Of a stretch of DNA of 64,000 nucleotides, positions 1 through 64,000 are shown piece after piece. This DNA comes from Haliotis cracherodii (lineage: Eukaryota). Every line of letters begins with the position of its first letter. Positions within the stretch are counted from its first letter, which is position 1. The stretch covers positions 32,984,001 through 33,048,000 of the forward strand of contig NW_027266343.1 of the NCBI RefSeq assembly GCF_022045235.1. Direction: 5' to 3'. The notes below the pieces were generated by a model. The model worked only from the letters and a program-made list of their open reading frames with translations, was not told where the DNA came from and did no database searches. Made by a program: the position numbers and the translations under genes.

Positions 1-293
1 TTACATCATTTATTCATGTTAATTGTCCGCGATTTCACATGGCCCTGTACATTGCCAAGTAGACTGGCATACCAGGGTTTAATTTGTATTTGGGTTTGAG
101 TTGCTTAAAGCAATAATACTCATCTAATTATTCAGTACACATTTAATTTTTTTCTGCAACATTAACATTGTTATACTGTAGTACTTTGTATTGTATTTCT
201 TGTTCTCTTTTGAATATTCTAGGTATAGTTATTGATGAGCTGAATAAATTATCGTTATTGCAAATATCTGACTGCCACGTTGTCTACTTCCAG

Positions 294-726
294 TCCCGCC
301 TTCGAATCCACTCGACTGCATTCTCTGAAATCCTACATCAAGGACATCGTTCAGTGTGATGTGTTACAATCGGAACCTCTCGGGCCATCGTACACGGGCT
401 TTTTTGATTGTGTGTTCAGCAGCTTTTGTCTTGAGACAGCATCTCGGAACATCGACACCTACAGACGAAGTGTGCTGAATGTCGCTTCCCTCCTTCGGGA
501 TGGCGGCCATCTTGTGATGAGGGGGGCTTGTGGAGAGCACTGCTACCCTGTGGGTGGGAAAAACTTCCATACGTTAGCCTTGACCCCACATCACCTGACG
601 ACGGCCTTGACAGATGCGGGGTTCAAGGTCAAGGAACTCCAAATAGAAGGGGTAGATGATCCCGATGATATTGACGTCAATAAAATACATGGCTTTTGTG
701 TCTTGGCCCAGAAAGTGGGCTTATGA
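294..726 (+). CDS. Terminal coding exon of an NNMT/PNMT/TEMT (INMT)-family SAM-dependent small-molecule N-methyltransferase; upstream exons lie outside the window
   Basis: Translation ...IKDIVQCDVLQSEPLG...FDCVFSSFCLETAS...YRRSVLNVASLLRDGGHLVM...YPVGGKNF...LTDAGF matches the C-terminal half of NNMT/INMT (CDV.Q..PL, D...S..CL, LL.PGG.LV, Y.VG...F, AG). The acceptor tctacttccAG ends at 293 (phase 2), the stop TGA is at 724-726, and ATTAAA/AATAAA lie at about 835 and 902. Confidence 0.88.
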
Positions 727-1186
727 ACAGTTTGGGGTGATGGCAGATTGGTTTGATTCTAAGAGAAGACGCACACGGACACACACATACACACACGCAC
801 GCACACGCTGCCTTTGCGAGCAAGACCAGTAATAATTAAATGCATTTTCTGTATTCATTTTCCTAACCATATTCTCTAAACATTACTGCCCAGGATTGGA
901 TAATAAAATATCAGCAATTCATATTACACGTTATATTTTATTGTAATATACATCGATGTATTCTCATGTGGCCTGTTTCATCCATGATTTATGTTGATGG
1001 TGATGGACCCGAACACTTGCTTGTCCACTAAACCTGTATAATGTAAGAAAGTATTGTTCATATACATGATGAATGCTGTTATCTCTTCAGCACTTGTTTT
1101 AAACCTCTAAAACCACCACGTGTTGAAGTACAACTAAAATGCTTGTTTTCTTTCTAAGAATTGAACATTAAGCAAGTCTTTGATAT

Positions 1187-1450
1187 GACCCGTGAAGATT
1201 CCGGGGTAGAATAGGTCTTCAGCAACCCATTCTTGCCGTAAAAGGCGACTATGCCTGTCGTAAAAGGCAACTCACGGGATCGGGTGGTCAGGCTCGCTGA
1301 CTTGGTTGATGCATGTCACCGATTACAATTGCGTGGATCGATGCTCATGATATTAATCACTGGGTTGTCTGGTCCAGACTCGATTATTACCGGACCGCCG
1401 TCATATAGCTGGAATATTGCAGAGTGCGGCGTTAAACAACAAACCAACCA
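1187..1450 (+). mobile_element. SINE-like family C (no tRNA head; begins CCCGTGAAGAT..., ends in a CAAA/CCAA tail)
   Basis: Near-identical to the copies at 10940-11209, 22460-22726, 42670-42933, 46962-47221 and 58858-59116. The 3' tail ATAGCTGGAATATTGC.GAGTGCGGCGTTAAAC is shared with other SINE families here. Confidence 0.85.
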
Positions 1451-2270
1451 ATTCACAGGATATACATGACAAGGCCAACATAGCACAACCGTGTTGAAAA
1501 TCATCATTTTTCTATTCGTAGAAATTGATTTTTCAATCAATTTTGGAATAATTCTGTTCTTAATTATTTGATATAATTCTAAAACTTGCCGATCATAAGG
1601 TGTTGACGTGCTCTGTCAAAGTGCTGTTGTTCCTGATGTTTTCTGCCCAAAATGTATTGGCACTCATATTTAAACATTGTATTTCCTGCCACTCTGCATT
1701 ATATATCCTATCATTATAATGTCATGATTTGGAAATGCCTACCGAGAATGACTGAAAGAGAAGTACTTTGCAGAAATATTACTTTCGTGGTGATCAACTG
1801 TTTCAATCCAGATGTGGTATATGTGATTTGAAACCTCTGATTAAGCAATCAGAATAGAGTATTTTCTAAATTCATGGTAGACTTTATTTTTCTGAAATCT
1901 TAACATGTATTTGATGATAAAACATCAAATTTTTTATATCAAAAATCAGAAATTCGATTTTGAGATATCAACTATTGATTTTATGTTAATAGAAAAAACT
2001 CCTTCAAATGGAAAATCATCGAAACCAACATGCTTGTTGTCAGATGTGTAAAACATTTGACGAAAAGGGAAATGTAAAGTGGGCATCCCATGTTAGCAAT
2101 CTGCTTAAGCTTTCCAATAATATACGTTCCCTATATGTCGAGCAGTAGTCCAGCAGCTCCTGTCTTTGGTGTATGCATTTGATAACATTTAAGGAACCAT
2201 CACAGATTCCAAAGATTGTCATTCGTCTCTTTCTCTCAGTTATTTGGTCAGTTACATCATTCAAGGTCAG

Positions 2271-2550
2271 GGGGCACGGGTGGCCCAGTCGTCTAAGGCG
2301 CCCCGATTCGCTGTGCAGAGTTGCGTCCCGTGGACACGCCAGAAACCTATTATTGTGGGTTCGAATCCCGGTTCGCCCCGATTATGTTTCTAGGTTTGTC
2401 AGCACCATATCCGGGCTCGTGGGTTTCAGCTAAGTTGTAAACGTCTGAGACCTGCATCACGTCGGGCTTTCCTCTCACAAGTTGACACACCGTGATATAA
2501 CTGGAACACTGTTAAAAGCGGCGTTAAACACAACTCACTCACTCACTCTC
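2271..2550 (+). mobile_element. tRNA-derived SINE family A (long tRNA-Leu-like head, ACTC tail)
   Basis: A-box-like TGGCCCAGTCGTCTAAGG, B box GGTTCGAATCC and tail ...GCGGCGTTAAAC...(ACTC)n; about nine copies in the window. Confidence 0.85.
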
Positions 2551-3338
2551 ATTCAAGGTCTCGATGAAGCTTTCAACTCGTTTTATGGGTGGAGGACATT
2601 TCACAATGTGACGCATCAGTGACTCCACCGGCCAGGATACGTTCACCTTCTCGCGAATACCTGGTCCCATCACTATTTGATTGTGATTTATAGACAAATG
2701 CTCAAGATATTGTCGGAATCGTACAATAGACTCTACTTTTAGCAGAGATTTCTTATGATTATGGAAAAGGTTTTGTCGGCGTTTATTGGAAATTATTATT
2801 ATCATTGGTTGAGATTGTGGTAATATTTTCATAGCTTATTTCAAACAACGCTGTATGGATATCGGATTTGAAAATTGGCATAGTGAAATGGTTAGCTCAT
2901 CATTCGTCTGTATATACGTTTCATACAAATCACTACTTGAACTTGAAAAAATATATTAAAGAATGAATGTCACATGGTGATTTGATCAGAACATTGTAAA
3001 CATTTCGTTGTTTGTCACGCAAATTAAATTCGTATTTTCCCATAAACTGCCACTAGCGGATTAGGAGTTTTAGGGAGCGTTGTTATACGCAGAATGTCGT
3101 GGTAAGATTATAAATAAAATATTTTTAATCATTTCGTGACAAACACGCAAAAATATATCTGTAAAATTAAATGGGTGATGGACTTGACAGACAATATTGT
3201 TGACCAGTATTTTATTTACTGCGGTATGACTTTAAGGGAGAGTTCATTATTTCACATATTCGACATACTCGTATTAATAAATGAGTTTCGAATTTGGAAT
3301 TTTAAAAACTGATTTTGGCGGTATCCAAAAATATTTGA

Positions 3339-3493
3339 GGGGCGGTCGGGTAGCCTAGTGGTTAAAGCGTTCGCTCTTCACGCCGAAGACCCGGGTTCTA
3401 TTCCCGACATGGGTACAATGTGTGAAGCCCATTTCTGGAGTCGAGATACTGCTGTGACATTGCTAAAAGCGGTGTAAAACCATACTCACTCAC
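3339..3493 (+). mobile_element. tRNA-Asp-like SINE family B (about 170 bp)
   Basis: The head GGTAGCCTAGTGGTTAAAGCG...TCACGCCGAAGACCCGGGTTC(G)ATTCCCGAC resembles tRNA-Asp(GTC). Tail GCTAAAAGCGG.GTAAAACCATACTCACTC. Confidence 0.8.
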
Positions 3494-4489
3494 ACAATAA
3501 TTCATTTTGTAATATCAGTAATTTGATTTACGTTTATTCTTATAAATAAATATAACGTGTGATATCAATAAATGTTACAGTATCATAAAATAAGGAATAA
3601 ATGGTAAATCTCATAGTTGTGAGGTCGTGCTGGCAGTTTGTGGAGTGAACTGATGTGCACAATAAAACGTAAATGACAGAATAATCAGTCTCAATTATCC
3701 ACCAAAACAGACGTAAAAGGCAAAATAGTGCTGAAAATAAGGAAAGATCACTGAACATCAGTGATTACACCCGCAACTCGCACAATTTGCATTAGCAAGT
3801 TAGTGTTTTTGGCCTAACGCCGCACAAGAGTACTCGACCTACGACGGTGCCTTGCGTTACCTTCGGGCGTAACGTCGGCGTAACCTACCCGTATACACTT
3901 TCTATTTTTTCGGGGTTGATTGTAAATATACAATCATGTCATCTATCGTTATATGTAGCGAACTGTCGGAGCAACGTACCTTGGCCGTGCCACGATCGTT
4001 AGTATTATACTTGGTTTTCAAACAGAATATTTATAATGAACCATTCGTCAATTCATGTTATCCTCCGACATTGAGACGACATACTATGACAGAACTTTCG
4101 TGGCACGAGATTGGATTTGTAACCTTTTAAGAACTGAAAGTGATATTTCATACCACGCGCCATGCAATTTATTATGTGTATATGTAAACAGGTCCACCAC
4201 CCGGTAGAGCGAATGTAATGTTTCAGCCGCACACCTTAACAACGACAGAATTCTCTGTTAATACACTTCATGTATTGATTCCGACAAAGGTCCCGACCCA
4301 GAGGGTGGTTCGTGCAGGTGCGTACTCAATCTCGGTATGCACCTCCCTCATCTAGTCCTACCCTGCAGCACCGTGTCGCAGTGGTTTATTAATGAGCAGA
4401 GATAGCAGGCATTGTCGCACTGGGTCGACTGTAATTTGTCATTGGCGTTGTGTCACTACTGCAGGTGAGGTAACCAAGCACTGTGTGTT

Positions 4490-4582
4490 ACGTCAGTGTA
4501 GACGTGGACAGGGACGTGGACGTTGACGACATTTACTCTGTGCAGAGTGAGTGATGTGAAGAGGCATCAAGACGTGTTTCAT
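4490..4582 (+). other. Possible 5'-UTR exon of the glycosyltransferase gene
   Basis: Locally GC-richer, non-repetitive segment with a TCAGT initiator-like motif at about 4493. A canonical donor GTAAGT at 4583-4588 could splice to the acceptor at 6345-6346. An alternative donor CAG|GTGAG lies at about 4464. Confidence 0.3.
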
Positions 4583-6008
4583 GTAAGTATGGTTTAAATG
4601 CATTTATAATCGGTATATACATGTATACATACACACAATCAATGACAGGATAAATGTACCTGTTGGTTTTGTTTGGATAAATTTCAACTATAACGTGGCG
4701 TCTACAAATTGTTGGGTTGATATTTGTATTCGTTACACTGACACAACCCCACTCCGCACGTGGGGACACTGTCTGAATTTAGTCGTGGTGCCTCCTGAGA
4801 ATTGCTGTAAATGGCGCTTAATACTGTTGGTAGATAATTAAAGGTTATCGTTCTTGGCACTGACTATTTTCATGGCGCTTCATTTAGCAGACACGCCAGT
4901 TTGAAGACCCCTTAAACAAACAAAATACAAGTTTAAAAACACATTGAACCATAAGCTTTAACTCATCACTCAATCTTGTTGTTAATTTACTGCGAAGCAA
5001 TTATCGATTCACTTGTACACCCAGAGATTTTTATCAGTTGTATTTATTAAATGATAAAAAGAAATATATGTCACATTGAGTGACGGTCCAACGAACATAA
5101 GCAAGTGTTGATTTACTGAATAAAACTCAACACCGCGCGCATATTTGCAGTTAACACGAACACTTATGATAGTTGCTCATCCTTTCCATAAAAAATATAT
5201 ATTTTAAAGAAACATATTTTCTGCTTAGTCGGATATTGACATTATTAAGTTGTTGGAATAATTGACACTTTAACAAAAGTATCAAATTTACAGATAGATA
5301 AAATTAATAATGTGTTCAAATAAACTTAGACTGATTATGTTTACATTTATTTTATTAGAAAACGTGATATCATAATGTTTTGGGAGAAATGAAAACTTCC
5401 AAAATAATCAAATATGCTCAACAAACAAGCAAACCATTTCAGCTCACCTTAACCTAAACACGATTTCATAACCGGAATTTTATACGAAATAAACTATGGT
5501 CCGATTCTGATGTTTATACTTTCATTTTTTGGCTGAGTATAATAACGGATGAGTAATTTCAAAACGACATGTTTAAACTACATGTTCAACTTAAGTTACT
5601 GGATAATTCCCACAGATACCTTCAGTGACGACCTCTATGCTTGGAGTTATACGCCAAAGGTGTCAAATATAGATCGTCTTTACATAATTATATTGTTTAC
5701 AATATTGTCAATATACTCACGTAGTGTTAGAGAGGATACATCATAACAATGTCTCTATATGAGCCAAAATGGATGCAGATTTAAGTTTATTTGAGGCAGG
5801 GGGAATATAGGGCTTGCTGATCAGCGTCATCATAATTCGCTGTGGCGTCAGTCAGTCGTTGGTTAAATGTCCCAGATCTGGCACGATTATGAACCTTGAT
5901 CTGACATGATCACTGGTTACAAAAAAAAACCGCTAAGCATCTACGACCTTCCTGCATAAAGCAGATGTGACGTGATGATACGGAATACTGAAATCGTCCT
6001 AAAAAAGA

Positions 6009-6289
6009 GGGGGCACGGGTGGCCCAGTCGTCTAAGGCGCCGCGATTCGCTGTGCAGAGTTGCGTCCCTTGGGCACGCCAGAAACCTATGATTGTGGGTT
6101 CGAATCCCTGTTCGCCCCGATTATGTTTCTAGGTTTGTCAGCACCATACCCCTGCTCGTGGGTTTCACCGAAGTGGTAAACGTCTGAGACCTGCATCATT
6201 CGGGCATTCCTCCCACATTAAGCTGAAACGCCGTGATATAACTGGAATAGTGTTAAAAGCGGCGTTAAACCAAACTCACTCACTCACTC
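6009..6289 (+). mobile_element. SINE family A, about 55 bp upstream of the GT32 splice acceptor
   Basis: Full-length copy with an approximate TSD (cctaaaaaaga / cctcaaaaaga). Confidence 0.88.
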
Positions 6290-6347
6290 CTCAAAAAGAA
6301 ATTCACGCATAAAAAGTAGTGTATATTGTGTTACATCTGTTCACAGG

Positions 6348-8867
6348 ATGTTCGGGAGAAGGACGATAAGGTGTTCCGCAAGACGTCGCATGTTCCTGAT
6401 GACCCTACTGGGCTGCTGTATACTTCTAGCTGTAGCTAACCTGATCAGGCTGTTGCAGGCACCGCATACTAGGAAACACTATCGAGGACGTGCTGGAAAT
6501 AGTAGAGCAAATGGCAAGAACGGAGCACCATACACAGGAATGCGCCGAAGGAAAGATTCTAAATCTGAAAGACTCAACCAGAATTATTCTACAGAAACAT
6601 TTGATCGTCAACCTTTTGCCAATATTCAGCAGAAAGGAATGCATCTGGATATATTCAGGAACAAATCTTGGAGCATCGTTCATCAAATGAAATCACCCGA
6701 TGATATAAGCCAGTACAATAAAACACCTAATTCCAAACAAAACCTGACTGTTCACTTCCTTCTTGGTGAGGATTCTTCCCATTTTGAAATCCACAACTTC
6801 CTGTCAGTATGGAGCGTGATGAAGTACATCCGTCCATGCAAAGTAATGTTCCATTGTCACGTGATCCCTATGACCACGCCGTGGTGGAGGCGAACCCTTC
6901 AGATAACCCCAAACAGAACCATTATCCCCTTAAACACCTCCGGGAAATATTCTCGAGATACGCCCAACACGAGGGATATGGTATGGAAGCACGGCGGGGT
7001 CATTGTTACACCGAACATCGTGTTCCTAAGGCATCTCCAAGATCTACAACGATTTGAAATGCTTGCTTACATTAATAAAGATAACGTAGGCATGCTGTAC
7101 TTATCAAACGTGTCCTCTACAAAAGATGTAGCTGATCTTATTGATGATACTTACAAAAAAGGTCAAATTGATTTTAGGAATATAATAGGACATATTGAGA
7201 AGAGGAACTTGCTCCGTCATGAGCAGGAGGATTCTTGGATGTGTCTGAATGATGCGCAGTTACCAGCTGCTGACAATCTGTTGAGGAATAAAACACTGGT
7301 CAGTATAGACGTGACCTATACGGCCTACAATCCACCACCAACACTGGACAACATCTACAGGTCATCGACTCAGATGGCGGCTATAGGTAGACAGGTCTTG
7401 TTTGAATCTACGGCCAAAGTTGAACGATCTGTACCCAACGTATTTCATTATCTGTGGAAAGAGGGCAGAGTCAGAGATCTAAACATGATGGAATTGTTGA
7501 GTATTAAAAGCGTTTACCATTTTGCAAATCCCAAAGAAATACGTTTCTATGGCACCGTTACCCCGTCCGGACCACGATGGGATGACGTCATGAAACTGCC
7601 GTCGTTTACGTTCATTCAAACAGATCCACCAGTGTCACGTGACAGCTGTATGGTGTGTGAGATACTTCATGATCATGGCGGTACCTTTATCAATTTTGAT
7701 GTTATTCTCACAGAAGGAGCAGATATATTTCGTCTAGGGTATAGCGTGAGGCTTGGCACTAAAGGTTCGGAATCTAATATCAGAATAGACTTTGGCCACA
7801 GATTACAGATTTTAACAAAAGAGGAGTTTCAGAAGCAACAACATCACGGGTGTTCAAACGTCGTCATGTCGATGGCGAAAGGGCATTATTTTGCAGTTAT
7901 CTGTCCACAAGTTATACATGTCGGCAATTCGAAGGGAATCACTTCCTGTTTGAATTCTACGTTTCTTCAAATATCTAGTCCAGATTATATAATACAGAAC
8001 GTGAGAAAGACATCAGTCGCTTCAGTAACAGGTTGTGTTGGAGAAGTAGCCAGATACGTGTTGTTTGGAGAGACAAACGCTTTTACAGAAGAAACATATC
8101 TCGTGCCAAACGTCATCCATTACATTTGGTTTGGGAAGGAAACACATTTTCATCTTCATATGTTTCTTTGTATTTACAGTGCATTCATTAACCAGAAACC
8201 AGATCACATATTCTTCCATTACGACCACTTACCGAAAGGGACGTGGTGGCAGACCTTGACCTTTGCAGTTAACTTGACCTTGGTGCGCACAGCGCCACCT
8301 ACTTCCGTCTTCGGGCGACCAATCAACGTGGTAGAACATCAGTCGGACGTCGCCAGGTTAGAAATTCTCAGGAAGTATGGCGGTATCTATCTTGATATCG
8401 ATGTGTTTGTAATCAACAGTCTTGACCCGTTACGAACACACAGTTTCGTAATGGCGGAGGAACAACCATCAACGTTAGGGAATGGCATCATTCTCTCTGA
8501 GAAGAATTCTAAATTTCTTGAGCTGTATTTGAACTCTTACAAACGTTTTAATGACTCGTTTTGGGGCTATAACTCCGTTGTTATGCCCTATTCAATAATG
8601 CTTCACAACAGGAATCTCATTCACCTTGGACCACGTGACAGAATCCTAAAACCTGATTGGTCGACGTGCTTGGACGACATATGGTACCCTGAGAGCAAGT
8701 ACTACTGGCAAGACAACTACATCCTACATCTTTACTGTAAGATGAACGTGGACAGAGATCTACCGTTCATGGATTCACTGATCTCTACACCCCGGTTCGC
8801 TACTTCCACTTTTGGCCAAATAGCCAACATCGTATACAAGCATTTTAAAAGAACTGTCGGCCATTAG
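6348..8867 (+). CDS. Type II membrane GT32 / alpha-1,4-glycosyltransferase-like protein (A4GNT/A4GALT/OCH1-like sugar-binding DXD domain), 839 aa, with three tandem modules
   Basis: Uninterrupted 2.5-kb ORF. A short basic N-tail is followed by a hydrophobic anchor (MFLMTLLGCCILLAVANLI) and a stem. The C-terminal domain has VPNVIHYIWFG, SDVARLEILRKYGGIYLDIDV, LGNGIILS and WGYNSV, all typical of GT32. An acceptor gttcacAG (6345-6346) lies just before the ATG. Confidence 0.9.
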   Translation: MFGRRTIRCSARRRMFLMTLLGCCILLAVANLIRLLQAPHTRKHYRGRAGNSRANGKNGAPYTGMRRRKDSKSERLNQNYSTETFDRQPFANIQQKGMHLDIFRNKSWSIVHQMKSPDDISQYNKTPNSKQNLTVHFLLGEDSSHFEIHNFLSVWSVMKYIRPCKVMFHCHVIPMTTPWWRRTLQITPNRTIIPLNTSGKYSRDTPNTRDMVWKHGGVIVTPNIVFLRHLQDLQRFEMLAYINKDNVGMLYLSNVSSTKDVADLIDDTYKKGQIDFRNIIGHIEKRNLLRHEQEDSWMCLNDAQLPAADNLLRNKTLVSIDVTYTAYNPPPTLDNIYRSSTQMAAIGRQVLFESTAKVERSVPNVFHYLWKEGRVRDLNMMELLSIKSVYHFANPKEIRFYGTVTPSGPRWDDVMKLPSFTFIQTDPPVSRDSCMVCEILHDHGGTFINFDVILTEGADIFRLGYSVRLGTKGSESNIRIDFGHRLQILTKEEFQKQQHHGCSNVVMSMAKGHYFAVICPQVIHVGNSKGITSCLNSTFLQISSPDYIIQNVRKTSVASVTGCVGEVARYVLFGETNAFTEETYLVPNVIHYIWFGKETHFHLHMFLCIYSAFINQKPDHIFFHYDHLPKGTWWQTLTFAVNLTLVRTAPPTSVFGRPINVVEHQSDVARLEILRKYGGIYLDIDVFVINSLDPLRTHSFVMAEEQPSTLGNGIILSEKNSKFLELYLNSYKRFNDSFWGYNSVVMPYSIMLHNRNLIHLGPRDRILKPDWSTCLDDIWYPESKYYWQDNYILHLYCKMNVDRDLPFMDSLISTPRFATSTFGQIANIVYKHFKRTVGH

Positions 8868-10084
8868 CCACCTAACAGGGACCCTAATAATTCTGAACAA
8901 CTGAAAATCGGCATATTGTGTACTAGATTTTTGGCGTAGTTTGAGAACCTATATTAATATTCTGGATCTCGAACGACGGATAGCGTCATATACATTTACA
9001 TTTTCTGGGACGTGGTTTCTGGAATATTGAAGTTAAATTCACCAGTTGATAAATCAGAGTTATTGTAGATGTGTAGTAGAATAGTTGAGGATAAATACAC
9101 CTGTTATACACACGCTATCTAGCCTATGTAGTGGTTTTGAATGGTGGTGTGAGAAAGGTTCAAATGAAAGAGGACACTATGTGGTAGCCTAGTGCTTTGA
9201 CCTTATAATACTAGTAGTTCAGGGGAAGTCTATACTCTATTGCACTACACATGTAGTTACTTTTCTAAGATGCCTAATTTAAAACTGATCCAGTGTTTTA
9301 ATGGAAATGTGTTTAAAAACAAAACTGTACTGTGCCTTAAATTGAAAATCCTCGAACAGGGCTAACTGATGGGTTATTCCACTTGATTGCCTGTACCCTT
9401 TCGTTAAGAAACATATTTACGTTTAAACATAATACAACACCACTAAAATTGGTAGTTTATTGTTTAAATAGGTCGTTCTTCCTCATCCGTCCAGCGTATG
9501 GTTAAAAATAAACCCATACAGCAATAAGAAGTTGGGTTTTTAAAATTAAAGTTTATATATTAATATGCTTCGATTGAATCACGTGACTCGAAACATTCCA
9601 CAAGTGTATTGTTGGTTGCTTTCTTGCTTAACGTCTACAAAATAATGGAGTCAGGACCAGACAAGCCAGTGATTGGCAACATGAGCATCGATCCACGCAA
9701 TTGGGCTACGAGTGTATTGTTGGAGCCGAGTTAACGGTGAGTTGAGGTGTTTTCTGTTGTACAAGTTGCAACTTTAATTCCGCCACTAATGTTACAGATT
9801 GCAGCAACTCTGTTACTTGTGCTACATGATAATGTAACCGACGTGAATCGAAGGCATGGGGCGGGATATGGCGTCGACATGGGACGAACATGGCGGCCGT
9901 TTCGTTTGTTTGCTGTATATAGTTAAATGCCGTACGCTGAGCATGAAACTTTTCGAAGATTGCTCATTCCTTTGTCCAGAGAGACATATTACCTAGGGCA
10001 CCAACGCCCGCCTTGACAATACTGTGACTTCTGTGGCACTGAAACAGTGGTTTGAATATGTTTGGGAAAATCCCGTGGCATCCG

Positions 10085-10235
10085 AGATTTATAGATGAAC
10101 AACTTCTTTATTACAATTAGGAGCGACGTTTTGGTGTAGGTTCTAACAACGTTATCAAGTCATCACTTGCTTGTTAGAACCTACGCCGACACGTCGCTCC
10201 TAAGTGTAATAAAAAGGTTGTTCATCCATAAATCT
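10085..10235. repeat. Long inverted repeat (about 65-bp arms), probable inverted Penelope-type terminal relic
   Basis: 10085-10149 is the near-perfect reverse complement of 10171-10235, and each arm carries AATAAA on its outward-reading strand. Confidence 0.8.
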
Positions 10236-10939
10236 TATACTCCAACTTCTAAATGCCTCCCAAAGAAGCATGAGAGATGGTTGACATCATCTTGCCATAT
10301 ATCTTCCAAGGAAATAATATTCAAATATAAAGCAACTATTTTACCGAAAAACGATGTTGATGCGCCATCTTGATTGACAACCATGAAAGAAGATGTTACA
10401 AGGGATACGATAGATCACGGGGGAGGTAATTTGAACAGCGTCATGACGTCATCCAATTATGACGTAACTCAAAAAGAATACTTCATCGGATAAAGTATAG
10501 TCGGCGCCTTTGGATCAGGTTTAGAGTATGCAGTCCCGTATAAGAGGGGTCAAACCAGGGGCACTCACGGCCTAGTGGCCTAAGACGCTGCATAGTTATG
10601 TCCCTTGAGCATGAGCCAGGATCCCAGGATCGTGGGTCCGAATTCCAATTCCACCTGATTATGATCCTTGGTTTGACATCACTATACGAGTAATCCTAAT
10701 CAATAAAATAGGTAAAAGGTAGCAGAAGAGTAAGCCAAACTGATTATGGAATTGCTTGGCCAGCGAAATGTTATTGGGATTTGAAACTCCTGACTGATCA
10801 TTGAAGACAACTTCTAAAAAATAACGGTAAAATCAAGCATTTGTCCATTACGATGCTATTATTGAAATTAACATATGAAGAGCGCAATCGACATAGGACG
10901 GGTCACGTTCGAGCTAGATTTGGATATGTCATTACTTGT

Positions 10940-11209
10940 TTGGTTGGTTGGTTGGTTGGTTGTTTTACACCGCACTCAGCAATATTCCAGCTATATGACG
11001 GCGGTCTGTAAATAATCGAGTCAGGACCAGACAATCTTGATTGATATCATGAGCATCGATCCACGCAATTGGGATCGATGACATGCATCAACCAAGTCAG
11101 CGAGCCCGACCACCCGATCCCGTTAGTGGCCTCTTACGACAAGCATAGTCGCCTTTTACGGCAAGCATGGGTTGCGGAAGACCGATACTACCCCGGGTCT
11201 TCACGGGTC
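10940..11209 (-). mobile_element. SINE-like family C, full-length copy
   Basis: Reverse complement of the 1187 copy; the (TTGG)n tail is at 10940-10962. Confidence 0.85.
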
Positions 11210-11253
11210 TTATTTGTTTGGTAATAAGATATGAAGTAAGTCACAAGTCTAGA

Positions 11254-11330
11254 CCCATTTCTGGTGTCCCCCGCCGTGATATTGCTGGAATATTGCTAAA
11301 AGCGGCATAAAACCATACTCACTCACTAAC
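11254..11330 (+). mobile_element. 5'-truncated SINE family B with a 13-bp TSD
   Basis: TSD TCACAAGTCTAGA at 11241-11253 and 11331-11343. Confidence 0.9.
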
Positions 11331-12965
11331 TCACAAGTCTAGAAGGGATAGAATATTGTGATTAGAAATAATAATGAGGTATTTGTTTGCAGCTGATTTG
11401 CATTGATATTTAATTGTAATAGCTGAGGAACAAAAGAAACTTTACCTTCCAGTTGATTTGATCATTCGTTTGATTTCAATTTTAATTTTAATTGAAGGCG
11501 ATCTTAAGTAAGCGATATAATATCCCAAAAATGAACTGTACTGGCACTTAGTCACCACTCAAAAATACTTTACTGGTTGTATTTTTAATCTATAATTTAA
11601 TTTAAATCTTTCAAAAATTAAAAAGCATATTCGCATAATACACAACTGGTGATGGGTATCTTTGACTGTCACGTCTTATCTTAAAATCAATAAAATTCGG
11701 CTCAGTTTAACAACATTTCAAACATGTTTTACCCCAATTTTCATTGAATCAATTTATTTTTACACAAAATAACCCAGCCACAGATTAGTTTTTACAAACT
11801 GTTGCAGCAATTAATGAGTGATGGTTCTTTCAACTCCATAAATAAAAAACTCGGTATTCATTATTTTGCTTCTGGGTTTCAGTTAATATGAATGTATATA
11901 TGCATGTATCACTGTTTTTGAGAAAAATGTTATAATAAGGATTAATCTTTGACATATCCATTACATATGATACACACCATGACATGAAACCCATTCATAT
12001 TTGCAGATTACGAATATTATTCCTTTTTTAATATCTAAAACGAGATCGACGGAATGAAGCTGATATAAAAGGTCATCATTATCTTTGATCAGTGTTAACT
12101 TAGAGTTACCTCCCTTTTACTGTCAACCGTGCGAGTCTGGAACGCGTGGATTTCGTCATGGAAAAATTACTCAGATTACTTGCCAATATGGTTTAGCATG
12201 TGGTCTCATATGTTGAGTGTATTTGGTGTATATGTGACATAAATTTTATTAATAATGAATTTATCTCAGAATTAAAGTATTCATTATAATGTGAAGCCGT
12301 ACACAAATATGAAATATGATAACATATTGCAATGTGGCTTGTCTGTTTCGTGCACAGCCACACCGTCTGTTATCGTTATTTAATTTTGTCAAAGCAGCAG
12401 AATTCACATGTTTAACACGAAATTGTGCATATGCATACCATGCAGCGTTTGTGCATCAATCATATATCCGGGAATAAATCACAATAACCAGTGACAGTTT
12501 GGATCAGCTTTGTTATATTTCATCTTCGAATCGTCACTTTTTAATATTAATCATCATTTCCAATTAAGTGTAATGATATGTTAATTTATTCATTAGTAAT
12601 TTGAATATTTAATTTTGGTTCATTCATTATTTTAATACATGCATGTTTATTTTTTTAATTATGGGCATGTTTCGCTGATATGATTATTCATCATTATGTT
12701 TTTAGTAATGAAATGACACTTAATACCGTAACAACACTCTATCTGAATATTAATTTATATAGGTGTATGTGTGTATAAGTATGTGTGATAATATATGTAT
12801 GTTTGCGTATGTACAAGTATAATAGGGCCACCTTAGGTGAGGAACTTTGCTAAATCCCACTGGCTATATATTTCTATAAAATATGTTTAAAACAAACGAC
12901 TTTCAGTCAGCGTCATTAAGACTATGATTTTCAGACTCAGAACACAATGAAGGTTCATTAGGAAC

Positions 12966-12967
<2 letters not shown>

Positions 12968-13048
<81 letters not shown>
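12968..13048. repeat. (AG)n microsatellite
   Basis: Direct reading. Confidence 0.97.
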
Positions 13049-13049
<1 letters not shown>

Positions 13050-13516
13050 AAACATCGTAAGACAATTAATGTGGATGAGAGGTATAGCATGAATGTTGTT
13101 TATATAATTGTTTGATATATCTTTGTAGTTGTACATTGTTATTTATAAAACCAATCATATAATGAGAATAACAGTAATAACAGTAGGTGTAGTTGTAGTA
13201 CTACGTGTACATCAGGCCGAAGTAATCTGCAAATTATAATAATCTGTCATGCCTTATTTTCGAGAACAGCGACGTAACCCCCTGGTTTACCCAGGAATAG
13301 TCAATCTAGTGCATTTCCGAAACAAATGTGATATAAAATAACGGAATTTATGTGTTTGTGTACAGTTATACTTGGAACATTAGCCCCAAATGGCTTCTTG
13401 ACACGCTACCTGCATGTTTATAATTAGTAGAAATATAATAATTATCAAATTTGTAAAACATCGCGTACAGGTAAGTGAAGGTGTTAATCAAATCCCAAGT
13501 AGTGCTAAGGAAGGTT

Positions 13517-13534
13517 TACTACTACTACTACTAC

Positions 13535-13595
<61 letters not shown>

Positions 13596-13604
13596 CATAA
13601 TCAT
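13517..13604. repeat. Compound (TAC)n(TAA)n microsatellite
   Basis: Direct reading. Confidence 0.95.
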
Positions 13605-14719
13605 TTGAAAATAACCCTTTATTATTAGTTGTCCGAAACTAGCTGTAAATGTTCACCAAATCAAAACAATAATTAAAGTCAAATTTAACAGTTATGTTAA
13701 ATGTATAATCATGTGAGAAATTGTTTGAATTGCAACTCAAAATCGCATCGGAAATCCTCACAAAAATCTTCAGAGATAAATAATTTATCTACCATTAACG
13801 CTTTAAATAAATGGCGTTTCCAATTCCAATACAATTCATCCAAGCAATTGACACTCTTAAACAACGGCCGGGATGTGAAGATAACACCGTAGGTTATAGG
13901 GAAATAGTTTAATGAAATGTTTTACCATTACCACCGGATGCCTGTCAAATCCATTTGAACACCTGTCCCTCAGGGCGATTAAGCCCTTGTCCCCTTTCCC
14001 TACCTAAACTCTCGGTCCTTAAATTGCCACATCTTGTATTTTTGTACTGACTAACACAGGTAAATGAGCCACCTGGCCAACATAAGTGCCCAACAAGCTA
14101 AGCAGAGGCCATGATTGGCCCCGAACAGGTAAACATGTAAGCGTAGATGTTAAAAAAGATTGGACAATCGAGGGTTGTTGAGTCAGAAGTGCCTCACGGT
14201 GCCCGTCTCCCGTACCTATATACCTACTTACTTATCTACAGTAGGCCCTGCGTCAGCATCAGTCTACCTGCCCATCTAGACACAGCGGAAAACAGCAAAC
14301 ATCTCCCGCGCTAATTAACGCCGAACTTGACTAATTTCCATCCATCTCTCTCCTCAATGTCAGGTGAGAAAACACCCCTGTCCGAGAAGCCGGGTGATTG
14401 ACACTTATCAGGGGGACAAATATGTACCCGGTATTTTACCTGGGTGATGGGACGCGCTGGTCAATACCCTCTTATTTACAGGTGTATTAGCGGACGGGAC
14501 CTTTCACGTGTCTTATGCACCGCACCACCTGTGTGAGAACACCGAACACTATCTCTGTATCTAAAGACTATATTTTGTGCTTATTGCATTAAACTTACAT
14601 CGCGTCATTAAAAAATATGTGAGAAAATACACACATACAATATATTTTCCAAATCAAATATGTTTTTCTCAGTATACAATGTAATAAGTGTTCGTCATCT
14701 GAGAAATGACCACCGTTAA

Positions 14720-15655
14720 CATGTGTTTGTCGTCATAGAAGTGACCATTTAGTATGACGTTTGTCGTCATAGAAGTGACCACCTAGTAAGACATTTGTCG
14801 TCATAGAAGTGACCACCTAGTAAGACGTTTGTCGCCAAAAAAGTGGCCACCTAGTAAGACGTTTGTCGTCATAGAAGTGACCACGTAGTAAGGTGTTTGT
14901 CGACATAGAAATGACCACCTAGTTACATGTGTTTGTCGTCATAGAATTCCACCACCTAGTAAAATGTTTGTCGTCATAGAAATGATCATCTTGTAACATG
15001 TGTTTGTCGTCTTAGAAATGACCATCTTGTAACATGTGTTTGTCGTAATAGAAATGACCAACTTGTAACATGTGTTTGTCGTCATAGAGATGACCATCTT
15101 GTAACATGTGTTTGCCGTCATAGAAATGACCATCTTGTAACATTGTTTGTCGACATAGAAATGACCACCTAGTTAATGTGTTTGTCGTCATAGAAATGAC
15201 CAACTTGTAACATGTGTTTGTCGTCATAGAAATGACCATATTGTATCATGTGTTTGTCGTCATAGAAATGACCATCTTGTATAATGCGTTTGTCGTCATA
15301 GAAATGACCATCTTGTAACATGTGTTTGTCGTCATAGAAATGACCATCTTGTATAATGTGTTTGTCGTCATAGAAATGACCATCTTGTGACATGTGTTTG
15401 TCGTCATAGAAATGACCATCTTGTATAATGCGTTTGTCGTCATAGAAATGACCATCTTGTGACATGTGTTTGTCGTCATAGAAATGACCATCTTGTAACA
15501 TGTGTTTGTCGTCATAGAAATGACCATCTTGTATAATGTGTTTGTCGTCATAGAAATGACCATCTTGTATAATGTGTTTGTCATCATAGAAATGACCATC
15601 TTGTATAATGTGTTTGTCGTCATAGAAATGACCATCTTGTCACATGTGCTTGTCA
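14720..15655. repeat. 36-bp minisatellite (TGTGTTTGTCGTCATAGAAATGACCATCTTGTAACA), about 26 units
   Basis: Direct tandem array; it accounts for the periodic MVISMTTNTCYK ORFs. Units are more degenerate and about 34 bp at the left edge. Confidence 0.95.
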
Positions 15656-18600
15656 TGCAAATTTAAACAGAGAAATCAGCACTTTTGACATTTGCTTGGC
15701 ATTGAAATGCCCATCTTGTGATCTTTTACAGGAATGAAGCATTCAATTTGTACTTTATGAGCGTACGCGTAACTTTGCGAATATACAACTTTTCTTGTAA
15801 GCTTAAAATCACTGAAGATGTTTTTGGTTTTTTGGATCAATGTTTATTCTATTCACAATGGCTATGAAGACCGTTTGCCTACTGAAGCACGATGGGAGAG
15901 TATGTGTTTTTTCTCCCAACCTCTCTCCACGACATCATAATTCCTTTACGTTTAAGTTCATATTGGGTTATATTACATCTCTTTGTTGTACGTATATAAT
16001 AATATGGATGTAACAAAATTTCACAAGCGACCAGTTTTTGTGGTACACGACCAAGCCCCAGGGTATGAAGATTGTACCATCTGTATACATCGGGATACAA
16101 GCTGTTTACTGCCACCAATACCAACAAGCACCTGTCTTTTATGTTAAAACGTCTTTATTTCCCCAATTCTTCCAGATTAAGGTGATGAAAGAAAATGTCA
16201 TTCGACCTCAATGAAGCAATATCTTGCCCATTTACTAACACAATACCTTAAATTATAATCGTTTAACTTGATTTATGAAGCTCTGCCCTTAATCCTGCTT
16301 TGCTGATTACCTCGACCGCAGTCTAACGCCATGTATGTAATAGTCATGGGGGGAAACCGGCCCCCCATGTTTAACATATCTAATCAATGCTATTATATGT
16401 AGCCAATGAATACTGGGCTTCTTTGCGGGTCTTGAGGACGTCCCCATATACGCCAATGCTGTGCAGAACAGCATGAAACGCGACCCTAAAGTGTACAGCT
16501 GTGTTGGGTGGACCTGGTTTTGTGTCGAGCCCGGGGGGTCGGGAACTCAGGCAGGGTGCTACCATGGTCCGCTCAATGACATGGCAGTTAAAACGTGCTG
16601 GGAAATTTGCACGCGGGATCATCTCTTCCCCATAGTGGAATATTGGCCAGCAGTGCGGAGGGGACTGCAGGATACATTGTTACATCTTAATTCGAAAACG
16701 CGATGGGTGATTAAAGGGTTAAAACGATACAAACAATGATATGAATGAGATCAGCCATCCGAAAAGAGAAGTAATGAAATGATAACACCAAGTTGATCTT
16801 TTCACATCAATATGCCGGGGTTTAGAGACTAGAGTCAATGCCGGACTATCATTTCACACGTTGAGAACAGAAAAGACTTGAATTAACATTTTGAGCAAAC
16901 CTTGTCAATTATTAGCGCCTTTAATGAGTAGAAAATAGAGCAATGCGATTGTAAAGTGACTCCCACTTAGATCCGCGCTCCCCACCCAGGGTAGGTCAGA
17001 AATTCGCTACAGGAACGATGCAGGGTCAGCAACGACTTTGACAACACGTGGCCGGTGCCTTGTTCGGAGCTTCGTCTACATTAACGTTAACAATGTCAAA
17101 AGGGTGTTTGAAATACGAACCTGGATCTGTATGGGATATATGTCTTCATTAACGCCGGTTTATGACTCGTACGTATCATCTCTGGGGCTTTGAGGTTCGT
17201 GTGTGTGTTTACCTTTAATAAACGAAAACATGGCAGTTTACTGGTTAGGTGATGGCGAACAAGGGTGCACGGCTCGTGTCTGAAGACCGCAACGGCCGGA
17301 TATGATTTATGGCTCAAGATGCGGAAAATGGCAACATCATACTGTCAAACGAAGCGCATGTTGTTAATGTCTTCAAACGACAGTTTTCTTATCTAATACA
17401 AGTGTATTTCTGTTCAAATAAAATATTTTTTCTCGAATAAACACGCATAATACAGCAGGGAATAAGTAACTAATGGTATATTACATTGCAGCCATTCGTG
17501 ACGAAATAAACAAAATACATGGCTGTAGCAAATATGGACGTCGACAGTGTCATTTATATCTCGGTTTGTACGAGATTTCATGTTAGTCAAATTGCTTTGT
17601 TCTCGGGCATATGATTGGTGACCTTACTTTCAATTTGTTGATTAGTTGCAATATATTCTGTCAATTTATTATGTCAATATAAGCTCCATGTCAGTCCATG
17701 ACGGCAATATGAAATCGTTCGTACATTTTTTTAGAAGAAATTGATGAAGGAAACACTTTCAAAAGTGTTTGAAAGTAATAAAAGAAAGTAAAACCTCATT
17801 AGCTTGTGCTTAGTTTGTAATATAATTTAAAACGATTATACTTTATTATCCCGGAATAAGACCTATTCGCACAAGTTGCTTATATCAGAACTACGTATAC
17901 AGTGACACACTTTCAATTATCTTCGACTAACAGGTTTAACTATTTGTATAAAAGTATCAAATGTACACACATTAGATATTATCGCAAAATATATTTTACG
18001 AAATCAAGAAACATTGTGTGACGAAATTATTCAATTGTATCAGTCTGCTTTGCTACCAATGTGATCCCATCCCTCTCACCATCTGCACATCCCCGTTCCT
18101 GCTAATTGATTCATCAGCCCAACCATACGACCGCGGGACTATTCTTGTCACCGGCAGGGCTGTTGATACCCTCTCAAACCAATCGCCTCAACCAGTCACA
18201 ATAAGTCAGACCTCAGATAAAAATTAATTCAGGCACATGATTATCATGTTTTCTTTTGATTTTTTACTTAAAAGTTATCGAGTGAACACGACATCAAAGA
18301 TTTCCGCTTAGCGTGAAAAGTAAACGACGCTAGACGAGTTTGGTTATGTTTGCTTCATTTGCGTGATGATGAATCTGAGACGGGATTCCAGACAAAAAGC
18401 TACCTAACTCATATCCCCACATCAAAAGTACACCGACGTTCTCCTCCGGTCCCTATTCAGCGCGGCGAACGCGAATCAAAGCGAACTTCATAGTCAATGT
18501 TTTGCTACGTCTCATATCGCCATGGCATAGAGCTGGAAATTGTATTTACCAGATTATAAGTAAACCTTTTAAAACCGTTTGGTTGTTTTGAGGAAAACAG

Positions 18601-19894
18601 TATTCCATTTGCGCATCAATCTGGCCATGTTTGTTTTGCGTGCTGGCAGAACGCGCTACTCGACTCCTGCGCAAGTCCCATGTACAGACTTCCGGTTTGC
18701 AAAGACCGAAATGCATACATCATTATGTTATAAACCGCCTTAATAACGTCTAATACACAGGCCGGCCGGCCTCTAAATACACTATTAACAGATAAGCGTA
18801 TTCAAAATTTTCTTTTGTCAACATGTATTCCGTGTCTTTCCATATGCGGATGGAATAGATTTCTTTGAGATGATAGAATCGTTAAACTAATTGCACCAGC
18901 TCTAGTGAAGAGGAAGTTTGTTCTAATAGCCACCATTGCTCGGACGACTTTGATCTTCTTCGGTGTAAGAGGATCTAATATAATTACATGCTTTTATGAA
19001 TAAAGGTCCCTAATATCACGGCTATTTCATAACTAGGGTCTTGTGGATGAAGCCCTTTCCGAAGGAAACCGTAAATTGTCGTAATTTGCCGAGACCCATA
19101 GGGAACTTTTAAGCCTAATTTTTTGTTTGTTCCGACTGCCTGTCTGAAATGGTAGTCCACTCTCCCTCCATTGGCGCATTGTGATGTCACATGCTTGCAC
19201 TACTAACTGCCGATTTCCCTGTATAACAGAGTGAGGATACGGTGATGGCTACCGGTGTAGCCGACGGAGTGGATAATGCACTCGCTGTTCCTCTCAATAA
19301 AGCTTCATTATGACGACTAAAGTACTTCATGATTACATTTATTTAACAAATTGGCGATTCATCGTGACCCATGAACCGAGATTAAAAGCTTTAAAATCAA
19401 TTGCGAGGTGAAATGTTGCACAAGTAACTGATATAAACTAAACCAGCAATGACAGTGCAAAAATGGCAGGCTTTAGGAATAATGAATTAGTCATTCATTA
19501 TTATTACGTACATAGGTGCGCCTATGTCAAAACCTGCCCTTGCGTTTAAGCCAAAACACATTTATAATTAATTTTGTATTTTGGAATACCATTATCTAGT
19601 TTTGAATTGTGTTTGTTCTGGTTTCCTGGATCAGAATGAATTTCTATGTCGCTACGTTTATGTAGCTTACTGGTAGACATGACCAAACCATAACACAATC
19701 TAAAAAACAATAAATTTTGAGATTCTGCTGAAGGCATTATGAAAACTTCAGAACAAAAACACATAAAACACGTTTCCCGTGTGCGTATTCGAAAAGAAAC
19801 ATTTTTTTCTATCTAATAACATTGTAAAATACTATTAATTTTCATCCAATATTTGCAATCAATGGTGTCTTCATGTTTGAGAGGAGAGCATTTC

Positions 19895-20283
19895 CTGATA
19901 GTGGCACGTTGTCCTGTGAAGTTAAGCAACGTCGGTCTCGGGGAGTAGATGGATGGGTGACCACGTTCAGCAGCTTGACTCCTAAAAGTGGCTAGGGCTT
20001 CGGTCCTGCCCCACACTGAAGCACATGTACCACAAGTGACTTTGTTCGAAATGTGCCTATGTTCACCCAGCAGTGAGTGGGTACCAGGTACAATGAGATG
20101 GTAATGTGGTTGTTAACCTTCTAGCGCCTCACAGGCAGCTTTGGTTGTATACTCCCCGGGGAGCTGAGAATGAAAATCGAGTGCTGATCCATTGACCGGG
20201 GTAATAATAATGTAGCGCTATGAGCATCCTCTTGGTGAATGGAATCTGGCGCATTATAAATGCACTAATTATTAGTATTATTA
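19895..20283 (+). mobile_element. 5S rRNA-derived SINE (SINE3 type) with an L2-like 3' tail
   Basis: GAAGTTAAGCAACGTCGG...AGTAGATGGATGGGTGACC matches the 5S rRNA internal control region (box A to box C). Central GTTCACCCAGCAGTGAGTGGGTACC. Tail TGTAGCGCTATGAGCAT...GGCGCATTATAAATGCAC followed by (TTA)-like repeats. Confidence 0.7.
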
Positions 20284-21111
20284 TCTAAGTCCTTCTTAAA
20301 GTAGCAGTGTACGCGAGGAAAGTAACCGTTACGTATTAGCATTAGAATTGCTGTGCCTGAACACAGCAGACATAATTAGAAATAAACACAGCATTTTTAA
20401 TTTCAACAAAATCATTAAATCCGCCATCGTGTGACCTTATTTCTAGATCATCACTTGATTGTTTGGTTTCTTGACAGGCCGCCGTCGCGTGGCAGGACAA
20501 CTGTATACATTTTTATGCATGCTTACCCTTTTCGTGATTTTCCGTGATCCATTCCTATAATTTCACCACTATTTTGCCTTTGCACTCATAAGAATCTGTT
20601 TCTTTGGATAATCGATACTGGTTATTCTCTGTCGTTGACTTTTTATGTTTACATCACGGTCATAAATTTTTTTAAATTTTTTTTAATTAGATATATCAGG
20701 TCAGGGAGTGCTTTACAAGCAGTAATGACATTCGTATACATATACTGCAATACTCTCAGAGAATGATTGATCAGGGACCATATACACTAATGAAAGGGTA
20801 TAATATTTGCCGGCACATGGGAAAGGCACAAGCCCCGGGATGATTTACAGGTAGCGGGGTACATGTAAACAGTCGGTCCCATGTCACACTGCCCAGACAA
20901 CACAGCTGATGGGGTCAGAGGGACAGCGGCTTATAACAACACGGGTGACATTTGTCCTGCGTTAGCTGAGTGGACACAGGGCAGGGAAGGGTGGGACAGT
21001 GGCCACTTGTTGTCTAGCGAGAGTTGGATCAGAAGGAGGGGTTTTTTGGAACCTTTGCTCAAGATGGAACGTCTCGCTGAGATTTACTAATTGAGGTGTG
21101 GTATTATCAAC

Positions 21112-21676
21112 ATGGTGGCAGAGAAGGCAAAAGAACAGAAAATGAAGTTTACCATTGATGCCATACTGGAAGCTAAGGGGAATGATAAGGGTAAATGTTT
21201 GTGCATATCAGACTCTACAAGCAACAAATCTAACAACGGAGATCGTTTTGCCAACAAAGATGACATTTTTATCAAAGATGAACTTGACGTAAAAGAACGT
21301 TTAACCTCCGTGTACCTCAAACTGGCGACCACTCGACCAGCACTTGCTATTCCACGACCCATGTACCCCATGATGGATGATATAACCTATTCCGGACGAT
21401 ATCTACGGGAACATGGGTCTCATTTTGGACCGGAAATGAATGGCGACGGTGTGTATGACGGCAGATGTTGCCATGGTGATATGCTGAGATTCACAGGAGC
21501 TGCTCAATGGCCATCTCTCCTCACATCTACTGGTATGCTATGTCACGAGGATGCAGGGCACCGATACCCGGATGCCATGCTAGGAGTATCAACTGATGAC
21601 GTCACATCCGGTACAAGGTTGACAAGACTCTGGAACATTCAGTCTCAGATCATGAACAACATGGTTGGTGTAACTG
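21112..21676 (+). CDS. Emx: Emx/empty spiracles-like homeobox gene, exon 1
   Basis: Good Kozak context caacATGG, followed by the eh1 Groucho-binding motif KFTIDAIL near the N-terminus. The exon ends at G|GTAAGA (phase 1), which joins exon 2 in frame (G+AT = Asp). Confidence 0.8.
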
Positions 21677-21691
21677 GTAAGATTGTATGAT

Positions 21692-21925
21692 TGTGTGTTG
21701 TTTTACGCCGCACTTAGAAATATTCCAGCTATATGACGGCGGTCTGTAAATGATCGACTCTGGACCAGACAATCCAGTGATTCATTCATGAGCATCGATC
21801 CACGCAACAGGGATACGATAACATGCATCACTCAAGTCAGCGAGCCTGACTGCCCGATCCGTTAGTCGCCTTTTACGAAGAACATGGGTTGCTGGAGACC
21901 GATTCCAACCCAGATCTTCACGGTT
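21692..21925 (-). mobile_element. SINE-like family C, single-hairpin variant, starting about 15 bp into Emx intron 1
   Basis: Homologous to family C but carries only one GTCG...CGACT module. Confidence 0.8.
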
Positions 21926-21961
21926 CATACACAACCGTACGAAATCATCATTTAGCATGAA

Positions 21962-22006
<45 letters not shown>
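21962..22006. repeat. (TAG)n microsatellite
   Basis: Direct reading. Confidence 0.95.
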
Positions 22007-22459
22007 AAAACACAGAGTCACAGCACGTCCTACCTCGTGTCCGATTCTGGGTTGTCCGAATGTTGTTGACCGCCTCCGTGATCTAGTGGATAGAGCCAGA
22101 AGAACGGAAGCCTGGTGGTGGCACACGTCGCTCTTTGATTGTAATAATCTTGAACGCGGTGTCTACCGATTGTTGTTTGGTGTTTATATATAGATGGACA
22201 TTGGTATGCGTGTATGTACAACGTCAAAGTGAAATCATCTAACATGTGTTTTATTATCCATGATTGTTTCAATGATTTATATCGGCAACTGATTCCGGAA
22301 TAGGCCCCCAGGTGCCCCTGATTGTCCTAGTCTATGAAGGCTATAGGCTATAGGCTATAGTTACATTTACACTGGGATCTGACGAATTGTACGTTACCGC
22401 GCCCGACGGCGTGGATTGTTGCTCATGTCATCAATCAGTAGTTTGCCTGATGACATTAC

Positions 22460-22726
22460 TGTTTGTTTTGTTAATTGTTTGAGGCCGCACTCAGCAATAA
22501 TCCAACTGTATGACGGCGGTTTGATAATAATCGAATCATGACCAGACAATCGAGTGATTGACGTCATGAGAATCGATGTACGCAACTGGGATATGCAAAC
22601 ATGCATCAACCAAGTCAGTGAGCCTGATCAACGGATCCCGTTAGTCGCCTCTTACTACAAGCATAGTTGCCTCTTACGGCAAGCATGGGTTGCTGAAGAC
22701 CTATTCTGACCCGAATCTTCACAGGG
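22460..22726 (-). mobile_element. SINE-like family C
   Basis: Homologous to family C across its length. Confidence 0.8.
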
Positions 22727-22870
22727 ATGAGCTTATTAACAGGTTATCGTGATATAGCTGAAATATAGGTAAAGAGCGTGGACAGCATTTACTAACTGAC
22801 TAGGATGTTATTTGGTACAGATAACCTACTTTCTAAATTGTAACAAAATGTATTTCATTAATCACGTACA

Positions 22871-23230
22871 TGTGAGGTGAGGTGAGGTGAAATTGTGTTT
22901 AACGTCGCGTCCAAGATTATTACACTTATATAGCGACGTGCATGTACGTGTATGTGTTTGTTAGGCTGCTTGTACTAGTCCGGACTGATGCCGATTTATA
23001 GTGCTAGCTCACTGAGATACCATGCCGCAGTTTAACATGGATACCCCACTCAGACACAGTATACTGACTCCGAGCCGACCAGTCCTTGTTGTAGCCTCTT
23101 AATGCCGAGCGCCAGACAGGGTAACAACAAGTACCATCTTTTAACGTCATTTGGTTTGACGCGGCCGAGGATCGAACCCCCGGCCTTCCGCTCTCCGGAC
23201 AGACGCTCCACCACAAGACCAAGTCGGTCT
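22871..23230 (-). mobile_element. tRNA-derived SINE family D (Meta/MESC-like central domain, CCTCA tail)
   Basis: The minus strand has a B box GGTTCGATCC, then TTAAAAGATGGTACTTGTTGTTACCCTGTCTGGCGCTCGGCATTAAG, and ends GCGACGTTAAAC...(CCTCA)n. The Meta-domain assignment is from recalled similarity. Confidence 0.75.
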
Positions 23231-24585
23231 ATATGAATTAAGACGTGTTTGTTAATAATTAAGCGCAATAATAAATCAGCCATAACCCATAAACCATCAG
23301 CGTTCACCGATCCTTTATCCTCAAAATACATTTCTCACATTTTCTTATCAGTGACTGTACGTGCTCCGAAACCACATCGGCCCTGTGTAAATTAAGAATA
23401 TAATTGTTCTTATAAATAGGTGGGAGTGTCTGAAAGACTGCAGGCAATATATACGACAAAAACTGGAACGGTATACTGTTATTTATGCTAACTATATTTC
23501 TACGAACGTGATGCATCTTAAAAAGAAATCCACATTTATTTTTCTGATTTGTTTGCTCACGAAATTGATTTGACACGGACGACTTTAATGCGTTTCGTGG
23601 GCACGTGGGAAGCATGCGGAGCCCAGTCTTAGTGACATGTACAAGGCAGAACTTGTCACTTGTATCACGCCACAAGCCGGGTTACAACTCCGTTGACACT
23701 GTCTCAATCCGCGTAATTACTACGCCGAATCCTTCTGCCCTAGCTTCTTAGCGCCGCGGCAATTTACTGCGCTTAGCCGTGAATAAGAGGTGTTCGTTCT
23801 CACTCTTATATTTGCTCATTACGATCAAGAATTTGCCTAATTATCACCAATTTTCTCTGAAATGTAGCAGTTTGCCGAGATAAGCTAAAAGCCTCGGGAC
23901 GTGCAGTTGACAATGAGGTAGCGTAGATAAGACAGAGGTCTGGGCAGAGGGGCGAGTATGCACCAAGGAACTGTTCTGGGCTATCGATGTTAGGGAGCAC
24001 CTGCAACTCTGGGGGACTGCCAGATTGACTGATTGTCACACCCGCACACGTAATGCATTAGAAGTCCGTACCCAGGTGTTGGATAACAGTAAATGGGTTT
24101 ATTTTTTGCATTACCTCTACATATTTCCCACTTAGTTGATATTTGAGATTGGGTATCAGCTACATGGTGTTTCTATGCTTCGGTTGAGGCCCACGCGCCG
24201 TCATAAATCTTTTGACAAGTCAAAGAAAACCAAGCCTCTATTATTGATCGACAAGTGGCAGTATTAGACGAAGTCTGAAACGAGTTAAGCTTTGATCATG
24301 TGAAATAATAGACCTTGTATACCCTTGAAACGAGGATTAACAGAGCAATAACGACTTCTTATTCGTCATCAATAGTATAATGTAGTTAAAGAGCTTCCTC
24401 CTCATTATATAAACCGCTGGTTGGGAACAGGCGTCAAGCTTTCTTTTAGAAAGCAAATCACATCACAAATAAATGATTCCTTGATTTATTGGTAGTTTAA
24501 CGTTCTGCAATCGCAGGTTAAAGACATCAGGACACACACCCTGTACTCTTACAAGACGACGATATTTGAGCCACTGATAAAATGG

Positions 24586-25113
24586 AGTGAGTGAGTTGGG
24601 TTTAACGCAGCTTTTATCGGTATCGGCGTGTCAGCTTAATGTGGGAGGAAAGTCCGCCAGTGTTGCAGGTCTCAGACGTTTACCACTTTGGTGAAATCCA
24701 CAAGCATGAGCATGGGACCGTGCTGACAAACCTAAAAACATTATCCGGGCGAAGCGCAATTCGAACCCACGATTGTAGCTTTCGTGGGTGCCCAAGGCAC
24801 GCAACTCTGCACATCGAATTGTGGCGCCTTAGGGTGAGTGAGTGAGTTGGGTTTAACGCCGCTTTTAACATTATTCCAGTTATGTCACGGCGTGTCAGCT
24901 TAATGTGGGAGGAAAGCCTGAAGTGATGCAGGTCTCCGACGTTTATCACTTCGGTGAAACCCATGAGCACGGGTATGGTGCTGACAAACCTAGAAACATA
25001 ATCGGGTCGAACCGGGATTCGAACCCACAATCATAGGTTTCTGGCGAGCCCAAGGGACGCAACTCTACACAGCGAATCGCGGCACCTTAGACGACTGGGC
25101 CACCCGTGCCCCC
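24586..25113 (-). mobile_element. Two head-to-tail SINE family A copies (24586-24832 older and clipped; 24833-25113 full-length)
   Basis: Each has a (GAGT)n tail and the family A body on the minus strand. Confidence 0.85.
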
Positions 25114-25302
25114 GAATGGTATTTGAAGTTCATCAAAACCACAAGTAGCAGATGGGATTATGACATGATAATTTTTGCATAGATTGGAACGGTTTAGCAT
25201 AAAAAATGAATTTCAAGTTTGTTTCCCAATCGTGGGACCAGAAAGGAAAATACTAGCTTGATGTTGCAGAGATAGCGTACATACAAGGATTGCTGCTTTC
25301 AG

Positions 25303-25472
25303 ATGCATCTCCTGCCATTTTCTTCCCTTCCTGGAGGAAACCAAAAAGGAACAGGACGGCCTTCACCCCTTCCCAACTCCTGAAGCTGGAGCGGGCGTTT
25401 GGCAGCAACCACTACGCCGTTGGGCAGGAGAGACGTGATCTCGCCAACAACCTTGACCTGACAGAAACACAG
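25303..25472 (+). CDS. Emx: Emx-like homeobox gene, exon 2 (homeodomain residues 1-44)
   Basis: Acceptor ctttcAG. Encodes ...[51 protein letters not shown], compared with Emx [38 protein letters not shown].LTETQ. Donor CAG|GTAGGA at the conserved Q44/V45 intron position. Confidence 0.92.
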
Positions 25473-26100
25473 GTAGGAAGGGTTGAAGGTCGGGCATTCA
25501 GATGTACGGGCATTGGAGGGGTGGACAGTCAGACATACAGAAACACGGGTATGCACGGGTATTGGAGGGGTGGACAGTCAGACATTCAGACATTTAGAAA
25601 CACGTGTATGTAGAAGGGGTGGACAGTCAGACATTCAGAAACACGTGTGTGTAGGAAGGGAGGACAGTCAGATATTCAGAAACACGGGTGTGCAGGAGGG
25701 GTGGACAGTCGGACATTCAGAAACACGGATACATGGGAGGTGTGAATAGACAAAACGTTAGAAACACGGGTATGTAGGAGGGGTTGACAGACAGACATTG
25801 AGAAACACGTGTATGTGGGAAGGGTTGACAGTTGGACATTCAGACACGGGTATATAGGAGGGGTGGACAGTCAGACATTGAGAAACACGTGTATGTGCGA
25901 AGGGTTGACAGTTGGACATTTAGACACGGGTATATAGGAGGGGTGGACAGTCAGACATTGAGATACACGTGTATGTGGGAAGGGTTGACAGTTGGACATT
26001 CAGACACGGGTATATAGGAGGGGTGGACAGTCAGACATTGAGAAACACGCGTATGTGAAAGGGGTTGACAGTTGGACATTCAGAAACACGGGTAGAAGGG
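25462..26100. repeat. About 40-bp G-rich minisatellite (79-bp dimer in part) beginning at the Emx exon 2 donor
   Basis: Unit approximately GGAGGGGTGGACAGTCAGACATTCAGAAACACGGGTATGTA. Confidence 0.9.
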
Positions 26101-28479
26101 TGGGCCCGTGGGGTGGGCGGTCCCTGTGACGAAACGCCAACCAGAGATGGTTCTGGAGACAGTACGACAGACAAAGAGTACAATACAGTGTACACGCTAT
26201 CACCAGGAGCAAGGGAGACATCGATGCTGTTAAGAGTTATGAATCAAACGTAAAATCATCGCACACGTGGAAACTCCTCAGACATCACACAGAACATCAC
26301 GCTGGGCTTGACATAGACTAACATTAAGTCTCTGAAATCTTATATTACACAATATCCTTCTTGACTCTAAAAATAAAAAAAATCCCTATGTGGAATAGAG
26401 CTAGGTTGAGCTGGCTAGACTTGCTTTTGTATGCATTTCTAGATTATTATTTTTTCATATAAATATAAATATATTCCACGGTCATGGTGCAGGACTAGGC
26501 TTGACAATCCATATTCCCTGACCGAAGTTTACAAAATTATGATAGTGTGAGTTTCACAGATCATGAAACATTCAACTTTGCTATGTCACATTCAGGACAG
26601 ATCGATCTCATGAAGAACTCTTTTAGTCCCAAATACTGCACAGTGTAATGATTCAAATATATCTTTTAAAAATAGTTTAAACTCCATTTAAACCAAGTTA
26701 AACACCGCCGTACGTTTTACAGTAAAGTTGTCGCGACTTCCATGTTTTCGGATTAACAAGTCACACCCTTATGTATTAATATAAAGGTTATCAACAGCTT
26801 TCGACCGGTATATTGAGAGTCCGGTTTAACGAGGTTTCGTTGTTTGCCAAAACAAAGTATGACAGTTTGTATATTACCCAATGAAAGAGAAGAACGGCAC
26901 GAATAACCTTGGAAGAAGTCTGGTGACTATTTAAAATCATTAATAAGCACAACTTGATCAAATATGAGTCTCGGTTCTATTGCTGCATTATACACTATCG
27001 TGTGACCATCCTTGACATTTCTAAATAATATCCTTTTAATAAATCATCAGTCACACACCGGAATGATAATATTCATTTTCAGGCGGCTGGTTCCCAGGTT
27101 TGTTAACAATCCATGTTAGAGACAGTTGAATGCCGTATTACATCAGACACGAAGCACCGTTGGCAGAGCACACCTCACGGTCGGCGGGCCGCTGAGTGGG
27201 GCACAATACCCCTGAAACACTGGATACCGTTATAAACGTTATCAAACGGTAGTTTTAAAACGCCTGGGTGGTTTTGATGGGGGTGAATACAATCGTAATT
27301 ATTGACACTTGAGCACCCCGACTTGCGCGTTCAGCGATACTTTATCAATAAACCAATTACAAAAACATTGGCGTCGGGTCCCGGATGTCATCTTGAATCG
27401 GGCTATTACTAATATTGAATGAAATGATAAATTTTGTGTCCAGTGTCAAAGTGGAGATCGGTGTCCACCCATTAGAGCACACACTTTACTAATGACTCTG
27501 AAATCTGATAAATACGGATTTTCTAGTTTGATAGTCGAAATAAAATTTCGAACGTTGAATGGATATTAGCGAAAATGTGATGTTAAGTGTGCGTAAACAA
27601 TATCTTATTTCTTCACAATGCCTGTATCTAGTGGAGCGAAGATAAGAATCGCTAATTTAGCCCAGTGTAATGAATATTTGAGCTGTGGTATGACTGCAGT
27701 GTTTCAACTCGAGTGGGTTCTTTTCGGTGAGGTTTTGGAGCGTTGTCGCACGTCACGTCGGGGCAGTATGTCACACCGCTCAAACACAGGGATTAGTTAC
27801 TGGGATTAGTGCCATTGTGGAACCTAATCCAAACGCCGAAGCTCGACACCATGCAAGATATTGTACTACGCTTCATGTTTAAGTATTTAACCACCGATTC
27901 ATACTCCAATCGTTGCGTTATTAATTCTGTTAAATGATTAATTAACGTAAGTCAGTGTATATGGATCCCGATTCTTTGTAATTGTTTAGTTATCGAAATA
28001 ATCAGGGAATAAGATAGTGAATCGATATTGTTTTCATCAATGGTAAATCATATACTCGAGGGTTGAAGTCACGAGCTCACAGAGCTCTTGAGGACATCAA
28101 TTTCCCGTGTTTAACGCCATATGACAAAAATATATTGCCGTGATCGTCGTGTTGGGTCCAAGGGGAGGACCAGACATAATATGACCCAAGAGAGTCTCCG
28201 CTCAGCGAATGACGGGAGTCATTAATGTGTAATGTCTGTTTTAGATGAAATGAAACTATTAATGATTTTACATCACAACAACAAACGTCTGTCATAGCGT
28301 AGTCACGTGCATCTGATGTGACGGCAATGCCAACTCCTTTGTCGTAAATGCAATGTCAAGAGAGTGGGTGAGTGAGTGATGTGATTCGGTGGGCGGTTGA
28401 GTGAGTGTGCGCGTTTGTTCCATTTCAAGACGTGTTACGTGAAAATGCTGTTTGATTTAAACCAACTGGTGAGTCAAAC

Positions 28480-28592
28480 CAGGGCCCCGTTCCACAAAGC
28501 GATCTTAGCGCTACGATTGTCGTAAGTCAGTGTTAAAGAATGGGAGTTACGACCGACTTAGCGCTAAGGTCACTTTGTGCAACGGGGCCCAG
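28480..28592. mobile_element. About 110-bp MITE family (GGGCCCCGTT.CACAAAG.GATCTTAGCGCT TIRs); relatives at 35913-36025 and 42100-42214
   Basis: About 32-bp imperfect TIRs with CWG-type flanks, seen in three related copies. Confidence 0.75.
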
Positions 28593-28649
28593 GAGCTTAA
28601 CGTGAAGACGGATCTTGCCAAGACCTGACCTGACCCACCATGGCGCATG

Positions 28650-28796
28650 GAGTGAGTGAGTATGGTTTTACGCCGCTTTAAGCAATATTCCAGCAATATC
28701 ATGGCGGTGGACACCAGAAATGGGCTTCACACATTGTACCAATGTCGGGAATCGAACCGGGTCTTCGGCGTAACGAGCCACTAAGCTACCCGCCCC
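28650..28796 (-). mobile_element. SINE family B
   Basis: Homologous to family B. Confidence 0.85.
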
Positions 28797-29061
28797 TTTC
28801 ACACGGATGGTATTCTAGGTGATGTCTTACCTGTAAGCTTACAAAATCAAAGACAGACATTTCCATAAACATCAAAAGCTTGAGCCGGGTGTTATTTTCA
28901 CCAAAATATTATAATGATGATCAGCTCAATATCACCATGTCACCACAGATGTAAAACGTCTGATTTATCCATAGTATAGAAAAAGATGAATGATATTTGT
29001 TTGCATATAAGTGTTTTGTTACGAGACATCTCAAACCTGTAATTTCAAAACCTCAATGTGT

Positions 29062-29285
29062 GTTTGTTTATTGTTTAACGCCGCACTCTGCAATATTCAA
29101 GCGATATGACGGCTGTCTGTAAATAGTCGAGTCTGGTCCAGCCAATCCAGTGATTGCTATCATGAGCATCGATCCACGCAAATGGGATAGTATTGCGATG
29201 AAATGCATCATCCAAGTCAGCGAGCTTGACAACCCGATCCCGTTAGTCGCCTCTTACGACAAGCATGGGTTGCTGAAGACCGATC
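29062..29285 (-). mobile_element. SINE-like family C, single-hairpin variant, 5'-clipped
   Basis: Homologous to family C. Confidence 0.8.
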
Positions 29286-31139
29286 TTCAATGGAGGTCAA
29301 CGCAGTAGGAATAATCAGAATTATCTGCCCGATACCATAGGACCTAAAATGCATAATAGTGATCAAAAAATAAAATATATTGACATCAGGTGTTCGCGAA
29401 AATGGTGAGCATGCAACCAATGGCATTAACCATAAATAATAAAAGTAAAATAACTGATACATTAATGTTCACAATAAAAATATATATCAATTCCGACAAA
29501 TATAAAACCGTTATTCACCTAAAACGTAAAACTGTAACGTTCATGGCATTAGGACCGCAACAGCCTTTGTTATAGCCCTTGTTACATTTGATATCCTGCT
29601 GAACCCGAATTCGGCTCATCCGAAGCAACACGATACAGTACCATGAGAGTCGACAACCTGGGATACCTGCCCCCACCACCCCCGCATTCCAAGCAATGTT
29701 ACCCCGAAACTTTTGTTTAAAGAGTAGGGACTAAACGGAGCCGTTGGGTTTCTATTGTTCCACATCTTGTCCCTATTTGAGTGACAGCATCGAAACAAAT
29801 GACGGCACTCATTATAGCTAGCTTGTGAAGTGTCCTAGCCAACACTATCAAATTCCCAAGTACTAAATAGCTCCAATACCTGACTTGGTATACATGAACG
29901 TCCAATAGGGATTTCAGCCCTTGTAACCACAGCGGACGATCTGGCTAATTGTTCCTCGGCAAATTACTTGTCCATTTTTCTGTTATTAGGAAGGTAACAA
30001 CCCCCAGATCAAAGGCCAGTTCGGGTGATCATGGGCCGGAGCCTGTCAAATGGATGTGTTTTCCTTGTCTCGCATTACACACAGGAACGTCAGAAGGGCT
30101 TGGCGTCTTCCCCATACAGCGCGTCCTCGCGAGGACAGAATAAAACCTGTCACCACGCTTGTACGCTGAAGACAGATTAGGTTTTTTTCACAGCCACTCG
30201 ATACCCTATTAAAGATACTTAACGCCATTAAGCCAGGATAGTGGCTGTCATGTTGAGAAGCAAAATATCCACAGTCATTATACACGTTTAATGAATTTTT
30301 GATATACCCATTTCGACGTATTATTTTGTTGAGTGTGTCTATGAATCATAGTGTCAAATCGGCCTATTGTGATATGGTAATTGATTACCTAAAGGATACG
30401 CTTCATATCTTATTCAAACCAGTCATTAGGGAAATAGTCTGCTAACACGAACTTCCTTTGGACCCCCCAGCAATTAGTATCCTTCGTCACCTAGTCAGAC
30501 GATGGAGCAGTTCGTTGTTTAGCCAACAATACCAGACGACAAACACCCTTTGTCATTCAGCGTTAATGTCGCCAGTGAATATCACACTGCTTGATAAATA
30601 AATGAAGAGATTGTAATCAATTTGTATTCAGAAATGATAGAAAATTAGGTAATATTACATTACATCATAGCATTATTGGGGTCCGTCGGCTCGAACTCTA
30701 CCGGGATTTAACGCCTAGCAAAACGTACAATGGCTGCGCACGGATAAGTCCGATTACTAAATAGTAGCCTATCGTCTGGTTAATATTTTAATTAAATGGC
30801 CGTCTCTCAGGATTTTCGTATTCAGGATGGCCATGACAAACAGTTTTTTATGTTATTTTAACACTTATTCTTTAGTCAGTTCCTATGTTACAATGCTTCC
30901 CATGTGTAATCTAATACTAGTATACATTCAAATTTATTAATTGACTTGAATTTATTCCTGTAGCAGGTAGACCTACATGTGCATATAGGTTTGCGAAGCA
31001 TGTGTGTACACGCTTGAATACGTTATCACTCATTGACATTTGCTTACATGGATGAAGTACATGCATTCTGTATGCGTTCTGAGTCACTGGGGCCTCACAT
31101 CGCCTTTCTATCTGACGTTTAAGTGCAGGTGTTCGAACC

Positions 31140-33123
31140 TTGGTCAAGAAAGGTACTAGCGCGTGTATCAAGTAAGGTACTAAAGCGTGTATCAGTAAGG
31201 TACTAGTGCGTGTATCAAGTAAGGTACTAGAGCTTGTATCAAGTAAGGTACTAGCGCGTGTATCAGTAACCAGGCCGTGTATCAAGTAAGGTACTAGAGC
31301 GTGTATCAAGTAAGGTACTAGCGCGTGTATCAGTAACCAGGGCTTGTATCAAGTAAGGTACTAGCGCATGTATCAAGTAAGGTACTAGCGCGAGTATCAA
31401 GTAAGGTACTAAAGCGTGTATCAAGTAAGGTACTAGAGCGTGTATCAAGTAAGGTACTAGCGCGTGTATCAAGTAAGGTACTAGAGCGTTTATCAAGTAA
31501 GGTACTAGCGCGTGTATCAAGTAAGGTACTACCGCGTGTATCAAGTAAGGTACTAGCGCGTGTATCAAGTAAGGTACTAGCGCGTGTATCAAGTAAGGTA
31601 CTAGAGCGTGTATCAGTAAGGTACTAGCGCGTGTATCAAGTAAGGTACTAGCGCGTGTATCAAGTAAGGTTCTAGAGCGTGTATCAAGTTCAGTACTAGC
31701 GCGTGTATCAAGTAAGGTACTAGCGCGTGTATCAAGTAAGGTACTAGAGCGTGTATCAAGTAAGGTACTAGAGCGTATTAAGGTACACGCGCGTATCAAG
31801 GTACTAGAGCGTGTATCAAGTAAGGTACTAGAGCGTATTAAGGTACACGCGCGTATCAAGGTACTAGAGCGTGTATCAAGTTAGGTACTAGAGCGTGTAT
31901 CAAGTAAGGTACTAGAGCGTGTATCAAGTAAGGTACTAGCGCGTGTATCAAGTAAGGTACTAGTGCGTGTATCAAGTAAGGTACTAGAGCTTGTATCAAG
32001 TAAGGTACTAGCGCGTGTATCAGTAACCAGGCCGTGTATCAAGTAAGGTACTAGCGCGTGTATCAAGTAAGGTTCTAAAGCGTGTATCAAATAAGGTACT
32101 AGAGCGTGTATCAAATAAGGTACTAGAGCGTGTATCAAGTAAGGTACTAGAGCGTGTATCAAGTAAGGTACAAGCGCGTGTATCAAGTAAGGTACTAGCG
32201 CGTGTATCAAGTAAGGTTCTAAAGCGTGTATCAAGTAAGGTACTAGAGCGTGTATCAAGTAAGGTACTAGCGCGTGTATCAAGTAAGGTACTAGTGCGTG
32301 TATCAAGTAAGGTACTAGAGCTTGTATCAAGTAAGGTACTAGCGCGTGTATCAGTAACCAGGCCGTGTATCAAGTAAGGTACTAGAGCGTGTATCAAGTA
32401 AGGTACTAGCGCGTGTATCAGTAACCAGGGCTTGTATCAAGTAAGGTACTAGCGCGTGTATCAAGTAAGGTACTAGCGCGAGTATCAAGTAAGGTACTAG
32501 CGCGAGTATCAAGTAAGGTACTAAAGCGTGTATCAAGTAAGGTACTAGAGCGAGTATCAAGTAAGGTACTAGCGCGAGTATCAAGTAAGGTACTAAAGCG
32601 TGTATCAAGTAAGGTACTAGAGCGAGTATCAAGTAAGGTACTAGCACGAGTATCAAGTAAGGTACTACCGCGAGTATCAAGTAAGGTACTAGCGCCAGTA
32701 TCAAGTAAGGTACTAAAGTGTGTATCAAGTAAGGTACTAGTGCGTGTATCAAGTAAGGTACTAGAGCGTGTATCAAGTAAGGTACTAGCGCGTGTGTCAA
32801 GTAAGGTACTAGCGCGTGTATCAAGTAAGGTACTAGAGCGTGTATCAAGTAAGGTACTAGAGCGTTTATCAAGTAAGGTACTAGAGCGTGTATCAAGTAA
32901 GGTACTAGAGCGTTTATCAAGTAAGGTACTAGCGCGTGTATCAAGTAAGGTACTAGAGCGTTTATCAAGTAAGGTACTAGCGCGTGTATCAAGTAAGGTA
33001 CTAGCGCGTGTATCAGTAACCAGGGCTTGTATCAAGTAAGGTACTAGCGCGTGTATCAAGTAAGGTACTAGAGCGTTTATCAAGTAAGGTACTAGCTCGT
33101 GTATCAAATAAGGTACTACAGCG
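31140..33123. repeat. 24-bp minisatellite (GTATCAAGTAAGGTACTAGCGCGT), about 80 units, in Emx intron 2
   Basis: Direct tandem array; it accounts for the LIHALVPY/DTRASTLL ORFs. Confidence 0.96.
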
Positions 33124-34130
33124 TGATCTTGATTCATTTATATCATTGAATTTCTGTCCCTTTTGACACTAATGTGATTGACCAGATTCGGGAAAAACAT
33201 GGCAAATATGCAAACCTCGCTTTCCAAATGTCAAGCTTGCATCCCAAGTACCAAGTTGTCAGACTCCCCATTGTTCTCGCTGCCCTAGGTTTGGTACCTT
33301 CCAATCTGTTGACTGACATTGATATTGGGAGAGTACCCGTATTTGCTACCAGGAATACAGCCCTTCTGACAATCTGGGTAATGCAGAAGGCTGCAGTGTT
33401 GGGGGTTCGACTAGACAGCGCTTCCTGGGATGCCCAGCTTTGGCACAAACACAGTATCTTAAACGACATGATGGTGTAGCTCGATCATTTTATTACCGTC
33501 TTCGCCATGCTTGTGGTTTTGACACAGAGGTCCATCCATGGTACGACCCAGAATATGTAGTGGGGCGTCATGGAAAATGATAAATAAAACATTCTTTGGA
33601 TAGGCCCATTTACAGCCTCGGACGTATCCAGGCCAACCAACCTGATCTTGTCCTTTCTTATAAATCCAAAGAAATCATTTATATCATTGAATTTTCTGTT
33701 CCCTTTGACACCAATGTGATTGACAAGATTGAAGAAAAACTTGGCAAATATGCAGACCTCGCTTTCGAAATGTCACGCTTGCATTCCAAGTACCAAGTTG
33801 TCCGACTCCCCATTGTTCTCGGTGCTTTAGGTTTGGTACCTCCCAATCTGTTGACTGACATTGGGAGAGTACCCGGATTTGCTACCAGGAATACAGCCCT
33901 TCTGACAATCTGGGTAATGCAGAAGGCTGCAGTGTTGGGGAGTTTTCACATTCTCTCAAAAGTTCTGGGTGGGTTTGACTAGGCAGCGCTTCCTGGGAGA
34001 AGTTCCATTCGCTGTCTGGGCTGCGTGTAGAGGGGGCAAAGGCCCTGAGCTGATGATGAGCCTAACCAGCCTGACCGTGCCAGGATCACCCAGACCCTCT
34101 TTGCTGCATTTTTTATTTTAATCTTTAAAT
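33124..34130 (+). mobile_element. Degenerate R4/Dong-like non-LTR retrotransposon 3' end (restriction-like endonuclease), tandemly duplicated
   Basis: Reads GCPALAQTQYLKRHDGVA...PWY...ENDK*NILWDRPI...ANQPDLV...IIEFSVPFD.NV..K.EEK..KY.DL..E...PIVLGALG...QKAAVLGSFHILSKVL, i.e. the end of the CCHC motif, RHD and the PD-(D/E)xK RLE domain. Stops and frameshifts are present, and a second partial copy lies at 33124-33430. Confidence 0.85.
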
Positions 34131-34179
34131 GATGATGATGATGATGATGATCATGATCATGATCATGATCATGATCATG
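34130..34179. repeat. (GAT)n grading into (GATCAT)n microsatellite
   Basis: Direct reading; lies immediately 3' of the R4-like element. Confidence 0.9.
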
Positions 34180-34734
34180 TTGGTGTCAATCAGGAAATAA
34201 TCACACATCCTTCAAATGTGTCGCAACATCTCAATCACTAAACAATCTTCGCCTTTATATGCTCAGACTACTTTCAACTCGGGCATTTCAGTAATTACAA
34301 AAGTAATAACGCTCCCGTAAAAATGTATAACACGATTTGCAGGTTTAGATAAGCCAGTCAAGGCTGTCATTTATGAAACAGCGTTGTTCCTCCTGGGGTC
34401 AAAGTACGGTACACAACACCCAGCTGCTCGACTGCAGCAACTGTTATCTCGATATCAATGTAAGTACAACATATGTTAGTTTATTACATTATACAGATAT
34501 GGGAGGCGTACTTTATCATGTGGTGGGTGATGGAAGGAGGCGTGTGTGGTCGGGGAAGGGTGTAGATGGGGGAGGAGGGAAGGGGAGGGGGGAGAGTGAC
34601 AGATATGTTGGGTTGAGGCAAAGGAAATGGAGTCGACCTCGTTCACTAGACTCAGCTTTTAGCAGATATTTCTAACGATTATCGAAAGGGTTTATTTTCA
34701 TGAATGACATTTCTGTCAATAATAAAGGGATGCA

Positions 34735-35015
34735 TACAGTTAAACCTTGTTAATTCGGACGAATCTGTTTCAAGTGAAATCGTTTCAATTAGCGCTTTCT
34801 CGTATTCATGAATCATAGAGAGTCAAACACCGTTGTGTCGATGTTGAGGGGACCTATGTAAATTCTTCGAGTTATCCGAGGTTCGACACAACCGAAAAGG
34901 AAGAGGGAATACGCAGGGACCAATTTTTAACTTCGAGACAAGCGTAAGTTCGACATACGCAGGGACCAATCTTTAACTTCGAGACAAGCGTAAGTTCGAC
35001 ACATCAAAGTTCGAA
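34735..35015. mobile_element. pogo/Tigger-like MITE remnant with repeated TTCGA motifs and an internal tandem duplication of about 48 bp
   Basis: Starts TA-CAGTTAAACC. ATACGCAGGGACCAAT..TTAACTTCGAGACAAGCGTAAGTTCGAC is repeated twice. Confidence 0.45.
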
Positions 35016-35567
35016 TTTGTCTATATATGTATGTAGACGACCTCAACAGTAACGGTCAGGGGTCAGGATATGCTACTAGTGACGATGTGTTTCACCAGCA
35101 TTGGTTATACATTTGCAATATGATATTATTACTTGGTTGCCAGTGGGTATTATCTACATCAGATTGTTGCTAATTTCAAAAGATGATGTTGGGTTAGGGG
35201 TGTCACGGTAAATCGAAATATCGATATATTGTCATTTGTAGGCGCTTAAAGTAAAACAATCGATTGTTAAATCAGTTTCCGATCAAAAGTATCGATTTCA
35301 GTTAGGAATATTGATAGTTTCGATTGTATTTACCATATCAATAAAATACATGCAGTGGTGTTAAAATGAGTTTTTCTTTGGATCATGAGTGGTAGTAATT
35401 TACAGGTTTCTTTTTCGTAAATTATCAGGGTAAAGAAAAAACAAATCAATCATATCTCAAAACTTACTTTTTATTTGTTGTTATAGTTATCACATTCAAA
35501 GGAAACTTCAGATCCAAGGTTTAATTCATCTCTAAAATCCATCTATATTTTACGCAATAGTTGCTTA

Positions 35568-35700
35568 CAATATCAATAGTTATCGCAATAGTTTCTTTCA
35601 ATATCAATAGTTATCGCAATAGTTTCTTTCAATATCAATAGTTTTTTTTAGTTTTTTTTTAATAGTTTTTATTCAATATCAATAGTTATCGCAATAGTGA
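35568..35700. repeat. Short AT-rich tandem repeat (CAATATCAATAGTTATCGCAATAG...)
   Basis: Three to four imperfect units of about 31 bp. Confidence 0.7.
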
Positions 35701-35912
35701 TTTCCAGACCAATAGTCTTAGGTGAGTATCAATATATATTGGCCATGAGTTCTAGAGAGACAGTGTATTATTTGGGGAGCATCAATATATATTAAAATTT
35801 TGTCATAAGTTGCCTATAATTTTTGTTTGGCGAGCATCCTTTGTATTGCTGATGAGTTGGGTATCTGGTGTGTTTGATGAGCATCAATATGCAGTGGCCA
35901 TGAGATAGATAT

Positions 35913-36025
35913 CTGGGTGCCGTTGTACAAAGTGATCTTAGCGCTGAGGTGATGTAACTCCCATACCTTAACATAGACTTACGGAAAGTCGTAGAGCTCA
36001 GGTTGTTTTGTACAACGGCACCCTG
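35913..36025. mobile_element. MITE, same family as 28480
   Basis: TIRs GGGTGCCGTTGTACAAA ... TTTGTACAACGGCACCC. Confidence 0.75.
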
Positions 36026-36519
36026 GTGTTTCGTGTGTTGCAATATCTAGTACAGATAAGTTGGTTTGTGTTCAGGAGTATAATTTGCGGTTGGGTAGCC
36101 AAGTGAAAGTGAAAGTAAAAGTGTTTGCACGAAAAACAAAAAACTCCGCCAGGTTTGACTGATTAGACGTGTATATATGAGAAGCCAATTCTTGTTACAC
36201 CCTGTGCTACGCGGAATATTGACCTACTCCTTCACATCCACCTACGACATCCACATGGACGCAGCCTACCAGCTTCAGCAGCAAACGGTTAACAATGCTG
36301 ATTAAGCGCAAAATCTACGCACTCGCCTTCACAGCTCCAGGTGGGAAGTGTGGTTCTGTCAGTCATCATCGTCATATTGCTGGAACATTGCAAATAGCGG
36401 TGTAAAACTATATGCACTCAGTGAGTCGTATATTCGTCAACGTTGTGAAACATGGGGCAGGATACGCTCACGTTTTCGGGAACACCTGTCATAACTATTA
36501 TATAGGGATTCATAGCATA

Positions 36520-36669
36520 CAAGGCCGTAGTTAACTTTTTTTGACAGGGGCGGGGGGGTGCAAATATTTGTATAAGTATCAAGTTCAAGTTAACTTTCAC
36601 AAGGAAAAATGTTTTCTATAAAAAAAATCCGGGGGGGAGGGGGGGGGAGGGCTGCTGGCTACGGCCCTG
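36520..36669. mobile_element. Small G-rich MITE (Harbinger-like termini)
   Basis: Termini CAAGGCCGTAG ... CTACGGCCCTG enclose G-runs. Confidence 0.5.
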
Positions 36670-38586
36670 GCATATGCTTGTGGTACAGTCGGAATCGTGC
36701 AATAAACTTTGCTTTAAGCTTAGATCTTATAATTATGGAGTTTGGGCGCTTACATCAGAGACATATCGATACGTGCGTTTTTTTTAAAAAGTCATGACAT
36801 TAGCCCTTCACAATATTAAAGGTGTTTCTTTTTTTACCTGAGGATGAACACATAACTCTGATATTTTACGGTAATTCTTGGAATATGATCTTTTATAATA
36901 CCCAATTATAGGGTTCAAAGGTCACATTGGTTCAATTACAAGGCTATTTTGCTTAAAAGGGTTGGTGCTGACATATATGTAAAATGTATATCTATCATGG
37001 TATACACTGTTATTTGCTGGGCGTTTAAGGCAGACATTGCGTACAGTGTACATCAACGGCGTGGCTGTTTGTCCCTCATCAGGGGGCGCTGATAGTAGTG
37101 TCAGTTAGGGTATCGACTCCGTTATTTATGTCCATACGCTGAGGTTGTGTAAATTTAAAACACGGAATAAGTTTCGTATGAATGATATTTGTTTTCATAA
37201 AATCATTTGAGCAATTTATAATAACACCAAACGTATATTATTAAAGGTGGTGCACGTGTTTTTTTGAAACCGTAGAATTTGAAATTCATAGGTCACGTAT
37301 GACTGATATTGTTTTTTATAAACATATGAATTACATGCATATAGTTATATTCCAGCTGCTTTATGTTTTGTCAAATAATGTGCTTGGTGGGTTTTTTTTC
37401 TGTTCGCTGTTTAATAAATAATACATTAGCCAAATCCAACTATTTTAACATGAACAATTATATTTTATTTTGTGCTTTTGGTTTTTGGACCAAAACATAA
37501 TGTAAGTATTAGCCTAGAAATAAATTGATAGTAATCTATGTTTTTATCAAAAGAGAGAAATCATTATCGTCTCTCTTTAAGCGCATGGGCATAACAGAAA
37601 TGTTTCTCCGAAAAAGATAAACGAGACATTTGGATGGTGTGCCGAATTTAAATATTTACAAAGCGTATTAAACCATATGCCAGTTTTGAAGTCGTCTCTT
37701 TGACTTTTAACCTCTACAGGAGGTAACTCCGTGCATAAGACACTAATTTATTATAAATCACGGCAATGTTTAGCCACTACATGTTTAGCTCAATGTCTCT
37801 GACTTTATCACAGTTGAAAGAATAACAAACTCCCGTCGCACGCTACTAAATCACCCGAAGATTACAAATCTAGACCCAGTGTAGCTAACAGTTGAATATC
37901 ACATTCACTTAGCTTATTACTTGTTATTTTGGAGAATTATTTTTACCATATCTTTCTTGGCCTACATCAGAAACGGGGGTCGGTATGCTCGTGCGTTCGC
38001 GCATATCAGCAGAAACGCCATGTCAGGAGGAGGTTGATCAAATTGAAAGAGGAAGAAGAGAATGCTGCAGCTATAATCAGATGGTTAGACGCAGATGCTC
38101 AACTTTTTTTCTTTCTTTCATTCTTGTGACAAATGCCAATTACGAGGCGGTAGACCTTGGACTAACATTGTTACATCTGCATCCCGACGCCAGGTTTCTT
38201 CGTGTTGAAAATAGATAATGACAAAATGATACGAGCTAACGATAACCCCTCATAACTAGCTTGTTGAGTCACTGTATCGTACCTTCTATTTGAAATCCTG
38301 TTTTCAATAATTACTGATGAATATTTTGAAGAATGTAATAGTAACGTTATCCCCAGAAATACAATAAAAACACATGGCAAATATGGCAAATATGTGAATA
38401 GTTATGTCTCTTTGGCAAATAGACGACAGTGGAAAGTGCTCGTTAATACAAACTGCCCATTTACTTATCATTTTCTTATCATCATTTGGTTTACCTCATT
38501 CGTACCGCGAGCCAATCTGATGTTTCCAAATTGTCTTATGTGCTATGCTGTCCTAATAGTGCAAAAGTACATGTATCCAAAACAGC

Positions 38587-38587
<1 letters not shown>

Positions 38588-38622
<35 letters not shown>

Positions 38623-38656
38623 CAACAACAATAATACTACTAATAATGATAATAAT
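38588..38656. repeat. (TAA)n/(CAA)n microsatellite
   Basis: Direct reading. Confidence 0.93.
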
Positions 38657-40119
38657 GGTTGTGGTTACTACATTACATTATCGTTTGTTGTTATTGTTAT
38701 TGTTTTCGTTTATGCATCTTGTCGACTGATACCACGATGCATTTGTAAGCTAACGTTATAATTTAGATGTATAAATTTTCTTAAATTCTTTGTACAATAC
38801 TCTTTAAACAAGTTTTGAAAAATATATTGACCACGATACCCAAATACTCCATACCTTTTATCCAGCTCCTACCAACATATGAATCATAACAAAACATGAT
38901 ATAGTTCACATGTGCATGAAATCGTCAAGGTGTACCTGTAACATCATTGAAGCGACCGTATATGCCTGTCAAACTACATTACTGCCCGTTGTGCTGCGTC
39001 GCAAAGGCACCGCCTGGCTCCACCACGTAGAACCAGTCCCCCGTGTACCTCTTCACGATTTCACGCCGTTCTGTGTACACGTCGTGCCAAATTACCCATA
39101 GGAAAACACTGTCGTCATTACCGCTATTTAAAAACTTATTAGCTCAACCAAACCACCCTGTCTTTGTAAGCGTGGCTACTTAACCCGTCCCCCCATTCTC
39201 TTCTCCTTAAAACGAGTCCTGCCACATCACAGGTAAAAGATTTGTTCAGGTGCGCGAGACACTCTCACCGCCAGCGTGAGATGCACGAGATTGGTGACGT
39301 CATCACCTTTAATGCTGCCACTTCCAATTGTTAGAGAAAATTCCGGTTTAATTGTGTGTCTTCTGTGGTCTTCATACGAGCTGGGTTTACTTAGGTTTCT
39401 ATACTAAATCAACACGCGGTGTAAGACAGGGACGATTAGTGTTGTGGGCAAGACGGGGAGGGCAAACAGTCGAAAACGGGCTCTGGTACAGATGACAAGC
39501 ACGAGCTGCACGTGCACCCAGTGACACCTAGCGGCAGCCACAGAAGACAGGCCAGGTGTACATGTAACCCATTAGCAAGGATGTGCTGTAATTAGGCAAA
39601 GACACCATCAATGGGGACATAATCTTCCCGTCCTTTCAGCAAGAAGAAGTCCCTACTCACATATCTATATCACTCGCGTGTAACTTTGAAATGCTCTTTA
39701 ATGGGGAAATAGCTACTTCTTATGTACCTGTGACTGAAGACAGGTAATCCCCATCTAAGTTCACAGTCGCTCAAAGTTGCAATATTTTGTCGCGTTGAGC
39801 TTCGATGAAGGGATGGAGCGTTGTGGAGATTTGGATGTCTTTTATTCCTGAACCTTATTAAGACCAACTCTGTATCGCCATAGAAGTCACAATAGCATAT
39901 ACGGCTGAAAATATGTACCAAATTCTATTGAGTGATTTTTGTCTCTGTCCTTAAAGATATTGTTGATGAATAAGTTAGTTGGTATCTGGTTAGTTTTTGT
40001 GCCCACGACACCTTGTCACTCATAGTGTGATTCGTGCTCAGTGATAAGTAGATTTTTATTATATAAACTTTACTTACATGGTCATTAATATTCTACTTTT
40101 TTTAAAAACCGCCTTCTAT

Positions 40120-40465
40120 GACCGCCTCCGTGGTCTAGAGGTAGAGCGTCCGCCCGGGGAGCGGAAGGTCCGGGGTTCGACACCCGGCCGAGTCATACCA
40201 AGAGACATTAAAAGATAGTACCCTGTCTGGCGCTCGACTAAAACACGGACTTTCCGGTTCGGAATCAGCATACTGTGTCTGAGTGGGTTATTAATGTTAA
40301 ACTGCGACATGATATCGCAGTGGACAAGCACTATAAAATCGGCATAAGTCGGCATTAGTACGGACTAGATAGTACAAGCAGCCACACCCACCCACACGTG
40401 CATGCATATCGCTGTATTAGGGCAATAATCTTTGAACCCACGTTAAACCCCATTTCATCTTACCT
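40120..40465 (+). mobile_element. SINE family D
   Basis: Head CCGCCTCCGTGGTCTAGAGGTAGAGCG...GGTTCGACACC; body homologous to 22871-23230. Confidence 0.75.
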
Positions 40466-40534
40466 CCAATAATAGTAACATTTAGACATTCTTTTAATCT
40501 TTAATATAGGATGAATATTGATTCCTATATATAT

Positions 40535-40688
40535 AGGGGGCCGTCGGGTAGTCTAGTGGTTAAAGCGTTCACTTGTCACGTCGAAGACCCGGGTTCGATT
40601 CCCGACATGGGTAGAATGTGTGAGGCCCATTTGTCGTGTCCCCCGCTGTAATATTGCTAAAAGCGGCATAAATCGAACCCACTCACTC
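40535..40688 (+). mobile_element. SINE family B
   Basis: Homologous to family B; flanked by TCCTATAT direct repeats. Confidence 0.85.
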
Positions 40689-41149
40689 CTATATTTAGTG
40701 TACACAAGCTAAACCAATTATATTATTATAATTGTATGAAGGATTCTTCAAAACATAATATAACAATTAATATAATAAAATATATAAAAATATAAACTAA
40801 TTAAACACTACATGAATAGATGTCTGAAAATCAGTGGAGACAACTAGAGTTCGCGAAAAGAGTAAGCATGGCCCGTACTGTTTATACAATAGACGACATG
40901 TGTAATTTCGACCCTGACCAAAAATTTAAAATGAATGCTCTTCATTTTGGTTGGGATAGAATTGTGTGTACTTAGCATGTAAATGCACTGTACAAGCTTT
41001 CAATCTCGTGTATGACAGATTTCTGTCTGTACATAATTGCATTGTAACATGTTGCCAGTGTTGAATATAATTGTATGGTGCATGGTTTATATCTTGTATA
41101 TCACAGACTATGTGTCTATTTCAATTGATTGGATAATGGCTATTTTCAG

Positions 41150-41230
41150 GTGAAAGTATGGTTCCAGAACAGGCGGACGAAACACAAGCGTCTGACGGGG
41201 GACGACATCCAAGGGCGGGGGATGCCTTAA
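41150..41230 (+). CDS. Emx: Emx-like homeobox gene, exon 3 (recognition helix and short C-tail)
   Basis: Acceptor tattttcAG then GTG AAA GTA TGG TTC CAG AAC AGG CGG ACG AAA CAC AAG CGT..., giving VKVWFQNRRTKHKRLTGDDIQGRGMP*. Phase 0 matches exon 2. AATAAA at about 41450 and 41485. This frame is absent from the ORF track. Confidence 0.92.
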   Translation: MKVWFQNRRTKHKRLTGDDIQGRGMP

Positions 41231-41532
41231 CATATGGCGTCTTCATGCCAGACATATCAACACAGAGAACCGGAACTCCGTCATACTCAGGGATTGTGAA
41301 GAAGACTTGTACAGATGGGCCAGGCCATGAACCATGTGTCGTATGTGTATAGAAGAACACAAGACCCGGGACGGAGGCAAACGAGAGACGCGTATGTGCA
41401 TGGACATATAAATGTTGAAACAAATCAATTTATATTATGTTTCTAATTTAATAAACGAAATTAGTTGCGTTTAGATTTGATCACAATAAATTTACCATTA
41501 TGGAATATTTTCTAACCTGATGTCGTGTTTTA

Positions 41533-41785
41533 TGGGGGCACGGGTGGCGGGTGGCGCCGCGATTCGCTGTGCAGAGTTGCGTCCCTTGGGCACGCTAGAA
41601 ACCTATGATTGTGGTTTCGAATCCCGGTTCGCCCCGATTATGTTTCTAGGTTTGTCAGCACCATACCCGTGCTCGTGGGTTCGACCGAAGTGGCTTTCCT
41701 CCCACATTAAGCTGACACGCCGCGATATAACTGGAATACTGTTAAAAGCGGCGTTAAACCCAACTCACTCACTCACTCACTCACT
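41533..41785 (+). mobile_element. SINE family A with internal deletions
   Basis: Homologous to family A; (ACTC)n tail. Confidence 0.85.
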
Positions 41786-42669
41786 AGTGTGATTTGTAAC
41801 TATGGTAAAGATTCTTTTGGCCGTCTGTTTATTCAAACACTGGTATCTATACCACATATGCTAAGATTTTACTAAGATAAAGTTTTGAAGCTACATGTAA
41901 TTGAACCACTTTATCACATCTAAGATATACAGGCATGGAAATTTAAAAATACGAATGAAATATTTTGTTAACAGTAGTGACTGAATGTTATTTTATTCAG
42001 CAATGTTCCAGCTGTCACACCGGCCTGTAGATATTTGAGCTCCGAACCAGTGGTTGATAGCATGAACACCGACCCACGCCGTCAGGTTAAGATACATCAG
42101 CCTGGACCCACATACACAGAGCGATCATAGCACTATGGCTGTCGTAAATCCATGTCAAAGTATAGGAGTTACGATAATCGTAACGCTAAGATAGCTTTGT
42201 GGAAGTAGTCCCTGGTTGACATTATAACACCTAATCCTAGTAAGACGATTCGTACTCCATGTACGATATACTGGATACCGTCTCTATCCTGGAATATCCA
42301 CGGAGTTATAGAGGATAGTGTCAAAGCCATTGTACTTCAATATAGGTTTGGCAGAATGGCCTACTTATCTTGGAGATGCGTTTCCTCCACAGGAAGGAAA
42401 CGGGCATATTTAAACACCTTCGCACCCAGAAGAAGGAAAGTTACGAACCTGAAATCGATGATGCGTGTGTCCCATTTGCATTTCAAGTATATTTTAATTC
42501 TTTTTTCCGTAAATCAACACCCCATCCTTGTACCGTTCTTCCTTGAAGTTCAACATTTTTTTATAACAAAAACTATATTGTTTACTTAGGGAAAGTATCA
42601 GGGAACATTTGACAATGGTGAAAAAACATCCATCTCTTCCGGCGTTTGCGGAAGTCACGTGTTAGGGCA

Positions 42670-42933
42670 TCCGTGAAGATCCGGGGTAGAATAGGTCTTC
42701 AGCAACCCATGCTTGCCTTTAAAGACGACTATCCTTGTCGTAAGAGGCGACTAACGAGATCGGGTGGTCAGACTGACTGACTTGGTTGATGCATGTCATC
42801 GTATCCCCATTTGCATGGATCGATGCTCATGATGTCAATCACATGATTGTCTGGCCCAGGCTCGATTATTTACAGACCGCCGTCATATAGCTGGAATAGT
42901 ACTGAGTGCGGCGTCAAACAACAAACAAACAAA
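42670..42933 (+). mobile_element. SINE-like family C
   Basis: Runs from CCGTGAAGATCCGGGGTAGAATAGGTCTTC... to a (CAAA)n tail. Confidence 0.85.
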
Positions 42934-43844
42934 CATGTGTTACGGCATACACCAGTTACTGGAAGGCAGGTTCCTGTCGGTTAGACCACAACCTTTCACT
43001 GTTTCACCACTCTCGATTTCAAGCTGTTTGTTTGTCATGCATCATATGCCAAAAACGCAGAGACAAAACACCAACGATTAAAGATTTACCGATTGGGATA
43101 AGCTCTACATTGGTCGAGGATCCTTATTCCCCGCATCGTATAGGCATTGATCCCATGACACTTCATCTCACCTAACACGTGCACCATCTTCCCAAACTCC
43201 GAGTTGGTATACTCTGCAACATGATAGTTTATTTTGACCCACAGTCTTAACTCAGATCAATTTGGAACATGCCACGGCTGAAAGTGCACGATTTATCAAG
43301 CGATGTGGATAGGGTTACTTCTGTCAACAAGGAAAGTGTCCGCGATGGGGTAATCGGAATTATGCCAACAAACAGACACTTGACTCCAGGCCCAATACAC
43401 CGGGACACCGAAGGCATGCGTCAGAGAGATTCAGCAAACATCGACAGCAGCAGGAGAGACACAGACCGTACACGTCTCTGTTATGCACGTTTCTCCCACA
43501 ATTTGATCTGCCAATAGCAACAAGATATGGGGTGTGACTACCCAAGCCGCCCCACCCTACGTAATACTGTAATACCTTATTGCTTAAGAAACGGCTGGAA
43601 TGAGGGGGTCAATAGAAGGTGTCGCTACGCCTTTAATCCATCACTTCATCTTTTCTTAGCTGATATAACTCTGTACAACTCTTATGGATGACTAAGGACT
43701 ACGATCTTCACCCTTCTCTTTGCTTGTTCACTAATCTCCTGTGATTTCTCCCGTCTACCTAGACTGTAGGTTTGTTACTAAACGTGGTTCAGAGGTTCAA
43801 GACAATGTAACAAAAACTAAAGCTGATGTCGTCAGACGTTTACT

Positions 43845-44016
43845 GTGAGTGAGTTAGTAATACTATGGTTTTACGCCGCTTTTAGCAATATTCCAGCAAT
43901 ATCACGGCGGGGGACACCAGAAATGGGCTTCACACATTGTACCCATGTCGGGAATGGAACCCGGGTCTTCGGCGTGACGAGCGAACGCTTCAACCACTAG
44001 GCTACCCGACCGACTC
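43845..44016 (-). mobile_element. SINE family B with TSD
   Basis: TSD CAGACGTTTA at 43833-43842 and 44017-44026. Confidence 0.9.
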
Positions 44017-44037
44017 CAGACGTTTAAATATGTGAAA

Positions 44038-44795
44038 TTCATGTGGAATGTGGGGATTGAACTTTTAGGCAAGCTGTAAGCATCCCCCTGGGCACTAAAT
44101 CCGCTGCTCTCGTTGCAGATCTGTTTCTTTTATGTATCCGAGTTTGAATTTGTTCTCGGATTGGCAAAATCGAAACGAGGCAGTTTGGCAAAGGCATTTA
44201 ATTTAAACTTCAGTTATTTCGATGATCTGATATCCTTCAATATTGGTCAAATAGCCAATTCCCTTCCACTGATTTACCCACCTGAGCTAGAACAATTGGA
44301 GGCCGGTGGTGACGCCTGATTTGTTTCATATTTAGACCTTTGCATAAAGATTCAGAGTGGCAAACAATTCCACAGGACTGTATGACACAAGGGATGACTT
44401 CAACCTTCCAATAGTCATCTTGCCTTTTATGTCAAGCAGTATTGCAGCAGCTCCAGCCTTTGGCGTTTACATTCCACAAATTTTGAGGTACAAGCGAGCG
44501 ACGATTTCAAAGAGCGTTATACGACTCACTTCATGCTCAAAGGATCAGGGTTAGAACAATGACCACCACAGTAAAAATATTAAATGGTGGACATATGGAA
44601 GACATTTCCAAATTTGAAGCGGCAGTGACCAAAATGATGTCACAAGCAATTCCCTTTTTTGACTTGTAGCATAATGTTCCCTTGGTTTTTTAGGTGAAAC
44701 ATTTACTTGCCTTTGCATATGATTGTGTGACGGGTACCAACGATGGGACAGGCTATGCTCATCTTTTCGTGAACAATTGTATCATCACCCTTTGA
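44038..44795 (+). mobile_element. Degenerate Penelope-like element reverse transcriptase fragment and 3' region
   Basis: Across frameshifts it reads IHVECGD*TFRQAVSIPLGTKSAALVADLF...FNLNFSYFDDLISFN...LIYPPELE...SYLDL...LYDTRDDFNLPIV.LPFMSSSI.AAPAFGVYIPQILRY.RA. These match PLE RT motifs (GIPMG, YxDD, YDKRDDF, thumb). Confidence 0.8.
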
Positions 44796-45184
44796 GATAA
44801 ACATAAACACATGCTTATGTTATAGTCGGACTGTGCTTTCAGCAGAGATTTCTATGATTATGGAAAGGGTTTTGTCGCTTTTAATTTCAGTTCTAGTTCT
44901 TTTCTCTACGTTACGTTCTCAACGTTACTCTAGTTCTCTAAGTTTCTCTTCCTGTTGTTCTAAACTCTTCTTCTCGACTCAAGTTCTCATGAAACGTTTC
45001 CCTTCTCTGTTTCTCAACTTGTGAAGAAGCCAAATGATTGGTCGAATTCCATCTTGGGAAGCCCGTTTCGGTTTTTAAAGTGGTCATATATCTAACTTAC
45101 TGGAAGCCCCAGCTCTGTAACCACAATTCATGATTCTTATCTTGTTTTCAATTTACCTCTTGTCTATCTTCTCTTCTGTAATTC

Positions 45185-45450
45185 TCAACACAACTCTACT
45201 TCTCAACTTTTCCTTTTGTACACTACTCTTCTCCTCTCCTGTACTTCTCTACACTACTCTTCTCCTCTCCTGTACTTTTCTAAACTACTCTTCTCCTCTC
45301 CTGTACTTCTCTACACTACTCTTCTCCTCTCCTGTACTTTTCTAAACTACTCTTCTCCTCTCCTGTACTTCTCTACACTACTCTTCTCCTCTCCTGTACT
45401 TTTCTACACTACTCTTCTCCTCTCAAGTACTTCTCTACACTACTCCTCTC
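45185..45450. repeat. 31-bp pyrimidine-rich minisatellite
   Basis: Unit ACTACTCTTCTCCTCTCCTGTACTT(C/T)TCTA(C/A), about 8 units with alternating variants. Confidence 0.9.
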
Positions 45451-46614
45451 TCATTTTTCCCTTATCTCTCATCAACTACATGCTATATCATCACTGTGAC
45501 ACCATTGATAATACTGATATATGCGTGTGCCATATTTTCAAATTATGCCCTCATTTTCTATGAATTGTTTCCTTCTCACATGACAGGGATCGAACGAACG
45601 CCGTTGATTTTTTTCTTGATATTTCATCCTCATCGGATTTTTTCTGTCTAAAAACACTTTTGAGATATCAATTTCTATCAGACTCCAATTACTAATCTGT
45701 TTCCCTCTTCCCAAGCGATTGACCAATCACCTTGCTATTTGACGTTGATAGGCCACTATGAGGGTAAATATAACATAGATTTAGAAACAACAAAAAATCT
45801 ATTCGTTTACACCTGCACTACACCTGTTCAGGAAAACAAAGTTCCGTCATCTTCCCGAACTAAAATGCGTATCCCTCACGACGTGGGGCGACATTGACGG
45901 CCGTGTACATTACTCTTCGATGAAGGGGATTATCTCCCCTGTCAACACTATCTACGACCGTGGAGAGCTAAACAAACCTTTTTTTCAACAATATTACGAC
46001 TTGTGTTTCACAGTGTTGCTTATGGTGACATAATCGTTGCCTGGCACCAACAATTTGCAAGTGATGATGTGCCTTTAGCCACTTCATCAACACCTGGTAG
46101 GAAGGTGTATATGTAGTATACATACAAGAACCCTATTTGACTATGGATGAAGCACACATTCCTCATATCAGTTTTCAACAGTATACAACGCTAAACGTAT
46201 CTACAAACATATTTTCACCTATCAATTTTAGCTCAGGATCGAACACGCCTAAAACAGCTGCAGTTTCAAGTGGGGATGCAGTCATGAATATTCCTGTTCT
46301 ATGTAACACTTGTATGACGTTGCAGAAAGGACAAATGTCATCTTTTGAATCGCTTAACTTCGATATTTTCCTGTCCTTATGTAATACAACTCTACAGTTT
46401 CCCTTCAAAGTAATGAGTAAATGTTATCTTCATTACAGATGGGAAATAGAGACCCATCCGTTTATGCAGGTGTAAACAAAGTGTTTACAGAGGGCTTGTG
46501 GTAGTTTACGGTGTTACGCCTTGATACAACTCAACGTACACCCTGCTACTGGGCCAATGAAAACATGGACAGAAAGAAAGACGATTTTTATCAATCCATA
46601 CATACAACAGCAGA

Positions 46615-46784
46615 GTGAGTGAGTGAGTGAGTATGGTTTTACGCCGCTTTTAGCAATATTCCAGCAATATCACGGCGGGGGACACCAGAAATGGGCTTCA
46701 CACATTGTACCCATGTCGGGAATCGAACCCGGGTCTTCGGCGTGACGAGCGAACGCTTTAACCACTAGGCTACCCGACCGCCCC
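46615..46784 (-). mobile_element. SINE family B, intact young copy
   Basis: TSD TACAACAGCAGA at 46603-46614 and 46785-46796. Confidence 0.92.
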
Positions 46785-46961
46785 TACAACAGCAGAATGA
46801 GATGAAGCAGGGGAGTTTTTTTTTTATTATATTTTTTATTATCATATGTCGCATGACGAATAAAGAAGACAGCTATATAGTGATGCAACGCGAAGCTTAG
46901 TTGCAGGGATGATTTATGTCGTTAAAAATAAATTGAAAACACAACCAGGTGATCGGGCGTT

Positions 46962-47221
46962 CTTTGTTTGTTGTTTAACGCCGCACTCAGCAATATTCCA
47001 GCTATATTACGGCGGTCTGTAAATAATCGGGTCTGGACCAGACAATCCAGTGATGGGCATCATGGGCATCGATTCACGCAGTTGGGATACGATGACATGC
47101 ATCAACCAAGTCCGCGAGCCTGACCACCCGATCTCGTTAGTCGCCTCTTACGACAAGCATAGTCGCTTTTTATGGCAAGCATGGGTTGCTGAAGACTTAT
47201 TCTACCCCCGATCTTCACGGA
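46962..47221 (-). mobile_element. SINE-like family C
   Basis: Homologous to family C. Confidence 0.85.
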
Positions 47222-47254
47222 TCAAAACGACGTACATATACGAGTGTTTCTGCT

Positions 47255-47480
47255 TTTACTGAGGCCCGTTAATAATGCCAGCACACGGAGATACCATGCC
47301 GCAGTTGAACATGGATACCTTACTAAGACACAGCATACTGACTCCGAGCCGACCAGTCCTTGTCTTATCGCCAGGCAGGGAAACAACAAGTTCCATCTTT
47401 TAAGTTTACGTCTTTTGGTATGACGCGATCGGGGATCGAACCACCGACCTACCGTCCTCCGGTCAGACGCTCTATCTGCA
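47255..47480 (-). mobile_element. SINE family D, partial
   Basis: Homologous to family D. Confidence 0.7.
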
Positions 47481-48074
47481 CTTTGAAATGCTATTGCAAT
47501 CAAACTCAGACGTTCGATACACCTAGAAAATTTCTGAAGAGTTTATTCTTATTCTTTGAAGCATACCTAGTTTAAATTCATGCGTTACTGAACAGCTAAA
47601 AGTTGGATATGATGCGCTATATAAATTGTTATCTAGGTCTTACGAAAACGAGCGAAATGTATCCAGATTAACCAAAGCGCGACAATGCGACATTTTGACC
47701 ATTTGTCGCATTGTATCATTGCCGCGCTTTGAATGGTATTCTATTTTAACCAAAGGACCACAATGTCCCTTCTAAGATTCCATAGTTGCCACTGTTGATT
47801 TGGCCAGGGATTTATACAGGCTATCACACTGCTTCAAGCGGAAGGCTTGTAGCGTAATACTCATGTGTGTACATGAAGTATTACAACTACTCGTACTGTT
47901 ATTACTGTTATTGTCATTATATAATTGGTTTTGTAAATAACAATTTACAATTAAAAAATAATAATTAAACAATCATATAAACAACATTCATGCTATACCT
48001 CTCACACAATTTCTTATTCTTAACCATTCGAATGTATGGAAACCGTTCCGAGCTTTTACCTTTAGTCCACATTA

Positions 48075-48247
48075 NNNNNNNNNNNNNNNNNNNNNNNNNN
48101 NNNNNNNNNNNNNNNNNNNNNNNNNNNNNNNNNNNNNNNNNNNNNNNNNNNNNNNNNNNNNNNNNNNNNNNNNNNNNNNNNNNNNNNNNNNNNNNNNNNN
48201 NNNNNNNNNNNNNNNNNNNNNNNNNNNNNNNNNNNNNNNNNNNNNNN
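48075..48247. other. Assembly gap (173 N)
   Basis: Run of N. Confidence 1.
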
Positions 48248-51002
48248 GATATAACGACACCGCTTACATCCTTTACGTATTAAGGTCCCGGTCGCATCCG
48301 TGTCAGCACTATAGTCTAATACCACAAAACAACTTTTCAAATTTGTGATGACCCACAGAAGTATATAAATAACATTTAAATCTTGAAGTGTCAATCACTG
48401 TTCTTGAAAATATCATGTGCATAATCGCTCGTGGTGAATGTTGGCTTGCGAGTTTAAATGCTGAAATAAACTTGTTCTACTGAACGGCGAAGCAACATTT
48501 CTGTGGCCATTTTAACGACACATATTACTCGTCTTCATGACTTAGAGACACAAACAACGGTCTTCAAATGTGCATCAGATATACCACTTTAATATTTTTC
48601 TAACATCGGTGAATTGATATCTTAATAACTTAAACAAGTTTGTGTTAAATAAGGTTCGTTCGACATGACGTAAGTTTTGTTCTGTGCTGAAGGGGTGAGA
48701 AATGCTCTGCTGCTTGAAACGAGTTTTTTACGCTGATGAATACCTATTCAAACTTAACCTGGATTTTAAACATTGTAGTACAAAAAAACAGTACTGAAGT
48801 AGATGTTTTGTATTCTAACAAATTGTAACAGTCTGATACAGTTCCCATGAATTCCTTCAAAATAGTGTCTTTCATTCTACGCTCAGTCGTCGCTTTGATC
48901 TCAATACAATACATCGTATGGAAGATATCACCTATAAACATCAAGGTTCGTTCATAGATAGCATCCTATTAAGACTGATTGTGTTTCATATATAGCCGAA
49001 AATGTGTCATTGTTGCAAGGAATGAATTACATACCGGATTAGATTTGTATTTCATTTGGTTGTGCCGCACTTCAAAGCGCTGCCATGCTTAGATAGGCTC
49101 CCACAATAGCGCCATCTCAAGGGGTCATATTACTTTCATCAAGGGGCCAGAGAAGTAGATTCAGTATTTCTGTCTCTCAAAGATGACAACTTATTTCAGT
49201 TCATGTTTACAAAACTCACTCATTTGCGAGACAAGTCAGCAAAAATTCCATTTAACCGGCTTTACGACAACAAATAATTAGATGATGGCCGCTAGTCGCT
49301 GGAGGCTATCCTGCACCTTCCTGACGTGTTAGGGTAACACTTCCAATATGGCCTCCCTTTCACTCGCTGAGCGGCTCTGTACACGATCTCAATACAAGGC
49401 TGAGATCTCAATGATTTTTTTAAACACCAACAAGCATGAATATGGCTATTGCCCCAGGGAAGGCACTGGCGATAGTAGCCGGCCGTACCCGTCTCGGGTT
49501 ACACATTAGCATGACAACACTTCTCAAGTCTGTGTTCGACTCCAGAAAGCCCCTTAGCTCTGTCAGGCTCTTGCTCCTAGCCATTTGGATATTGAAGACG
49601 CTTTGGGAAAACACCAAATTGATGAAATATAAACACGGTGTTTAAGGCCTGAAACAAATTTATTTACCCCAGTCCCTAAGTCAGGTAGCGCTCGCAGATG
49701 TGCCTCCATAAACAGAGCCCTTCCGACCAATGGGGACAATGCCACAAAGGCAGGACTTGGTTGGATGTGGCGTATCAAATAGCAGCACAGGGATATTATG
49801 AATAGAAGCCAGACAAAACGGTGGTTTACGGAACAAATGTGGCTAGATTCACGTGTTAATTACACAATGTAATCGTATTGAGCTACAAGTATATCAGAGC
49901 AGTGGATGGTGCATTTCGCAGTAAATACCCTCCCAGTCAGTGGAATCATCCAAGACAATTTCAGGCTCTGTTTCACAGAGTCTCATACTGCAGGTGTTGT
50001 CCCTCCTTCCAAGCCTCTTCATAATCTGTCCACTTCCCGATCGGGTATACCCCAAGCTACACAGCTTGAAACCACGGTGGATTTATTACTTGTGAAATCA
50101 AGAGCCTGGCTCAAGAGGTCTACAACACACTAAACCAATTTTCTAATAGAGATGTATACAATAGCGGCCACCCCGTCGACGGCGTACGGCGGAACAATTC
50201 CCCATTGAAATATTCTCAACATTATGAGGGAAACGAAGATATTTAAAGAGTGATTCTGCCTGAAGACATGCGTAATGAAAACCCACATCGCCATTATTGC
50301 TATAAAATGATGTAATTCTGTATTAATTCCCCCAGGGGAAACAGAGCAAGGCTGTCGCCTTCATTTAACTGTACCCTTATTAACATATCACTTTATACAT
50401 GGGGAGGAAATGTTTTATCAAAGCAAGTTCATTTAAGAGCGTCTTTGATAACCAAACGCAATACATGGGTAGGATACAATTAGATTCTGAAGGATAATTC
50501 CTTTTGAAACTTCAAGAAAAAGTAAAACGAGAATTACATGATGTGAATGTGTTTCAAATATTTTCTTTAAAAACTATTTTTATGTCTTGGATGTAGCATC
50601 GATGGTTAATTCCGGCTGGCGCATTATACAGCCCCGATCATAATCTCTATAAATGAATTGGTCCCTCATAGTCGTGTTTATCTTATAGATTTGGTGGCAA
50701 ATTGGCAAACTATGACAATTCGTATCAATTTTAATTATTTTAATAATTTATTTGAAAAAGATTTTAAGCACGAAGATCAATGTCGATTTCAATTAGAAAT
50801 ATGATAGGTGACACGAAAATACTCAAAAAAGCGATAGCATTGTTTTCTTCAGGAATTAAGTAATCTAAAGGATTATCTAGAAACACGTAGAACGTACCAA
50901 TACAGACAATCGAACCCATACCCTCGGCGTGACGAGTCGCTTTAACCACGAGACTCCCCTTACCATCCCTTGGTTACAAGGGCATGTTTTCCAGAGGAAG
51001 TA

Positions 51003-51226
51003 TACTACCGGGCAAAAGAAGGTATACACCCATCATGTCTGATGGTGGCTAAAAATGGAACAAACGTGAAATAATCGTTCGTTGGTGATGTATTTGATAC
51101 GGGTCATAGTTTTAAACCTTAAGTTTGCAGTGTCGGGGTGACGGTTTTCAGCCTAGGAACGTTTGATAACGTTAAAAATTTTGGGAGAATAATTTTCAAG
51201 TTGACACTTTCTTTTGCCCGGCAGTT
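51003..51226. mobile_element. Tc1/mariner-type MITE
   Basis: TIRs ACTACCGGGCAAAAGAAGGT and ACTTTCTTTTGCCCGGCAGT are 18/20 complementary, with flanking TA. Confidence 0.7.
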
Positions 51227-51663
51227 TAGTCGGAAAAGCCATTTCCACAAAAAAAAGTTTATTCAGAATTTTTTTCTCATATATGTTCATAATATTTGAT
51301 ATACTTATTTGTGTTTTAGGTGTTATTTCAGTCCCACATGTTTGTTGTAATGGTGTTTGTATTCTTTAAGTGAACTGCTTGTTAGGTAAATTAACATAAG
51401 CCGCATACATGGGCTCACGTGTTCTTTCGCGTTTGAAGAATTAATCAATGCATTGTGTATACTTTTTTAATTACTTACAAAACTTACTTTGGTTATCGTA
51501 AGATCAATCAGATCAAAGGGGCACCATTGTACCCGTTGGGAATCGAACCTGGCCCTCGACTTACCTGGTTAACATCTTTACCACTTAAACTGATAGGTTT
51601 CCTACGTTAGAAAAGAGTGGCGTGTCTTGCTATCACGATGGCGTTATATTTATAACAATAGTC

Positions 51664-51937
51664 GGGGGCACGGGTGGCCAAGTCGTCTAAGGCGCTGCGA
51701 TTCGCTGTGCAGAGTTGCGTTCCTTGGGCACGCTAGAAACCTATAATTGTGGGTTCGAATCCCGGTTCGCCCCGATTATGTTTCTAGGTTTGGTTCCGTG
51801 CTCGTGGGTTTCACCAAAGTGGTAAACGTCTGAGACCTGCATCACTTCGGGCTTTCCTCCCACATTAAGCTGACACGCCGTGATATAACTGTAATACTGT
51901 TAAAAGCGGCGTTTAACCCAACTCACTCACTCACTCA
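51664..51937 (+). mobile_element. SINE family A
   Basis: Homologous to family A; shares its 5' flank with the 61565-61844 copy. Confidence 0.85.
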
Positions 51938-52074
51938 AATAGATCCAACTTAAACTGAGGAGATTGAACTAAGGAGTCTGTCTAAAATCCTATCTATTTA
52001 TTCAGGCAATATGTACATTGCCTGAGTATTTCAATCAATATACATATTTACTCCAACCTTTTTATTCAGGTAAT

Positions 52075-52315
52075 ATGGTACCTGTTGTTACCCTGTCTGG
52101 CGCTCGGCATTAAGGGGCTAAAACAAGGACTAGTCGGTATTGAGGTATTCATGTTAAACTGCGGCATGGTATCTCAGTGATAGCACTATAAATCGGCATC
52201 AGTCCGGACTAGTACAAGCAGCCACACAAACACACACACGTACATGCACGTCGCTATATAAGTGCAATAATCTTTGACGCGACGTTAAACCCCATTTCAC
52301 CTCCCTCACCTCACC
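52075..52315 (+). mobile_element. SINE family D, 5'-truncated
   Basis: Runs from ATGGTACCTGTTGTTACCCTGTCTGGCGCTC... to a CCTCACCTCACC tail. Confidence 0.78.
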
Positions 52316-53794
52316 GTCAGTATACACACTGCCTGATCATAGACATTTACTGCTACATATACACCTTCAAACACATGATTGAGAGGTTTGATTTGATTTA
52401 TATGTAGTATACATTGGCATGGAGATGAACATTTGATATGCCATTAAGTTAACATTAAGATTTAAGTTACGATAAATACTCTGGCAGATAACCCATTGAC
52501 ACTAGGGTCATTTCCAACGATCAGGGAACATCTGTTTTTAGAGCTAAATAATTGTTCAAGGTACCGACACGTCCTGATTTACGATTGTTATTGTGAAAGT
52601 AGTTGTGTATACATTTACCCTGATGATAAAATTTTATCCCGCTTTAGTAAAAAGGTAGAGGATGTGTTTCGTTTTCGTGACGTATGGGGGAAATAAAGAA
52701 CAAAGCCAACGAGCCGCGAAGAGGGATCTGTGAAAAGGTTGACATCCAAACCTACCCTGATGGGAAGGTTAGTCCGATTTAGTGTTTAATGTCATTGGAG
52801 ATGATTCTCGGGGCCTTCTGCTACTGTTTTCCTTCGAACAGGTTTCAAAATAATGACCAATTACCTGCGATAAATCATCGTTGGTGAACACGATTAGAGA
52901 GAGTCAGAAAAAATGTAACAGATACGTCGCTCCGTAAGAGCATACATCATCGGCAACAAGCGCATCGGGACCTAGCAGCACGGTAACCTATCATAGCATC
53001 TTATCAAGCGCCCCTAACCCCACATTAGCCTCAATTCTGACAAGACGAAATAGCCGTTTTGCTTGTTATTTGGGAAGCACCCTTCCTGACCACTAGATAT
53101 CTACAGAGTGCCGGTGATCAGGCCTAATTACATATTCTCGTCTACAATAGCCTCAAAACTGTCTTTTTAGCCTCCCCTAACAACCCTATCAGGTGGCGCG
53201 TGATTGCCTTCATTAGTAATGTGACCCCCCAACTTGCCCCTCACCCCCCATATTGCCTCCCCCTACCCCTCCCGGGACACCCAAACCGGCAATCGCTGGC
53301 GTGTGACACACACATTGTAACAAATTTCTGATATTTTTCTAAAACTTTGTCTCTGTGAGACTATCTGTTTCCCAAATCATCACGCATTGTGGTCTAAAAC
53401 AACTGCGCCCACTCACGCGAGCACTCCCCGTGTGAAAGGGGACCAGTATCACAAGCAATCTCATCACAGACTCAATCTCAGGTTATTGCCCATAGTTTAT
53501 AGTCCCGGTGCTTGATGGGATGAACGTTTATTAAGGGGGATATCATTGATGAAAACGCGTCAATAATGTCTGACATACGATTGTGTCTTTCTCATCGATC
53601 ACGCTTTCAGTGATGACATTTGATATGAATATGATATGGCCATATCCCACTTTACATGCTGGACGTTATCTTACGCCACTCTACTAAATTCTCATTCACT
53701 GAAATGTAGACGTCCATTTAAAAATCAAAATACCGTATTTCCTCTATTAAGAGCCCGTTTCCATATCAAGAACCAGTTTCTTATTAAATTCAGT

Positions 53795-54050
53795 TGCGCC
53801 CAGCCGTCTAAGGCTCCACAATTCGGAGTCGCGTCCCATGGGCACGACAGAAACCTATGATTGTGGGTTCGAATCCCGGTTCGCCCAATTTTATTTCAAG
53901 TTTTGTCAGCACCATACCCGTGCTCATGGGTTTCACCAAAGCGGTAAACGTCTGAGACCTGCATCACTTCGGGCTTTCCTACACATTAAGCTGACACACC
54001 GTGATAAAACTGGAATACCGTTTAAAGCGGGGTTAAGCTCAACTCACTCG
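53795..54050 (+). mobile_element. SINE family A, diverged
   Basis: Homologous to family A. Confidence 0.8.
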
Positions 54051-55999
54051 CTATCAAAGGCCCATGTTAGAAGCCTATAGTTATTAACTGTATCTGACAA
54101 GGCCCTTGATTATTAGAGGCCCAGCTCTTATATTGTGAAACATTATACAGACACATCTCTGATAGACATGTATGAAGGCAGTCTAATGGTCGGATGTCGG
54201 GCACATATGTCGGTCTTTGTTTAACGTGACGCCGGGAAAGCAATGCGAAGCATTTTGCTGTTAATATTTTGACAAAATATCTCATTCAAAACGAGTGGGG
54301 GTGTTAATGAAAGGGGAAATAAAATTAGGCAGGATCAAAAAAGGTTGGTCACAAATGCATGACATACGTTTGAGGGGGGGGGGGGGGGGGGGTCATACTT
54401 AAAGATTACGCTTAAATGGCATCAGATATCCAGAAATTGCGCATGTATGAAGAAGAATGAAAAGTTTTTTTCTGCAAAAACAGAATCTCCAAAATCAGTG
54501 CCAGTTTCCGGGCAGATACCCGTTTGGAAGAAAATTGCGCAGATGATTCCGTTGAGAATATTGGCTCGGTAGTTTTTGGTATCCTAAAAGGCTTTCTGGT
54601 ATCTGCTACTGCGGCGAACAAGTCGGCATTTAATAAGGATACTTTGTAACTGAATACCTGTTTCCGTAGTTGAGAATCGCCTCTAATACATCCCGGGGTA
54701 GCCTGAGGGTAGCCAGGGCAGATGAACACGGATGGAGAACCGCCGACTACCCGTTGGTTGGGGATTGTCTAAGTGAACTAAGTAGTATTGTTGGCTGAAT
54801 CGCAGCCAATTATGGTCTACCTTTTTGCGTTGGCTTGATACCTGAGATCCAATACTCGCCTTTTAGTTGTGTTTTCCTTCCAGAAAAATGTGTTTATTCG
54901 GTTTTAATCGCATTGATTCTCTTTCACCACGCCATGCAGGTGCGCTATCAACTTCTATTGCTCACCCCCCTCCCCGTCCCCTTGTGATTAGAACGCGCTT
55001 TCACGGGGGAGGGGCACTTACCCTTCCTTGACGGGGGGTTGGGACACCTATTTCACAGTCATATATGTTGGCTTCATGTTGAAATTAGAGTAAAGGCAAG
55101 CATCTTGGGTCTAATGAAACGAAAACATTCCATGAGATGGAGCAGGTAGTTCGCCAGTGTCATCCCACACAAGTTATTAAACTGCTTTGTCGGAATAATA
55201 GCGTTATTGGCCAGGTGTGGGGGATGCAAGACCACGGTTATTATGGGGATATATAATTGACGGGCTGGACTGACTGAAGCAAATTGTCTGACAAGCGCCA
55301 TCTTGCGGCAATCAAGGGAATTGCATTCCTATCATTTCAAGGTTCTTTATGTCGCCACTTGAGGTAGGCAGTCATACAATGCCGTCCTATGGAGACGTAA
55401 TTACGATGGTGTCAGTGTCGTAACAATGGCATATGTGTCAATGCGTGGACCGAACAGGCTTAAATGAAAATATCATTGACAGTATTTGTCGAATGAGATT
55501 CACTTGGGGTTCTATATTACCGTTTGAAAGGCTTCATTACCGTTTGACCACACGTTAACGCTGGATATCTCGCATACTTGAAATAGCGGATGACCTTTCC
55601 TGTCAATCATCGCTTTCAGTGACCGGCTCGGGTCACAGGTCATTGGGGCAATAAAACAATATTAATCCGCCGGAAGTGGAATGTTCCGGGTGAAATATTT
55701 TGAAAGCTCTCTGTAACTTTGTTTCTTTTATTCACACGAAGGTGCCTTTTATATCTTTGAATACATTATGATATGGCATTTTTTCGAAAGAACCTTATTT
55801 ATTTAGAACGGACTTGAGGAGCCTTCTAAAGATGAAACTTTCGAAACCACTTCCTTCGTCACTTGTTGAAAAAAAGTACAAATCGCAATTATTTTTTATT
55901 ATAGATAAAGGTACATTGTCATGTTTGAAATCCGAAAATTGCATTTGTTGTCAGCTTGGTTGCCTCGTATATCTTTTAGGACTGTTTAACCAGCTGAAA

Positions 56000-56167
56000 G
56001 AGTGAGTGAGTGAATGAGGTTTTACGCCGCTTTTAGCAATATTCCAGCAATATCACGGCGGGGGACACCACAAATGGGCTTCACACATTGTACCCATGTC
56101 GGGAATCGAACCCGGGTCTTCGGCGTAACGAGCGAACGCTTTTACTTCTAGGCTACCCGACCGGCCC
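56000..56167 (-). mobile_element. SINE family B
   Basis: Homologous to family B. Confidence 0.85.
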
Positions 56168-56555
56168 TCGTCAGCCTCAAAGACGACTATTACAGTAGGT
56201 GGAAGAAACAATTATTTTCAACGCAATTTGCAGTTAAACAGATATGATATTCGCTGTCCGACCAAGAACCTGATTGAAGGTTGATCTATAAAGAGTCTCC
56301 GCTGCGTGATAAAAGAAACAGTTTTTCCTGTCAGTTATTTTTTCCAAAAGCGTTACTGGAGCTCTTAAAATACTTAAATGTTATTTCAGAATTGTTAAGG
56401 TAAATGTAGATTTCGCTAATTTTCTTAAAAGAGTTACAATAAAATGGTAAGTTTCAAAGGACAAATATTAGGGTAAATTGTGCTACAAAATGCTGATATT
56501 GCAGGAATTTGCGATTACCTATGCAAATACTTTAGGGATAGCATACGCCTGTGCG

Positions 56556-56556
<1 letters not shown>

Positions 56557-56594
<38 letters not shown>
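56557..56594. repeat. (CA)n microsatellite
   Basis: Direct reading. Confidence 0.95.
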
Positions 56595-56596
<2 letters not shown>

Positions 56597-58857
56597 CTGC
56601 ACCCTCCAAGAGGTACCATTTACTCTACAAACTCGGCTGATTTGCAGGCGGTAATCGAGTACTCGATGAATCTTTATTAACGATTACTCGAGCAGTGATT
56701 TCGGCACCCGTTTCAGCCGTATTCTTGACACATCAAATCATACAGATAGTTAGATCAATGTTCGTGAACACAAATCAAGGTATTGGTATTAGCTTGACCC
56801 CTCAGTGTTGCAAGTGTTACCATTAACGGAAGAAATGACAAAGAAGGCTCATGCAACAATCACTGGATTGTCTGGTCGAGATTTCATTATTTACATGCAC
56901 TAAGCTGGAATATTGTTGAAAGTGGAACTGCATGACACTTAATCGGTCATATTAATGTGAGAGGTTTAGAATACGAAATTAATTCATATCCTATAATTAA
57001 TGAAAATAAAACGGGTTTCTGTAAATGAAATTATAATTAAGTTGGCTGGTGTCGCGTTCAACAGACATAACGACAATCAACTATAACACTGTGGTTAGGT
57101 TTACCGGTGGTCGGATTCTGTTTCGTATTTTCAATGGATTTTCCACTTAATTTAGTACTAATTTATTCCACGAACTTCACCAAACAACCATATTTCTTTC
57201 GAGCTTGATACGCGACACAGGATGATTATTATGCGAGGTATCGTTCGGGATGATGCTTGACAATAAACATTATATTCATTACCGTGCATTAGCATATGAC
57301 ATTACATGTGCACAACATTGCTTTTAGCTTTTCCAAACGGTAGTTGATAATTCTTGTGAGTTTTAACGATTATGCAAATAAGAACACAGTGTTAACTATA
57401 GTACCAATGATGTTCATTTAGTTGTATTCATTAATGCTTGAGGTAATGTCAAGCCTTAATCGTATTGATGTGTTCAGTTTACAATAACAATTATACCATT
57501 TCCACCGACCTAATAGTCTGAGGCTATTGAGCGGTATTCGAGAAGCACACGATACCATGTTCAATATACAAAATAATATCCTTCCCAGCGCCAGGTAATG
57601 GCGAGATGAACCAGCAAAAAGGATTATATCATTGATTCCCCGTGAGTTAGTTATGAGTACTTGATCACAAAGGTGGCATATTATTGATGATAGGTAGTGC
57701 TGGGACCTTTAGTTCAGAGCCAGTGGACGGAAAATGACATAAATTAATGAATCCACGGCTCCACTTACACCCTGACACGAACAAGGCCCTTGCATTTAGG
57801 ATCTTTCAGAAAACAACAGGCTTTCTATCACTCAATCGAGGTCTTTATACAATCTCGCCATATTCGCGTTTATCAATTTCCGATTATATTTCATATTTCA
57901 CATATCGAATAGTGGCTGTGCGCTGTAATTCTTTCTTTAATCGCCATTAGAGCAGCAATTTTGCGACAATAACGTGGTACCGTTGACAGCGGGACAATGA
58001 AGGGCCGCTCAGCCATGTCGGGAAACGCCGCCACGAACCCCCGTCTGTTTTATTGACGCACAACTAAAAGCATTTAGACGTAACCTCTCTACCCGATGAT
58101 ATTTTCCTCCGGTAATTTCATCCCTTATTGCGAAGCTTTATCGGCACAACCTGTATGATTTTATCAAATTTACTTGTTCCTTTGTTGAAAGACTGTGATT
58201 TTGTTGACACTAGATCGAGGTTTGATTTTTCCCGCGGAGAGCGTGACAATTAAACCGTGTTTGTTTTTTCTCTCCATGATAGCTTGAGGCGTATCTGTTT
58301 ACTCGGTCAGTGTAAGTGATAGAAGACTAGCCTCTAATGTCAGCAGGGTGATAAAGTTATCAAGCAATTAATAAAGTCTTTGTTATTATAAATTACTCAT
58401 TGAAAGTTAAATCGGGCTGTTTTTTGTCTGGTTTTATTGTAAAATGTTGGTCATTCTTCATATTAAATTAATTTAATTGCTATCAAAAAATATTAATCTT
58501 TGACAATAGCATTGGAGTGAGTGAGATGGATTTAGCGCCGCTTTGAACTGTTTTTCAGTTATATCACCTCATGGCATTTTAATGATGAGGGCAACGTATT
58601 TTGTTACGTCATCAACGCTAAAAACAATGGGAACTCCGTTGGCGGAACTGTTGGGGATTGTCGGACCGCTTCTACTAGCCGACAACACAGCTCTCGGGGA
58701 CGCGGTGAAGTTGATGTTTGGTTGGACCAGAACCGGCAATGTTTTATCTGTGGAATCACATCATCAATTCTGATTTCTCCCAAATATTTTGGGAGAAATT
58801 GTATCTTTCTGCTCTGAACATCGTTCATGACTACTAACGTCACGAACTGAATTAACT

Positions 58858-59116
58858 TTTTGTTTGTTGTTTAACGCTGCACTCAGCAATATTCCAGCTA
58901 TATGACGAGGGTCTGTAAATAATCTAGTCTGGACCAAACAACCCAGTGATTGACATCATGATCATCGATCCACGCAATTGGGATCGAGGACATGCATCAA
59001 CCAAGTCAGCAAACCTGACCACCCGATCCCTTTAGTCGCCTCTTACGACAAGCATAGTCGCCTTTTACAGCAAGCATGGGTTGCTGAAGACCTACTCTAC
59101 CCTGGAATCTTCAGGG
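58858..59116 (-). mobile_element. SINE-like family C
   Basis: Homologous to family C. Degenerate fragments also occur at about 9610-9705(-), 41975-42090(-), 56850-56920(+) and 61225-61390(+). Confidence 0.85.
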
Positions 59117-60493
59117 GCAACTTATTCAACTGCCTTGCTCAAGACTTGATATTTGTCCATACTGCTACTCTCTGCTGTAGGATTTTGAAAAACAACTATT
59201 AATATCTAGAATTGTTAACATCTTATAATTTGGTATTCAAACAGTTAATAAGCTATAAAAAGCAGCCTTGAGATTTTTCTTTTTTTTAAAGTCATCAGTC
59301 ATTAAAAATAATAAAACTCATCCTCCGTGTTTTAGCGATGAGAAAAAATTGTATAATACCAATATATGTTCTTTATGCCATGAAAAATGTAAGCCATCGA
59401 ATGTTTTGTTAGAAGACTTGAGATTCCACATGAAACCCATCAGTGTCCTATTTGTCAAATGCTACAACAAGCCATGCACATCAGCACCCGGCACATGTAG
59501 CCACTATATTCATGAGTAGAGCGACAAAATCGGTCACGACTGCCGGTATAGTCACACGAAGGACACTCTGTGTGCCGGTATGCATAAATGTACCTACTTG
59601 TTCAGCCAGGATACTCCTACCTACGTAAGCACAATTGACTTGTTCGCTTCGACATAAAAATATCCTGACATTGCTAAATTGGAAACAATACTTTGGTAAC
59701 AAAAAGACGTCCAAGGTTTTGTGTCAAAAACCGATCTCAGCATATCGACACTTGAACAAAGTATCGCTATAGTCGAAAGGATGAGACTGATTTGTGAAAC
59801 GTTGAATGGTGGAGTAGGTGAGTGGTGGAGGTGTTGCTTCGTCACAGTGCAAACCCAGGTTTGATTCCCAACTTTTAATTCCGAGGTATGCACCCTGTTC
59901 TGTCTCACCTCCGGTACGGGTTCGATTCCTAACATGGTTACGCTACTTGAAGTCCATTTCTGGTGTCCCCCGTCGCTATATCGGCGGTGTACTCACTTGC
60001 TCGATGACGTAGAATATTGCTGTCTTAGCATATTTCACAATGGCCGTTCACACCCTCTGTATCTAGTGCACATGTTGTTTTGGAGATGAATCTTCATAAA
60101 AGCGACAAAACTATTTTTATAATCATAAGAAATCTCAAGACTATATCAGAAGTATGTCTGTATAAATCACTATCAAATGGTGATGATGCCAGGTGTTGGC
60201 GAAAAGGTGAGCGTATCCTGTCCCACCGACGGCACCCATCACAAACACATGCAAAGACAAGTCAATTTTTCACCTATAAAACACGGTGTCATATGGTGCA
60301 AAATAGGGAATGGCATCGTACATAATTTGGTTATGTGTCAAGATTGCAATTCAAGTCCCCAACAATAAAACTTTTTCTGAGTTTTACTAAAAGTCTTTTC
60401 CGAGTTTTACGAAGTCCTTGTTGAAATCTTCGCGGAAAGAGCATGCTCGATTGCGCCTCAAGAGTTGTGAAATGTGGCCAATAAAGGCTGGAG

Positions 60494-60646
60494 GCGTTCG
60501 GGTAGCCTAGTGGTTAAAGCGTTCGCTCGTCACGCCGAAGACCCGGGTTCGAATCCCGACATGGGTACAATGTGTGAAGCCCATTTATGGTGTCCCCCGC
60601 CGTGATATTGCTGGAATATAGCTAAAAGCTAACTCACTCACTCACT
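60494..60646 (+). mobile_element. SINE family B with TSD
   Basis: TSD CAATAAAGGCTGGAG at 60479-60493 and 60647-60661. Degenerate relatives lie at about 59815-60020, 50895-50960, 51523-51590 and 61925-62030. Confidence 0.9.
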
Positions 60647-61564
60647 CAATAAAGGCTGGAGTTGCTGGAATATTGCTCGACATTAAGTCACTTGGTACGA
60701 CCCATTGCCTATTTGCATGATAGCACGATAAAAATGCAAATATGAGTTGTTTTCTCATGTTATGTAATAGAGAAGCTAACCCGGAACGCTGAACTAATCA
60801 CAACGCGTGATAGGGCGTGTGATACGTCATGCTGTAGAGCATTCTGACCACAGACAGCTGGCCAAGTAGGTTAATATGACGTCATAGGAGATGGTGAAAT
60901 AAAAGCGACAAGAACGATTTTCATTATCATCAGAAATCTGCAGTAAACGTAGAGTCCATTGATTCCGACGATATCATGAGCATGTATGGTGCATGTATGG
61001 TGCTGACAAATCTAGAAACATAATCGGGGCGAACCCACAATCATAGGTTTCTGGCGTGCCTAAGGGACGCAACTCTGCACAGCGAATTGCGGCGCTTCAG
61101 ACGACTGGGCCACCCGTGCCCCCCAGATGCATGATGACTTGAACAGGTTGAACCCCGCTTTAAACAATATTTCAACCGTCGGGATTCCGGGAAAGAATTT
61201 AGGCCCCAAACAACCTTTGCTTAATGGTTCTGTGGTCAGGTTCGGGATTTGGATGACTGCATCTCATCGTATCCAAATCGTATGGATTGATATCCATGAT
61301 GTCAATCACTTGGTTGACCGGTCCAGACTTAAGTATTTCCAACCGCTATCAACAGGAACATTTTAGCGCGGCGTTAAGTAACGAACAAAGAAATATAACA
61401 GTAATTCAGAGAGTTTATATACGTTACTACATAATTTGGAAATCATATTTTAGTAAGATAAGTCATGGAATAGTTTTCATATGTTGTCGACGATTTCAAC
61501 GAACTAATACTATTACAAATATGATTTCTATTTTCTATTTTGCTCTGAACCGACTTTTGTTATA

Positions 61565-61844
61565 GTGAGTGAGTGAGTTCGGTTTAACGCCGCTTTTAAC
61601 ATTATTCCAGTTATATCACGGCGTGTCAGCTTAATGTGGGAGGAAAGCCCGAAGTGATGAAGGTCTCAGACGTTTACCACTTCGGTGAAACCCACGAGCA
61701 CGGGTATGGTGCTGACAAACCTAGAAACATAATCGGGGCGAACCGGGATTCGAACCCACAATCATAGGATTCTGCCGTACCCAAGGGACGCAACTCTGCA
61801 CAGCGAATCGCGGCGCCTTAGACGACTGGGCCACCCGTGCCCCC
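61565..61844 (-). mobile_element. SINE family A (a partial copy also lies at 60994-61124)
   Basis: Homologous to family A on the minus strand. Confidence 0.88.
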
Positions 61845-62049
61845 GACTATTGTTATGAATATAACGCCATCGTGATATGGAGAACTTAGCAAGACACGCC
61901 ACTCTTTTCTAACGTAGGAAACCTATCAGTTTAAGTGGTAAAGATGTTAACCCGGTAAGACGAGGGCCAGGTTCGATTCCCAACATGGTACAATGGTGTT
62001 CCATTATTGGCGTGACTCGCCATGATATTGCTGTAGATGATGCAAACTA

Positions 62050-62372
62050 TAATGGTCGCGTTCGACATTATTGCACTTACATAGCGAATTGCATGCACGT
62101 GCGCGCGCGCTTGTGTGTGTTTGTCTGCTGTACTAGTCTTAACTAATGCCGCTTTTATAGTGCTAGCAAACCGGGATACCATGCTGCAGTTTAACATGGC
62201 TACCCCACTCAGACACAGTATACTGACTGTGATCCGACTCGTCCCCGTTTAATTATCCCTTAACTACCGAGCGCCAGGCAGGGTAACATCAAGTACCATC
62301 TTTTAACGTCATTTGTTATGACGTACTATCGACATTCGCTCTGCGGACAGACGTTCTATCCACTAGACCAAG
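62050..62372 (-). mobile_element. SINE family D
   Basis: Homologous to family D. Confidence 0.72.
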
Positions 62373-64000
62373 GAGATTTAAAAGCTACATAAAAGCACAC
62401 TCACTGACTCACGCGTTCCGAACGCTAGATCATTGTTCTTCATTGGAGTAATTTCCAGTCGATCTATTTATCTTATAATGGCTATCAACGGTGACACCTA
62501 ATTCGTATAATGGGATGCACTTTTCCTTATTAGGTCGTCTTACATTCCATTCTGTCATTTATTATATCGGGTGTCGGGCGACGGAGTTCCCATGGCCCCT
62601 GACATCATTTGGCTGATCTCGTCATTGTAAACACCCCGGCCACGTTTGTGAACACCAACCAGGCGATCAGCTCATAAATAACCTTAAACGACAAGCAGCG
62701 GCTTAGCATTTTGGGCAATTAAAATTCAAACCTAAAATAAGCTGACATCTATTACGCCGAATCCAAAATGAGCAGCGTTGGGAGAGAAGAATGAACGCCA
62801 GCGACCACAAATTTAAACTGACAAATTTTAAACAAAACTCTCTGACTTCAAAGTTATCTAAGTATTGACATAATTAGAGATTAAACCACACAACAAGCGT
62901 GTCGGTCTCAGAAGAATCGTTTGACAGGTGAAATGACTCCATAGTGATCGCCTTCACAAACTAGATGTAGCTACGGCAAATTTATGACCACGTTTGACGT
63001 TATTTTTCACGTCCGATTTGTCCCCCTCAATGCTTGTTTCTGGTGCAACGAACACACCGACCAGGAGTGGGATCGACGTATTGTCGTGCCTGCTCCCAGC
63101 GACGCTATAATAGAGTAACGGAGAGACGGTAGCATGCAGAGACGGGAAGCGGCGATAGTGATTGATGGTTAAAACCTGGTCCGTGAACATAAATTCAGCA
63201 TTAAATACTGGGGTTCGACCATCAAATAAGCGCTTGGTTGACTCAGACAAGCCTTTAGTCGGTGACGCTGTTTACCGTCCCCGTGTCCGGCTACAACGCC
63301 GGTCGGCCATGATGTTGACGGAGGCCGTTACCGGAGTGGAGACCTTATCCCCGGAGATTGCCCAGAAAGAATTGGTTTTACCATTAACACAGCCCATTTG
63401 ACAGACGGGAGAGGGAGACTGACGACGGGGCAGCTAATGGCTATCGAGATGGAGTAGGCAGAACGTGATACCGTCATTTTGCTCGGAAGACGTTTGATAG
63501 GGCGATCTAGATCCCCACTTAAGTAATGTGCAATTTATGCTGTAATTACTTGTAATGTGCACTTATTGTTCTCAACTGTTTTACGTTTGTTATACATAAA
63601 ACATCGGACCATTATCCAGGCAATTATCCGCCCGCGAGATTGTAGTTACCGCGAGATTTCAGCGAGATCTGTGACAGTCGACTGAAGAGCCGTATTTAAC
63701 AAAGCAGATAAAATGGTTCGGGGCTTTGGATATAATTGATATCAGCTTAAAACTAAATTTGTTGCCTGGTGATACAATATTTTAGGTGTAATAAAAAATA
63801 GTTAAGCTCTTATTTAAGTCAATGTTTCGAGGAATGAGATTCCAAGCAGAAGAAAATTGAAAAGGACAAACATTAAAGTAAAGGTTAACGTCAAGTAAAC
63901 GCTCCACGTCGAGAACTGCGATTAGGGTTGACAAATAAATTTCACCATACCCATTTTGTTTGAAACCAAAGATGTTTTTATTTCGTGTTTTGTTAAAAAA

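Follow-up and report, generated by a model that had tools for sequence, protein, structure and literature searches.

Layout of the locus

The window, i.e., the whole 64,000-nt stretch of DNA that was analyzed, contains an ORF on the forward strand that is far longer than any other ORF in it and that encodes an intact 839 aa product (P0001), just as had been described. The features of the locus are as follows:

6345..6347, + strand: candidate splice acceptor, with the AG at 6345-6346 and the exon start at 6347, 1 base 5' of the ATG
6348..8867, + strand: uninterrupted ORF of 839 aa (P0001), whose predicted product is a type II membrane glycosyltransferase containing three GT-A modules
6390..6446, + strand: single hydrophobic segment (aa 15-33) preceded by a basic N-terminus, a predicted type II signal-anchor
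6453..6743, + strand: rapidly evolving stem (aa 36-132), serving as an internal control for a passive spacer
6744..7424, + strand: module 1 (M1, aa 133-359), degenerate GT-A, with T-P-N in place of DxD at 7008-7016
7425..8096, + strand: module 2 (M2, aa 360-583), degenerate GT-A, with N-F-D in place of DxD at 7692-7700
8097..8867, + strand: module 3 (M3, aa 584-839), intact GT32-like, with HQSDVAR at 8337-8357, DID at 8394-8402, and His794 at 8727-8729

The hydrophobicity of P0001 peaks at 2.45 at aa 15 (Kyte-Doolittle, 19-residue window). No run recorded as RNA contained the gene. Most of the ORF is represented in presumed-RNA contigs of three related organisms, none of the listed pieces extending over its full length. 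The alignments of two contigs (two runs from two studies, presumed RNA) begin at 6347 and are preceded by 26 and 50 foreign letters, respectively. Because these contigs start just after the AG and carry other letters before that point, a spliced transcript is suggested, with the complete coding region in one exon. One further run (X1) yielded no contig matching the ORF. The contig alignments were dominated by a SINE, and the difference table derived from those contigs was left out.

Homology of the three modules

The original prediction divided the protein into three homologous modules, and all the motifs quoted for them lie at the places then given, the first of each module being LTVHFLLG at 6744, VPNVFHYLW at 7431, and VPNVIHYIW at 8103. 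The GG.Y.DxD motifs also read as reported (KHGGVIVTPNI at 6987-7019, DHGGTFINFDV at 7671-7703, and KYGGIYLDIDV at 8373-8405). The similarity of the modules is beyond chance by BLASTP, by a single-module HMM, and by HHalign compared with shuffled profiles. BLASTP between modules gave E-values of 2e-7 for M1 and M3, 2e-11 for M2 and M3, and 2e-5 for M1 and M2, and a profile HMM of 89 single-module homologues matched M1 at 5e-12, M2 at 1e-14, and M3 at 8e-86. Against the family profile, HHalign returned probabilities of 98.1% for M1 and 98.6% for M2, with scores of 90 and 102, where column shuffling (25 shuffles each) reached maxima of only 24 and 18. When the C-terminal halves were aligned alone, M1 scored 20.1 (best shuffle 19.6) and M2 scored 32.9 (best shuffle 18.2), the latter in the last 27 columns only. 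To judge from these alignments, the homology of M1 and M2 is clear only in the N-terminal half, to just past the DxD position, and in the last helix.

The HMMER check that had been proposed thus succeeds for all three modules with our own HMM, but with Pfam it does so for M3 only: PF04488 matched aa 662-699 (44.7 bits vs. a cut-off of 23), and M1 and M2 had no Pfam match of their own. A PDB sequence search with P0001 returned nothing at E-values up to 1, and a profile search gave weak matches in the DxD region only. In the ESM Atlas, M1 and M2 lay near PF04488 clusters (0.94), a value obtained with uncalibrated part-queries for which the first match was possibly P0001's own cluster.

Active-site residues

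Active-site columns were defined by reference to 141 single-module family members, among which H664 is conserved in 128/141, D667 in 130/141, R670 in 132/141, D683 in 138/141, D685 in 137/141, and H794 in 131/137. Every family-conserved active-site residue is held by M3 (H664, D667, R670, D683-x-D685, N712, and H794). The residues D667/R670/D683/D685 of M3 are spaced like the donor-site residues D171/R174/D187/D189 of Och1 (PMC12312940). Judging by its conservation, H794 would be the equivalent of the C-terminal His.

M1 has no equivalents of H664, D667, N712, or H794, and of the active-site set it retains just one Arg, which is alignment-dependent (3/3 abalone sequences). M2 retains just D685 (3/3 abalone sequences); its H-x-S-D loop is deleted, its C-terminal His is gone, and its DxD position reads N-F-D here and H-F-D in H. 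asinina and H. rubra. Both modules are without the donor-loop His/Asp, the Asn-Gly loop, and the C-terminal His. As had been claimed, the DxD is intact in M3 only, with M2 still having the second Asp, and the pseudo-catalytic nature proposed for M1 and M2 is supported by a loss of active-site residues that extends well past the DxD. The scaffold columns H591, S611, P618, P629, W634, and G678 are mostly retained in M1 and M2, and the six Cys of M2 are conserved in the orthologues.

Predicted structure

The model of the ectodomain had a pLDDT of 75.9 and a pTM of 0.67, with most of M3 above 90. In M1 and M2 the models show a GT-A-like beta/alpha order, with pLDDT values of 63-95 in the N-terminal halves outside the lost donor loop (mostly 63-91 in the ectodomain model) and of 31-65 in the C-terminal halves. 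M1 and M2 modeled on their own (pLDDT 64.8) gave two ranges, 1-223 and 232-445, that matched what we take, from entry titles and general knowledge, to be GT-A or related nucleotidyltransferase folds. The VIA matches of these ranges were weak, with Z no higher than 7.0 for M1 (rmsd 3.2, 100 aligned) and 8.1 for M2 (rmsd 4.4-5.0, ~170 aligned), values within the tool's "common arrangement" range. The M1 and M2 models are also partly circular, since the alignments behind them had paralogous modules in the M1 and M2 positions. For M3, the best VIA matches were YeGT (8ovt; Z 16.9, rmsd 3.2, 190 aligned) and PaToxG (4mix; Z 15.4, rmsd 3.0, 178 aligned). The expectation of three GT-A folds is upheld for M3; in M1 and M2 the N-terminal halves are predicted with confidence and the C-terminal halves poorly.

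Orthologues and selection

Named orthologues of P0001 were found in H. asinina (77%), H. rubra (73%), and H. rufescens. The three-module layout is common to H. rufescens and H. asinina, so that M1 and M2 have been kept in orthologues, as anticipated. The H. rubra record contains a frameshift within M3 and ends in another frame, which may reflect an assembly error or a real loss.

Identity to H. asinina was 35/79 in the stem, 158/226 in M1, 163/224 in M2, and 225/256 in M3, and identity to H. rubra was 43/80 in the stem, 165/226 in M1, and 165/224 in M2. For H. asinina and H. rubra, respectively, this amounts to 70/73% in M1, 73/74% in M2, and 44/54% in the stem (Fisher p 9e-6 to 2e-3). Gapped positions numbered 18 (H. 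asinina) and 17 (H. rubra) in the stem and 0-2 in M1 and M2. Differences from H. rufescens were 11/97 in the stem, 21/227 in M1, 9/224 in M2, and 5/256 in M3, a comparison that weakens the argument for M1 and strengthens that for M2.

Ratios of pN/pS were calculated for one species pair, the related organism being represented by two DNA-size runs of a single study, over positions 6738-8096, i.e., M1 and M2 only, using 40 of 48 differences. M1 had 13 synonymous and 8 non-synonymous differences, for a pN/pS of 0.18-0.24 (p ~1e-4 to 1e-3, at most 0.0012), and counting the remaining 8 differences all against it still gave 0.42 (p 0.018). M2 had 7 synonymous and 12 non-synonymous differences, for a pN/pS of 0.49-0.65 that was not significant (p 0.11-0.25) and that would be 0.97 if the remaining 8 differences were all non-synonymous and in M2. 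These figures point to purifying selection on M1 (pN/pS about 0.2), so that the per-module check that had been called for comes out for M1 and, at the DNA level, falls short of significance for M2. Overall, M1 and M2 are constrained, less so than M3 and, at depth, more so than the stem.

Paralogues and tandem relatives

A search of P0001's own genome with M3 gave 46 matches. Among 21 long ORFs there were 8 singles with DxD, 2 singles without, 10 doubles, and 1 triple. The DxD was absent from the first module in 10/10 doubles and present in the second in 8/10, and the triple (L004) had DLD in each of its three modules. A single genome contains one-, two-, and three-module forms in all-live, dead-live, and dead-dead-live arrangements.

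A profile of the doubles matched the gastropods Gigantopelta, Patella, Littorina, Batillaria, Babylonia, Physella, Candidula, and Plakobranchus as well as the bivalve Sinanodonta, with dead first modules here too. Amphioxus has degenerate-degenerate-intact triples (P0005 and P0004), hemichordates have degenerate-intact doubles, and Styela has an intact-degenerate double (P0044). In a set that is biased by the queries and includes near-duplicates, the DxD was intact in 134/141 singles; for doubles the figures were 11/58 in the first module and 49/57 in the second, and for triples 2/6, 2/6, and 5/5 in modules 1, 2, and 3. The rarity implied by the original prediction does not hold, as dead-plus-live tandems are common in this invertebrate PF04488 subfamily. 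The same three-module architecture was found in other abalones, but neither the 150 best of 3103 matches in a wider search nor the named-orthologue search contained an orthologue with three modules from any genus other than Haliotis.

Several scaffold residues are near-invariant across 40 dead first modules of mollusc doubles, and so are two C-terminal Cys and a Pro (C159 40/40, C172 39/40, P181 40/40). Both Asp are mostly gone from these modules (D683 kept in 4/40, D685 in 3/40). In the deuterostome-type set, the second Asp is kept in 7/7 degenerate modules.

Origin of the degenerate modules

In quick trees, including one of 98 rows, the live modules of the gastropod doubles form one clade (support 100) and those of the deuterostome tandems another (98), with M3 in neither. 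Several origins of dead modules are favored because the live modules form these separate supported clades. M1 and M2 lie on long branches (2.4-2.6 changes per column) without firm placement, and a tree of the N-terminal halves left them unresolved. M1 scored 46-52 bits with the gastropod dead-module HMM vs. 45-49 with the singles HMM, and the Asn at its second-Asp position is shared by 20/40 gastropod dead modules; the scores of M2 favor singles and deuterostome dead modules. A topology with M1, M2, and M3 constrained to one clade, as would be expected had M1 and M2 arisen by duplication of their own M3, was rejected at the borderline (AU p 0.046, on a quick tree with long branches). A possible reading of these placements is that P0001 is of mosaic origin.

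We also considered one ancient origin for all dead modules, which had a support of 92 in one quick tree only. It was set aside, being absent once the active-site columns and the C-terminal halves were dropped, and absent from the 98-row tree.

Proposed function and alternatives

M3 is probably active, with M1 and M2 inactive yet functionally retained. By its family, P0001 would have a Golgi-type membrane anchor and face the Golgi lumen, where M3 would carry out a Mn2+-dependent retaining transfer from a nucleotide-sugar donor. The reading that we prefer, and think somewhat likely, is that only M3 transfers sugar and that M1 and M2 are inactive folded GT-A helpers selected to dock or position the acceptor. 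That M1 and M2 would position the acceptor for M3 is, taken by itself, a tentative proposal made by analogy with B3GLCT only. The fold as such does not need helper domains, because a single module suffices for most of the family, and the kept scaffold and the remodeled, conserved C-terminal halves of M1 and M2 would be compatible with a docking or a stability role. The lectin-like or processivity roles first suggested, and a part in making mucus or shell glycans, would be conjectural.

Could M1 and M2 instead be duplicates in decay, with no function beyond that of a folded spacer, which persist because they separate the anchor from M3 in frame and on which selection acts only against misfolding? 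An open frame through both would be required anyway, because translation of M3 depends on it, and the long branches of M1 and M2, their almost unrecognizable C-terminal halves, the M2 pN/pS that is not significantly below 1, a divergence of M1 from H. rufescens as great as that of the stem, and the three-module orthologues confined to Haliotis among the best matches all lean that way. Nevertheless, we consider a spacer unlikely: in H. asinina and H. rubra both modules are much better conserved than the stem, with far fewer gaps, their C-terminal halves are also 66-73% identical, and dead modules, which have their own set of near-invariant residues, persist in different gastropod orders.

A role as folding, stability, or oligomerization partners, with M2 perhaps holding a cation or nucleotide without catalysis, would follow the examples of COLGALT1 GT1, where the binding of Ca2+ and UDP-Gal serves stability (PMC12003778), and of Cosmc, which has lost its DxD and works as a chaperone (PMC7185993). 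It would suit the conservation of the nucleotide-binding N-terminal scaffold and of the second Asp in M2 and in the degenerate modules of the deuterostome type, but neither Asp is present in M1 or in most mollusc dead modules and single-module relatives fold without a partner, which makes it quite improbable. Activity of M1 and M2 by a metal-independent or otherwise changed mechanism, as parts of a multi-step enzyme, has precedents in GT14 and bacterial GT6, which kept their activity after loss of the DxD (PMC7185993), and a multi-active version exists in the same genome (L004). While DxD loss alone is thus no proof, we regard such activity as very improbable, because several active-site elements (the donor-loop His/Asp, the Asn-Gly loop, and the C-terminal His) were lost jointly; furthermore, the replacements of the first Asp vary by lineage (G, N, S, or P), with no conserved basic substitutes seen.

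The acceptor-docking reading can be carried further, though doubtfully: invertebrate GT32-like enzymes may have repeatedly made acceptor-recognition domains from duplicated modules, and the abalone triple would then be a mosaic of a gastropod-lineage M1 and an independent dead M2, two readers for M3. If true, there would be a large unrecognized family of pseudo-plus-active glycosyltransferases, with the readers selecting the glycan or glycoprotein for M3.

Comparison with known systems

A4GALT and A4GNT carry PF04488 with a DxD in a type II membrane layout, and their defining feature is a Gb3_synth domain (PF04572) located C-terminal to PF04488. No PF04572 match was found on P0001 at E-values up to 10 or in any of 67 aligned family members (0/67) at E-values up to 0.01. 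By this test P0001 is not an A4GALT/A4GNT-type protein, and the earlier comparison with these enzymes is not supported. The records of some relatives were automatically named alpha-1,4-N-acetylglucosaminyltransferase, which is a label only.

Och1, PaToxG, and YeGT, the last two being GT32 structures, resemble M3 in their PF04488 core and in the D-x-x-R then D-x-D spacing (PMC12312940). They differ from P0001 in having a single GT module and other substrates, and Och1 was not among the listed structural matches of M3. The substrate of M3 is not inferable from the GT32 structures because identity is 17%. Among uncharacterized relatives in the same subfamily, the gastropod doubles, amphioxus triples, and hemichordate and Styela doubles share with P0001 the combination of degenerate and intact modules. 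However, the clades formed by the live modules of the gastropod doubles and deuterostome tandems exclude M3, and the amphioxus dead modules are far less eroded than M1 and M2.

Titles and opening abstracts of mostly open-access literature yielded nothing on GT32/PF04488 proteins of invertebrates that have tandem or pseudo modules, nothing linking Haliotis and A4GNT, and nothing on chains with two dead GT-A modules, a point on which Table S1 of the B3GLCT report and the tables of genome papers may bear.

The closest known kind of protein is represented by B3GLCT and COLGALT1, each with one inactive GT-A domain. B3GLCT is likewise a tandem of same-family GT-A domains, in which an N-terminal domain lacking the DxD and the C-terminal His precedes the catalytic one, and this is the layout found in P0001 (PMC13597200). 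There acceptor binding depends on the inactive domain, which forms the acceptor cleft, so that docking is shown for B3GLCT and putative, by analogy, for P0001; B3GLCT further differs in being an inverting GT31 enzyme of the ER with one dead domain rather than two (PMC13597200). COLGALT1/GLT25D1 also has a non-catalytic N-terminal GT-A domain followed by a catalytic one, but binding of Ca2+ and UDP-Gal has persisted in its GT1 (PMC12003778), whereas M1 of P0001 is without any acidic motif. Pseudo-plus-active GT-A tandems are therefore already known, and what would be new here, going by the literature searched, is the PF04488 family and the presence of two dead modules.

Inactive GT-A domains fused to active ones occur in a few human enzymes. 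In B3GLCT, solved with its acceptor, the dead domain serves substrate selection (PMC13597200). In the invertebrate subfamily described here the pseudo-active arrangement occurs again and again, which offers a natural series for tests of the origin and function of pseudo-glycosyltransferase domains, and its members are candidates for the enzymes that make mollusc-specific glycans.

Paralogues in the abalone genome

Paralogous ORFs in the abalone genome include the following:

G000:C9:5246942-5250607, L004: paralogue of 964 aa in which each of the three modules has DLD
G000:C9, about 5.809-5.811 Mb, L009/L013/L018: inverted copy nearly identical to L004, with the frame broken within module 2
G000:C3, 48.20-48.31 Mb, L005, L007, L008 and L010: four single-module genes clustered in tandem and almost identical to one another, one of which contains a TGA stop

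Further paralogues, L031, L032, L033 and L035 (on G000:C78, C14 and C9), are without any intact module. The doubles among them carry DFS or DHN in the second module and lack the H-x-x-D motif, and the singles read EYD. These paralogues are candidate stand-alone pseudo-glycosyltransferases.

A cysteine change in module 1

Within module 1 of the studied gene, DNA of the related organism carries an additional TGC, inserted in frame at window position 7241. Since the extra Cys is present there and also in H. asinina, H. rubra and H. rufescens, one Cys of the module was lost in the H. cracherodii lineage.

Surrounding sequence

Other features of the window are the following:

244-726 (+): methyltransferase open frame with a match to NNMT/PNMT/TEMT PF01234 at E 1e-27; it is probably the final exon of a gene upstream of the studied ORF
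about 4470-4582: stretch with a good donor-like site (CAT/GTAAGT) at its end
6008-6289: high-copy SINE-like repeat
40124-40195 (+): tRNA-Pro (ggg), predicted by ARAGORN, which may be SINE-derived

The stretch that ends in the donor-like site may be the non-coding first exon of the studied gene. The SINE-like repeat, which we take to be of tRNA origin, stops about 57 bases ahead of the likely splice acceptor. Contig depth for this repeat was very high in all four runs, and a similar copy is found near 2271-2550.

Amphioxus transporter-transferase records

Three Branchiostoma annotations (proteins P0004, P0200 and P0201) place a nucleotide-sugar transporter of SLC35A type (PF04142) N-terminal to a degenerate-degenerate-intact glycosyltransferase triple. 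If real, this arrangement would be a transporter-transferase fusion; if not, the records would be two genes joined in one gene model.
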